A stretch of 64,000 bases of DNA from an uncultured bacterium (GTDB lineage Bacteria; B130-G9): NCBI GenBank assembly GCA_965372715.1, contig CBDVDH010000016.1, positions 1,744-65,743 on the forward strand, in the 5' to 3' direction. The notes under the pieces were generated by a model, which was not told the DNA's origin, ran no database searches, and saw nothing but the letters and a program-made list of their open reading frames with translations. Position numbers and translations under genes: made by a program. Of the stretch, positions 1 to 64,000 are shown one piece after another. Numbering within the stretch: the stretch's first letter is position 1; each line of letters begins with the position of its first letter.

Positions 1-603
1 GATCCTTTTTTCACAACGAAGGACGCTAAACGAGGCACAGGTCTTGGGCTCTCAGTCGCTCGCCGGATTATCGAGAAGCATAATGGCGGCATTGAGGTCC
101 GATCTGAGCCGAACGAGGGTGCCAGCTTCTTTCTATATGTCCCATCGTCGCACGAGCCGGAGACGGTCGAGACGGACGACGATGACCTCGAGACGCTTTG
201 CGGGACAGAGCATATCCTCGTCGTTGAGGACAGGGATCAGGTTCGGGAGTCAGTTTCACAGATGCTGAGACTTTGGGGATACACGGTTACAAACGCGCCT
301 GATGGCCCTTCGGCGATCGAGGTTTACCAGCAACATAATAGCGAAATAGACGCGGTATTCATGGACCTTCAGATGCCCGGGATGGACGGGATTGAGACCC
401 ACGAGAAGCTCAAAGAGATCAACGATTCTGTTCTGGTGGTGCTCACCTCAGGCTACGGACATGAGAAACTCGTGGCCAAGGCGTCGAGGCAGGGCGTCGC
501 AGGGTTCATCAAGAAGCCCTACAAGATAGAACAGTTCCTGTTGCTACTGAGGGAGCTATTAGACAAAGGAAGACCACCGGCCGCCACGCCTCGGAGCTCG
601 TGA
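1..603 (+). CDS. Hybrid sensor histidine kinase/response regulator, 5'-truncated by the window edge (HATPase_c end plus receiver domain)
   Basis: Frame 1 is open from base 1: [40 protein letters not shown] (F and G2 boxes), then HILVVED...[12 protein letters not shown]...GFIKKPY (receiver). In frame with the ORF-track ORF 262..603. Confidence 0.9.
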
Positions 604-649
604 CAAGCGACCGAGCTTCCTCATTGGGAAGAGTGTTTTTCTTGGCTCG

Positions 650-2068
650 TTACCTGCGCAAGTTGCCGCGGGCGAGGGAGATAAATACGCCTGCTGCGCA
701 GAGGGACGCGAAGATGGCGAAGGCGGTTCGCGTGGCGATGAGGAAGCTTGCGTAGTGCTCCGGAGACAACTGGACTTTCCCGGTGTGAATTGAGAGCAGG
801 AGCATGACGATACCCATCGAAAGGTTCATTCCGATGATGATCATCGTGCTGTGCGTGGCTGAGGCGATGCTGTATGAGCGTTTGCTGACGGAGCCCATGA
901 TGGCGTTCGTGTTGGGGGACGCAAAGAGCGCGAGGCCGAAACCGAGCAGGGCGAGGCTGCAGATGACGTATCCAAGCGATGTGGCGCCATCGAGGAAGGC
1001 CAGCAGGAGAAGCGCCAGGGCGGCGGCGGCCATTCCGGCCGAGGCAATGAACCGGGGTTGCGTCTTCTTGTCGGAGAGTCTTCCTGCGAGCGGCGAAATA
1101 GCGGCCTGGACGGCCGGTTGTGCGAGCAAGACAAGACCCGCCCAAAGAGGACTCAGCCCCTTTATTTCCTGAAGATAGAAGCTCAGAAGAAAGCCCTTGG
1201 CGGCAATGGAGCAATACACTATGAGAGCTGAGACGGCTGAAAGGGCAAACACCCTGTTGGCGCTGAAGAGACGAACGTCCAGAATCGGATTCTTGCTCTT
1301 CGATTGAAACCAGACAAATACCGCCATGCCCAAGACGCCGGCCGCGAGATACCATGTCCCCTTGCTGTCGGCGAGGTTCAAGATGCCGTATATGATTGCG
1401 AAGACCGAGACGCTACAGATGACGGCGCCCGCCACGTCGAACTTCTCGCCCCTAGCTCCTGCCCATTCGCCTTTTAGTCTCCACGTTAAAAGCGCGACGA
1501 TGACAAGTCCGAGTGCCATGTTGACGAGAAAGATGCTCCGCCAGCCGAACTGCTGGGTCATAAATCCGCCCAAGGACGGACCGGTGGAGACTCCCAGATA
1601 GACAAAAGCGACCCTTATGCCCAGCGCTCTACCGCGGTCCCCGGAAGGGAACACTGAGATCAGGATTGCGACGGCCGTGCCAAACACCATCGAAGAGCCG
1701 AATCCCTGCAAGCATCTGGCAGCTATGAGCATGCGGGTCGAGGAGGAGATGGCGCAGAGGAGTGATGCGGCGGTGTAGATCGAGATGCCGATTCTCATCA
1801 CTTTCTTCCTGCCATACATGTCGGCGATCCTACCGAAAGGCAGAAGGAACACCGCGGCGGTGAGGAGATACGCGGTTCTTATCCAGCCCAGAAGAATCGT
1901 GTCGCTCTGAAACTCACGCCCAATTGTCGGCAGCGATATGTTGACTGACGAGCTGACAAACGGGATAAGGAACCCGGAGATGACCGCTATAAGAAGCGCC
2001 GCTGTTTGAACTGATCTGTCGCTCGCCTCTTGCGAAGCCGTCGATTCCTGAATCTGAGCGGCCCTCAT
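650..2068 (-). CDS. MFS transporter, DHA2 (EmrB/QacA-like) family
   Basis: About 14 hydrophobic segments; motif A-like GRIADMYGRKK; motif C-like GPSLGGFMTQQFGWRSIF. Confidence 0.9.
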   Translation of the reverse strand: MRAAQIQESTASQEASDRSVQTAALLIAVISGFLIPFVSSSVNISLPTIGREFQSDTILLGWIRTAYLLTAAVFLLPFGRIADMYGRKKVMRIGISIYTAASLLCAISSSTRMLIAARCLQGFGSSMVFGTAVAILISVFPSGDRGRALGIRVAFVYLGVSTGPSLGGFMTQQFGWRSIFLVNMALGLVIVALLTWRLKGEWAGARGEKFDVAGAVICSVSVFAIIYGILNLADSKGTWYLAAGVLGMAVFVWFQSKSKNPILDVRLFSANRVFALSAVSALIVYCSIAAKGFLLSFYLQEIKGLSPLWAGLVLLAQPAVQAAISPLAGRLSDKKTQPRFIASAGMAAAALALLLLAFLDGATSLGYVICSLALLGFGLALFASPNTNAIMGSVSKRSYSIASATHSTMIIIGMNLSMGIVMLLLSIHTGKVQLSPEHYASFLIATRTAFAIFASLCAAGVFISLARGNLRR

Positions 2069-2162
2069 ACTAGGGTATTGAACAGCTGGCCCGTCGCGTA
2101 GTTACGGGCAATGTTACGTGGTATGAGAATATCGCCCGTGCCACCTTGCGAAAAGGGCATCT

Positions 2163-3536
2163 CTAAGCGCGCAGTCTGCCACGGGCCAACGAGGCAAAGA
2201 TGCCAAGAGTGCAGAGCCCGGCGAAGACAGTGAATGACACTCTGAGGACGGTCAGGAATTGACCCTGGTTCTCGGCTATCAGCTCGGCTTCCCCGACGTA
2301 AACTCCGATCAAGAGCATCACGATGCCCATGCTGAGCGTCATCCCAACGAGGCGGAACGTGCTGACTGTCGCGGAGGCGAAACCATAGAGCTTTCTATCG
2401 ACAGAGCTCATCACTGCGTTCGTGTTTGGGGATGAAAAAAGTGCGAACCCGATCCCGAGAAGGACTAGGACCGCGCGAATGTAAAAGAGCGAGGTTACAT
2501 CATCCAAGAATGCCAAGAGGATAAGCCCGATAGCGGTCAGGAACATGCCGACCGAGGCGACTATTCGCGGCTCAACTCTATCGGAAAGCCTTCCCGCAAA
2601 GGGCGAAATGAGCGCCTGAGTTATGGGCTGCCACAACATGACGAGGCCGGCGTCCTGCGGGCTAAGGCCTTTGATCACCTGCAAGTAAAGGCTGAGCAGA
2701 AACACCGTCGCGGCCGTCGCGCTGTAGTTGATGAGCGCAGCGACGTTGGACAGGGCGAAGACCCGGTTTCCAGCGAAGAGCCTAACATTGAGGACGGGAC
2801 TTTCCTGCCTCATTTCGAAGGCGATAAACGCTATCAGCCCGACCACCCCAGCTCCGAAGAGCCATGGGCCGAGCGCCTCGGACAGGTGCGAGAAACCGTA
2901 TATGGTCGCGACGAGGACCAGGCTATAAATTATTGAGCCCGTAAGGTCGAACCTCTCTCCTTCCGCGCCGGCCCACTCGCCTTTCAGCCTTGCGTATATG
3001 ACAACAATGACCAAGGCGCCGAGCGCGACACTAACGGCGAAGATGCTCCGCCAGCCCAACTGTTGCGTCATTAGCCCGCCGATGGACGGGCCGGCCGAAA
3101 GACCCAGATAAACCGATGCGATAGTTATCCCCAGTGCCTTGCCTCGTTCGTTGTCTGGGAAGACCGAGACCAGAATGGCGAGAGACGGCGCAAAGAACAT
3201 CGCGGCGCCGATGCCTTGCAGGCAGCGAGACGCTGTCAGGAACGAGGCGGAGCGGGCGATGATGCAGAGGAATGAGGCGATTACGTAGATGAACATGCCG
3301 CATTTGAGAAGTCGCTTTCGACCGTAGATGTCGGAGAAACGACCGAAGGGCACGAGGAACATTGCCGAGGCGAGAAGGTATGAAGTCGTGATCCACCCCA
3401 GCATCAGAGCGTTGCACCCAAACTCCTCGCCAATAGTTGGCAGCGCTACGTTGACGGCCGAGCTCACGAACGGGATCAAGAACGAGGATATGATCGCGAT
3501 CAGAAGCGCGGCTCTTCCGGTCGGTTTGTCGGTCAT
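2163..3536 (-). CDS. MFS transporter, DHA2 family; tandem paralogue of 650..2068
   Basis: GRFSDIYGRKR and GPSIGGLMTQQLGWRSIF motifs; colinear similarity with the neighbour throughout. Confidence 0.9.
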   Translation of the reverse strand: MTDKPTGRAALLIAIISSFLIPFVSSAVNVALPTIGEEFGCNALMLGWITTSYLLASAMFLVPFGRFSDIYGRKRLLKCGMFIYVIASFLCIIARSASFLTASRCLQGIGAAMFFAPSLAILVSVFPDNERGKALGITIASVYLGLSAGPSIGGLMTQQLGWRSIFAVSVALGALVIVVIYARLKGEWAGAEGERFDLTGSIIYSLVLVATIYGFSHLSEALGPWLFGAGVVGLIAFIAFEMRQESPVLNVRLFAGNRVFALSNVAALINYSATAATVFLLSLYLQVIKGLSPQDAGLVMLWQPITQALISPFAGRLSDRVEPRIVASVGMFLTAIGLILLAFLDDVTSLFYIRAVLVLLGIGFALFSSPNTNAVMSSVDRKLYGFASATVSTFRLVGMTLSMGIVMLLIGVYVGEAELIAENQGQFLTVLRVSFTVFAGLCTLGIFASLARGRLRA

Positions 3537-3590
3537 CTACTCGACATTGTGTTCTGATGCGTGAATCGGAACGGTCAACAGAATATATAA

Positions 3591-3616
3591 GGGCAGGCGC
3601 GGGGGCCTGCCCCTAC
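3591..3616 (-). repeat. GTAG-type REP-like palindrome
   Basis: Minus strand reads GTAGGGGCAGGCCCCCGCGCCTGCCC: a GTAG foot followed by a GGGCAGGC/GCCTGCCC stem, in an intergenic position. Confidence 0.65.
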
Positions 3617-3735
3617 GTGTTTTTTTCACCGCTCAGCAAAGGCTACTGCCGAACGGGTAGCCTGGTCGGGCGGATGGGCTTTGGCCCTTTCTCGCTCTGA
3701 CCTTTTGGCCTGTATCCCCCCCTCGGGGAAAGCAA

Positions 3736-5160
3736 TTACTTGCCGCCCTCGGCGATCCTGAAGCCGCGAAAATAGAATGGCCTCTTCTCGGTGCAGCTGT
3801 GGTGCGGTTCGAGCGAGAAGCTTGCTGGATTGAAATCGCCAGGATTGGGCACATTCGCGATCCGTGTATCGTCGATATAGGCCTTTATCGACCGTGGGCT
3901 GACCATGAGCCTCAAGCGATGGACCCCCTTGGCCTGAAAGGACTTCATATCTTTGCGACCGAGGCTCTTGCCTCTTAGTTGGAAGCTTGCCCCGTAGTTG
4001 TAGTAATAAAGATGTGCTAGCGAACGGTTATCAATGTCGAAAAGCCGTAGAGTCAAATAAGGCCAGTTACGAGCGTCATTCGGCTTGTATATCTCGAGCT
4101 CCATCGTGTATTTCTCTGGGAACTTGATCTTGCCGCTCTTCGGTATCAGTTTCCCGTTTGTGGTTGCCATAATCCATTTCTCGCCGCCGATATCAACCAC
4201 CTCGAAATTGCCGCGGTCCAGCTTGTTGTTGAACGGGAACTCGCCGATCTCGTCCTCGCTCAAGTCGTCGGTCCAAAGCGTCTTCTGGCCGGATACGAAA
4301 TCGCAGTCCATCTTGCTGATCGTCTTACTGGGAGCAGGCGTCGGCTTGGCTGGTTCCTCCTTCTTGGCCGGAGGTTCTTTCGCTGGCTGCGACGCGGGCT
4401 GAGTAGTCGTCTGCGTCTGGGACTCAGATTGCCCGTATTCCTGGGTGTATTTGCCCTTGCCCTTATAGCGATAGTAGCTACTGGGGAGCTTGTTTCCGAT
4501 CTCCTCGACTAAGTTGTTAATGCAGACGCGAATCGCCTTCTCCATAGGACTGTTGGAATAGACGCCAAGACCGCCGCGCAGGACGCCGTCTCTGCCCCAG
4601 CCGCCGCCGTGGCCGCCAACGCCCCAGCTGGTCGATTTGCCCTCGACGTTGCTCGCGAAGATTACACGCCGCTGTCTAATGTCGATGAGCTTCAGGTCGA
4701 GGCCCATGATCGCTTTCTTGAGTTTCAGGTTCGTCCCGCCCCAGAGTTTGTTCTTCCAGCTCGTGCCGCCGAGGCCGATCTTGCCGCCCCTTGCGTCCGG
4801 CTCGAACATCGTAACGGAACCCGTGATAAGCACGTCGGCGCCCTCCATGAGACCGGCCTCGGCGCCCTTGCCCTCCTCGACCGCGCCGCCCTGCGCAAAG
4901 CGGATCTCGTCCATGATCTCGCCCAGGTCCTCGCCGCTTGCGAGCACAATAAACCTGGGGTTGTTGGTCAGGGCCGTCGAAAGCATCTCGCCAAAGCTGC
5001 CTGCCATGCGTGCCGAGCATCTGTTGGCCTTCGTCTTGATCCGGCCAACGCTTATGCGCGCCTTGTTGCCCTGATACGTGAGCTTGTCCTCTATCGTCTC
5101 GGCCAAGATGGTGTTGGCCAAGAGTACCAGAACCGCCAGTACGATAATCACTCTTCTCAT
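3736..5160 (-). CDS. Secreted CsgG/HfaB-domain protein with a Pro-rich linker and a C-terminal beta-sandwich domain
   Basis: Signal peptide; CsgG-like core (FGEMLSTAL...GADVLITGSVTMFE...DLKLIDI); PAKEPPAKKEEPAKPTPAP linker; DFVSGQKTLWTDDL...FRIAEGG domain of the type usually N-terminal to OmpA domains. Confidence 0.7.
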   Translation of the reverse strand: MRRVIIVLAVLVLLANTILAETIEDKLTYQGNKARISVGRIKTKANRCSARMAGSFGEMLSTALTNNPRFIVLASGEDLGEIMDEIRFAQGGAVEEGKGAEAGLMEGADVLITGSVTMFEPDARGGKIGLGGTSWKNKLWGGTNLKLKKAIMGLDLKLIDIRQRRVIFASNVEGKSTSWGVGGHGGGWGRDGVLRGGLGVYSNSPMEKAIRVCINNLVEEIGNKLPSSYYRYKGKGKYTQEYGQSESQTQTTTQPASQPAKEPPAKKEEPAKPTPAPSKTISKMDCDFVSGQKTLWTDDLSEDEIGEFPFNNKLDRGNFEVVDIGGEKWIMATTNGKLIPKSGKIKFPEKYTMELEIYKPNDARNWPYLTLRLFDIDNRSLAHLYYYNYGASFQLRGKSLGRKDMKSFQAKGVHRLRLMVSPRSIKAYIDDTRIANVPNPGDFNPASFSLEPHHSCTEKRPFYFRGFRIAEGGK

Positions 5161-5161
5161 C

Positions 5162-6604
5162 TCAGTTCTCCTTGCTGTTTTCAGATGATTTGATCTTCGC
5201 TATCGCCGCATCACGAGCGGCAGCCGCTTCTTTGACTTGCTCATCGCGGTGATTTGTAATCTCCTTAACCTGGGAGTTGTACTCGGCAACTGGAAGACGG
5301 GGGACAGTCTGTCGCCGAGCCTTAAGCTCCCGCCACCGCTCCTGCCATCGATCATAAGCCTCTTTGCGAGCAAGCGAGAACTGATTATGGGCAGCCATAA
5401 TCTCCTTGCGCCGCGCGGTACTGCTCTCAAAACGCATCTCAATAGCCTTTTGCGTGTCCACCTTGCGCTGTCTAAGAACTTCCTGTCGTTCGCTATCCGC
5501 CTTTGCGACAATAGCTTCGGGTGTCCCTGAAGCCTCGAATATCTTCGTGACCCGCAGCTCCTCTTGTCGGCGCTGCTCCATATATCGCTGCTTGTTTTGC
5601 TCGGCCTTCAATACCCGTTCCTCGTCAAACAGATCATACCCATGACCGAGAGCATCCAGATAGTCCTCGAAAGTCGGCGGCGGATCGAGGTCCTTTTGTG
5701 TTATACCGATGCTCTTCATTGTATAATCGCGACCGTCTAGTAGGGGATTGCGATGAGATTGATCCTTACCAGCACGCCTAACACCGTTCGTAAACCGAGG
5801 CATCCCGGCCTTATACATCAGAGGCACCGTCCCCCAGTTTGAAAGACATCTACGCCTCCAGTCATAATAGTGATGAGCAGGGCGGAGACAACAGGGAAGT
5901 GTCTGTATCGCCAGATATCGGGCATAATCATGTCTGCCACCGAACTGCGCGAAGTGGTGGCGAAACTGATCCCACTGCAACGAGGAATCGCCGCTATCCA
6001 GAGTATCATCATCTCCAAGTCCCCATCCCTTCGCGCCCAGCTGCTTTTCTTTCTGGTCTCTCCAGTCTTGTTGATCGATGTAATAGAAGAAGGCTTGCGG
6101 TTTTTGGGTCTTTGGATCATACGGAGGAGTCGGAGGGTAGCCGCCACTTATCGTCGTTCTGTCCCCAACGGCTGGCCAGCTAAGATAAACTTTGGGATAG
6201 GTCTTTTCCCCCACCTGCTCCTGTTCGGCGCGACTCAAGCACCAGCCGATTACCTCAGCTAGATGCCTCTCCTTACCGGCGATTGGACGGAGCATGGCAA
6301 ATGCGACCGTTTCGGTGCGCTCCGCAGAGTGGATGCTAGGCGGTCGGCTCTTGTTACTATCATCCTGAGTCATATAAGACTTCGGCGGAAAGTAGATGAC
6401 CAGCTTTGGAATAGGATTGCCAACAACCTCCGTCACAAGACCCCAAATCTCCACTTTGAGACCAGTCCGGGGATCAGATGACGATCGAGCGGCCTCCTGC
6501 TTAATGAACCGCACCCAGTCTAATTCCACCCCAATCTGTTCCGCCCAGAGCCTCAGTGCTGGAAGCAAACACAACAAGACCGCCACAATCGCTGATCTAC
6601 GCAT
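5162..6604 (-). CDS. Hypothetical secreted protein with C-terminal coiled coil
   Basis: Start chosen at MRRSAIVAVLLCLLPALRLWA (signal peptide, GGAGGGAG RBS); C-terminal ~140 aa rich in E/K/R/Q heptads; stop lies 1 nt before the next start codon. Confidence 0.7.
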   Translation of the reverse strand: MRRSAIVAVLLCLLPALRLWAEQIGVELDWVRFIKQEAARSSSDPRTGLKVEIWGLVTEVVGNPIPKLVIYFPPKSYMTQDDSNKSRPPSIHSAERTETVAFAMLRPIAGKERHLAEVIGWCLSRAEQEQVGEKTYPKVYLSWPAVGDRTTISGGYPPTPPYDPKTQKPQAFFYYIDQQDWRDQKEKQLGAKGWGLGDDDTLDSGDSSLQWDQFRHHFAQFGGRHDYARYLAIQTLPCCLRPAHHYYDWRRRCLSNWGTVPLMYKAGMPRFTNGVRRAGKDQSHRNPLLDGRDYTMKSIGITQKDLDPPPTFEDYLDALGHGYDLFDEERVLKAEQNKQRYMEQRRQEELRVTKIFEASGTPEAIVAKADSERQEVLRQRKVDTQKAIEMRFESSTARRKEIMAAHNQFSLARKEAYDRWQERWRELKARRQTVPRLPVAEYNSQVKEITNHRDEQVKEAAAARDAAIAKIKSSENSKEN

Positions 6605-6746
6605 CGTTACTCCCTCCGATACAGTGTGTGAGTAAATACCGTCAATCACATCCACAATGAGAATACAAAAGCTTCTGCTTCGAGGCAAATGGGATCTTGC
6701 GGTCGTCGGCATCGCTCAGATTGGCAGGCGACCATAGGAATGGGGC

Positions 6747-6891
6747 TTCACCACAGAGACACAGAGACACAGAGAAGTCAGAGGGCCTAGGTCCGGAAGT
6801 GATCTGCTTTGAAAGGCAGAACACTAGCTGGGCGAGCAAGCGTCCCCATATCTGCCCAGTTTTCTCTGTGTCTCTGTGTCTCTGTGGTGAA
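6747..6891. repeat. Perfect 30-bp inverted repeat pair (REP/MITE-like)
   Basis: TTCACCACAGAGACACAGAGACACAGAGAA (6747-6776) and its exact reverse complement (6862-6891), 85 bp apart; each arm has internal CACAGAGA 8-mer reiterations. Confidence 0.9.
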
Positions 6892-6933
6892 ATACAACGA
6901 AGGTATTACCGGCGGTCGGCAGGCTTGCGCCAC

Positions 6934-7032
6934 TCCGCGTGTCACTATTCTTGTTGAGGCCCAATGCTGGGTCAGGACACGCACGACGAAGTCCCGGTCG
7001 TCCCCATTCAAGGGCCGAATCTCAAGGTCCAC
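6934..7032 (-). pseudogene. 5' stub of a GNAT acetyltransferase
   Basis: GAGGAG RBS then GTG; MDLEIRPLNGDDRDFVVRVLTQHWASTRIVTRG resembles the GNAT N-terminus; similarity is lost about 40 bp before the inverted repeat. Confidence 0.55.
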
Positions 7033-7077
7033 AACTCCTCAACTCCCAATCGCACATTCCTCCAAATGCATTGCCTT

Positions 7078-8184
7078 TTACTGGGGATCCTGCTCTTGCT
7101 TCCCCTGCCTTTGGCTCAAGAGCGCCCGGATGTTGGGCATGGCCTTCTTCGCCGCCTCGACCCCTGCATCAATACATTTCTCTGCATCTTTGAAATCGAG
7201 CATCCACTGTTGGCCGACGTCAGGTGTTATGAGAACGTCCGCAAGTCTCGCCTCGGTGTCCGCCATTCTGTTGCCCATAAGGTTGATAGTTTGGATGATC
7301 AATTCAACCGCGTTCGAAATTTGGACGCCTTGTGTCTTCGCTGTAACATTGACTGCGATGACTACGTCCGCGCCGAGCTTTCTGGCAATAGTGACAGGCA
7401 GCTTGTCAAGGACACCTCCATCCACGAGAAGCTTGCCATTCACCCTCATTGGTACCATGAGGCCGGGAAACGAGCAGCTGGCTCTGACCGCGCGAGCAAC
7501 GTCGCCACGTGCTATCACTATCTCCTCCCCAGCCTCCACATCCGTGCAAATAACGGCAAATGGCGTTTCAAGCTGGGCGAATCGACGGCGTCCGGCGTGC
7601 TTGACGATAAAAGACTCGACCTTGCTTCCATCGATCACACCGTTCTTAGATAGCACATAATCGAAAACGTCTTTTCTTCCACAGGTCACCCCGATCTGCT
7701 GGAGCTTATCTTGCGCAATTCCCGAACAGAACAACGCGCCTATAATAGAGCCGGCCGAACAGCCTACAACTAGGTCAATGGGGATGCGTTCTTGCCTCAG
7801 AACCTTCAGAACACCGATGTGCGCGATGCCTCTCGTGCCCCCACTACCCAGGACCAGCGCCACGCGTGGGCGGCCCAAATCCGCTACCGACATGTTGAGT
7901 CCCTCCTTTTCTGGGATTGCAAGAGATGAAGGTGAAAGAAGTCCTGGCGTCGTCAGAACAAGTTCTGTTCCCCTCCTGGGAACAGAACGCGCAGCCCGAC
8001 CCGTGGCGCACCCCAAGCACAAGGCAAGAAGCAGTGTGACTACCAGAATGGCCGATGTGCTCGTTTGAAGCCAACGTCTCCCGCTTGCATCCGAGGCTCC
8101 GCCCAAGCCTGGTGCTGCTAGTGTGACTTGGCAACCGTCATCACGATCGTAGGCGAGCTTCGTCATTCCGTTCGTCTCTAACAT
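7078..8184 (-). CDS. Patatin-like phospholipase (NTE/RssA-like); start uncertain (alternative 7893)
   Basis: GSGGTRG oxyanion motif, GCSAG nucleophile elbow, DGG motif; upstream LLALCLGC resembles a lipobox. Confidence 0.9.
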   Translation of the reverse strand: MLETNGMTKLAYDRDDGCQVTLAAPGLGGASDASGRRWLQTSTSAILVVTLLLALCLGCATGRAARSVPRRGTELVLTTPGLLSPSSLAIPEKEGLNMSVADLGRPRVALVLGSGGTRGIAHIGVLKVLRQERIPIDLVVGCSAGSIIGALFCSGIAQDKLQQIGVTCGRKDVFDYVLSKNGVIDGSKVESFIVKHAGRRRFAQLETPFAVICTDVEAGEEIVIARGDVARAVRASCSFPGLMVPMRVNGKLLVDGGVLDKLPVTIARKLGADVVIAVNVTAKTQGVQISNAVELIIQTINLMGNRMADTEARLADVLITPDVGQQWMLDFKDAEKCIDAGVEAAKKAMPNIRALLSQRQGKQEQDPQ

Positions 8185-8607
8185 AGAGGGGACTTAACCG
8201 ACTCGGTTGTTGGCACTTGTGGCCTGGCTCCGTCCCTTGCAGCCACGTTCCCACCATAGCTCCTACTCAGGCATCCGCGCCCACAACTGATCTGCACGGC
8301 GCGTAGTCCACAAGAAACTCAGAGCCGATGGCCCAATGCTGGAAAAACGGTAGCCCTCCTCGAATCGACTTGGTCTCAACTACTCATCTCGCACGTCAAT
8401 ATGGCAAACAACAGTGCGTTTGATCAAGTGGAATTCGACAGCGTTTCGCCTGGCCCGTTTGCGACGAGCCTCTTGCGTTCAGACTTTGTCCGAGCCGTTA
8501 ATTGCTGATTGCCTCGCCCGGGGCTCCACGCCAGGCCTAGTGGCAGCTGGACTTATCGACACTATGGAGCGAACGAGAAGACGTCCTCGTTTACGCTGAA
8601 GTCCCAG

Positions 8608-9816
8608 TCAGACTCTATCTAACCTGCTGCTGAGCTTCCCTGACAGAAGCATCGCGCCCTGCGCTTGCGGCTCGAGCCGAGACCTGCGCTTCTTGCGTTT
8701 TTCCGCATACATGAGCTCGTCGGCCCTGCGCAGAAGCTCCTTGATGGAACACCTCGACTTGCAGTCGTAGGCCGCAACACCGACGCTCATCCCAAGCTCG
8801 TAGCGGCGGTCTTCGCGTGCGTTATGAACTTTGAGCGTTTCCGCTATCCGTTCCACCAAAAATGGGACCTCGGGGGAAACGTCAATCGCAAGCACGGTGA
8901 ACTCGTCGCCGCCGAGGCGCGCGATTATGTCCGAGTCACGGAAGGTCTCCCGCAAGACGTCCGCCGCCTCAATGAGCGCCTGGTCCCCGACGTTGTGGCC
9001 GAGGTTGTCGTTTATCCACTTCATATCGTCTAGGTCAATAAAGACAAGCCTAATGCCCTCCTGGGTGCGGTCGGCGACCTTGAGCTGCTGCTCGGCAAGC
9101 GTCAAAAAGCCGCGCCGATTCTTGAGGCCAGTCAGCTGATCGACCAGCGACATCTCCTGCACCTCCTGTAGTGCCAGCTCAAGCCGTTCCTCGGCTCGCT
9201 TGCGTTCGGTAATGTCGTTGCCGATGCAGAGCACCTCCACTAAGTTCCCCCGGTCATCGTAAATGGCCTTGTTGGTCCACAAAATCCATACCCGCGAGCC
9301 ATCCTTGCAGGTGTTCTCGTTCTCGTTGTTGACATATCGCTCCGGGTTCTTGCCCATGTCCTCAATCATTGCTGCGAGATCGCGGCCTGACAAGTCCGTC
9401 TCGGGGACTATCCGGCCGACCACGTTGTGACCGACGAGTTCATCCTCTTCGTATCCGAAGAACTCGAGCCCGAACCTGTTGAAGTAAGTGATAACGCCTG
9501 TGGGGGCCATACGCATGATTATGCTGTTGGCGTTCTCGACCAACTTACAATACCTATCCTCGGATTCATGGAGAGCGGTTTCCGCCTCTTGTCGGCTGTG
9601 GACCATCCTCTCTGCATACGCGCTAAAGCCAACGATCAGACTTACGGCGAGGCAGCGCATCCAAAGCTCATTGATGTTCAAGGGGAAGAGATGGGCGGCA
9701 AGAGGGCCCTCATAGAAAAAGTATGTATCAAGAAGCGATTCAACAACCCAATAAATCGCCGAGAGCCACAGTCCAGTTATTAACATCTGCTTCCCTTGTA
9801 TGCGTTCACTAGCCAC
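8608..9816 (-). CDS. Diguanylate cyclase (2 TM - PAS/PAC - GGDEF)
   Basis: N-terminal TM helices; PAS/PAC; DQLTGLKNRRGF; intact GGDEF preceded by an RxxD I-site (RDSD). Confidence 0.92.
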   Translation of the reverse strand: MASERIQGKQMLITGLWLSAIYWVVESLLDTYFFYEGPLAAHLFPLNINELWMRCLAVSLIVGFSAYAERMVHSRQEAETALHESEDRYCKLVENANSIIMRMAPTGVITYFNRFGLEFFGYEEDELVGHNVVGRIVPETDLSGRDLAAMIEDMGKNPERYVNNENENTCKDGSRVWILWTNKAIYDDRGNLVEVLCIGNDITERKRAEERLELALQEVQEMSLVDQLTGLKNRRGFLTLAEQQLKVADRTQEGIRLVFIDLDDMKWINDNLGHNVGDQALIEAADVLRETFRDSDIIARLGGDEFTVLAIDVSPEVPFLVERIAETLKVHNAREDRRYELGMSVGVAAYDCKSRCSIKELLRRADELMYAEKRKKRRSRLEPQAQGAMLLSGKLSSRLDRV

Positions 9817-10105
9817 ACGGCCCGGCCAATTTGCAGCGCATAGCCTTCAGGTTCAGAACCCTACGGCCGCCGAATGCCCGGCGGATGACGACCCAGCGTA
9901 GATGTCGCCCAGGTGTCCACGACTTGACTTACACGGGCTAGTATCGAAAAAGGGCAGCAATTTGTTTAAGCGGAACTCGGCATTCGAAGCGCCGCTCGTT
10001 TGTGACGCTTAAGCCAGCTGATCTGACTGAACGGAAACCGGACGTATCTGTCGCAATCGACGGGGACGGGCAGTAAGTGGTTCGGGGCCAGCCGGACACG
10101 GAGGG

Positions 10106-18381: not shown

Positions 18382-20517
18382 TCAGGGCAACGCAACGCAG
18401 CGGTCAATCTCATGCATCCCAAGGAGCAGGCGCAGTTGGGTTGCGCTTGGAGGAGATGGGCGCGGGAGCGTCGCAATGGCCTGCGATTCGCCACGAATTA
18501 GACCTGAGGTCTGAACAAGGTCTGCCTGCCGAATCGGCAGGCTGGCGGCGCCGGCAATAACCCTTACGCTGACCTCCCCCGGGTCCCCCGCCAGCAGCCA
18601 GAGCGGCTCTTGATCCAGACGAACAGTCGCCTCAGTGCCTTGAATCCGAGCTGACAGCTGAAGCTCAACTGGACGACCACTTGCTGTGAACTCCAGCTGC
18701 ACGGTTGCCTGGGATGCCGGTGTCCTCAGCTGGAGATCGAGCTTGTCAATTAGCATCGAATCAACCTCGGGCTTCAGGCGCAATTGACTCGCACCCGGAG
18801 TTGCAGCAACAGCCCGGGCGTGTATCACGTCGGAGGACAGTCGGCTATAAGACTCCAGCCGTTTAAGAACGCGGTCAGCCAGTGCAGGGTCTTGCACAGC
18901 CCTTTGACCGTCATACCGGAGTGCTAAGACTGTCTCGTTCGGCAGGATCGCTTTGTGCTGGAAGCTTCTGACCCAGTCCCTAAAAGAAAGTGCTTGCACG
19001 CTCTTGCCATATTCGGCGCGGACAGGAATGTTGATCTGCATGGCCGGAGAGAAGGGATCGTCAATCGACATGCTCTCCGGCAAGACTATTAGCATCAAAA
19101 CATTGTCCGGGATGGTCGGCTGCGCTGCGACGACTGCCCTGGGGATCTGCTCGACGTTCTTAGATTCGGTCAGAAACATCCCGAAGACCTTAAGGAAACC
19201 ACCAGTATAGAAGCCGATGATCAGCACGAGCACTGCGGCGGATAGAAACCTAAGCGGGGCCATAGAGAGCTTGGGAAGCAAGCTCTTTGTGATCGCGCAT
19301 CTTGCTCCCATAGCAATCACGGCAACTGTCGCAGCGTAGAATCGATAATGATATTCCAGGTTTTCCCCGAAGAACAGCTCGGCCCAGCCCATGTTCAGAA
19401 GCTCGAAGACCCAATAGCCAATCGCAATCACTGTTAACCATTCTAGCAGGACAGCTGGGGGCCGCCGCCTCTTGGGGTCGAGAATGCCGCCTAGACACAA
19501 GGAAAGATGACTAAGCAGACCGGCCATACCAAACGAGGCCAGGTAAACACGTCCTGGCTGAACGTAAGACTGAGCGTAGTTGAGAACCGGCGTGATTGCT
19601 ACCCACAGCAGTAGAAACAATGTGAATCGCCACTTCGCTCTACAGCCAAAACAAAGCAGCAAAACAGCCGCTAAGCAGAGCGCAGGCGACAGCTGTAGTG
19701 GCCGGATGATCCCATAGACAATTGGTATCACTTTCTCTGCTGCCGTCGCCGCAGTCAAGCCCTTGGCGGCAGTTAGGTATGCGCCCGCCGCACTGTCCAC
19801 CGTCACGAACTGATAGGACCTCAACCCCAAATACATGACGGAAATGATCCAAAGAGGTAGATGAGCTCTGATCAGGCGTTTCTTGAGCGCAACATATCCT
19901 CCGCCCAGGCCCCAAAGCAGCTCGTATGCAATCAGCATGGGAATGACCAGGATGGTCTCTGGATACGTCAGCAGCCCGGCTAAGTAAGCCATGGAGGCCA
20001 CAAGGCTCTTGAGCCAGGATGCCTTTTTGCGGAAACTCGGCCCAGCAAGCCAAAGCGTCAACATTAAAAAGAAGACCGAATACAAGTTCTGTGCTGCCAT
20101 CTGAAAGACCGTTCCAACGTGACTCGTCATAATGGTGAAGATTACTGCGCCAACGGCAGCGGTAAGGGAGCTTTGGGACAAAGCGTCCAGGATTAAGAAC
20201 GCCAGAACGCAGGTGGCAGCGTAGATCGCAAACCTGATCGCTCGAGGTATCAGAGGGTTGGTCCCGAACAAGTGATGTTGGCCAACTATCAACGCCTGCA
20301 GCATGGGCCTGTAGAAGCCGTCTATTTGTGGCTTCAGCAAAGCACCGAACATTGAAACGCCCCAGTCTTGTGGCGTTATCCTGTTCATAGATTCGCCTAA
20401 GTAGTACGCGCCAAGCCCGGGGCCGGTTAGCAGCAGCGCGAGCAAAACCAATCCAACAACGAACCAGCGCCTTGCCTTAAGATTCTCGGACAGTTTGTTA
20501 TCTGGCCAAAGCTGCAT
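18382..20517 (-). CDS. Multi-pass membrane protein, GT-C-fold glycosyltransferase-like (PMT/ArnT-like), with a C-terminal extracytoplasmic domain
   Basis: N-terminal TM, loop with FYRP motif, then 10 or more TM helices and a soluble C-terminal region. Confidence 0.6.
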   Translation of the reverse strand: MQLWPDNKLSENLKARRWFVVGLVLLALLLTGPGLGAYYLGESMNRITPQDWGVSMFGALLKPQIDGFYRPMLQALIVGQHHLFGTNPLIPRAIRFAIYAATCVLAFLILDALSQSSLTAAVGAVIFTIMTSHVGTVFQMAAQNLYSVFFLMLTLWLAGPSFRKKASWLKSLVASMAYLAGLLTYPETILVIPMLIAYELLWGLGGGYVALKKRLIRAHLPLWIISVMYLGLRSYQFVTVDSAAGAYLTAAKGLTAATAAEKVIPIVYGIIRPLQLSPALCLAAVLLLCFGCRAKWRFTLFLLLWVAITPVLNYAQSYVQPGRVYLASFGMAGLLSHLSLCLGGILDPKRRRPPAVLLEWLTVIAIGYWVFELLNMGWAELFFGENLEYHYRFYAATVAVIAMGARCAITKSLLPKLSMAPLRFLSAAVLVLIIGFYTGGFLKVFGMFLTESKNVEQIPRAVVAAQPTIPDNVLMLIVLPESMSIDDPFSPAMQINIPVRAEYGKSVQALSFRDWVRSFQHKAILPNETVLALRYDGQRAVQDPALADRVLKRLESYSRLSSDVIHARAVAATPGASQLRLKPEVDSMLIDKLDLQLRTPASQATVQLEFTASGRPVELQLSARIQGTEATVRLDQEPLWLLAGDPGEVSVRVIAGAASLPIRQADLVQTSGLIRGESQAIATLPRPSPPSATQLRLLLGMHEIDRCVALP

Positions 20518-20728
20518 CGGCCGCCCTCCAAGCTGGCGATGTTTTGCGGTTCTGCGGGGCACGAATTATCTGTCGCGGCAGAGTCTCGGTTATGGGACAG
20601 TGTGTTGTCAAGGTGGATTCGGCGGGGCAGACCTCCCCACTGATGCGTGTTATGCTCTTGCTGGGCCCCGGCCAGCCGCCTCAACAGCCGCTCAAATGCC
20701 GGCAGGCCTGCCCACGCAGCACGTCGGG

Positions 20729-20983
20729 ATGCAAATCCAATTGCATTCAATCTACGAAATCCGAGAGGGGAACAGTCTGACGAGGTTGACATTTACGCCG
20801 TGGAGGCCTGACGAGGACCCAGTCTGTTCTCCCGGCGAGGCAGGAATCGCCTTCAAGAAGGCAACGTTGGGAAGCGGCGCGCCGGAAGATGAGATGGAGC
20901 TGTTTGTCATGGCCGAAGGCCCCGACGGCAGGCTTTGGTTCGCTACCTCTGGCGGCGTAGGCGGATTCAGTCCCGATTACTGA
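20729..20983 (+). pseudogene. Fragment carrying one two-component-regulator propeller repeat
   Basis: MAEGPDGRLWFATSGGVGGF matches the repeats in 55984..58521; only 84 aa and no signal peptide. Confidence 0.4.
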
Positions 20984-21302
20984 TATCGCTCACTGAATTG
21001 TCGCGCTCCTCAGCCGGCCGCCCTGCTCCCCGGTATGGCCGCGTTGCCGCTTATACGAACCGAAGCGCCAAAGGCGGGCAGTGTGGGAGCTTCTCGGGAA
21101 TGCCAGGCTCTTTTCAGGAAACAGGAGGGCACGCCCGATGTAACAAAGTACCCACGGGCCAGCATCCTGCGACTCCCTATGCCACACCGTTAGACTGTAA
21201 ACTGAATGCACATCCAACCCTGGCGCCGGTTGCAATCGGCTGAGGCGGGGATATTATACCTGAACCTGAATATGTTGGATTTCGGCACACGAGGATGACT
21301 AC

Positions 21303-22790
21303 ATGACGGCTGCTCAGCAGGCTGATGTGCTTTTTGTGACGTGTAGCTACTCTAGGGAAGAGGCGCGGACGCGGCAGATCATCAAGACATACACGCCGCC
21401 ACTTGGGCTGGCTTCGCTGGCAGCATACCTGCTCGAGCGCGGCGTTTCCGCCAGAATCGTTGACGCCCTGGCGCTCGAACTCTCGTCCGAGGATGTGCTT
21501 GAGCGGATCGCCGCAATCAAACCCAAGGTCATCGGGCTTACGTCAATCACGCCGCTTTTTGAAGCGAACCGCCGGCTCGCGGGGCTGATAAGGTCGCGCT
21601 TCCCTGAGGTTCTTATCGTCTTGGGCGGCCATCATGCGGCAACGTTCAAGGAAGAGATTCTGAAAGAGGCGCCGGAATTTGACGTTGTCGTTTATCCTGA
21701 GGGCGAGATACCGCTCTTGTCGCTCGTCGAGGCTCTTGCGGCTGCCGATTGGGACAAGGATGCGTTCTTGTCGAATGAGAGGGGTTTATCGGCGATTCCC
21801 GGAATAGCGTTTCGGACTAATTCGGGGGGCCCGGTTGTCACCGAGAGGCCTCCTCTCATCACGGACCTGGATACGCTTCCGTTCCCCGCGCGGCATCTGC
21901 TGCCCATGGAGAGGTATGTGCCTCTTCCCCACCAGTACAGCCGTCTCCCGGCGATCCACGTGATGGGGAGCAGGGGCTGCCCTTACAGCTGCGCATACTG
22001 CAACAACACCGCGGTCATGGGCACTAAGCTGCGGCTCAGGACGCCGGAGAACATCGTCAAAGAAATCGACGAGGTCAAGCGCGGCTATGGCGCAAGGGAG
22101 ATATTCTTCTGGGACGACACGATTACGGCCAATAAAAAATGGCTGCACGAGCTCTGCGACATTCTGATCGCCGAGAAAATGGACGTCACCTGGTCCGCGG
22201 CTACAAGGGTTGATATCGTCGATCCCGATATGCTAGCGATGATGAGGCGTTCCGGGTGTTGGCGGCTTTTCTATGGCGTCGAGTCAGGTGTTCAGGAGCT
22301 TTTGGACCTTCTCGATAAGAACACGACTCTCAGGCAGGCTAAAGACGCTGTCAGATGGACCAACGACGCGGGCATTGAGACAACGGCTTCGTTCATGATC
22401 GCTCTTCCTTCAGAGACGCCTGAGTTGGCGAGGGAGACGATCAGATTCGCCCTTGAGATAAAGCCCACTTACGCGGACTTCCACGTTACGACCCCGTTCC
22501 CCGGAACCAAGATCTTCAAGGAGGCCCACAAATACGGAAGACTGAACATGGACTTCTCCCGCTACGACTGCTATGAACCCGTCTTCGTGCCGTTTGGCTA
22601 CCGCGACGAAGAAGAGATCCGAAAGATGCTCTCGCTTGCCAAGCGCTCATTCTACTTCAGGCCATCATACGCGCTTAAGAAACTCGCGAAGGTCCGGTCA
22701 TTCGGCGATATTCATCGGATTTGGAGGGGATTTGTGACGCTGCTGGCGTTCCTTTCCAGAAGTAAGCGATTTCAGAGGCGCCCCGATTGA
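21303..22790 (+). CDS. B12-binding-domain radical SAM protein
   Basis: PPLGLASLAAYL, GGHHA, EGE in the B12 domain; SRGCPYSCAYC cluster motif; GVESG. Confidence 0.92.
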   Translation: MTAAQQADVLFVTCSYSREEARTRQIIKTYTPPLGLASLAAYLLERGVSARIVDALALELSSEDVLERIAAIKPKVIGLTSITPLFEANRRLAGLIRSRFPEVLIVLGGHHAATFKEEILKEAPEFDVVVYPEGEIPLLSLVEALAAADWDKDAFLSNERGLSAIPGIAFRTNSGGPVVTERPPLITDLDTLPFPARHLLPMERYVPLPHQYSRLPAIHVMGSRGCPYSCAYCNNTAVMGTKLRLRTPENIVKEIDEVKRGYGAREIFFWDDTITANKKWLHELCDILIAEKMDVTWSAATRVDIVDPDMLAMMRRSGCWRLFYGVESGVQELLDLLDKNTTLRQAKDAVRWTNDAGIETTASFMIALPSETPELARETIRFALEIKPTYADFHVTTPFPGTKIFKEAHKYGRLNMDFSRYDCYEPVFVPFGYRDEEEIRKMLSLAKRSFYFRPSYALKKLAKVRSFGDIHRIWRGFVTLLAFLSRSKRFQRRPD

Positions 22791-23989
22791 GACGAGGCTA
22801 TATGCTCGACAATCACGCCGCAAGGGCTGCCTATCACTTGACGAAGGCTGTGCTTACGAGGCGCCAGCCGGTTTACGTCATCTATGAAGTGACTGACCGC
22901 TGCAACCTAAGGTGCAGGATGTGCAGCGTCTGGCGGCGCGCCAATAGGGCGGATGAGCTTAATCTTAGCCAAATCGAGGTGCTGGCAAGCCGCCTTCGTG
23001 ACATGGGCGTGGTGATTGTAAGTCTCAGCGGTGGCGAGCCCCTTATGCGTGAGGACCTCCCCGAGATCGTTAGTGTTTTTAGAAGCAAGGGATTGATCAC
23101 TCGGCTGATGACCAACGCTGTTGATGCGGATGAGGGCAAAATAAGAGCTGTCGTTGACGCGGGTATCCATTCGGTCTCGATCTCGCTAAACACGCTATTC
23201 CCGGAGGAGGAGGCACATATCTGTCGCGGCGACAACGGCCTATGGGAGAGGGTTGTTTCTAATATGGTTCTGTTCTCAAACGTCATGGGCAGACGCGGCT
23301 CTCTGCTCGTAATGTCCGTCTGCGTGTCCTCGATGAACGTCGATCAGCTCCCCTTTCTCGAGGAGTTCGCCTCGTTTCTTGGGTTTCGTGCGAACTTCAT
23401 GCCGACCGAGCTTGCGGCGCGGAGGGGCCCCGGTCTCAGGTTCTCGGACTACGCCCCCGAGCTAGGTCTTTGCACGCCCGAACGGATGGTGTTCATCGAC
23501 TCGATGAACACGCTTCTGAAGCGCAAACGAAGAGGCACCATCCTCAATTCGACCCGCTTCCTGCGCGAGATGCGGGAATTCGTGCTTCGCAACGGCCATC
23601 ATTCGGGGCTGTGCGACGCTGGGACTCTCTACTTCACGGTTGACCCGGCCGGCAGATACTCGATATGCCACGAGTTCGAGCCCCATGACTCGCTCTTGGC
23701 GCCCGGGTTCATCTCGCGATTCGAATCGCCTCAGTTCCAGGAACGCTGGGCGAAGCTCAGGCGCAGCTGTGCCGGCTGCATGCATCCATGCTGGATGGAG
23801 GTTACTCACCTGTTTCGGTCGTTGATACCGATGTTTGAGGGCGTTCTGCATTACGCTGGCAACTACCGCAAGAGGAGATTCATTGAGTTCAGGGAGGCGC
23901 TTGAATTCGCTGCCCAGCTCCGAGAGCGCCTCGGTCGGGGGCCCCGCGTATCCGCCAGGCAACCCGGACGCGGGAGCAACGAAGCATGA
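22787..23989 (+). CDS. Radical SAM protein with SPASM/twitch-like domain
   Basis: CNLRCRMC, SGGEPL; C-terminal CDAG...ICH...CAGCMHPC; 4-nt overlaps with both neighbours. Confidence 0.88.
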   Translation: MRRGYMLDNHAARAAYHLTKAVLTRRQPVYVIYEVTDRCNLRCRMCSVWRRANRADELNLSQIEVLASRLRDMGVVIVSLSGGEPLMREDLPEIVSVFRSKGLITRLMTNAVDADEGKIRAVVDAGIHSVSISLNTLFPEEEAHICRGDNGLWERVVSNMVLFSNVMGRRGSLLVMSVCVSSMNVDQLPFLEEFASFLGFRANFMPTELAARRGPGLRFSDYAPELGLCTPERMVFIDSMNTLLKRKRRGTILNSTRFLREMREFVLRNGHHSGLCDAGTLYFTVDPAGRYSICHEFEPHDSLLAPGFISRFESPQFQERWAKLRRSCAGCMHPCWMEVTHLFRSLIPMFEGVLHYAGNYRKRRFIEFREALEFAAQLRERLGRGPRVSARQPGRGSNEA

Positions 23990-25383
23990 GACTCGCGCTG
24001 ATCAACCCCGGTAAGACCGGAACAAACACGGCGATACCCCTGGGGCTAGCTTCTATGGCTGCGTTCGCTCGAGACCACGGTCACGAGGTCTTTGTCAAGG
24101 ACATGGAAGTCGAGCCCGACGGACTTGATGAGTTCCTTCTCAGAAACCAGCCAGAGGTCGTCGGCGTGAGTGTCCTCACCTACCCGTATCTTATGGTACA
24201 GAACATCATCAGGATGATACGCAAGACTCTGCCTGGGTGCACAATCGTGATGGGCGGCGCTCACGTTACCGCCGTCGGGGCTGAGTCGCTCGAGGACACC
24301 CCGGAAGCCGATCTGGCTGTGTTAGGGGAGGGAGAGCTCACGCTCCTCGATATCCTTGAGGGAAAGGACCTCTGCGAGATACTCGGTCTGTGTTATAGGG
24401 ATAATGAGAAGGTGGTCGTGAACCCGCCAAGGCCGCGAATAGAAGACCTGGACAAGCTCCCAATGCCTGCGTGGGACCTCTTTCCGGTCTTGAAGTATCG
24501 AATAAACCTACCGTATGGCAGGACCAAGTATTTTATGGCGCTGAATACCTCACGTGGGTGCCCATTCCGCTGCGCTTACTGCAGCCAGCCTCTGGGTTAT
24601 GCCTTCAAAGGGTTGAGCGCAGAGAGGGTCATCGCCCAGATCAAGGACGTTCAAAGGCGTTATGGGATCAAAGAAGTCCACTTTTACGACGACACCTTCA
24701 CGATAAACAGGAAAAGGACTGTCGAGCTGTGTGACCAGCTGATCAGAGAGAAGATCAAGCTGAAGTGGTCCTGTACTGCCCGCGTCGAGCTCGTTGACCT
24801 CGAGTTGCTGCACAAGGTGAAGGCCGCGGGGTGTTGGCTAATCGCGCTTGGCGTAGAGAGCGGCAACCAGGAGATGCTCGACAGAATCGAGAAGGGATAC
24901 ACACTACAAGACGTTCGCAACGCGTTTAAGTGGGCAAGGGAGGCCGGGCTTAGAAGGTCCGCGTTCTTTATGCTCGGGCTCCCCGGCGAAACAAGGGAAA
25001 CTATTAAGCAGAGCATCGCCCTGGCCAAGGAGCTGAAACCCGATTACATTGCTTGGTCGATCACCGTGGTTCTGCCCGGCACCACGATGAAGAAGATCTT
25101 TGAGAAAAGTGCGAAAAGAATCTACGCCGCGCCAGCCGACGCCCTTGTTTGGCGCCCCCTTCGCTGGAACAACCGATATGTCGAGTTTGCGGAGGAGAAT
25201 CTGACCCATCAGGAGCTCACCGACGAGCTCGACAGAATAAGTAAGATGTTCTATCTGAATCCCTGGTTCATGATAAAGGAGTTCCTCCGGATAAGAACGT
25301 GGCGCGAGTTCGTGCAAGTCTTTGGCACCGGGCGCAATATAATGACCAGTCTGCTGGGACGCAGACAGGACAAGTCAGAGTAG
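23986..25383 (+). CDS. B12-binding-domain radical SAM protein
   Basis: IPLGLASMAA, GGAHVT, GEGE, TSRGCPFRCAYC, GVESG. Confidence 0.92.
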   Translation: MRLALINPGKTGTNTAIPLGLASMAAFARDHGHEVFVKDMEVEPDGLDEFLLRNQPEVVGVSVLTYPYLMVQNIIRMIRKTLPGCTIVMGGAHVTAVGAESLEDTPEADLAVLGEGELTLLDILEGKDLCEILGLCYRDNEKVVVNPPRPRIEDLDKLPMPAWDLFPVLKYRINLPYGRTKYFMALNTSRGCPFRCAYCSQPLGYAFKGLSAERVIAQIKDVQRRYGIKEVHFYDDTFTINRKRTVELCDQLIREKIKLKWSCTARVELVDLELLHKVKAAGCWLIALGVESGNQEMLDRIEKGYTLQDVRNAFKWAREAGLRRSAFFMLGLPGETRETIKQSIALAKELKPDYIAWSITVVLPGTTMKKIFEKSAKRIYAAPADALVWRPLRWNNRYVEFAEENLTHQELTDELDRISKMFYLNPWFMIKEFLRIRTWREFVQVFGTGRNIMTSLLGRRQDKSE

Positions 25384-25904
25384 GGCCGCATCAGCGGGCC
25401 TCGCCGGTGATTTGGGTCCGCACGCCCGTCTTGTGGTTGAGAGTCAGCTTTGGTGGCGCTCATGAATCACCCTATTGCCCAATGATCGGCTAAATGCTAG
25501 TTTTGCATGTCAGGTTATTGGACACTTTTCGCTACCCGCAGAGAGTACCGCCACGCCTCAAGGCGCCCACAACATCTTGTCGGCCGCAGATTCAGAGGCT
25601 CGCTTCACCGCAATATAACCCAATTCTGGCGCATCCCGTCTCAACATATAGAGATTAACTGGCGCTCTGGCATGAATACTGCGTTATGTTAGGTCAACGC
25701 AAGGAGTAAATGGGTTGTCAGACAGCAGCAAGCCAGACTATAGTTGAGAGCCTTCTGATCCAGCCCCTTACTTGAGACCCATTTCTCCGTAGTGATTTAC
25801 GAGGCGTCGGACGGGTACTCACACGAGCAGCCGGATGATCAGCCTCGTCCCTCCAAAGACGCTGGATCGGGGTTCTCAACCTACATGTCTGGTTATTCTT
25901 TTTG

Positions 25905-25938
25905 GTGGACGCCCAGGATTAGTGGACGCCCAGGATTA
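25905..25938. repeat. Exact 17-bp tandem duplication
   Basis: GTGGACGCCCAGGATTA twice, head to tail, intergenic. Confidence 0.85.
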
Positions 25939-26031
25939 GATGAAGTCCCGTAACCTGTTGACCCGTCTTTGACGAGAAACAACCGACGGGGCAATAGACT
26001 AGCCCCATTATTCATAAACTGCGGATGGGAT

Positions 26032-26055
26032 GTGGGGCGGGCTTTCCAGCCTGCC
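26032..26055 (+). repeat. GTGG-type REP-like palindrome
   Basis: GTGGGGCGGGCTTTCCAGCCTGCC: GGCGGGCT/AGCCTGCC stem with a TTCC loop. Confidence 0.6.
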
Positions 26056-26281
26056 TTTTATAGCGATTGCTGCATCCATCACACGGAACACTCGCGCGCG
26101 AGAGACCTCAGTCTTTTGCAGGCTGGAAGAGGCTGGGTCACACCCATGTGACTCACGGCCTTGAATTATTCCGGCTAACAAGAAGCAGAAGAAGGCGTTC
26201 TCCGGCCCAGATGAGATATAGGCCGCGGCCCGCCTCCGATTGTCCATTTCGTATGGCGAGAAAACGGGGTCTGTGAGGTCC

Positions 26282-27988
26282 CTACTCCACGGGGTAGTGG
26301 AAGCCGAGGTCCACCTGACCAGCGTCGGGCCAGCCGTCGGCCCGCGTTGTATAACTCGAGAGCCCCGCGTCGGCCGCTGAAACGCTTCCGGCGTCTATGC
26401 AGCTGCTCGTGGGGTCAAGGTAGTAACGGCCAAGCGGTCCGGACACAAAAAGCGGGTCCTCGTGGATGTTGCCAACGCCATGATCGTCGGGGTCTCCGAT
26501 ACAACAATACGTGGCAGTGCAGTTCCAGAGCTCATCGCCATTACCCCAGATGATGCAGTTCTGAATCGTTGGCGGCTCCATGTAGTTCACGATGCCGAAT
26601 CCGTCATTTGAGCCGATTGTGCAGTTGGATATAACTGCCGTGGAGCCCCAACACCAGATTCCAGAGGCGCCGTAGTAGGATGCTCTGTTTCCAGTTATCA
26701 GGTTATTCGCTATCGTCGGGCCGCTGTCCGGGAAACAGGCTATGCCGAAGCCCTCGTTGTCAGTGACCTTGTTGTTCGCGATCACAGAGTCGCTTTTCTC
26801 GGCGGTGCAGATGCCTCCTACAAGGCCGGAGTTCCCGTTGCATTCGTTTTCTGTTATCTCCGGTGAACTCTCGAGGCAATAGATGGCGCCTACGCCGCGT
26901 GAGGAGTTGTCGTGAAAAGTGTTGCCGGATATCGCGGGGGAGCTTTGGAAGCAGTAGATGCCACCCGCCAGGCCGTCATCGCCTGAGACAGAATTGCCGG
27001 AGATCTCGTTGTGGTCGATCGAGCCTGAAGCCGCGAAAACGTATATACCGCCGACAAGTCCAGACCCGCTCGTTGCAGCGTTGCCGGTTATGACGTTCCC
27101 GGAGATCACCGGTGAGCCGCCTTGGATGTAAACCCCGGCGGCATAGGCGGCCTCGCCAGTCGCAACGTTCTCTGCAATCGTGTTGTCTTCGATCACGGGA
27201 GAGCTTTCAAAGGCGTAGATACATCCGACCTTGTCGCCCTCATTCTCACTTATCGTGTTGCCGACGATTTGAGGCGAGGCGTTGACGATGAATATCCCAC
27301 CCCCAAAACCCAGCCGCCCGGTCGCCGTGTTGCCAACGATTGTGTTGTGCCGGAGAATGGGGGAGTTGCTCAGGCAGTATATGGCCGCACCTGAATCGGC
27401 TGTGTTCCCTGTTATGATGTTGTTTTCCACAGTCACAAAGCTGCCGCTGCAAGCGATCCCTCCGCCGTTTATGCCGTTGCCACCGGTTATCGTAAATCCT
27501 TCCAGCCTTGCGTCTCGCACGCCGCTTACGTTGATCACGGTCGATGACTCCTGCGCATCGAGAACCGTTCCCTCCGCCCCCTGGCCAACAAGCGAAACCC
27601 AGCTCTTCATGTTCAGTGGGAAGCTCTCGCCATTTTGTGAGGCCGAGTAGGTCGAGGCGGCAACGTGAATAGTGACTGGTGCGGTTTCTGCACCTGTAAC
27701 AGCGGCAAGCGAGTGCGTAATGGTCTTGAACGGCGCGTCGGCAGTTCCGAGGTTTGCGTCGTCGCCGTGCTCACCGTCAACAAAGACATCGGCGGTCATG
27801 CCGACACGGGATTTCAGCACTGGAAGTGCCGTCCGAACCAAGTCACATCTCGCATACGCCCCCCCATCGGTCCGTATTGAGACCATCTGTTCAGCGAGCG
27901 CCGAAAGCGGCAAAAGGATTCCCAAAAGGAATGCCACGCATAGGGCCATTGCCGGACGAGCTCCACGGAGCAAACCGATTCTCCTCAT
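26282..27988 (-). CDS. Secreted right-handed parallel beta-helix protein (DUF1565-like N-terminus)
   Basis: Signal peptide; VFVDGEHGDD...APFKTITHSL; repeated I.NN.I.GN...GGI.C...SP units; C-terminal GPLG.YYL...CIDAG...VDLGFHYP. Confidence 0.85.
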   Translation of the reverse strand: MRRIGLLRGARPAMALCVAFLLGILLPLSALAEQMVSIRTDGGAYARCDLVRTALPVLKSRVGMTADVFVDGEHGDDANLGTADAPFKTITHSLAAVTGAETAPVTIHVAASTYSASQNGESFPLNMKSWVSLVGQGAEGTVLDAQESSTVINVSGVRDARLEGFTITGGNGINGGGIACSGSFVTVENNIITGNTADSGAAIYCLSNSPILRHNTIVGNTATGRLGFGGGIFIVNASPQIVGNTISENEGDKVGCIYAFESSPVIEDNTIAENVATGEAAYAAGVYIQGGSPVISGNVITGNAATSGSGLVGGIYVFAASGSIDHNEISGNSVSGDDGLAGGIYCFQSSPAISGNTFHDNSSRGVGAIYCLESSPEITENECNGNSGLVGGICTAEKSDSVIANNKVTDNEGFGIACFPDSGPTIANNLITGNRASYYGASGIWCWGSTAVISNCTIGSNDGFGIVNYMEPPTIQNCIIWGNGDELWNCTATYCCIGDPDDHGVGNIHEDPLFVSGPLGRYYLDPTSSCIDAGSVSAADAGLSSYTTRADGWPDAGQVDLGFHYPVE

Positions 27989-28206
27989 TCTCTTACCTCC
28001 TCGAGTTGTGAGCGCAACAATGCCTGCCACAAATAATAACAAGAGACGAGGGATAGTGCAAGCAATAGTCACGCTTGTGCAATGCAAGGGGCTGTTGGGC
28101 GAAACTAAGTGTGTCGTTCCCAGAGTCGCCAATGACCTTTAACAGAGAACAATATGGGTTATACTGCGTTGCCGAGCTAGTAGTTCACTAAGAATGGAGA
28201 CTTCTC

Positions 28207-30147
28207 TTGTCGCGCAATGATGCACCTAAGGGCCGCTACTTGCTGACTTCGGCGGGGCTCAATCGCAGGCGGCCGATTATTCCAGTCCGCAAGACAGCTT
28301 GGGTTACAGTGATCGTTGCAGCCTTGCTGCTTGGCGTGCTGCCGGTTTGCTCCTACGCTCAGGCCGACAGATTCAAGGAAGCTATCCGCCGGCAGGAGAG
28401 CAGGTCGCCAGCCACGGACGAGAAGAAAACGAAACGGGCAACCGGCGACAGCAAGGCTCACAGAAAGGCTCGGCGGATGATCCAGAGCATTAGGGGCACG
28501 GGCCACGGAGGCGAGGACTATCAGCCGATGAGTCCTGAAGCCGTTGGCGAGCGAATGAGGGAGACCGAGGAAAAAAGCAAGTACTTCATGTGGGTGGTTA
28601 TCGGTGTCCCAGCCGTTCTGATTGTCCTTTTCGGACTGAAGTTCTTCTTCAATGTCTTCGTGAAGCCCGTCGTTACCCCGGTTCGGCGCTCCTTTAGGAC
28701 CCAAAGGGCGGCGGGACCCAGCGCATCGCAGGCCAGGAAGCTGGTCTCGATGGCAAGACGTTATGAACGCAAGGGCGCCGTCCTGGACGCTGCGCAGCTA
28801 TTCGAGGCAGCGGATGAAATAGAGACGATGCTCATGCAGGCGAAAAAAGGTGTATCCCGGGCCCCTGCCACGCGGACCCACCTTCAGCAGGCGGCGGACC
28901 TCTATGAGAAGGCCAGAGATTACAGGAAGGCTTCGGAGCTTCACAGTAAGCTGGGGGTGCCGGGCAAGATGAAGCAGCTATTCTCGCTTCAGGCCAAGGA
29001 ATACGAGTCCCAGCGGAAGTATCTCCTCGCGGCTGAGATGTATGCAAAGGCTCAGGACTTCGTTGCGGCGGCGGCGATGAACGAGGCTGGAGGGCACCTT
29101 CACGGCGCCGCTGCTTACTACGAGAAGGTCGGCGAGAGGCTGAAGGCTGCCAAGCTCTACGAGCAATTCTACCAGCAGGAGAAGATCGAGCATTTTGCGA
29201 GCATGCACGACCCACACACCTACAACTACGTCCGCAAGTACGCCCTCAAAAGCGCGAGGCACTACGCGGCGTGCGGTAAGTTTCGCAAGTCCGCTCAGAT
29301 ATTCGCCGAGTTCTCGGAGCACATCGCCGCCGGCAAGATGCTTCTCGAGGCGGAGCAATACATTGAGGCCGTCAACGTTCTCGTGAGGACTGACGAGGTC
29401 GAGCTCCTAAGGGATGCGCTCTCCAAGGTGGACATGGCGAAGATCAATCCCGAGTTGCTCGCCTCGGCGATGGAAAAGGTCGGTGATCCGGATGCGGCTG
29501 CGGATACTTTGCTCCGGGCGGGAAGGACGATCGAAGCCGCGTCGATTTACGAGCGAAGGGGCAAGTTCGGTAGGGCCGCCGAGATATATGAAAAGCAGGG
29601 CGACCTCGATACAGCGGCCGAGCTTTTTGCCCGAGCCAAAGACTACGAGCGCGCAGCAAAGTTATACATTCAACTGAACGACAAGAAGGCCGCGCTTCAG
29701 ATGTATCGCCAATTGGGTGATACGCGCAAAGTCGCCGAGTTGAAGGCCGAACTCGGCGACTTCTTCGATGCTGCCAGGGAGCTGTTTGGCCTGGGTGAGG
29801 ACGCAAGAGCCATGTCCATGCTTGAGCGCGTGGAGCCCAGCCACCCGGACTTTCTCGATGCGTATCGCCTCTTAGGCGAACGCCTTATCCAAGAAGGGCA
29901 GTATCAAAGGGTCAGAAGCATCTTTGAACCGATGATTCGATCCCTTAGGCCCCGCTCACGAGAGGCAAAGGAGATCTACTATTTGCTCGCGCTCGCCTCG
30001 GTCAAGGACAACCTGGTCGAGAAGGCGAAAGAATGCCTCGAACACGTGCTCGACATCGACTACTCATTCCGGGACGCGAGCCAGCTCTACGACTCACTCC
30101 TTGCAGGCGGCGGCCCAAGCCCGGTGAAGGATGACTCTCAGGGATAG
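28207..30147 (+). CDS. Membrane-anchored TPR-like helical repeat protein
   Basis: Signal-like segment and one TM; many AA.LYE.A.... repeats; overlaps the mfd start by 17 nt. True start uncertain. Confidence 0.75.
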   Translation: MSRNDAPKGRYLLTSAGLNRRRPIIPVRKTAWVTVIVAALLLGVLPVCSYAQADRFKEAIRRQESRSPATDEKKTKRATGDSKAHRKARRMIQSIRGTGHGGEDYQPMSPEAVGERMRETEEKSKYFMWVVIGVPAVLIVLFGLKFFFNVFVKPVVTPVRRSFRTQRAAGPSASQARKLVSMARRYERKGAVLDAAQLFEAADEIETMLMQAKKGVSRAPATRTHLQQAADLYEKARDYRKASELHSKLGVPGKMKQLFSLQAKEYESQRKYLLAAEMYAKAQDFVAAAAMNEAGGHLHGAAAYYEKVGERLKAAKLYEQFYQQEKIEHFASMHDPHTYNYVRKYALKSARHYAACGKFRKSAQIFAEFSEHIAAGKMLLEAEQYIEAVNVLVRTDEVELLRDALSKVDMAKINPELLASAMEKVGDPDAAADTLLRAGRTIEAASIYERRGKFGRAAEIYEKQGDLDTAAELFARAKDYERAAKLYIQLNDKKAALQMYRQLGDTRKVAELKAELGDFFDAARELFGLGEDARAMSMLERVEPSHPDFLDAYRLLGERLIQEGQYQRVRSIFEPMIRSLRPRSREAKEIYYLLALASVKDNLVEKAKECLEHVLDIDYSFRDASQLYDSLLAGGGPSPVKDDSQG

Positions 30148-33100
30148 AATCAGGCTTCTGGCCGGCCAGCAACGCTTTCAGTCGCTCCTGAAGCTCGTCG
30201 ATGAGGGCAAGAGCTCGACAGTGGTCGAGGGACTTTCCGGCGCGTCCGCCGCGATGCTCGTCGCACAACTCGCTCATCTGTCATCAAGACGGTTTCTGGT
30301 GCTCGTCGATGACATGCGTCAGGCACAATCGACCGTGGCCGACCTGTCGTTCTTTCTCAATCTGATACGAGGCGCTTATGCGCTCGAGGACGGCGCCTAT
30401 CTTCCGTCGGATGGAGCACCGCCCGATAGACGAGACGACATCTTTCATCTGCCCTCGAGATCGACGCTGCCTTTTGAGATGTTCTCACCGCCCCACCAGG
30501 AGATGGCCTCTCGCCACCTCGCCCTCCGCGCAGCGATGACCAGGGATGCCAGAGTAGTCGTCGCGCCGGTCGAGGCGCTGTTGATTCGCTCCGCGCCACA
30601 AGAGCTGGTCAGCCGATATGTTCTGAACCTCACCGTTTCGGACACGTGCGACATCGAGCGGGCTGCGACGATGCTCGTCGAGGCGGGCTACACGCGGGAA
30701 TACGTGGTCGAGCTGCCGGGCTCGTTCGCGATTCGCGGCGGGATTCTTGACGTGTTTCCGCCGAGCGCGGAGCTAGGCGTTAGGCTCGAACTGCTCGACG
30801 ACCGCATCGAATCGATACGCAAGTTCGACCCGAGCACGCAGCGGTCAATTGAGAAGGTGCAGTCGGCCATCATTCCGCCGGCCAGCGAGGTCATTCTGAC
30901 CGACGATGTGGCACAAAAGGCGATCAAAACACTCGTATCAATCGCGCCTCGTTCGGATCAATACATCAACTACCAGAACGTCATAGAGAAGATTGAGCAG
31001 CTAAGCCATTTCGGAGGGATAGAGAATTATCTCTCGCTCATCTACGGGGACGCGCCGGCGCCGCTCGATTTCTTCGATGAGAGCTTCTGCATCGCTTTTG
31101 CGACGAGTCGCCCGGCGGAGGAGCTCGTCTCAGCATTCTGGGACGGGGCTAACGAGGCGGCGGAGATGGCAAAGCGGACCTCGCTTTTTTTCTGCGACGA
31201 GATGCTTGCGAACTTCGTGGCGGCCGGCGAGTTCTTGAGCTCGCTCGCGAACAGACCTGGACTCTTCCTGCCAGACAATAGCTCGATTGCCATGGCCGTT
31301 CCCGACAGTCAGCTCGCCGAGTCGTTTGAGCGACTGCGGTTCGAGACCTCGAAAGTGGCGCCGGCTGGGACCGACGTTGTCTTGATGCTGCTTTCACTCT
31401 TCGACAAGAGGGCCGGGCCGTCGGCTGATTCGGTGCACGTCGTTTGCCACACGCCGCAGCAGGCCAAGAGGATGAGGCGGCTGATGCTATCGGACGACCT
31501 TGGTCCCGACATGCGCGACGACTCGGATGCGCCGTTTGCCGAGCTGTGCCTGGCCGACCTCTACCGCGAGGGAAGAGCGCAGCTTTTCGTCGGGCGGCTT
31601 TCGCGAGGATTCAGGTTCCCAGAACTCGCGATGACTCTAGTCTCAGAGGAGGAGCTTCTGGGGACCAAGATTGCGGCCAGGAAGCGCCGAGCCGAGAGAG
31701 TCGATGAGCAGATGCTCGACTTTGCCAGCCTCTCCGCCGGCGATTACGTCATCCATGTCGATTACGGGGTCGGCAAATATGTAGGCCTCAAAGCGATGCT
31801 CGTCGATGGCCGTCCCGTCGATTACATGACGGTCCTCTACGAGGACAATGATACACTCTACGTACCCGTCGAGGACCTGCAAGGCATCCAGAAATACGTC
31901 AGTTCAGGCGACGTCAAGCCGAAGCTGGACAGGATGGGTGGCAGCGCGTGGGCAAAGGCCGTTAAACGCGTCAAAAAAGCGGCGCAGCAGATCGCCAAGG
32001 AGCTTCTGGAGCTCTACGCGGCCAGAACGACGATTCAGGGGCTTGCGTTCGGCTGCGACACGCCCTGGCAATACCAGTTTGATCTAATGTTCGAATATGA
32101 TGAGACCCGCGATCAGCTTCTGACCATCGAGGATGTGAAGAAGGACATGGAGATTGCCAAGCCCATGGACCGCCTGATATGCGGCGATGTCGGCTACGGC
32201 AAGACCGAGGTTGCGCTCCGTGCCTCGTTCAAGGCGGTCAACAACAATAAGCAGGTGGCGATACTCGTCCCGACGACTGTGCTAGCCCAACAGCACAACG
32301 ACACGTTCCGCAGGCGGTTTGCGCAGTTCCCATACAAGGTCGAGATGTTGTCGCGGTTCAGGACGAGGGCAGAGCAAAAGAAGGTGCTCGAGGGCCTCAA
32401 GGACGGCACAGTCAGCATCGTCATCGGCACGCATCGGCTGCTTTCCAAAGACATCGAGTTCTATGACCTGGGCCTTCTCATCATCGACGAGGAGCACCGC
32501 TTCGGCGTCCGTCACAAGGAGAAGATCAAGCAGCTCAAAAAGCAGGTTGACGTCCTGACGATGACCGCAACGCCCATCCCCAGGACGCTCCACATGGCGC
32601 TGTCGGACCTTCGGGACATCAGCATAATTGACACGCCGCCCGAGGACAGATTGGCCATCAAGACCAGAATAGTCCGCTTCGACAAGGAGCTCATCCGCGA
32701 GGCGATAATCCGCGAGATAAGCCGCGGCGGGCAGGTCTATTTCGTCCACAACCGCGTCAAGAGCATCGACGCCGTCGCGCAGATGATCAACAGGCTCGTG
32801 CCCGAGGCGCGCATCGCGATCGGTCACGGTCAGATGGACGAGAAGGAGCTCGAAAACGTCATGGTCAAGTTCGTCCGCGGCGAGTTCGACGTCCTCGTCT
32901 GCACCACGATCATAGAATCTGGCCTCGACATCCCATCGGTCAACACGATCGTCATCAATCGAGCCGACAAGTTCGGCCTGGCCCAGCTGTATCAGCTCCG
33001 AGGTCGTGTGGGGCGCTACAAGCATCAGGCCTACGCCTACCTGATGATACCAAACCTCAAGACGCTGAGCCCGGACGCACGAAAGCGACTGGCGGCAATA

Positions 33101-33739
33101 AACGAGCTGACGGAGCTCGGCTCCGGCTTTCGGATCGCGACCTACGACTTACAGATACGAGGCTCGGGCAACCTCCTCGGCCCTGAGCAGCATGGGCACA
33201 TGAACGCCGTCGGATTCTACCTTTACTGTGATCTTCTGCGGGACGCGGTCCGCGAGATGAAGGGCGAGGCGCCGGCCGCAAAGGTCCCGGAGCCGACGTT
33301 CAACCTCCCCATCAACGCGCTTATCCCCGACCATTTTATAGCCGATTCCGACCAGCGGCTCTACATGTATCGAAAGCTGATAAGCGCGAAGGACGAGCTT
33401 GCCATTGACGAGCTGAGACGAGAGATACTCGACCGGTTTGGGCCGATGCCTGAGGAGGTCGATAACCTCCTGCTCCTCGCGAGCCTAAAGATAATCGCCA
33501 AGCAGGTAGGCCTGGAGATGGTGAGCCGCCGAGGCGCCGCGCTCTACTTCCAGTTCCGCGAGGACGGCGTCCTGCGGGCGGAGGACATCTCGCTGATCTT
33601 CGTTGAGCACGAGCGCGCCGTCTCCGTCGTCTCGGCCCACGCCGCCGTTGTCCGCACCCGCTACATCGAGGGCGACACCACCCTCGACATGCTCAAGTTC
33701 ATGCTGCTCTCGCTCAGGAAACTGCTCTCCGCCGCGTGA
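30131..33739 (+). CDS. mfd: Transcription-repair coupling factor
   Basis: UvrB-homology region, CarD-like RID (GDYVIHVDYGVGKY), CGDVGYGKTEVA, DEEHRFGV, QLYQLRGRVGR, TRG and TRCF domains; 1202 aa. Confidence 0.97.
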   Translation: MTLRDRIRLLAGQQRFQSLLKLVDEGKSSTVVEGLSGASAAMLVAQLAHLSSRRFLVLVDDMRQAQSTVADLSFFLNLIRGAYALEDGAYLPSDGAPPDRRDDIFHLPSRSTLPFEMFSPPHQEMASRHLALRAAMTRDARVVVAPVEALLIRSAPQELVSRYVLNLTVSDTCDIERAATMLVEAGYTREYVVELPGSFAIRGGILDVFPPSAELGVRLELLDDRIESIRKFDPSTQRSIEKVQSAIIPPASEVILTDDVAQKAIKTLVSIAPRSDQYINYQNVIEKIEQLSHFGGIENYLSLIYGDAPAPLDFFDESFCIAFATSRPAEELVSAFWDGANEAAEMAKRTSLFFCDEMLANFVAAGEFLSSLANRPGLFLPDNSSIAMAVPDSQLAESFERLRFETSKVAPAGTDVVLMLLSLFDKRAGPSADSVHVVCHTPQQAKRMRRLMLSDDLGPDMRDDSDAPFAELCLADLYREGRAQLFVGRLSRGFRFPELAMTLVSEEELLGTKIAARKRRAERVDEQMLDFASLSAGDYVIHVDYGVGKYVGLKAMLVDGRPVDYMTVLYEDNDTLYVPVEDLQGIQKYVSSGDVKPKLDRMGGSAWAKAVKRVKKAAQQIAKELLELYAARTTIQGLAFGCDTPWQYQFDLMFEYDETRDQLLTIEDVKKDMEIAKPMDRLICGDVGYGKTEVALRASFKAVNNNKQVAILVPTTVLAQQHNDTFRRRFAQFPYKVEMLSRFRTRAEQKKVLEGLKDGTVSIVIGTHRLLSKDIEFYDLGLLIIDEEHRFGVRHKEKIKQLKKQVDVLTMTATPIPRTLHMALSDLRDISIIDTPPEDRLAIKTRIVRFDKELIREAIIREISRGGQVYFVHNRVKSIDAVAQMINRLVPEARIAIGHGQMDEKELENVMVKFVRGEFDVLVCTTIIESGLDIPSVNTIVINRADKFGLAQLYQLRGRVGRYKHQAYAYLMIPNLKTLSPDARKRLAAINELTELGSGFRIATYDLQIRGSGNLLGPEQHGHMNAVGFYLYCDLLRDAVREMKGEAPAAKVPEPTFNLPINALIPDHFIADSDQRLYMYRKLISAKDELAIDELRREILDRFGPMPEEVDNLLLLASLKIIAKQVGLEMVSRRGAALYFQFREDGVLRAEDISLIFVEHERAVSVVSAHAAVVRTRYIEGDTTLDMLKFMLLSLRKLLSAA

Positions 33740-33825
33740 GAGAATGGCGTAATTCTCGTTATCCTCAGTCCATTGCCTTACGCGTTTTGGCCCAGGGCAG
33801 CGAGACGCCTCCCCAATCCTACTGG

Positions 33826-34686
33826 CTACTCCTCCCCAGTGACTTTCAAGGACTCGCCTTCGGCGATCCTGGGCGACGATTGCGACTGGACGACACTTTC
33901 GCAGACTTCACGCAGTTCAGGCTCTCCTCGTAGCTCTAAGAAATCGCTCATTTTGCTTTCCAGCTCGGCACGAAGTTGGTCAGTTTTCTCATGAGGGCCG
34001 TAACGCTGGGACGGGGCTACTGAGCCAGCATGTTCCGTGTCGTTGTCTTGGGTCATGACTGTCTCCCCTACACTTAGGTTCCTACTTATGGACGTAAAAC
34101 ATGCCGAAAATACGAGACTAAGAGAAAAAACGGTAATGAAGGCAATGAACAACCAGAACATAGCCGTCTGAGATCGGCGAATCCTATGGGCATGGTCAGC
34201 CCTCTCCCCCAATATCTCGTTATTCCGCTTGTAAGTCTTCCAGTAATTCTGTATAAGCTGTCGAAGCACAACAAGATCATCGACTTTTTGCTTTTCTCCG
34301 TGCATGTCCTCCGCATATTGCTCCAATGCTGCAATAGGAACAGAAGGAACATACATTTGGACCTTCAGCTGCTTAATGATCAAGTTGAGACAGAACAGAT
34401 AAGAGGCAAAGAACAAGCCGAGAGCTACGACCGATATCCAGAAGCTCGGGTCTCCGACTCCATTATGTCGAGCGTAGAACAGGGCAGATGCAGCGGGAAT
34501 GGCTAGAACCGTGTAAACACCAAGGATACCCAATCGCGAATTGACCCTTGAGTCGACTCCCTTGAAACTGTCAAATTGCGCCTGATAAGCATGCCTCAGG
34601 TAGTCAAGAATCAGCTTCAGGCCCTCCCTGGTCTTCTCTTCGGATGAGCGTGCGTCATCGCCGGCAGATTCTTCTTTGTCAGTCAT
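33826..34686 (-). CDS. Hypothetical 3-TM membrane protein, topologically like Pycsar/SLATT-type effectors
   Basis: Helix ending VDSRVNSRLGILG, then TM1, TM2, an amphipathic helix (YKRNNEILGERA), TM3 and an acidic tail; ATGA overlap with the upstream gene. Confidence 0.7.
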   Translation of the reverse strand: MTDKEESAGDDARSSEEKTREGLKLILDYLRHAYQAQFDSFKGVDSRVNSRLGILGVYTVLAIPAASALFYARHNGVGDPSFWISVVALGLFFASYLFCLNLIIKQLKVQMYVPSVPIAALEQYAEDMHGEKQKVDDLVVLRQLIQNYWKTYKRNNEILGERADHAHRIRRSQTAMFWLFIAFITVFSLSLVFSACFTSISRNLSVGETVMTQDNDTEHAGSVAPSQRYGPHEKTDQLRAELESKMSDFLELRGEPELREVCESVVQSQSSPRIAEGESLKVTGEE

Positions 34687-34886
34687 TCTGTGCTTTGATC
34701 CTCTCTGAGGAGGTCGTCAACTGAGCCGTCGAACTCCTGAAGGCAAAGCTCCAGAACCTCCTTCAGGTTGCGGTTGAGCTCGTCCAGCGTAGTGCCCTGA
34801 GTGTGTGCGCCGGGTATCCCTGGGACTATCCCAACGTAGAGCTTCGTCTCAGGATCATATTCAACGTAGCTGACGAAATGCTTCAT
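34683..34886 (-). CDS. HicB-family antitoxin-like protein, probably C-terminally truncated
   Basis: YVEYDPETKLYVGIVPGIPGAHTQGTTLDELNRNLKEVLELCL is a HicB N-domain pattern; no hicA nearby. Confidence 0.75.
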   Translation of the reverse strand: MKHFVSYVEYDPETKLYVGIVPGIPGAHTQGTTLDELNRNLKEVLELCLQEFDGSVDDLLREDQSTE

Positions 34887-34921
34887 GGCTTCCATCCTAT
34901 ATCAGTGCAATATCCCACGCG

Positions 34922-35797
34922 CTAAGTCGCAGGTGAGATGATCTTTGAGAGCTCTGGCCAAACCTCCTCCGCGTACCACTCGAAGAAGGCAATTGTGTTC
35001 TCATATTTGCTTTCCGTTCCTGCCGGTTTGTCGAATGTCGATATCGCCGCATGAAATGCCTCTTTCCCTGACTTGTAAGGAGCGTGGTCGCGCAACGGGG
35101 TTTCCATAAGAAACTGAATGGGCCAAGACACGCACCAGAGGAATTGAAAGGGGCAGGACGCGCACCACATGGGCCGACTCGATGGCTTTTTCAACGGGAC
35201 CTCATACTTGACTAAATGCGATTTGGATTCTGCACTGAAGGAGCGCCCTTTAGGTTGTCTTAAAGATGCTAGTTTCCCGTATGAATGACCGACATTTCGT
35301 CCTAGGTTTGGAGTGACGATGATCCCCGCCCAGTCCGCTGCTTCATACCAGGTAAAGGCCTCTACCAAAGCCGGCCCAAGCACCGTGTCGCCTTCGTGGA
35401 TATACTCGCCGCACGATACCGCGCCCCTGAAGAGGAAACCCTTCTGTCCCCTTTGGATTGTCAGGCCAAAAATCGTCTCCCAGATCAACTGACTAGGAAC
35501 CAATCTCAACAGAGGAATCGCGAACAGCTCTGGCCTAGATGGTACCTCCCAAGTTACGATTATTGTGTCTCCGAAAGTCGCAATCTGGGGTGCGCACGCC
35601 AGTCTATCTGGCTCATTCAGGATTCGGCACAGCTCTCCATATTGCTCCTCCAGATCCGGGAACGAGTCATTGACCTTTTTGATTATAATATCCCGGAGAG
35701 TAAGGAATCTCCCACATTCTTCAATTTCCAGGGTGCGGATGCCCAGAGCATCAAGCATCACGACGATGCCATTTTTTCTGTATTTGTCCTTCGCCAT
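34922..35797 (-). CDS. Stand-alone class III nucleotide-cyclase-like protein
   Basis: VVMLDALG (first Asp), ATFGDTII (second Asp), FRGAVSCG, VLGPALVEA..YE; no sensor or TM domain. Confidence 0.6.
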   Translation of the reverse strand: MAKDKYRKNGIVVMLDALGIRTLEIEECGRFLTLRDIIIKKVNDSFPDLEEQYGELCRILNEPDRLACAPQIATFGDTIIVTWEVPSRPELFAIPLLRLVPSQLIWETIFGLTIQRGQKGFLFRGAVSCGEYIHEGDTVLGPALVEAFTWYEAADWAGIIVTPNLGRNVGHSYGKLASLRQPKGRSFSAESKSHLVKYEVPLKKPSSRPMWCASCPFQFLWCVSWPIQFLMETPLRDHAPYKSGKEAFHAAISTFDKPAGTESKYENTIAFFEWYAEEVWPELSKIISPAT

Positions 35798-35887
35798 TGT
35801 CCTTCCTCACTTCATTTTGGCTACATCTATCGTCCACTATAACACATCTGCTTTGGTTCACTCTCAAACTTGAGATCGCAGCAGTGT

Positions 35888-36088
35888 GGCAATCCCCGAA
35901 GGGGATCAACGTGGGTAGCCGTTCGCCGCGCGGCGAACGGATCGAAACGGACGGAAAACCAAAAAACCCCGAAGCCGTCGGACAAAAGGGTTGGGATTGT
36001 ACGACGCATACGGGGGAAGGGTTTAAGCGGGGACCGATTCACCGCGGTGTAACGCGGGGCGACTCACGTTGCTACCCGTCAGGGAGCC
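35888..36088. mobile_element. REPIN/MITE-like element with nested inverted repeats
   Basis: Outer arms GGCAATCCCCGAAGGGGATCAACGTGGGTAGCC and (reverse complement) GGCTCCCTGACGGGTAGCAACGTGAGTCGCC; perfect 22-bp palindrome at 35919-35940; inner imperfect IR at 35969-35985/35997-36013. Confidence 0.55.
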
Positions 36089-36158
36089 ATAAGATGATAC
36101 ATATCATCCTAATTCTGCATAACGCAGAGCTGCTTGATCTCGTCATCCGACAACGTTT

Positions 36159-36539
36159 CTACGTAAATCTCAACCGTTCATAGACAACCTTGCCGGAATT
36201 GAAGACCTCGGTGATGATGTGGTTAACCGTGCCGTTCCATTCTACAACCTCTTCAGGCGTGTACACCAGAATGTCCATCGCACACGGCATCGGACGAAAT
36301 GCCAGCGTAATCGGCACCGATCTCTTATGCCTGGGCAGGTCAGTGTCCATGACCACAAGCAGGTCTAGATCGCTGTCCGGCGTGGGGTTCCCACTTGCGT
36401 ATGAGCCAAAGATGATGATCCTCTCCGGCGAGAACCTGTCCACGATTTCTCCCACAATCACGTTAATGGTCTCCGGCGCGATCAATTCGCCCGTTTTATG
36501 CTCTATCAGAGAACCTCTTTTCACCGCAACTTCCCGCAT
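36159..36539 (-). CDS. Minimal nucleotidyltransferase (MNT antitoxin of the HEPN-MNT type)
   Basis: IIIFGSYASGNPTPDSDLDLLVV...MDILVYTPEE...GKVVYE. Confidence 0.88.
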   Translation of the reverse strand: MREVAVKRGSLIEHKTGELIAPETINVIVGEIVDRFSPERIIIFGSYASGNPTPDSDLDLLVVMDTDLPRHKRSVPITLAFRPMPCAMDILVYTPEEVVEWNGTVNHIITEVFNSGKVVYERLRFT

Positions 36540-36604
36540 CAGACGCCTTCACCCGCCAATCCATGCTCATCTTTCTCGATTATGACACTCACCTTGTGGG
36601 TCAT
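36539..36604 (-). pseudogene. 21-codon 5' stub of a second HicB-family gene
   Basis: AGGAGG RBS; MTHKVSVIIEKDEHG resembles a HicB start, then LAGEGV-stop, which overlaps the MNT ATG (TGATG). Confidence 0.5.
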
Positions 36605-36695
36605 CTCTCGCATCCTCCTATGACGACTATCAGTCTATTCTCTTCAACCTTGAGTATAGCACAAGCCGAGGTATGGAGACAAACCTGCCAGACTG

Positions 36696-39182
36696 CTAGC
36701 CTGAGGTTGGCGGCTCTCGCGCCGGGGGTTCGCTCGCCATCGACTGCGTGTCGTCACGGTCGGCGGAATACAGCCACTTGTAGATGCGGTATGAGGCGAG
36801 GACCTTTTGGGCGTAGCGGCGGGTCTCGGAGAAGGCTATTGCGTTGATGAATTCCTCGTCCGCCACCTCGTCTGGACACGTCTTGAGCCATCTCTCGACG
36901 TTGCTCGGGCCGCCATTGTAAGATGCCAGGGCGAAAACCATCCGGCCGTCGAAGCGGTTTAGGAGTTGGCTCAAGTATTTGACGCCCAGCGCGATATTGG
37001 TCTCTGGCTCATAGAGCTCATGAAGCGCCACGCTGCCGAGTCCCAAGGACCGAGCTACCTGCCTGGCCGTCGGCGGGATCAGCTGCATGACGCCCCTGGC
37101 CGCTGCCGACGAGACGCTCCCGACTTGGAAACGGCTCTCCTCCCGGATTACCGCATAGACGATGGCCGGGTCAACGTCGTGCATCCTGCTGTATTGCTCA
37201 ACGTGGCGCGAGAATCCGCGCGGATACATCGCCTCAACAAACCACGTCGGCGTGTCTGAGACAGCAAGGCCAAGACCGTTGAGCCCCTTGAAAGCACGCT
37301 CCGCGAGCAGAATGGTCTCATTCCGCCTTCCGAGCCGCTCAAACGTTCTGATAGTGGCGTAGAGTGTTTCCAGGTCTTTGGGCTTCCTGAGAGACAGCGA
37401 TCGAAGAATGTGCGCGCCCTTGTCGTCCATCCCGAGCGAGATGAAGAACGAGGCCACGTCTCTTTCTGTCCCATTACCCTCCTGAGGCGGAGGCCTCAAG
37501 GGCCATCTTGGGCGCCCGTCGAGCGCAAAGAGGCCCGCCGTCCGCTCGTGCGCCTTCAGAAAAGCATCCCGCAATTCGGCAGCCTTGCGCCACGTCGCGG
37601 AACCGTCGGCCGACAGAACTTGAGCCTTCCGAAGCATGGCGAGATAGCCAGCGTCGTCCCCCTTGCGGCGACACTGCTCACCCGAGCGAAACGCGTCATC
37701 AACCAGCCTCGTCAGCACGCTGGGATTAACCTTGCCCTCCGCCTTCAGCTCGCGGAGCCTGTCGAGCGAGGCAAGACCGAAATAGATGTTGGGGAAGTCG
37801 GCGTAATTGGCAGCGTAGCGTTCGGCTGCCTCCTCATAGTTGCCCTGCAAGTCGCGCAATTTCGCCATGAAGTAGCAGGCGTCGTCGTAGTAAGGGGTTT
37901 CCTGTCCCAAAGTGATCAGCCGAGACAGGGCCTCTTCTCCGGATGCCAAGTGGCCGGCGCCGAACGCCGCGAGCACGAGGCGCCACATCGCGTGAGCCGC
38001 GTAACTCTCTTGCGGGAACTGCTCGAGAACGGATTCAAAGGCTGCGCGGGATTGCCCGTCCCGTCCGGCTGCTTCGAGCTCTCGACCGACCAGAAATGCC
38101 GCCTTCGCGCGCGTTGAATCGTCAGGTGAGCTGGCGGAGACAGCGCTATAGCGTTGGATAGCGCTATCGTGCCGACCCAGCCTGCTATGGCAGTGCCCGA
38201 TATATGTATCCGCCCAGGCTATGTCCTTAGGCTCTCGATAATCTTCTTTCAGCCGCTCAAACTGCCTCGCCGCCGCGGAGTAGCTCTTCTGTTTGAAGAG
38301 GCAAAGCGCCGTCGTGCGCCTGGCCTTTGCCAGGAGTGGTTTTGGGCTTCTTGGGGGCACCTTGCGGAGATAGCGAAGGCCCGCCGTGTACTTGTGGTTC
38401 CAGAGGCAGACCTCACCGGCGGCAAGGTAGAACGCTGGACCAAGACGTTTGTCGATCCCGCAATGAGGTTTGAGCGCAAGAAGCCTATCAAGCGACCTGG
38501 CGCTGTAGTCATTCCGGTCCTCGCGCATCAAAAGGGAGAGGTATCGCTCGCACGCCTGGTCTATCCTGCCCAACTTCTCCAGGCAGCTCGCTATCATAAA
38601 GGAGAAGCGCGTGTCACTGTTTGACCGAAAGACGGCGCCGAGGCGCTCAAAATGGACGAGCGCAGCATCGTAACGCCCGGCGTTATAGAGCGCCTGAGCG
38701 AGGCCACTGACGGCTTCCTTGAACCCGTTGTCGGGCGGGTATTCGTCGCCTAGCGTCTTCGCGGCAGCTTCGGCCTGAGCCCAATGCTCGCCCTTCACGG
38801 CCCACGAAATAGCGTCGCAGAGAGCGTGCTTGCCGATCGGGCCCGCCGATGACGCCTGTAAAGCGATGAGAAGCCGCGCCGCGTCCGCGTAGGCGCCCAT
38901 TTGGCCAGAAGTCACGGCCCTAAGATAGTCGAGGCGGTAGGCGCGGTAGGCGCCGGGGAGCAGGTTCGCTATCTCGTCCAGCTCTTTAAGCAGAGCGTCA
39001 TAGTTCTTCTGCCTGAAGAGGTCCGCCAGTCGTTCCGCGCGGGCGCTGGTCTCCCAGACTTCTAACGCGTCAGCAAGCCTCAAGAGGGTTCCGCTCGCGT
39101 GAGCGGCAGACGGCACGATTACACACGAAAGCAGAATAACTGCAACAGCGGCCGGCCCGAACGACCTCACATTCCCAAGCAT
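36696..39182 (-). CDS. slt: Soluble lytic murein transglycosylase with TPR-like superhelix
   Basis: Signal peptide; helical repeats; SLT domain AVIREESRF...ARGVMQLIP...LASYNGG...ETRRYAQKV. Confidence 0.88.
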   Translation of the reverse strand: MLGNVRSFGPAAVAVILLSCVIVPSAAHASGTLLRLADALEVWETSARAERLADLFRQKNYDALLKELDEIANLLPGAYRAYRLDYLRAVTSGQMGAYADAARLLIALQASSAGPIGKHALCDAISWAVKGEHWAQAEAAAKTLGDEYPPDNGFKEAVSGLAQALYNAGRYDAALVHFERLGAVFRSNSDTRFSFMIASCLEKLGRIDQACERYLSLLMREDRNDYSARSLDRLLALKPHCGIDKRLGPAFYLAAGEVCLWNHKYTAGLRYLRKVPPRSPKPLLAKARRTTALCLFKQKSYSAAARQFERLKEDYREPKDIAWADTYIGHCHSRLGRHDSAIQRYSAVSASSPDDSTRAKAAFLVGRELEAAGRDGQSRAAFESVLEQFPQESYAAHAMWRLVLAAFGAGHLASGEEALSRLITLGQETPYYDDACYFMAKLRDLQGNYEEAAERYAANYADFPNIYFGLASLDRLRELKAEGKVNPSVLTRLVDDAFRSGEQCRRKGDDAGYLAMLRKAQVLSADGSATWRKAAELRDAFLKAHERTAGLFALDGRPRWPLRPPPQEGNGTERDVASFFISLGMDDKGAHILRSLSLRKPKDLETLYATIRTFERLGRRNETILLAERAFKGLNGLGLAVSDTPTWFVEAMYPRGFSRHVEQYSRMHDVDPAIVYAVIREESRFQVGSVSSAAARGVMQLIPPTARQVARSLGLGSVALHELYEPETNIALGVKYLSQLLNRFDGRMVFALASYNGGPSNVERWLKTCPDEVADEEFINAIAFSETRRYAQKVLASYRIYKWLYSADRDDTQSMASEPPAREPPTSG

Positions 39183-39279
39183 AGGCGCCTCGAGTTCCTA
39201 TCAATCGACGAACTGAACACTGAATAGGCTATCGGATGTTGACCGGGTAACTTAAGACGAAAGCGAGCCGAACGCAAAT

Positions 39280-39759
39280 CTAAAGTATCTTGCGGACGTA
39301 TTCTTCAAGACCGCCCTCGCTGAGGATCGCCGTCACCTGTTCGGGGAACGGTGCAAATGCGAATTCCCTCCCATCGACCAGTATGATGCTCCTTGACAGG
39401 TCAAGAGCGACGTTGGAATCGGAGCGTATCGCACTAGCGCAGTCTGGGTGCTCGATCGCGGGCAGCCCCGCGTTGATCGCATTTCTGAAGAAGATGCGAG
39501 CAAACGACTTCGCGATAATCACCGAGACGCCCGCGTATTTGAGAGCAAACGCTGCCTGCTCCCTTGAACTGCCGCAGCCGAAGTTCCTCCCGGCAACGAT
39601 TACATCCCCCTGGTGAACGGTCTTCGCGAAGGACGGGTCGAGGTCCTCCAGGGCGTGCTTCGCCATCTGGGCCGGGTCCGACACTGTGTATGTGTATTTG
39701 CCCGGGAAGATGACATCGGTGTTCACGTCATCTCCAAGAATCCATACTTTGGGCTGCAT
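39280..39759 (-). CDS. Second, orphan LeuD/homoaconitase-type small subunit
   Basis: LGDDVNTDVIFPGKY, NFGCGSSREQA, SFARIFFRNAINAGLP; no large subunit adjacent. Confidence 0.88.
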   Translation of the reverse strand: MQPKVWILGDDVNTDVIFPGKYTYTVSDPAQMAKHALEDLDPSFAKTVHQGDVIVAGRNFGCGSSREQAAFALKYAGVSVIIAKSFARIFFRNAINAGLPAIEHPDCASAIRSDSNVALDLSRSIILVDGREFAFAPFPEQVTAILSEGGLEEYVRKIL

Positions 39760-39801
39760 TATCTCATCCTCTCAGGTCCCAGGAACGGACTGCGATGATG
39801 C

Positions 39802-40722
39802 TCATTCAGTCCTTCTAGTCCTCTTCTTTCGTTTCTTCTGGCTGGCGACTGCGGCCTGTCTGCGCGTATCGATTGACGTGGTTTTCTTAACTTTAGATTC
39901 GGTCTTGGCAGGGGAAGGAGCGGACAGTTTGCGGCATCTCTTCCTGAGCATGTCGGCCTGCTTGGCCTGAAGAGGAACCGCCGCGCCTTCGGGCATCTTG
40001 CCCAGCCTCAGATAAAAGAGCCTGATGCGCTTCAGCTTCGCGACCGGATGCCCCAAGGCCTGAAGCATCCGCTTGAGCAGCCTGTTTCGCCCCTCAGTTA
40101 CGACGACTCGAAGCCACGAATTGCAGGACGTCTTGCGGTGAATCTCGATGCGATTTGCCCGGGCTCGGCCATCCTGAAGCCGCACACCTCGCCTCGCCCT
40201 GTCAAGCGTTTCTTCAGTAGGGATGCCTCGGACCTTAACTAGATATTCCTTCTCGACCTCGAATCGGGGATGGGTCAGTATTTGGGCGATTTCGCCGTCA
40301 TTGGTGAGCAACATCAGGCCTTGACTGTCGAGATCGAGTCGGCCCACAGGGAAGAGACGTTCCTTGCAATCGGGCACGAGCTCGAGGACTGTCGGGCGGC
40401 CTTCGGGGTCTGCGCAGCTTGAGAGCATTCCCTTGGGCTTGTTAATGAGGAAATAGACAAGCTGGGCGCCCGTTTCTATCCTCTTGCCTTGAACCTCTAT
40501 TCGCGCGTTTGTCGGGTCCAGCTTGAAGCCCAGGTCACAGATGACCTCTCCGTCAACTGAGACCTGGCGGGCGGTGATAAGTTCCTCGCACTTGCGCCTC
40601 GCGCCGAGGCCCGCTTCCGCCAGGACTTTGTGAAGCCGCTGCTTGCAAGAGGCGTTGGTCGTGGCGGTTTTGTGTTTCTTCATCAATGCCCTCGCAACCT
40701 CAGAGGATGGCCTGATGTTCAA
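39802..40722 (-). CDS. rluB: rRNA pseudouridine synthase, RluB/RsuA family (alternative start 40683)
   Basis: S4 domain RLHKVLAEAGLGARRKCEELI; catalytic VGRLDLDSQGL; EGRNR; basic C-terminal tail. Confidence 0.85.
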   Translation of the reverse strand: MNIRPSSEVARALMKKHKTATTNASCKQRLHKVLAEAGLGARRKCEELITARQVSVDGEVICDLGFKLDPTNARIEVQGKRIETGAQLVYFLINKPKGMLSSCADPEGRPTVLELVPDCKERLFPVGRLDLDSQGLMLLTNDGEIAQILTHPRFEVEKEYLVKVRGIPTEETLDRARRGVRLQDGRARANRIEIHRKTSCNSWLRVVVTEGRNRLLKRMLQALGHPVAKLKRIRLFYLRLGKMPEGAAVPLQAKQADMLRKRCRKLSAPSPAKTESKVKKTTSIDTRRQAAVASQKKRKKRTRRTE

Positions 40723-40730
40723 AAAGCCCC

Positions 40731-42035
40731 TCAGTTGAGAAGCCTGAGGATATCGTTACAGGATATGAACAACATGAAGCCGATCAGGATTGCGAAGCCG
40801 ATCCGAGTGGAAATCTCCTTGAATTTCAGACTTACGGGGCGCTTCGTCGCCGCCTCAACGCCCAGGAACATGACGTGGCCTCCGTCGAGGACGGGAATCG
40901 GAAGCAGATTCAAGATGAACAGCTGAACGCTCAAGAAGGCGATCAGCTGGAGTAGCGGGGCCGTTCCAGCCCTTGCGTACTGCCCGGAGACCCTGGCAAT
41001 CATGATCGGCCCCCCCAGGCTCTTGATCGAGGCCTGACCGGTAACAAGTCTGCGGAGTATCGTGAGCGTGAGGTGTATGGTCGAGAAAAGCCTCCCAGTT
41101 CCCTTGTAGATGGCCTTGCCAAACGAGTACTTGACGGTTTTGGCCGGGCGCCCCGGGGCCGCAATCCCTATGGCGAACGAGTCCAGTTCCTTGCTGAATT
41201 CGGGAAGAACCTGCAGCGTAAGCATTGCCTCACCCCTCTTGATCTGCATCGTGAGCGGTTTGCCGGCGCAAGCCTTGATCACGTCCCGCAGCTGCATCCA
41301 ATCGGAGACTTTCTCGCCGTCTATGCTCAAGATGAGGTCTTTGCTTTTGAGGCCTGCCCTACCGGCGGGGCGGTCTGGAGTAACTCTCTCGATCAGCGGC
41401 GGCATCGGCGGTTCCACCCCTATCACGCCGGCGCCGTAGTTGCTCTCCTCAGCTACCTTGAGACTCAATGCTCTCTTTCGGCCCCCACGGTCGATCACCA
41501 TAGCGATCTGCTGGTTAGGACGGATTGCTATCTCTGTCAGCGCGGCCTCCCACGTAGGCGTAAGAGTTCCCATGACCTCAACTATTCTGTCTCCCGATGT
41601 GATTCCTGCGTTCCAGGCGGGCGAGTCCTTCTGAACCCAACCGACCGTGGCCGGCTGATCGACATAGGCGGGAACTGAGATGCCAAGCATATAAATGAGC
41701 GGGAAGACGATCGCGGCCAACGCCAGGTTAGCCAAAGGGCCGGCGACGAACACATAAAGCCGCTGGAGTTTGCCTCGAGAGCAGAGCTCGTGGTGTTCTG
41801 GTTTCTCGCCCTCCGGCTCTTCCTGCCCTGCGATTTTGACGTAACCGCCCCAAGGGATGAGCGAGACTATGTATTCTGTCTCGCCTCGCTTTATGCCAAA
41901 GAGCTTTGGCCAGAAGCCAATCGAGAACTTGTCAACTCTGACACCGATCGACTTGGCCGCGAAGAAATGACCGAGCTCGTGCACGATCACAAGAATGCCC
42001 AGAACCACAAGGAACATGAAAATCGTGAAAAGCAA
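40731..42035 (-). CDS. rseP: RIP metalloprotease RseP
   Basis: HELGH, two PDZ domains, NLLPIPVLDGGH. Confidence 0.95.
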   Translation of the reverse strand: MLFTIFMFLVVLGILVIVHELGHFFAAKSIGVRVDKFSIGFWPKLFGIKRGETEYIVSLIPWGGYVKIAGQEEPEGEKPEHHELCSRGKLQRLYVFVAGPLANLALAAIVFPLIYMLGISVPAYVDQPATVGWVQKDSPAWNAGITSGDRIVEVMGTLTPTWEAALTEIAIRPNQQIAMVIDRGGRKRALSLKVAEESNYGAGVIGVEPPMPPLIERVTPDRPAGRAGLKSKDLILSIDGEKVSDWMQLRDVIKACAGKPLTMQIKRGEAMLTLQVLPEFSKELDSFAIGIAAPGRPAKTVKYSFGKAIYKGTGRLFSTIHLTLTILRRLVTGQASIKSLGGPIMIARVSGQYARAGTAPLLQLIAFLSVQLFILNLLPIPVLDGGHVMFLGVEAATKRPVSLKFKEISTRIGFAILIGFMLFISCNDILRLLN

Positions 42036-42048
42036 AGCCGTTAACCCT

Positions 42049-43224
42049 TTAATTCCTGCCCGTTATGCGCCGGGCCTCCGCCTCCGCCGATTGAGCCGCC
42101 CACTCCTTCACGGTAAGGAGTGTCTCAAGTCCGTCGATCTCGACAACCTCATGCTGCTGCATCGTCGCCTCAATGACTTCCGGCATCTGCGCAAGACTAA
42201 TCGCGCCACTTCTAAAATACTCTATCGCGACTTCATCGGCAACACACATCACGGCCGGCATGCTGCCGCCGGCTCGAGCGGCTTGGTAAGCGATCTCTAG
42301 ACATCGAAAACGGCGCTTGTCAACTCTCTCGAAGTGGAGGGCGCAGAGCTCATCTAGTGATAGGGTACGAATATCATATCTCAGTCGTTCACCCTGGGAC
42401 AAGGCGTAAAGGATTGGCACTTCCATATTGGGGACGCCCAGTTGCGCCTTCCAGGAGCCATCAACGAACTCCACCATCGAGTGGACTATGCACTCTGGAT
42501 GAATGAGGACATCGACCTTGTCGGGGGACTGGTCAAAAATGACGCAGGCCTCGATCACCTCGAGGCCCTTGTTCATCAGAGTAGCCGAGTCGACGTTGAT
42601 CTTCTCACCCATGTTCCAGACCGGGTGCTGCTGTGTCTCTTGAAACGTTCTCCTTTGCAGCTGCTCGATCGAGTCGTTGCGAAAAGGCCCGCCGGAGGCC
42701 GTCAGGATGAGCCTCTTGACCGATTCCGGCGCCTCGCCTATCAGGCACTGCATGATGGCGCTATGTTCGGAGTCGATCGGCGTTATGTTGGAGCCATTCT
42801 GACGTGCGATTCGCATGAGAAGCGGACCCATCATCACGAGGCTCTCTTTGTTGGCCAGCGCTATGTCGTATCCCGCTTCTGCGGCAAGATAAGTTGCGTA
42901 GAGGCCGGCCTGACCAGAGACCGCTGAGACAACGACATCCGGGGCAGATTTCCCTATGAACTCATCGAGCGATTCGTTGCCGTGCAGCACTTCGCACGAC
43001 GTGTGCCCGGCCCTTTTGAGAAGGCCAATGAGCCCCTGAGCGCCGGCCGCGTCCTGAACCCAGGCTAGCGCTGGCCTGAATCGGATGATCTGCTCGGCGA
43101 GAAGCGCGATGTTCCGCCCCCCAGCAAGTCCCGTGGCCGAGAAGTGGCGGGTGAATGAACCAATGACTTGCAACGTCTGCCGGCCAATTGACCCGGTGCT
43201 GCCGAGTATCGTTATTCGTTTCAT
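42049..43224 (-). CDS. dxr: 1-deoxy-D-xylulose 5-phosphate reductoisomerase
   Basis: LGSTGSIG, LANKESLV, PIDSEHSAI, DSATLMNKGLEVIEA. Confidence 0.96.
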   Translation of the reverse strand: MKRITILGSTGSIGRQTLQVIGSFTRHFSATGLAGGRNIALLAEQIIRFRPALAWVQDAAGAQGLIGLLKRAGHTSCEVLHGNESLDEFIGKSAPDVVVSAVSGQAGLYATYLAAEAGYDIALANKESLVMMGPLLMRIARQNGSNITPIDSEHSAIMQCLIGEAPESVKRLILTASGGPFRNDSIEQLQRRTFQETQQHPVWNMGEKINVDSATLMNKGLEVIEACVIFDQSPDKVDVLIHPECIVHSMVEFVDGSWKAQLGVPNMEVPILYALSQGERLRYDIRTLSLDELCALHFERVDKRRFRCLEIAYQAARAGGSMPAVMCVADEVAIEYFRSGAISLAQMPEVIEATMQQHEVVEIDGLETLLTVKEWAAQSAEAEARRITGRN

Positions 43225-43257
43225 CTTCGTCCGTGGGGAGGCAAGAAGCGGCCAGCG

Positions 43258-44094
43258 CTACAGCGCTTTGCCCATAACAATTATCGCGAAAACATACATA
43301 ACGGGGGCGTTGAACAGGAGACTATCCATTCTATCGAGCATCCCGCCGTGTCCGGGAAGGAGGGCTCCGGCGTCCTTTTGCCCGGCCGCCCGCTTGACCA
43401 GGGATACGCAGAAGTCGCCCAGCTGGCCGAAAACGCCCAGCAGAAGCCCTAGTATCGCCGCTTGCCCGATAGAGAACAGGCCGAAGAACGCGAAAAGGAG
43501 AATGCTTGCAATCGTTGAGGCGGCAATCCCAGCGACGAAGCCCTCGACCGTTTTGTTCGGGCTGATTCGCTGAAGCGCCTTGTGCTTCCCCCACCTGCGG
43601 CCGCAGAAGTAAGCGGCGATGTCGCACAGCCACGTCAGGACCAATAGAAGCAGAACGAGTTGTAGTCCGAAATAACTCGGGTATTCCGGGAATTCGGGAT
43701 TGGGGATAGCTCCCAGACAGACCACGAAGCTCGCGAGAAATGGGAGGAACACGAGCGCGAAGACCGAAAATGCGACCTGGGTCAACACCACAGGCGGCTC
43801 TCCACGGGACAACAGGCCGCGAAGCAGCACGGCGAGAATCGATGTGAGCAGTATCAGACAGATTACTTTGATGTCAGTGCTCAAGAACGCAAACGCGCAC
43901 GACAGAAGCCCGATCAGGAGCCAATATATCTCGATACCGGACGCCTTGAGCATCCTTCGGAGCTCGCGAAGGCCGCATAGAACGACGGCCAGGACAAGAA
44001 TGCTCAGGCCGATGTTGCCGTAGAGAACGATTATTGCCAGAACAACCGGCGCCGCAATGACTGCCGTAACGACGCGGGTCTTAAGCTGGGTCAA
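43258..44094 (-). CDS. cdsA: Phosphatidate cytidylyltransferase
   Basis: Multi-TM; DIAAYFCG, ISPNKTVEG, GHGGMLDRMDS. Confidence 0.93.
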   Translation of the reverse strand: MTQLKTRVVTAVIAAPVVLAIIVLYGNIGLSILVLAVVLCGLRELRRMLKASGIEIYWLLIGLLSCAFAFLSTDIKVICLILLTSILAVLLRGLLSRGEPPVVLTQVAFSVFALVFLPFLASFVVCLGAIPNPEFPEYPSYFGLQLVLLLLVLTWLCDIAAYFCGRRWGKHKALQRISPNKTVEGFVAGIAASTIASILLFAFFGLFSIGQAAILGLLLGVFGQLGDFCVSLVKRAAGQKDAGALLPGHGGMLDRMDSLLFNAPVMYVFAIIVMGKAL

Positions 44095-44097
44095 TTG

Positions 44098-44835
44098 TCA
44101 GTCAATCCTTCCGAATCTTCTCGTTCTGCTCATGTAGTCAGCTATGGCCTCGTGCAGGTGCTTCTCGCGAAAATCGGGCCACAAGACGTCAGTAACGTAT
44201 ATTTCTGTATAGGCGATCTGCCACAGCAGGAAGTTTGAGACCCGCATCTCGGCGCTCGTTCTGATCAGAAGGTCCGGGTCAGGTTGATCGAAGGAATCAA
44301 GATAGGTTGCGAACACCTTCTCGTCGAGCGTCGAGAGATCAAGCGCGCCCCCAGCGTGCCCGCGGGCAATTCTCAGAGCGGCGCGCAGTATGTCCTGCCG
44401 GCCGCTGTAATTGAGCGCCAGGTTGAGTCGCATCCCCGTCAGGTCGCTCGTTGCCTCACCGACTTCCTTGAGCGCTTCCTGAGCATGCTCCGGGAGCTGG
44501 GAAATATCGCCGAAAGTCCCGAGCCTTATGTTGTTGTCCAGAAGCTCCTGCTTTTCGGCCCTAAGGTATTCAGTTAGGAGCAGCATAAGGGCCACGATCT
44601 CATCGACCGGCCGCTTCCAGTTCTCGTATGAGAAAGCATAAAGCGTGAGGTGGCCTATTTTGATCCTCGCGCATTCCGTAACAACAGCCCGGACAGATTC
44701 TATGCCCTCGGTGTGACCTGCAATGCGTGGCAAGCCTCGACTCTTGGCCCACCTGCCATTGCCATCCATTACGATCGCGATGTGGCGAGGCAGCCTTGAT
44801 CTATCGATTCTGGGTATTTCATCTTTTGACGTCGT
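44098..44835 (-). CDS. uppS: Undecaprenyl diphosphate synthase; start codon unresolved
   Basis: The frame is open 22 codons upstream of the ORF-track start (44769), giving RLPRHIAIVMDGNGRWA; also FSYENWKRP, DLLIRTS, SNFLLWQIAY. No in-frame ATG/GTG/TTG before the MDG. Confidence 0.9.
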   Translation of the reverse strand, partial: TTSKDEIPRIDRSRLPRHIAIVMDGNGRWAKSRGLPRIAGHTEGIESVRAVVTECARIKIGHLTLYAFSYENWKRPVDEIVALMLLLTEYLRAEKQELLDNNIRLGTFGDISQLPEHAQEALKEVGEATSDLTGMRLNLALNYSGRQDILRAALRIARGHAGGALDLSTLDEKVFATYLDSFDQPDPDLLIRTSAEMRVSNFLLWQIAYTEIYVTDVLWPDFREKHLHEAIADYMSRTRRFGRID

Positions 44836-44992
44836 TTATCCCCCCTGCTGACCAGAACACGCGCCCTGTATCCGAGAATACTAAACGTGGTTTGCGTGTC
44901 CAGGCCCGTAGTTCAGAATACGTCCGGGCTATACCTGCGCGACGTGAGGCAGGTATAACTCAACACGGCGTTGAAGTCTAACCGATAAAGCC

Positions 44993-45163
44993 CTACTCCG
45001 GAGCAATCGCGTCAACGGGGCAGACTTCTACGCACGCCCCGCAGTCAGTGCATTTATCCTTGTCTATCACATACTTGTCCTCGCCCTCCGAGATGGCATC
45101 GAAGTTGCAGGCATCCACGCATGTCCCGCAAGAAATGCACTCATCGCTTATCACGTGCGGCAT
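44993..45163 (-). CDS. 2[4Fe-4S] ferredoxin, 56 aa (below the ORF-track cutoff)
   Basis: My translation: MPHVISDECISCGTCVDACNFDAISEGEDKYVIDKDKCTDCGACVEVCPVDAIAPE; two CxxCxxCxxxC motifs; GGAGGA RBS. Confidence 0.93.
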   Translation of the reverse strand: MPHVISDECISCGTCVDACNFDAISEGEDKYVIDKDKCTDCGACVEVCPVDAIAPE

Positions 45164-45233
45164 GTTTTATCCTCCCTTCAGTCTCAATCCGTTCGGAGAG
45201 AATATATATCTCTCCAAGCCAATCCTGAAAGCG

Positions 45234-45791
45234 TTAGAACTCCATCAGTTCCTTCTGCTTGTTCTCTTGTATCTCATCGATTTGAGTCACAAACTTGTCA
45301 GTCAAATCCTGAAGATCATCATAAGCCACACTGGCCTCATCCTCCGAGATCTCCTTTTCTTTCTCAAGTGCACGAATATGATTCTTGGCATCCTTGCGGA
45401 CGTTCCTTACCGCGGCCCTGGTATCCTCGCAGCCTCTGGCAGCCGCAGCCCCCAGCTTCTTGCGACGCTCTTCGGAGAGTGGAGGAATCGTGATCCTGAT
45501 CACGTTACCGTCGTTGGCCGGCGTAAGGTCGTCGCCAGACCGAAGGATTGAGTTCTCGACGTTTTTCAGAAGACTCGGGTCCCACGGTTGGATTACGATC
45601 AAGCCGCTCTCAGGGACCGAGATCGTTGCCAGCTGGGAAAGCGGCGTTTTCTCGCCGTAGCAATCGACCATGATATCGGAAACAAGCAAAGGGCTGGCCC
45701 TGCCGGTCCTCATTCTCGAGAGATGCCTTACAAGCGCATCAACGGTCTTCTGCATCTTCTCCCCGGTGTCTGTGAATATGTCGTCAAGCAT
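45234..45791 (-). CDS. frr: Ribosome recycling factor
   Basis: MRTGRASP, IQPWD, PPLSEERRK, VRNVR. Confidence 0.95.
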   Translation of the reverse strand: MLDDIFTDTGEKMQKTVDALVRHLSRMRTGRASPLLVSDIMVDCYGEKTPLSQLATISVPESGLIVIQPWDPSLLKNVENSILRSGDDLTPANDGNVIRITIPPLSEERRKKLGAAAARGCEDTRAAVRNVRKDAKNHIRALEKEKEISEDEASVAYDDLQDLTDKFVTQIDEIQENKQKELMEF

Positions 45792-46509
45792 CTTGCGCCT
45801 CCCCAAGCAAAGTTCCCACGTTTGCGCCCGTCAAAACCCCTCTAAGGTTGCCCTTCTCAAGGAGATTGAAAACGATAATTGGTAGGTTGTTGGCGCGGCA
45901 CAAAGAGACTGCCGTCAAATCCATGACCGAAAGGCCCGAGAGCAAATAGTCCTTGTAGCCAAGCCTCTCGTATCGTTTCGCGTCGCGGTCAACCGCTGGG
46001 TCTGCCGTATATACACCATCAACATTAGTCGCCTTGAGGAAAACATCGGCCTTAAGCTCGAGCGCACGCAGCGCCCCGGCCGTGTCCGTCGTAAAATATG
46101 GGCTGCCAGTTCCGCAGCACAGAATCACCACCCGGCCCTTCTCGAGATGCCTCAGCGCTCGCCGATGAATAAACGGTTCAGCGACCTTCTGAATAGGTAT
46201 CGCCGTCATCACACGTGTCTCAAGTTCCTTCCGCTCAAGAGCCGCCTGAAGTGCGAGGGCGTTGATGACGGTCGCCATCATGCCCATATAGTCGCCGCTG
46301 CTGCGATCGATGCCGAATTCCTTGGCGCTTTTCCCACGATAGATGTTTCCGCCGCCAACTACGATCGCCAAGTCAACTCCCAAACAATGCGCATCAACTA
46401 TCTCATCGGTTACCCATTCAAGCCGCTTCGGGTCAATCCCCGCTTCATGACTCCCGAGCAGCGCCTGGCCGGAGAGCTTCAGAAGAACGCACTGATACCT
46501 GAGGTCCAT
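45784..46509 (-). CDS. pyrH: UMP kinase
   Basis: LLKLSG, VVGGGNIYRG, GDYMGMMAT, PYFTTDT, ATNVDGVY. Confidence 0.96.
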   Translation of the reverse strand: MDLRYQCVLLKLSGQALLGSHEAGIDPKRLEWVTDEIVDAHCLGVDLAIVVGGGNIYRGKSAKEFGIDRSSGDYMGMMATVINALALQAALERKELETRVMTAIPIQKVAEPFIHRRALRHLEKGRVVILCCGTGSPYFTTDTAGALRALELKADVFLKATNVDGVYTADPAVDRDAKRYERLGYKDYLLSGLSVMDLTAVSLCRANNLPIIVFNLLEKGNLRGVLTGANVGTLLGEAQDA

Positions 46510-46512
46510 TTG

Positions 46513-47115
46513 TCAGCCCTTGGAGATCTCAAACCGAGCGAACTTACTGACCGCTATCTTCTCACCCAGCTTAGAAGATAGACTGTCAATCATATTTCCG
46601 ACCCTATCATTTGGCTCCTTGACGAAGGTCTGGTCCACCAGGCAAACGTGTTCGTAGAAACTCTTAAGCTTGCCCTCGACTATCCGATCCAAGACGTTCT
46701 CGGGCTTGCCCATCCTCTCGGCCTGCTCGCGGTAAATCCTCTTCTCAGCTTCCAGGACCTCCTCGGGAACCTCTTCAAGAGAGACATAAAGCGGATTGGC
46801 AGCGGCTACTTGCATGCAAAGGTCCGACCCAAGCCCCCGGAATTCGTCCGTCCTGGCAACAAAGTCTGTCTCGCAGTTCATCTCAAGCAGAACGCCAATC
46901 TTGCCGTTGTGATGGATATAGGAGAACATGGCGCCCTCAGACGCTGTTCTGTCCTTCCGCTCGACTGCCTTCGCCAAGCCCTTCTTGCGAAGCGACTCTA
47001 TCGCCTTCGCCTCGTCGCCGTCGGACTCAATCAGCGCTCGCTTGCAGTCCATTATCCCGGAACTAGTCCTATTGCGTAGCGCCTTGATCATTTCAACGGT
47101 TACTTCTGCCATCAA
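46513..47115 (-). CDS. tsf: Elongation factor Ts, short form
   Basis: LRNRTSSGIMDCKRAL, EMNCETDFVA; about 200 aa. Confidence 0.96.
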   Translation of the reverse strand: MMAEVTVEMIKALRNRTSSGIMDCKRALIESDGDEAKAIESLRKKGLAKAVERKDRTASEGAMFSYIHHNGKIGVLLEMNCETDFVARTDEFRGLGSDLCMQVAAANPLYVSLEEVPEEVLEAEKRIYREQAERMGKPENVLDRIVEGKLKSFYEHVCLVDQTFVKEPNDRVGNMIDSLSSKLGEKIAVSKFARFEISKG

Positions 47116-47173
47116 AAACCCCTAGTCCAAATCTTCTTTATCGAGTTTCCTGAACGTTCTCCGCGGCATCGGG

Positions 47174-47923
47174 CTAACCTTGACTGGCCGACGCGTCATC
47201 GACAGCGATGGCCTCCTCACGCTCTTCCTCAAGGTCCTTGCGGCGCATCTGACCCTCAACATAAGCGTCGGCAATCTTTGAGGAAACAAGCTTGATCGCC
47301 CTTATCGCGTCGTCATTTCCTGGGATGATGTAATCGACTAAATCCGGGTCACAGTTGGTATCGACAATCGCGACTATCGGAACTCTGGAGCGCCGCGCCT
47401 CCGCGACCGCGATCTTCTCCTTTCTCGGATCGATTATGAAAACCGCGCCCGGGGGACCCGTCATGCTCTCGATACCACCAAGATTCCGCTCGAGCTTGAA
47501 GAGCTCCTTTCTGAGTTTTATCGCCTCCTTCTTGGGAAGCACGTCGATTTCCTCGCTGTTGGCCGTGTCGCGCAGCTTGCGCATCTTTGCAATCGACTTT
47601 TTCACGGTCTGGAAGTTCGTCAACATCCCACCAAGCCAGCGATGAGTAACGTAGAAGGCGCCCGCACGCTTCGCCTCCTCCTCAACGGAGAGAGATGCCT
47701 GACGTTTCGTTCCGACCATGAGGAGAGGTTTGTTCTCCTGACCGAGGCTGACAACGAAATCATACGCTCGCCGCAGCAGCCTCACCGTCTTCTGGAGGTC
47801 TATGATATAGATACCGTTACGTTCGGCGAAGATATACCGCCGCATCTTGGGGTTCCAGCGCTTTGTCTGGTGACCAAAGTGCATTCCCGCCTCAAGAAGT
47901 TCTTTCATGGTGATTAACGCCAA
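47174..47923 (-). CDS. rpsB: 30S ribosomal protein S2
   Basis: [41 protein letters not shown]. Confidence 0.97.
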
Positions 47924-48106
47924 CTATGATCCTCCTTCAATCCCGATTTGTTCCCGCTGCATGCACATAGGAGCGATATTGCCCTACTCAGGATGCCGCA
48001 GTGCAGCAAGTAGTTGATAATCCAATCTCATACCTCAAAACCAAAGGTCGCACAACCTGCATCGAGATGCACAACAGACCTCAGACTGACGAGGCGCAAG
48101 CAAAAC

Positions 48107-48499
48107 CTACCTTTTGGAGAACTGGAATCTCGCTCTTGCTCCGCGCTGGCCGTATTTCTTGCGCTCTTTGACGCGCGCATCACGCGTCAAGTAGCCCTGC
48201 TCCTTCAGGATCGGGCGCAAGCTCTCGTCGTGCCGGAGCAATGCTCTTGCGATACCGTGCCTAAATGCGCCGGACTGGCCTGTTATCCCTCCGGAACATA
48301 TCGTCGCCTGGACATCAAACTTCCCGAGCGTCTTTGTATCGACAAGGGGAGCAAGAGCCAGCTTGCGAAGCCTCGCGTTCGGGAAGTACTCGTCAAAAGC
48401 ACGCTTGTTGACGGTTATCTTGCCCTCGCCGGGGCGAAGAAACACTCTTGCTATCGCCCGTTTGCGCTTTCCAGTTCCATAACTCTCTTCAAGAGACAA
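48107..48499 (-). CDS. rpsI: 30S ribosomal protein S9 (TTG start at 48499 preferred, 130 aa)
   Basis: GTGKRKRAIARV, GGITGQSGA, ERKKYGQRGARARFQFSKR. Confidence 0.96.
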   Translation of the reverse strand: MSLEESYGTGKRKRAIARVFLRPGEGKITVNKRAFDEYFPNARLRKLALAPLVDTKTLGKFDVQATICSGGITGQSGAFRHGIARALLRHDESLRPILKEQGYLTRDARVKERKKYGQRGARARFQFSKR

Positions 48500-48632
48500 C
48501 CTTAACTCTGTCCTCCTAACCTGACTATCTATGAACTCCAATTGAAATAACGCTCTGAACCAGCGACTTCCATAAAGTTACAGACGCGATGACAAATCCT
48601 ATGGCTCAGATGCTCTGCCGACGCGTCTCTTA

Positions 48633-49136
48633 TTACTCAATGACCACCAGCGGCGTCGGCTTCTGCGCCGCATGTGGATGTTCTGGACCTGGGTAAACCT
48701 TGAGTTTCTTGATGATCTGACGGGCGAGCTTGTTCTTCGGAAGCATCCCCGCGACTGCCTTTCGCATCAGGGATGTCGGGTCTCGCTTCAGCTTCTCGCG
48801 AGCTGTGAACGACTTTATCCCTCCCGGATAACCCGAATGATGATGATACATCTTCTGGTCCCACTTGTCCCCCGTCAACTTCACGGAGGCGGAGTTAACC
48901 ACCACCACAAAGTCGCCCGTGTCGATGTGGGCCGTGTAGCACTCCTTGTCTTTGCCCAAGAGCACCCTGGTAATCCTCGCCGCCAGTCGCCCCAGTGGCT
49001 GGTCCTTGGCATCAACAAGATGCCATTGTCGCTCTATATCGCGCGGTCTGGCAGAATACGTCCTGTTCAAATCGCGAACCTTGATCCGCGTCGCTGCCGT
49101 TTCTGTCTGAATCTCTGACGAATCAACCATTTTCAA
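48633..49136 (-). CDS. rplM: 50S ribosomal protein L13
   Basis: WHLVDA, LGRLA, DTGDFVVVVN, GMLPKN, LKVYPGPEHPHAAQKP. Confidence 0.96.
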   Translation of the reverse strand: MKMVDSSEIQTETAATRIKVRDLNRTYSARPRDIERQWHLVDAKDQPLGRLAARITRVLLGKDKECYTAHIDTGDFVVVVNSASVKLTGDKWDQKMYHHHSGYPGGIKSFTAREKLKRDPTSLMRKAVAGMLPKNKLARQIIKKLKVYPGPEHPHAAQKPTPLVVIE

Positions 49137-49180
49137 ATCTCATCATAACTGTGGCCCAACGTCGGGAAAAACTCCGGCGG

Positions 49181-49210
49181 ACTATAACACACCCGGTTTC
49201 AAACTATCAA
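49181..49210 (-). promoter_or_regulatory. Putative sigma70 promoter of the rplM operon
   Basis: TTGATA-N18-TATAGT with an extended -10 TG, about 45 nt upstream of rplM. Confidence 0.45.
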
Positions 49211-49468
49211 CCAAGAACGCCAACTGAGGTTCCCGTCAACCCCGCCGCCATCCAGGCAGCGCCTCACAAGCCCAGCTTTCCTGCCCGCGTGAATGATTCT
49301 TCGACCGAACGTGTCAATCCTGTTACGGGCAACATACATGCCAAGAACAGCACTTGTCAATTCCCGCCGTTGGCCCGAAAAATCAGATTGAATTGGTGAT
49401 GCATATCGTGGCGTCAACTCGTTTAGGCTTTTCATTGGGCGGTTGCCGCGGCCGCGGTCAGTTAGCGG

Positions 49469-49681
49469 CTTGCACCCCGTGGGTGCTTTGGAGTGCGGCG
49501 GCCTGACGCCGCTTTTCTTGGCGGTGACCTGGCACCGCCTTCTCAGGACTGCGTTATGAGCGGTCAGGTGGGTGATTTGCAGAACGCGGAGTCATTCAAT
49601 TAGGGCAGATGCCGCGTCAGACCGCGGCAAGTGAAAGCGGCGCCGGGTCAGAAGCACTCCAAATCACCCAACGGGTGCAAG
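49469..49681. repeat. Long imperfect inverted repeat (REPIN-like), GGAGTGCGGCGG type
   Basis: Left arm CTTGCACCCCGTGGGTGCTTTGGAGTGCGGCGGCCTGACGCCGCTTT (49469-49515); right arm AAAGCGGCGCCGGGTCAGAAGCACTCCAAATCACCCAACGGGTGCAAG (49634-49681). The outer 28 bp match at 25 positions. Confidence 0.75.
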
Positions 49682-49918
49682 ATGCATCGCTACTGTATGC
49701 AACAAGATCAGCCTTGTGAATGGCTGACGCGAGTTCAAGACACGATGTCAGCGACCGTCAAGCTGGTTTTTCGGAGACGATGTTCGATTGTGGTGCGATG
49801 TGCAGAATGTGGCTGCAGGAAGCATGATATATAGTGCAGGGGCGGTGCTTGGCCCGCCCTTCTCTAATGTGACCAAACGCTCGCCGGCAGGCGCAGTCTC
49901 GCCAAAGGCGGATATGAA

Positions 49919-49943
49919 GGGCGGGTCTGAGACCACGCCCCTA
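49919..49943 (-). repeat. GTAG-type REP-like palindrome
   Basis: Minus strand GTAGGGCGTGGTCTCAGACCCGCCC. Confidence 0.6.
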
Positions 49944-50008
49944 CAATCCGCAACCCGACTTGTTAGACAGCCTCTTAGGTTGAGTGGCTGAAGAAATGCT
50001 GTGGAGGG

Positions 50009-50151
50009 GGGTGGGTCAATAATTGACCCACCCTAGTGGCCGGAGGGGGTGGGTCAATAATTGACCCACCCCTTCAGATTCTCCTGTCAATGGCGGATTC
50101 CACGGATTCGGACGTATTAAGAAACTTGAAAGTGGATCAAAATTGATCCAC
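50009..50151. repeat. Three copies of a palindromic element
   Basis: GGGTGGGTCAAT-A-ATTGACCCACCC at 50009-50033 and 50047-50071; variant GTGGATCAA-AA-TTGATCCAC at 50132-50151. Confidence 0.85.
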
Positions 50152-50316
50152 CCTCTATGCATGGTAAAAAGTGGTCGATTTGGGGCCTAGCCATCGAGAA
50201 TGCCCTTCCAGCCGTCAAGGAGGGAGTCTCTGGCAAGGACAGTGACCAGTTTGGCACGTATAATGCTTGAAAAACGGGTGGAATAAGGGACGGTTTATGA
50301 ACCGGAAAGGTAGAAA

Positions 50317-52614
50317 ATGTTCGATAACGGTTTGAAGGTATTCCAAGTAATCTTGGTTATTTTGGCGTCTTCGGGGGTTTGTGCGCAGGAGGCGCCAGTT
50401 GCGAGCGTGCCGTGGGCGCACTTTGCCCAGGGTCCTGACAGAGCTTGTTGCAGCCCGTACGCCGGCCCTTTGAATGCGCCACACGCTACTACGAGACTTG
50501 TTCGCTTCACCGAGGAAGTGCTCACTCATATCCTGCTTGACCGCAATGGCATGCTTCAAGTGATCTCGTCCGATGGCTATCTTCTCAGTTTCAACGCTAG
50601 CCCTGGCCAGGATGACTTGGTCCTTTTGGCGCCTCTACCGTGGGCACCGACTGACATGGCGCTGGGGTTTGACGGGACGGCATATATCTCTATGACCGAG
50701 GGCGGATACGGGAGAGTGGCCGCCATAAAGGACCACGCGGCGCTGTGGGAGAAGGAGTTCCCGGCCCAGGAGGAGATCTACGTGCTCCCGACACCTGATT
50801 TCACGATCCTTGTCCTTACTACGGACGGCCGGCTCTTCAATCTCGGCGCCGATGGTGAAGAAGAGTGGACCTATCTCGTCCCAGGGGTCTTTGAACGCTG
50901 CACTAAGCCGTCAATAGGGCGTTTGGGAATCATATACTTCGCTACAAACGGCGTCACGTCGCGCAAGTCCACATTTCTCGAAGACAGCTGCGTATTCGCG
51001 GTATCTCGGGACGGTGTGAAGCTGTGGGAAAGGCCAGCGCCTGTCAGCAGCCTCAGCTATCCCGTCATAGATGAGGAAGAGAACGTTTACATGACTGGTT
51101 CTGACGGCCTCCTCTATTCGTTCTGTTCAGCTGGGCTCAATTGGGCCGAGCCGGTGAAAGAACCGGGCCAGGAGGCATATCTGGCCTATCATGAAGAAAA
51201 GATTATCGTCCTTTCAGGTGGAAACGTCACCGCTTACAGCAGGACCGGCCAACGGCAACCCCTCTGGTCAGTTTACCTGGGCGATCCCTTCATCTCGGTC
51301 CCCGCCATAGGGAGTGATGGTATGACCTATGCACTGACAAGGTCCATCTATCAAGGAAGCTTGTCCACCCTCACCGCAATCGGGGCAGCTGGCAACGTCA
51401 AGTGGTCTGTCCCGGTCAATTGCGAGACGCCGACCCCACCCATCATCACAATTGAGGGCAACATCTGCATAGGGACGCGGGAGGCAGGCGTAGTTTATTT
51501 CAGCTTCGGAAGAGGAGACATTACGCCTCCTTGCGTGTCGGAGACGTTTCCGCCCAAGGACACCATTCTGCCAATAGATGACTCCGACATGATGATGATA
51601 CTCGTCGATAGCGGAGTTGGGATTAGGGAATCCAGCATATACGTTTCGGTCAACAATGAAGTGGTTCATATCTCCACAGAAGACCTGATCGGTGGGTACA
51701 AAGTGCTGGCATCACCGCATCAGATTCTTACTCCGTTTCAGAATGTCGTCATCGAGGTCTCCGCCGAAGACGAGAGATTCAACAGGAAGATCGAGCCATT
51801 TCATCTCACGGCCGTCGAATACCGAAATCGACCCGCTATTGTGATGGCCGGTTTTGGATACACCAACATCACTTCGTCCGGCGGCGGTCAAATGCAAACC
51901 ATCGCGCTCATGGACCCTCTAAGTGACATCGAAGAAGTGGCGCTTTCTCACGCACAGTCCGGTTTCTCGCAGTGCCTCGAGGACAATGGCAAGGGGATCG
52001 ATCCCGATCTGAAGGGACGATGGTATTCGGCGGACAACGTGCTTCCCGCCGGCCTCACACCAGGAAGATACCAGCTCGAAATGATCGCGCGAGATACGAT
52101 GGGCAGGACCAGCCTGACTTGGCCATATTTGACTGTCGAGAGAGAAGATGACGCTCAACTTCTCGGAGGGTCTGGCGGAATCGGGCGGGGAGCCTGGACC
52201 CCACTAGACCCGATCGGCATATCAGCCTCCAGCCTGGCTCTATTGGGTCCGAGCTCATCGAGCAAGAGGCGCCAAACCTACGACGGGACAGCGCCAATCA
52301 TACTTGCCGCCGGATACACTTACTCATACCTGAACACCTCGGGCGGCGTCGTCAGGTTCGAGGCGCTAGTTGATGATTTCGACGGCATCGACGACGTTGA
52401 GAGAGTCGAGGTCTATATGGACGGCTATCCGATTGGGCTGTCCCTCAACAATGTGGGCGAATGCGGCGATGCGGTCCCCGGCGATAAGGTCTTCACCTTC
52501 CAGATACCCCTCAGTGGCGACATATTCGCAAGCGGAGCCTATCTATATGAACTCAAGGCGTTCGATAGGGCAGGAAACGAAAGCAATCTGTGGCCATATT
52601 TGGAGATCAAATAA
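50317..52614 (+). CDS. Secreted PQQ-like beta-propeller protein with an Ig-like domain and two copies of a ~105-aa C-terminal domain
   Basis: Signal peptide; W.HF..GP.R start; repeats of the P.IG.DG..Y type with GxxKW; tandem PxIxxAGY/F...WPYL modules. Confidence 0.8.
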   Translation: MFDNGLKVFQVILVILASSGVCAQEAPVASVPWAHFAQGPDRACCSPYAGPLNAPHATTRLVRFTEEVLTHILLDRNGMLQVISSDGYLLSFNASPGQDDLVLLAPLPWAPTDMALGFDGTAYISMTEGGYGRVAAIKDHAALWEKEFPAQEEIYVLPTPDFTILVLTTDGRLFNLGADGEEEWTYLVPGVFERCTKPSIGRLGIIYFATNGVTSRKSTFLEDSCVFAVSRDGVKLWERPAPVSSLSYPVIDEEENVYMTGSDGLLYSFCSAGLNWAEPVKEPGQEAYLAYHEEKIIVLSGGNVTAYSRTGQRQPLWSVYLGDPFISVPAIGSDGMTYALTRSIYQGSLSTLTAIGAAGNVKWSVPVNCETPTPPIITIEGNICIGTREAGVVYFSFGRGDITPPCVSETFPPKDTILPIDDSDMMMILVDSGVGIRESSIYVSVNNEVVHISTEDLIGGYKVLASPHQILTPFQNVVIEVSAEDERFNRKIEPFHLTAVEYRNRPAIVMAGFGYTNITSSGGGQMQTIALMDPLSDIEEVALSHAQSGFSQCLEDNGKGIDPDLKGRWYSADNVLPAGLTPGRYQLEMIARDTMGRTSLTWPYLTVEREDDAQLLGGSGGIGRGAWTPLDPIGISASSLALLGPSSSSKRRQTYDGTAPIILAAGYTYSYLNTSGGVVRFEALVDDFDGIDDVERVEVYMDGYPIGLSLNNVGECGDAVPGDKVFTFQIPLSGDIFASGAYLYELKAFDRAGNESNLWPYLEIK

Positions 52615-52678
52615 TAGTGTTCAAAGTCAGCAGAACTTGCCTGAGTTCTTTGGGGCAAGAGCTTGGAGATAAGCAGCG

Positions 52679-52774
52679 GTGCAGTTGGACCTCATAGGAT
52701 ACCTCTTTCTGGTTGTGGCGCTCGTGGGCCTCATATTCCTGGCCCTCGCCGGAGTGTTCAATCAGGAACGTTAA
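52679..52774 (+). CDS. Small single-TM peptide (31 aa)
   Basis: MQLDLIGYLFLVVALVGLIFLALAGVFNQER; GGAG 10 nt upstream of GTG. Confidence 0.4.
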   Translation: MQLDLIGYLFLVVALVGLIFLALAGVFNQER

Positions 52775-52808
52775 TAAGGCATACGAAGCCCGATAGGAGA
52801 TCTTGAAG

Positions 52809-52955
52809 ATGAATAGTGAGAGCGATCTTGCAGGGCGTGACGAAGCTCAGGAAACAATGGAAGACTCTGTGGCGATATTCATTGTCCCGTTCATTTTGGC
52901 ACTCGGCGTGGCTGTCTTCTTCGTCATGATGGAGATATTCAAGCACGTCCTTTAA
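52809..52955 (+). CDS. Small single-TM protein (48 aa)
   Basis: MNSESDLAGRDEAQETMEDSVAIFIVPFILALGVAVFFVMMEIFKHVL; AGGAG RBS. Confidence 0.55.
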   Translation: MNSESDLAGRDEAQETMEDSVAIFIVPFILALGVAVFFVMMEIFKHVL

Positions 52956-52994
52956 TCGTGAAATTGACAGCCTTGGCAGCTGTTAGACCCAAAC

Positions 52995-53048
52995 GTGGGG
53001 TGAGGTGACCATACTTTGACAAGGCCGGGCGGAGGCGCCTCACCCCAT
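52995..53048. repeat. Intergenic inverted repeat
   Basis: GTGGGGTGAGG ... CCTCACCCCAT. Confidence 0.45.
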
Positions 53049-53123
53049 ACCCTTTTCGGCATTGACAACGATGAAGGAGTCATACGTCATCCACTCAGCA
53101 CCTATGGAAGAGGAGGCAACGAG

Positions 53124-55691
53124 ATGAGACGGAAAGATGCTCCACGCTGTTTCGCCATCTGCATTCTGCTCGTGGCGCTGGTTGCGACAGGCGCGGATGG
53201 GGCAACCTACCACGTCAAGCAGGATGGGACGGGCGATTTCACCGCGATACAGGAGGCGATAGACGCGGCCGAGGAGGGCGATACGATCATCGTCCACCCC
53301 GGCACGTTCTACGAGAATATCCACTTCAACGGCAAGAATATCACGCTACGCTCGATAGACCCGACCGATTGGGATGTCGTCGAGGCGACCGCGATAGACG
53401 GCACCGAGAAAGACTCTGTCGTGACGTTCGCCGGGACCGAGGACAAGAGTTGCGTGCTTTCCGGCTTCACGATCACGGGCGGGAGTGGCTACACAGGCGG
53501 AGGAATCCGAGGCGGGGATTATCTAGTTCCCCATACACGAGCGACCATCACGAAGTGCAGCATTGTCAGTAACGTAGCGCAGAGGGGAGGTGGGATCGCT
53601 CACTGCGATGGGAGGATTGCCCAGTGTGTTATAGCAGGAAATCGCGGGGAGTTAGGGGGGGCAGGCGGCATCTATGACTGCCGGGCAACCATAACCTCTT
53701 GTCAGATCGCTGCGAACTTTGGGAGAGGTGGTGGAGGTGGCATCTCGAACTGTAACGGTGCCATCATGGACTGCTACGTGGTTGATAACGAGGCGAGTGG
53801 GGGCGGCGGGCTTTATAAGTGTGACGGCGCGATCACCAGGTGCTACATCCAAGGGAATATGGCGTCAGATGGAGGTGGCCTCTATGCCTGTAACAGTGAC
53901 ATCCGGATGTGCGTGGTAAGCGAGAACACGGCCTGGACCGGGGGGGGACTAAGTTCGTGCAGTGGGTCCATAGTCAACTGCCTAATCACCGGCAACTCAG
54001 CGGAAAGGTACACTTGCAAGGGCGGTGGCCTCTACGACTGTGACGGGGAAATCCTCAGCTGCACGGTATCCGACAACCGGGCCGATGCGGCCGGTGGAGG
54101 CTTGTACAGATGCGACGGGGAGATCAGAAACAGTATCATCTGGGGCAACACAGCTCCATCAGGACCTGAGCTGTACGGCCGCACCCCCTCATATTGTTGC
54201 CTCGGCGGAGAAGACTCTGGAGGCAAGGGAAACATCTACGCGGACCCGTTGTTCGCCGACGAGCAATCGGATGACTACCGGTTGCAGGCCCAATCACCAT
54301 GCATAGACGCGGGGAGCAGCGTCGGCGTCAGGCTGAACGAAGACCTAGACGGCAGGCCTCGGCTGATCAACGGGGCGATCGACATGGGCGCCTATGAGTT
54401 TCAGGGGGGATTGTACGTCGAGGTTGAAGCCGCTAGGGAGGTGTACTTCGGCAACGAGACGCTGATTCTGACGATTGGGGGCGGCAATCTCGGTCAGACA
54501 GCCATGGTCGACCTCTACGCGGCGATTGAAGTCCCGTACGGGCCGCTGCTGTATTTGCCTAGTCTGAGCACTGAGCCGTGCGCTTGGTTCAGACAACTCA
54601 GCCTTCCATCAGGATTCCATCAGGAACCGTTCGAGGCGTTTTCATACACATTCTCCGGCCTTGAACCCAACGGCACGTATCCTATCCACTACGCGCTTGT
54701 TCCCAGTGATCCGGATGCGTCAGGCATCAATGCAGTCACGTCGGAGTTCAGGTACCGGCGCGATCACCGAACAGCCCTGCAGGTGAATCAGGACGGGTCG
54801 GGTGATTTTCTTTCCATTCAAGAGGCGGTAGATACCGCAATTGAAGGGGAGACCATTCTTGTCCATCCAGGGGCTTATTATGAGAACATCAAGTTCAGAG
54901 GCGCCAACATAAACTTGCGGTCTGTGGACCCGGAGAACGCGAGCGTCATAGCGTCAACGGTGATTGACGGCCGAAGGAAGGGCTCTGTTGTCCGTTTCTC
55001 GGGCGTCGAAGGCGACAGCTGCGTCTTGTCTGGGTTCACGATCGTGAATGGGTACCATTATGATGATGGTGGAGGCGTTCATGGCGCGGACACGTTGGCC
55101 AACATCACTAACTGCATATTTGTTGATAATTGGACCGCTTCGGAAGGGGGGGCGGTATATGGCTGCCATGGCCTAATCGCTAACTGCCTCATGATAGGCA
55201 ATACGGCCAACGAAGGGGGAGGTTTGTCCTCCTGCTATGGCTTGATATTCAACTGCCTGATCGTAGAGAACACAGCCGGCCTTAGCGGCGGTGGGATGTC
55301 CAACTGTAGAGGTAGTATCCGGAGCTGCACTCTTACTGGTAACGTGGCCGAACTCCAGTACGGTGGCGGGATGGCCTATTGCTGGACCAGCGTCGTCAAC
55401 TGCATCATCTGGGATAACTATGCCTGGTACTGGCCCGACCTGGATGACAGCGGATCGCCATCCTACTGCCTGATCGGGGCTTGGTTTGAGGGTGGCTCAA
55501 ACATCGTCGGCAGAAACCCGAGGTTCGTGACTGGCCCGCTTGGCGATTACTACCTCAGTCGCGGAAGTCCGTGCATAAATGCAGGATATGGCTCAGCCGA
55601 AGACGCCGGCCTTTCGGACCGGACGACGCAGGCGGACGGGACGCCCGACACGGGCGTCGTCGATATGGGCTTCCACTACCCGGTGCCATGA
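53124..55691 (+). CDS. Secreted beta-helix protein made of two paralogous units joined by an Ig-like domain
   Basis: AGGAGG RBS; signal peptide; two QDG.GDF..IQEA.D.A.EG.TI.VHPG.YYENI units; GGG(L/I)..C.G.I.NC repeats; C-terminal GPLGDYYL...DMGFHYP. Confidence 0.85.
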   Translation: MRRKDAPRCFAICILLVALVATGADGATYHVKQDGTGDFTAIQEAIDAAEEGDTIIVHPGTFYENIHFNGKNITLRSIDPTDWDVVEATAIDGTEKDSVVTFAGTEDKSCVLSGFTITGGSGYTGGGIRGGDYLVPHTRATITKCSIVSNVAQRGGGIAHCDGRIAQCVIAGNRGELGGAGGIYDCRATITSCQIAANFGRGGGGGISNCNGAIMDCYVVDNEASGGGGLYKCDGAITRCYIQGNMASDGGGLYACNSDIRMCVVSENTAWTGGGLSSCSGSIVNCLITGNSAERYTCKGGGLYDCDGEILSCTVSDNRADAAGGGLYRCDGEIRNSIIWGNTAPSGPELYGRTPSYCCLGGEDSGGKGNIYADPLFADEQSDDYRLQAQSPCIDAGSSVGVRLNEDLDGRPRLINGAIDMGAYEFQGGLYVEVEAAREVYFGNETLILTIGGGNLGQTAMVDLYAAIEVPYGPLLYLPSLSTEPCAWFRQLSLPSGFHQEPFEAFSYTFSGLEPNGTYPIHYALVPSDPDASGINAVTSEFRYRRDHRTALQVNQDGSGDFLSIQEAVDTAIEGETILVHPGAYYENIKFRGANINLRSVDPENASVIASTVIDGRRKGSVVRFSGVEGDSCVLSGFTIVNGYHYDDGGGVHGADTLANITNCIFVDNWTASEGGAVYGCHGLIANCLMIGNTANEGGGLSSCYGLIFNCLIVENTAGLSGGGMSNCRGSIRSCTLTGNVAELQYGGGMAYCWTSVVNCIIWDNYAWYWPDLDDSGSPSYCLIGAWFEGGSNIVGRNPRFVTGPLGDYYLSRGSPCINAGYGSAEDAGLSDRTTQADGTPDTGVVDMGFHYPVP

Positions 55692-55983
55692 GCGACTGTC
55701 TCACTAGTCGGTTTCCCGCCGACGCAGATTAATTCGGAGCTTGGCTGATGCCAGATGTAGGGGTTGGCCCTTTGCATGATTGATTCGTGGACTATGGTAC
55801 CACATCCCGACGAAGGTGACGCATGTCCACGGCGGATACCTAACCTCCTTTTGGCCCGTTTTCCGAATGGGGAAACTCCTCATCTTCTCGGGTGTTGATC
55901 TTGTAGTTGCTTTGTGTTAGTCGTATGTTGATTTGGCTTAGTTGTTGTTTGTGTTTCACTAACCCTTACAAGGGAGGTTTACG

Positions 55984-64000: not shown

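What the first reader, a model, noticed from the sequence alone, without database searches (positions are those of the whole stretch)
33826..35797. Stand-alone class III cyclase-like enzyme with a 3-TM effector-like protein: candidate Pycsar-like cyclic-nucleotide defence system
Seen: in an AT-richer insert between convergent housekeeping genes (mfd, slt) there is a soluble 291-aa protein with both putative metal-binding Asp (MLD, FGD) and RG...G / GPALVEA motifs. Downstream and co-oriented is a protein with helix-TM-TM-helix-TM topology. Knowledge: Pycsar pairs a class III cyclase making cCMP/cUMP with a PycTM membrane effector. Inference: this cyclase lacks the usual PycC look and belongs to a divergent family, so the pair may be an undescribed nucleotide-signalling abortive-infection system. 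Caveat: a HicB-like gene lies between them, so they could be independent cassettes.
Basis: partly seen in the sequence, partly recalled or inferred. Interest (0 to 1): 0.72.

Follow-up and report, generated by a model that had tools for sequence, protein, structure and literature searches.

The report
Lone cyclase-fold gene, not Pycsar
The 291-aa protein does have the fold and metal-binding residues of adenylyl/guanylyl cyclases, but it belongs to a large unannotated family that travels as a single gene, and the membrane protein and HicB gene next to it are separate residents of a variable chromosomal hotspot, not its partners.

Summary
Three tightly packed minus-strand genes lie in a lower-GC stretch between convergent mfd and slt: a 291-aa protein, a 70-aa HicB and a 286-aa three-TM protein. 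All the quoted motifs are present.

The cyclase reading holds at fold level. An AlphaFold model (pLDDT 87) matches only class III cyclases among the top 50 PDB hits. D16 and D77 are invariant and align with the two metal-binding Asp. The canonical Asn/Arg pair is absent, and a conserved C-terminal subdomain (E262, K264, N267) is family-specific.

The family is large (3,477 representative clusters) and has no Pfam, NCBIfam or PADLOC model.

The Pycsar-like pairing is not supported:
- Across 58 distinct members there is no conserved neighbour and no recurrent TM partner. Several members sit alone between opposite-strand genes.
- In close relatives the genes assort independently. One genome has the TM protein without the cyclase. 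Another contig has the cyclase with intact hicB-hicA and no TM protein.
- HicB is an orphaned antitoxin of a resident hicBA module.

Best reading: a solo, horizontally mobile, divergent cyclase-fold nucleotidyl-transfer enzyme in a variable hotspot. A single-gene conflict or defence role is possible but untested.

The parts
34922..35797 (-). 291-aa stand-alone class III cyclase-fold protein. Metal-binding Asp are D16 (35750-35752) and D77 (35567-35569). The beta4 Arg is R124 (35426-35428). Family-specific C-terminal residues are E262 (35012-35014), K264 (35006-35008) and N267 (34997-34999).
   Evidence: No Pfam, NCBIfam or PADLOC hit. Family of 3,477 representative clusters. AF2 pLDDT 87, pTM 0.87. 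All top 50 Foldseek PDB hits are class III cyclases. Conservation profile. Residue mapping to CHDs.
34683..34895 (-). 70-aa HicB-family antitoxin (N-terminal UPF0150 domain only). It is orphaned: there is no hicA. Its last ~9 residues differ from the 72-aa consensus form.
   Evidence: Pfam UPF0150 and HicB_lk. 2,521 homologues, best 93% identity over 87% of the query, annotated HicB. 90% DNA identity to hicB in syntenic L138 and 88% in L139. hicA is present next to hicB-type genes in L138 and L139 but not here.
33826..34686 (-). 286-aa lineage-specific three-TM protein of unknown function. Its start overlaps the hicB stop by 4 bp. It is not a demonstrated partner of the cyclase-like gene.
   Evidence: No Pfam or NCBIfam hit and only E 0.03 to PADLOC 4TM effectors. 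No homologue by word search and none in the other six genomes of the phylum. The one homologue is L138:5341-6201 (286 aa, 26% identity, E 4e-21), in the same slot next to mfd in a genome without the cyclase-like gene.
35798..36158 (.). Intergenic spacer upstream of the cyclase-like gene. It holds a terminator-like hairpin on the minus strand (35968-35982) and short dispersed REP-like repeats (35835-36110).
   Evidence: Terminator scan. Partial copies on five other contigs of the same genome. 72-88% similar stretches in the hotspot of G001 and L138. No Rfam or tRNA hit.
36159..36539 (-). 126-aa MntA-like nucleotidyltransferase with no HEPN/HepT partner. It is a separate small cassette in the same hotspot.
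   Evidence: Pfam NTP_transf_2 and Polbeta E ~5e-11. NCBIfam MntA_antitoxin E 1e-7, below cut-off. Absent from the hotspot in L138 and G001.
30131..33739 (+). mfd, the conserved left border of the variable hotspot.
   Evidence: ORF and Pfam content. 79-96% conserved in relatives, with similarity ending ~10 nt after the stop.
36696..39182 (-). TPR-SLT lytic transglycosylase gene, the conserved right border of the hotspot.
   Evidence: ORF. SLT and TPR Pfam families in the syntenic L138 orthologue. Relatives.

Best explanation
Window 34922-35797(-) encodes a member of a large, unannotated family of ~230-300-aa stand-alone proteins with the class III nucleotidyl-cyclase (CHD/palm) fold.

Shown:
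- The fold.
- The two invariant metal-binding Asp (D16, D77) and the beta4 Arg (R124).
- The loss of the canonical transition-state Asn/Arg pair.
- A conserved family-specific C-terminal subdomain (Y198, P201, W225-P226, E262, K264, N267).
- Sporadic distribution in bacteria, archaea, plasmids and viral contigs.
- The absence of any conserved neighbour.

Inferred: it is a divalent-metal-dependent nucleotidyl-transfer enzyme. It would act on an NTP to give a cyclic or linear nucleotide product plus PPi, probably as a homodimer. Residues of the C-terminal subdomain would replace the missing Asn/Arg. It would work as a self-contained single-gene accessory function, most plausibly in phage or mobile-element conflict.

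The neighbouring genes are not its partners. hicB is the orphaned antitoxin of a hicBA module resident in this slt-mfd hotspot. The three-TM protein is a lineage-specific resident of the mfd-proximal slot. The tight spacing of the three genes reflects cassette shuffling or deletion in a hotspot, not a Pycsar-like cyclase-effector system.
For: Fold:
- AF2 on a 129-sequence MSA gives pLDDT 87 and pTM 0.87.
- All top 50 PDB Foldseek hits are class III cyclases at probability 0.97-1.0 (1.00 for the top 10), with target-normalised TM about 0.5-0.6 for single-domain cyclase chains. They include sGC 3uvj, the cUMP synthase 7r65, Ma1120 and Rv1264.
- A cruder first model gave the same hit list.

Sequence bridge to canonical cyclases:
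- The family profile matches a 266-aa paralogue in the same genome at hhalign prob 94.9, E 4.5e-8.
- That paralogue matches PF00211 at E 0.007.
- It matches a profile of 30 canonical CHDs at prob 85.6, E 5.6e-6, with both Asp, the beta4 Arg and the Asn aligned.

Conservation.

Family size and lack of annotation.

Solo nature:
- Of 76 loci there are 58 distinct members with no shared neighbour cluster. The only recurrent neighbours are DNA methyltransferases, largely from four mutually syntenic viral-type contigs.
- L012, L065, L066, L087, L106 and L108 are flanked by opposite-strand genes on both sides.
- The same holds for the own-genome paralogue.

Independent assortment in close relatives:
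- L138 (Ca. Coatesbacteria GCA_016933485.1) has slt - hicB-type modules and hicA - 286-aa TM homologue - mfd, with no cyclase-like gene.
- L139 has cyclase-like (32% identity) - hicB - hicA - mfd, with no TM gene.
- G004 has two family copies elsewhere and no TM homologue.

Accessory character:
- 3 of 61 related or sampled genomes carry a match.
- The gene has lower GC than its flanks.
- Defence-type neighbours occur in several loci: HepT/MNT, ParE, NERD, Mrr-TPR, RM genes, Schlafen-like, PDC-S60.
Against: No biochemical data exist. Activity, substrate and product are all inferred.

The canonical Asn and Arg are missing: position 145 is A/S/F/T and position 149 is S/A/N. The protein could therefore be catalytically different or inactive.

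Direct profile-profile similarity of the family to CHDs is weak (E 0.021). The homology claim rests on fold plus a transitive link.

The three genes are packed like an operon, with no terminator-like site between them, so co-transcription and some functional coupling in this genome cannot be excluded.

The defence association is only qualitative. Many neighbours are housekeeping genes such as thrS, acs, RuBisCO and GMP synthase.
Confidence: 0.7

Rival explanations
1. One reading: the cyclase-like enzyme senses infection and makes a cyclic nucleotide that activates the downstream three-TM protein. This would be a Pycsar-like abortive-infection system, with or without HicB as a regulator.
For: The three genes are co-oriented and tightly packed (26-bp gap, 4-bp overlap), with no terminator-like site between them. 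The region has low GC. The TM protein gives a faint PADLOC match to CBASS 4TM effectors at E 0.03. Known cyclase systems do swap effectors.
Against: The TM protein has no cNMP-binding or other sensor domain. Its cytoplasmic parts are a ~70-aa loop and a non-conserved tail.

Its only homologue sits in the same slot of a genome that lacks the cyclase-like gene.

L139 has the cyclase-like gene and hicBA but no TM gene.

None of 58 distinct family loci has a related neighbour, and TM-containing co-oriented downstream neighbours (~9 of 58) are no more frequent than expected by chance.

There is no PADLOC PycC hit, and the catalytic Asn/Arg are absent.
Confidence: 0.07
2. The cyclase-like protein is the toxin or effector of a toxin-antitoxin-like module neutralised by the downstream HicB. 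This would make a cyclase-like - HicB (- HicA) unit.
For: In both the window and L139 a family member lies directly upstream of hicB, with gaps of 26 bp and 120 bp, next to mfd. The two family alleles are only 32% identical while hicB is 88-90% identical in DNA.
Against: hicB in L139 has its own hicA with a 4-bp overlap, so it is an ordinary hicBA pair. L138 has the same hicB without any family member. No HicB/UPF0150 family appears among the recurrent neighbours of ~55 other loci. The two cases are syntenic relatives, so they count as one observation.
Confidence: 0.06
3. The protein is a catalytically inactive pseudo-cyclase. It would be a nucleotide- or ligand-binding regulator or sensor that merely keeps the palm fold.
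For: The canonical transition-state Asn/Arg are lost. No PF00211 hit reaches threshold.
Against: The two metal-binding Asp are invariant in 129 of 129 sequences and R124 in 128 of 129. A further set of polar residues (D/E146, E262, K264, N267) is >=90% conserved. That pattern is typical of an active site, not of a scaffold.
Confidence: 0.12
4. It is an ordinary housekeeping signalling cyclase of this organism, making cAMP or cGMP for physiology, with no link to conflict or mobility.
For: The genome carries eight canonical PF00211 cyclases, so cyclic-nucleotide signalling is prominent. Some family members sit among housekeeping genes.
Against: The gene is absent from the same-genus genome G001 and from 58 of 61 genomes sampled. 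It has lower GC and GC3 than its flanks. It sits in a hotspot whose content differs in every relative examined. Relatives are found on plasmids between recombinase genes and on viral-type contigs. It has no sensor or regulatory domain.
Confidence: 0.08

Closest known systems
Class III adenylyl/guanylyl cyclase catalytic domains (CHD, Pfam PF00211; e.g. human sGC 3uvj/2wz1, M. avium Ma1120 4wp8, M. tuberculosis Rv1264 1y11)
   Same: Same predicted fold (Foldseek prob 1.0). Two metal-binding Asp on beta1 and the beta2-beta3 hairpin, and the beta4 Arg, are conserved and aligned.
   Different: No PF00211 hit. The transition-state Asn/Arg pair is replaced by small residues. There is a ~100-residue family-specific C-terminal subdomain with invariant E262/K264/N267. 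There are no regulatory domains. Distribution is sporadic and mobile.
Pycsar (PycC pyrimidine cyclase plus PycTM/PycTIR effector; PMC11224242) and the related cGMP-producing Pucsar system (bioRxiv 10.64898/2026.08.12.744502)
   Same: A class III cyclase-fold enzyme in a defence-like, low-GC context with a TM protein nearby. PycC structures (7r65, 8jsz) are among the fold hits.
   Different: No PycC HMM hit. No conserved effector neighbour in 58 loci. The TM protein lacks any nucleotide-binding domain and assorts independently of the cyclase-like gene.
Panoptes OptS minimal CRISPR polymerase (mCpol) with a 2TM effector (PDB 9mnr; PMC12657230)
   Same: A small stand-alone palm-domain nucleotide synthase near a membrane protein.
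   Different: OptS appeared only at rank 49 (E 0.074) with the crude model and was not in the top 50 with the good model. The family is twice as long and closer to class III cyclases than to Cas10/GGDEF palms. It has no conserved membrane partner.
HicAB type II toxin-antitoxin modules
   Same: The 70-aa gene is a typical short HicB, 93% identical to annotated HicB. Syntenic relatives carry hicA beside it.
   Different: Here hicA is missing, the HicB C-terminus is altered, and the three-TM gene takes the place of hicA at the 4-bp overlap.
DefensePredictor DS-1 (YejK/NA37-like protein plus 404-aa TM protein, validated in E. coli; PMC13092281)
   Same: One close family member (P0003; L001-L003) directly follows an NA37-family gene with a 27-bp gap. 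NA37-like proteins are now a validated defence component.
   Different: The second protein of DS-1 is unrelated to the cyclase-fold family (judged by eye, not computed) and to the window's TM protein. The window has no NA37 gene.

Membership tests
Class III nucleotidyl cyclase (CHD, PF00211) | CHD palm fold (beta-alpha-beta-beta-alpha-beta core with a 7-8-stranded sheet) | tested here: met
   AF2 pLDDT 87. All top 50 PDB Foldseek hits are class III cyclases, prob 0.97-1.0 (1.00 for the top 10), target-normalised TM about 0.5-0.6 for single-domain cyclase chains.
Class III nucleotidyl cyclase (CHD, PF00211) | Two metal-binding Asp (beta1 and beta2-beta3 hairpin) | tested here: met
   D16 and D77 are invariant in 129 of 129 sequences. 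They align with the CHD Asp through the paralogue bridge and in the forced alignment.
Class III nucleotidyl cyclase (CHD, PF00211) | Transition-state Asn and Arg in helix alpha4 (G-x-x-V-N-x-A-x-R-x-E) | tested here: not met
   The aligned positions are 145 (A/S/F/T, N in 8 of 129) and 149 (S/A/N/E/D). The family instead conserves D/E146 and W150.
Class III nucleotidyl cyclase (CHD, PF00211) | Sequence match to the family model above the curated threshold | tested here: not met
   No PF00211 hit for the protein or for any of 129 relatives. Only the distant paralogue reaches 16.4 bits against a cut-off of 21.9.
Class III nucleotidyl cyclase (CHD, PF00211) | Substrate-specifying residue pair and NTP cyclase activity | not testable with these tools
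   Needs a structure superposition with ligand and an enzyme assay.
Pycsar | PycC-type cyclase recognised by defence-system HMMs | tested here: not met
   No PADLOC hit for the 291-aa protein. The paralogue hits PycC at only E 0.025.
Pycsar | Adjacent effector (TM or TIR) conserved with the cyclase and able to read a cNMP | tested here: not met
   No conserved neighbour in 58 distinct loci. The TM protein has no cNMP_binding or other Pfam domain.
Pycsar | Co-inheritance of cyclase and effector | tested here: not met
   L138 has the TM homologue without the cyclase. L139 has the cyclase without the TM gene. G004 has the cyclase twice and no TM homologue.
Pycsar | Phage protection by abortive infection | not testable with these tools
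   Requires a phage challenge.
HicAB toxin-antitoxin | HicB N-terminal (UPF0150) antitoxin domain | tested here: met
   Pfam E 3.6e-6 and 1.8e-4. 93% identity to annotated HicB.
HicAB toxin-antitoxin | Adjacent HicA toxin gene | tested here: not met
   No HicA-like ORF in 33740-36700. hicA is present in the syntenic L138 and L139.
SLATT / PycTM / CBASS TM effectors (for the 286-aa protein) | Match to a family model of known TM effectors | tested here: not met
   No Pfam hit to SLATT or Pycsar-effector families at E <= 1. PADLOC 4TM effector only at E 0.03.

The most novel reading that the evidence does not exclude
The family (about 3,500 clusters at 50% identity, in bacteria, archaea, plasmids and viral contigs, invisible to Pfam, NCBIfam and PADLOC) would be a new class of single-protein conflict enzyme. 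It would be a cyclase-fold homodimer whose remodelled active site (two Asp plus R124, D/E146, E262, K264, N267) makes a non-canonical nucleotide product, or depletes or modifies nucleotides, and this alone would limit phage or mobile-element replication without a separate effector. That would be analogous in logic to prokaryotic viperins. Divergent alleles would be exchanged at chromosomal hotspots such as slt-mfd.
Probability: 0.3. Interest if true: 0.7.

Novelty: new variant of a known kind. Interest (0 to 1): 0.45.

Why it matters
Class III cyclases are among the best-studied signalling enzymes, and Pycsar showed that they can serve immunity. This is a very large relative family that standard annotation misses completely. 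It keeps the metal site but has replaced the rest of the catalytic apparatus, and it travels as a lone gene.

Working out its product would show either a new nucleotide signal or antiviral nucleotide chemistry, or a new use of the palm fold.

For annotation practice, the result also warns against calling cyclase-plus-TM adjacency a Pycsar-like system without checking co-inheritance. Here comparison with two close relatives is enough to separate the genes.

Tried and rejected
- Direct family searches (Pfam, NCBIfam, PADLOC, PHROGs) for the 291-aa and 286-aa proteins found nothing significant. The only hit was phrog_23933 (unknown function) at E 4.4e-5.
- PDB sequence searches with the single protein and with the profile gave only E ~0.5-0.8.
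- The first AF2 model, on 6 sequences, was poor (pLDDT 62). It was redone with 129 sequences.
- hhalign of the family against 30 canonical CHDs gave only a local 52-column match at E 0.021. A paralogue bridge was needed.
- The search for related loci with the 129-sequence alignment failed. The 6-sequence alignment was used instead.
- I tested whether the ~300-aa upstream partners (the NA37-like protein and the L008, L010, L023 and L005 proteins) are related. BLAST found no similarity and they have different or no Pfam and PADLOC hits.
- I considered a restriction-enzyme role because of the adjacent D12 methyltransferases. I rejected it because the fold is a cyclase palm and most of the association comes from one syntenic viral-type group.
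- I tested a DS-1 (YejK plus TM) link. The window's TM protein showed no BLAST similarity to the DS-1 second protein, and that protein shows none of the family's motifs by eye (sequence; no computed comparison).
- The orphan repeat at 35915-35948 looked CRISPR-like but is single-copy in the window. The region consists of short dispersed repeats, with no Rfam or tRNA hit.
- The possible cyclase-like variant next to mfd in G001 could not be confirmed. Matches are weak and limited to the beta1 region.
- Searches of the viral structure library and the phage genome collection found no close phage homologue.
- The C-terminal extension of fusion protein P0136 looks PD-(D/E)xK-like by eye but gave no PDB match.
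Full report
**Observation**

The window carries three minus-strand ORFs between mfd (30131-33739, +) and a TPR-SLT transglycosylase gene (36696-39182, -), which converge:
- 291 aa at 34922-35797
- 70 aa at 34683-34895
- 286 aa at 33826-34686

A fourth small gene, a 126-aa MntA-like nucleotidyltransferase (36159-36539, -), lies between them and slt.

GC falls from ~0.60 in the flanks to 0.50-0.53 in these genes. GC3 falls from 0.73-0.78 to 0.55-0.67. The 286-aa protein has three strongly hydrophobic helices, at about 52-70, 86-104 and 179-197.

**The 291-aa protein**

It has no hit in Pfam, NCBIfam or PADLOC. A word-based search found only five relatives. A profile search of 1.84 billion cluster representatives found 3,477 proteins at E <= 1e-3 and 350 at E <= 1e-30, nearly all 230-300 aa. 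None of 129 members tested hits any Pfam family.

Conservation in the 129-sequence alignment:
- Invariant: D16, D77, G125, G130, G141, G158.
- At least 90% conserved: L18, G19, F75, R124, P142, A143, D/E146, W150, P163, Y198, P201, W225, P226, E262, K264.
- N267 is conserved in 116 of 129.

An AlphaFold model built on this alignment is confident (pLDDT 87, pTM 0.87). Its 50 best PDB matches are all class III adenylyl, guanylyl or uridylyl cyclases, at probability 0.97-1.0 (1.00 for the top 10). Target-normalised TM is about 0.5-0.6 for single-domain cyclase chains and lower for long multidomain targets. A cruder first model gave the same list.

**Sequence link to canonical cyclases**

Direct sequence evidence is weak. 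hhalign of the family against 30 canonical CHDs from related genomes gives a local match at E 0.021.

There is a bridge. A 266-aa paralogue elsewhere in the same genome (G000:C3) matches the family profile at probability 94.9, E 4.5e-8. That paralogue matches PF00211 at E 0.007. It matches the CHD profile at probability 85.6, E 5.6e-6 over 158 columns.

Through these alignments:
- D16 and D77 correspond to the two metal-binding Asp.
- R124 corresponds to the beta4 Arg.
- The canonical transition-state Asn and Arg correspond to positions 145 and 149, which are small and variable in the family.

So the fold and metal site of a class III cyclase are retained, the rest of the canonical catalytic set is not, and a conserved C-terminal subdomain is added.

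**Partners across the family**

I collected 76 loci from assemblies, genomes, metagenomes and viral contigs. They represent 58 members below 90% identity.

All-against-all BLAST of 260 neighbours found no shared neighbour family apart from DNA methyltransferases. Most of those come from four mutually syntenic viral-type contigs, where the gene converges on two D12 methyltransferases.

A Pfam tally of 150 neighbours within two genes shows the following:
- D12 methyltransferase, 7
- TPR, 4
- N6_N4 methyltransferase, ResIII, DUF4145 and SWI2_SNF2, 2 each
- otherwise singletons, including housekeeping enzymes

Several members are flanked by opposite-strand genes on both sides (L012, L065, L066, L087, L106, L108). 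So is the own-genome paralogue.

Some close relatives have an immediately upstream co-oriented gene, but it differs each time:
- an NA37/YejK-like protein (L001-L003)
- an RDD-like membrane protein (L005)
- unknown proteins (L008, L010)
- a protein related to the N-terminus of PADLOC candidate PDC-S60 (L023)

Co-oriented downstream neighbours with TM helices occur in about 9 of 58 loci. They are unrelated to each other, and some are plainly housekeeping (a Vut_1 transporter, a trypsin-like protease). The family therefore behaves as a solo gene.

**The hotspot in close relatives**

This is the decisive evidence. The HicB-like protein belongs to a very common and highly conserved 72-aa HicB family (2,521 hits). 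The best hit is 93% identical and annotated as from Candidatus Coatesbacteria. Its closest relatives led to two syntenic loci.

L138 (GCA_016933485.1) has this order:
- rluB-like, leuD, slt
- UPF0150-like gene, hicB
- UPF0150-like gene, hicA
- a 286-aa protein
- mfd

That 286-aa protein is a full-length homologue of the window's TM protein (26% identity, E 4e-21, same three-TM topology). L138 has no cyclase-like gene.

L139 (metagenome) reads cyclase-like gene, hicB, hicA, mfd. The cyclase-like gene is cut by the contig end, and its remaining C-terminal 128 aa carry all the family motifs. It has no TM gene. Its cyclase-like protein is only 32% identical to the window's, while hicB is 88-90% identical in DNA.

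The same-genus genome G001 lacks both genes at E thresholds that detect them elsewhere. Its hotspot content is different again and broken by contig ends. G004, from the same family, has two family copies at other places. One is followed by a 2TM-Mrr-TPR protein and the other lies next to ybaB-recR. G004 has no TM homologue.

The two genes therefore assort independently:

| Locus | Cyclase-like gene | TM gene |
|---|---|---|
| Window | present | present |
| L139 | present | absent |
| L138 | absent | present |
| G001 | absent | absent |

DNA comparison shows the hotspot is a mosaic. Short conserved intergenic pieces occur in a different order in the window and in L138, and the MNT gene and the cyclase-like gene are inserted between them. 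In the window hicA is missing and the last ~9 residues of HicB are replaced. The TM gene starts at the 4-bp overlap that hicA occupies in L139. That points to a deletion or recombination junction rather than an evolved coupling.

**Operon status**

A terminator-like hairpin lies upstream of the cyclase-like gene (35968-35982, minus strand). No such site lies between the three genes, so they may well be co-transcribed in this genome. That is the main residual support for a functional link. It is outweighed by the comparative data.

**Mechanism**

Shown:
- a cyclase palm fold
- an invariant two-Asp metal site with R124
- a conserved polar and aromatic set in a private C-terminal subdomain

Inferred:
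- The protein is a metal-dependent nucleotidyl-transfer enzyme, probably homodimeric like other CHDs.
- C-terminal residues (E262, K264, N267) substitute for the missing Asn/Arg.
- The product is unknown.
- The protein acts without a dedicated effector.

Several features fit an accessory conflict gene:
- sporadic distribution (3 of 61 genomes)
- presence in at least nine phyla of bacteria and archaea
- presence on a Bacillus plasmid between recombinase genes and on viral-type contigs
- occasional fusions to TPR, and possibly to nuclease or zinc-ribbon modules, judged by eye from the sequences
- frequent TA, RM or defence-type neighbours

None of this is proof, and many neighbours are housekeeping genes.

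**Comparison with known systems**

- The protein works like, and is a fold-level relative of, class III cyclases. It fails the sequence-model and Asn/Arg criteria.
- It is not a Pycsar member. There is no PycC HMM hit, no conserved effector and no co-inheritance. For the definition of Pycsar see PMC11224242. For the cGMP offshoot Pucsar see bioRxiv 10.64898/2026.08.12.744502.
- It is not a Panoptes-type mCpol.
- NA37/YejK-like proteins, which precede one close relative, were recently validated as part of defence system DS-1 (PMC13092281). The DS-1 partner shows no BLAST similarity to the window's TM protein and shows none of the family's motifs by eye.

**Earlier notes of this scan**

Earlier notes describe what appear to be the same or sister families as solo, unannotated cyclase-fold genes wrongly paired with neighbouring membrane proteins. 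I reached the same reading from my own data before reading them. I count them as agreement, not evidence.

**Verdict**

- The cyclase-fold interpretation is supported.
- The Pycsar-like pairing is not supported.
- The gene is a member of a large, undescribed variant of the class III cyclase fold.
- Interest is moderate and rests on the family, not on this locus.

Noticed in passing
window 36159-36539 (-): A MntA-like nucleotidyltransferase (126 aa) with no HEPN/HepT partner downstream. It looks like an orphan type VII antitoxin-like gene inserted in the same hotspot, and it is absent from the hotspot in L138 and G001.
   Followed up: partly
window 35835-36110: The intergenic stretch has a perfect hairpin (GCCGTTCGCCGCGCGGCGAACGG) and short dispersed repeats. 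Partial copies lie on five other contigs of the genome, and 72-88% similar pieces lie in the same hotspot of relatives in a different order. There is no Rfam or tRNA match. It is a REP-like element that may mediate the cassette shuffling.
   Followed up: partly
own genome G000:C3:75712-76512 (L032:5713-6513, -): A 266-aa distant paralogue of the family that keeps the canonical Asn (GPALNRAYHLES). It gives sub-threshold hits to PF00211 and PycC. It is also a solo gene between opposite-strand genes (a cation/Ca2+ exchanger-like gene and an Nnr-like gene).
   Followed up: partly
G001:C148 after mfd (L119:1380-1942) and G001:C68:1-524 (L127): In the same-genus genome the slot next to mfd holds a plus-strand ORF starting MNQRNDEKAVAFVDLLGYG...FLQSDSLVAY...PRGAIAVG. 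It resembles a very distant cyclase-like protein, but only weak matches in the beta1 region were found. The contig breaks inside it.
   Followed up: partly
L001:4948-5973 with L001:6001-6771 (also L002, L003): A close family member (P0003) directly follows an NA37/YejK-like gene with a 27-bp gap. NA37-like proteins were recently validated as part of E. coli defence system DS-1, which has a different second gene. This may be a two-gene subtype.
   Followed up: partly
L030:63-1478 (G004:C147): In a genome of the same taxonomic family, a family member is followed after 136 bp by a 471-aa protein with two TM helices, an Mrr_cat nuclease domain and TPR repeats. This is a defence-type architecture, with PADLOC hits to the ZorD nuclease part and to PDC-S02.
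   Followed up: partly
L065, L066, L108, L106 (IMG/VR and metagenome contigs): On viral-type contigs the family gene converges on two tandem D12-class adenine methyltransferases and lies beside a ~990-aa three-TM protein. The arrangement resembles a moron or RM-like unit.
   Followed up: partly
P0136, P0143, P0150, P0067 (family representatives): Rare fusions of the family domain to C-terminal TPR repeats (P0143, P0150), a zinc-ribbon tail (P0067) and a ~150-aa extension with a D...EVK motif that looks PD-(D/E)xK-like (P0136). All are judged by eye from the sequences. The P0136 extension gave no PDB sequence match.
   Followed up: partly
L138:3766-4959: The syntenic Coatesbacteria hotspot holds two near-duplicate UPF0150-like ORFs (sharing the stretch KIRAKFVRDGKWWVAWTDDVPGALTQGETL) plus hicB and hicA. 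This hotspot accumulates HicAB-type modules.
   Followed up: no
whole genome: The organism appears to belong to Candidatus Coatesbacteria. The best HicB and synteny matches point there, and only 7 genomes of the phylum are in the species set. It carries eight canonical PF00211 cyclase genes, mostly in proteins longer than 1,000 aa.
   Followed up: no
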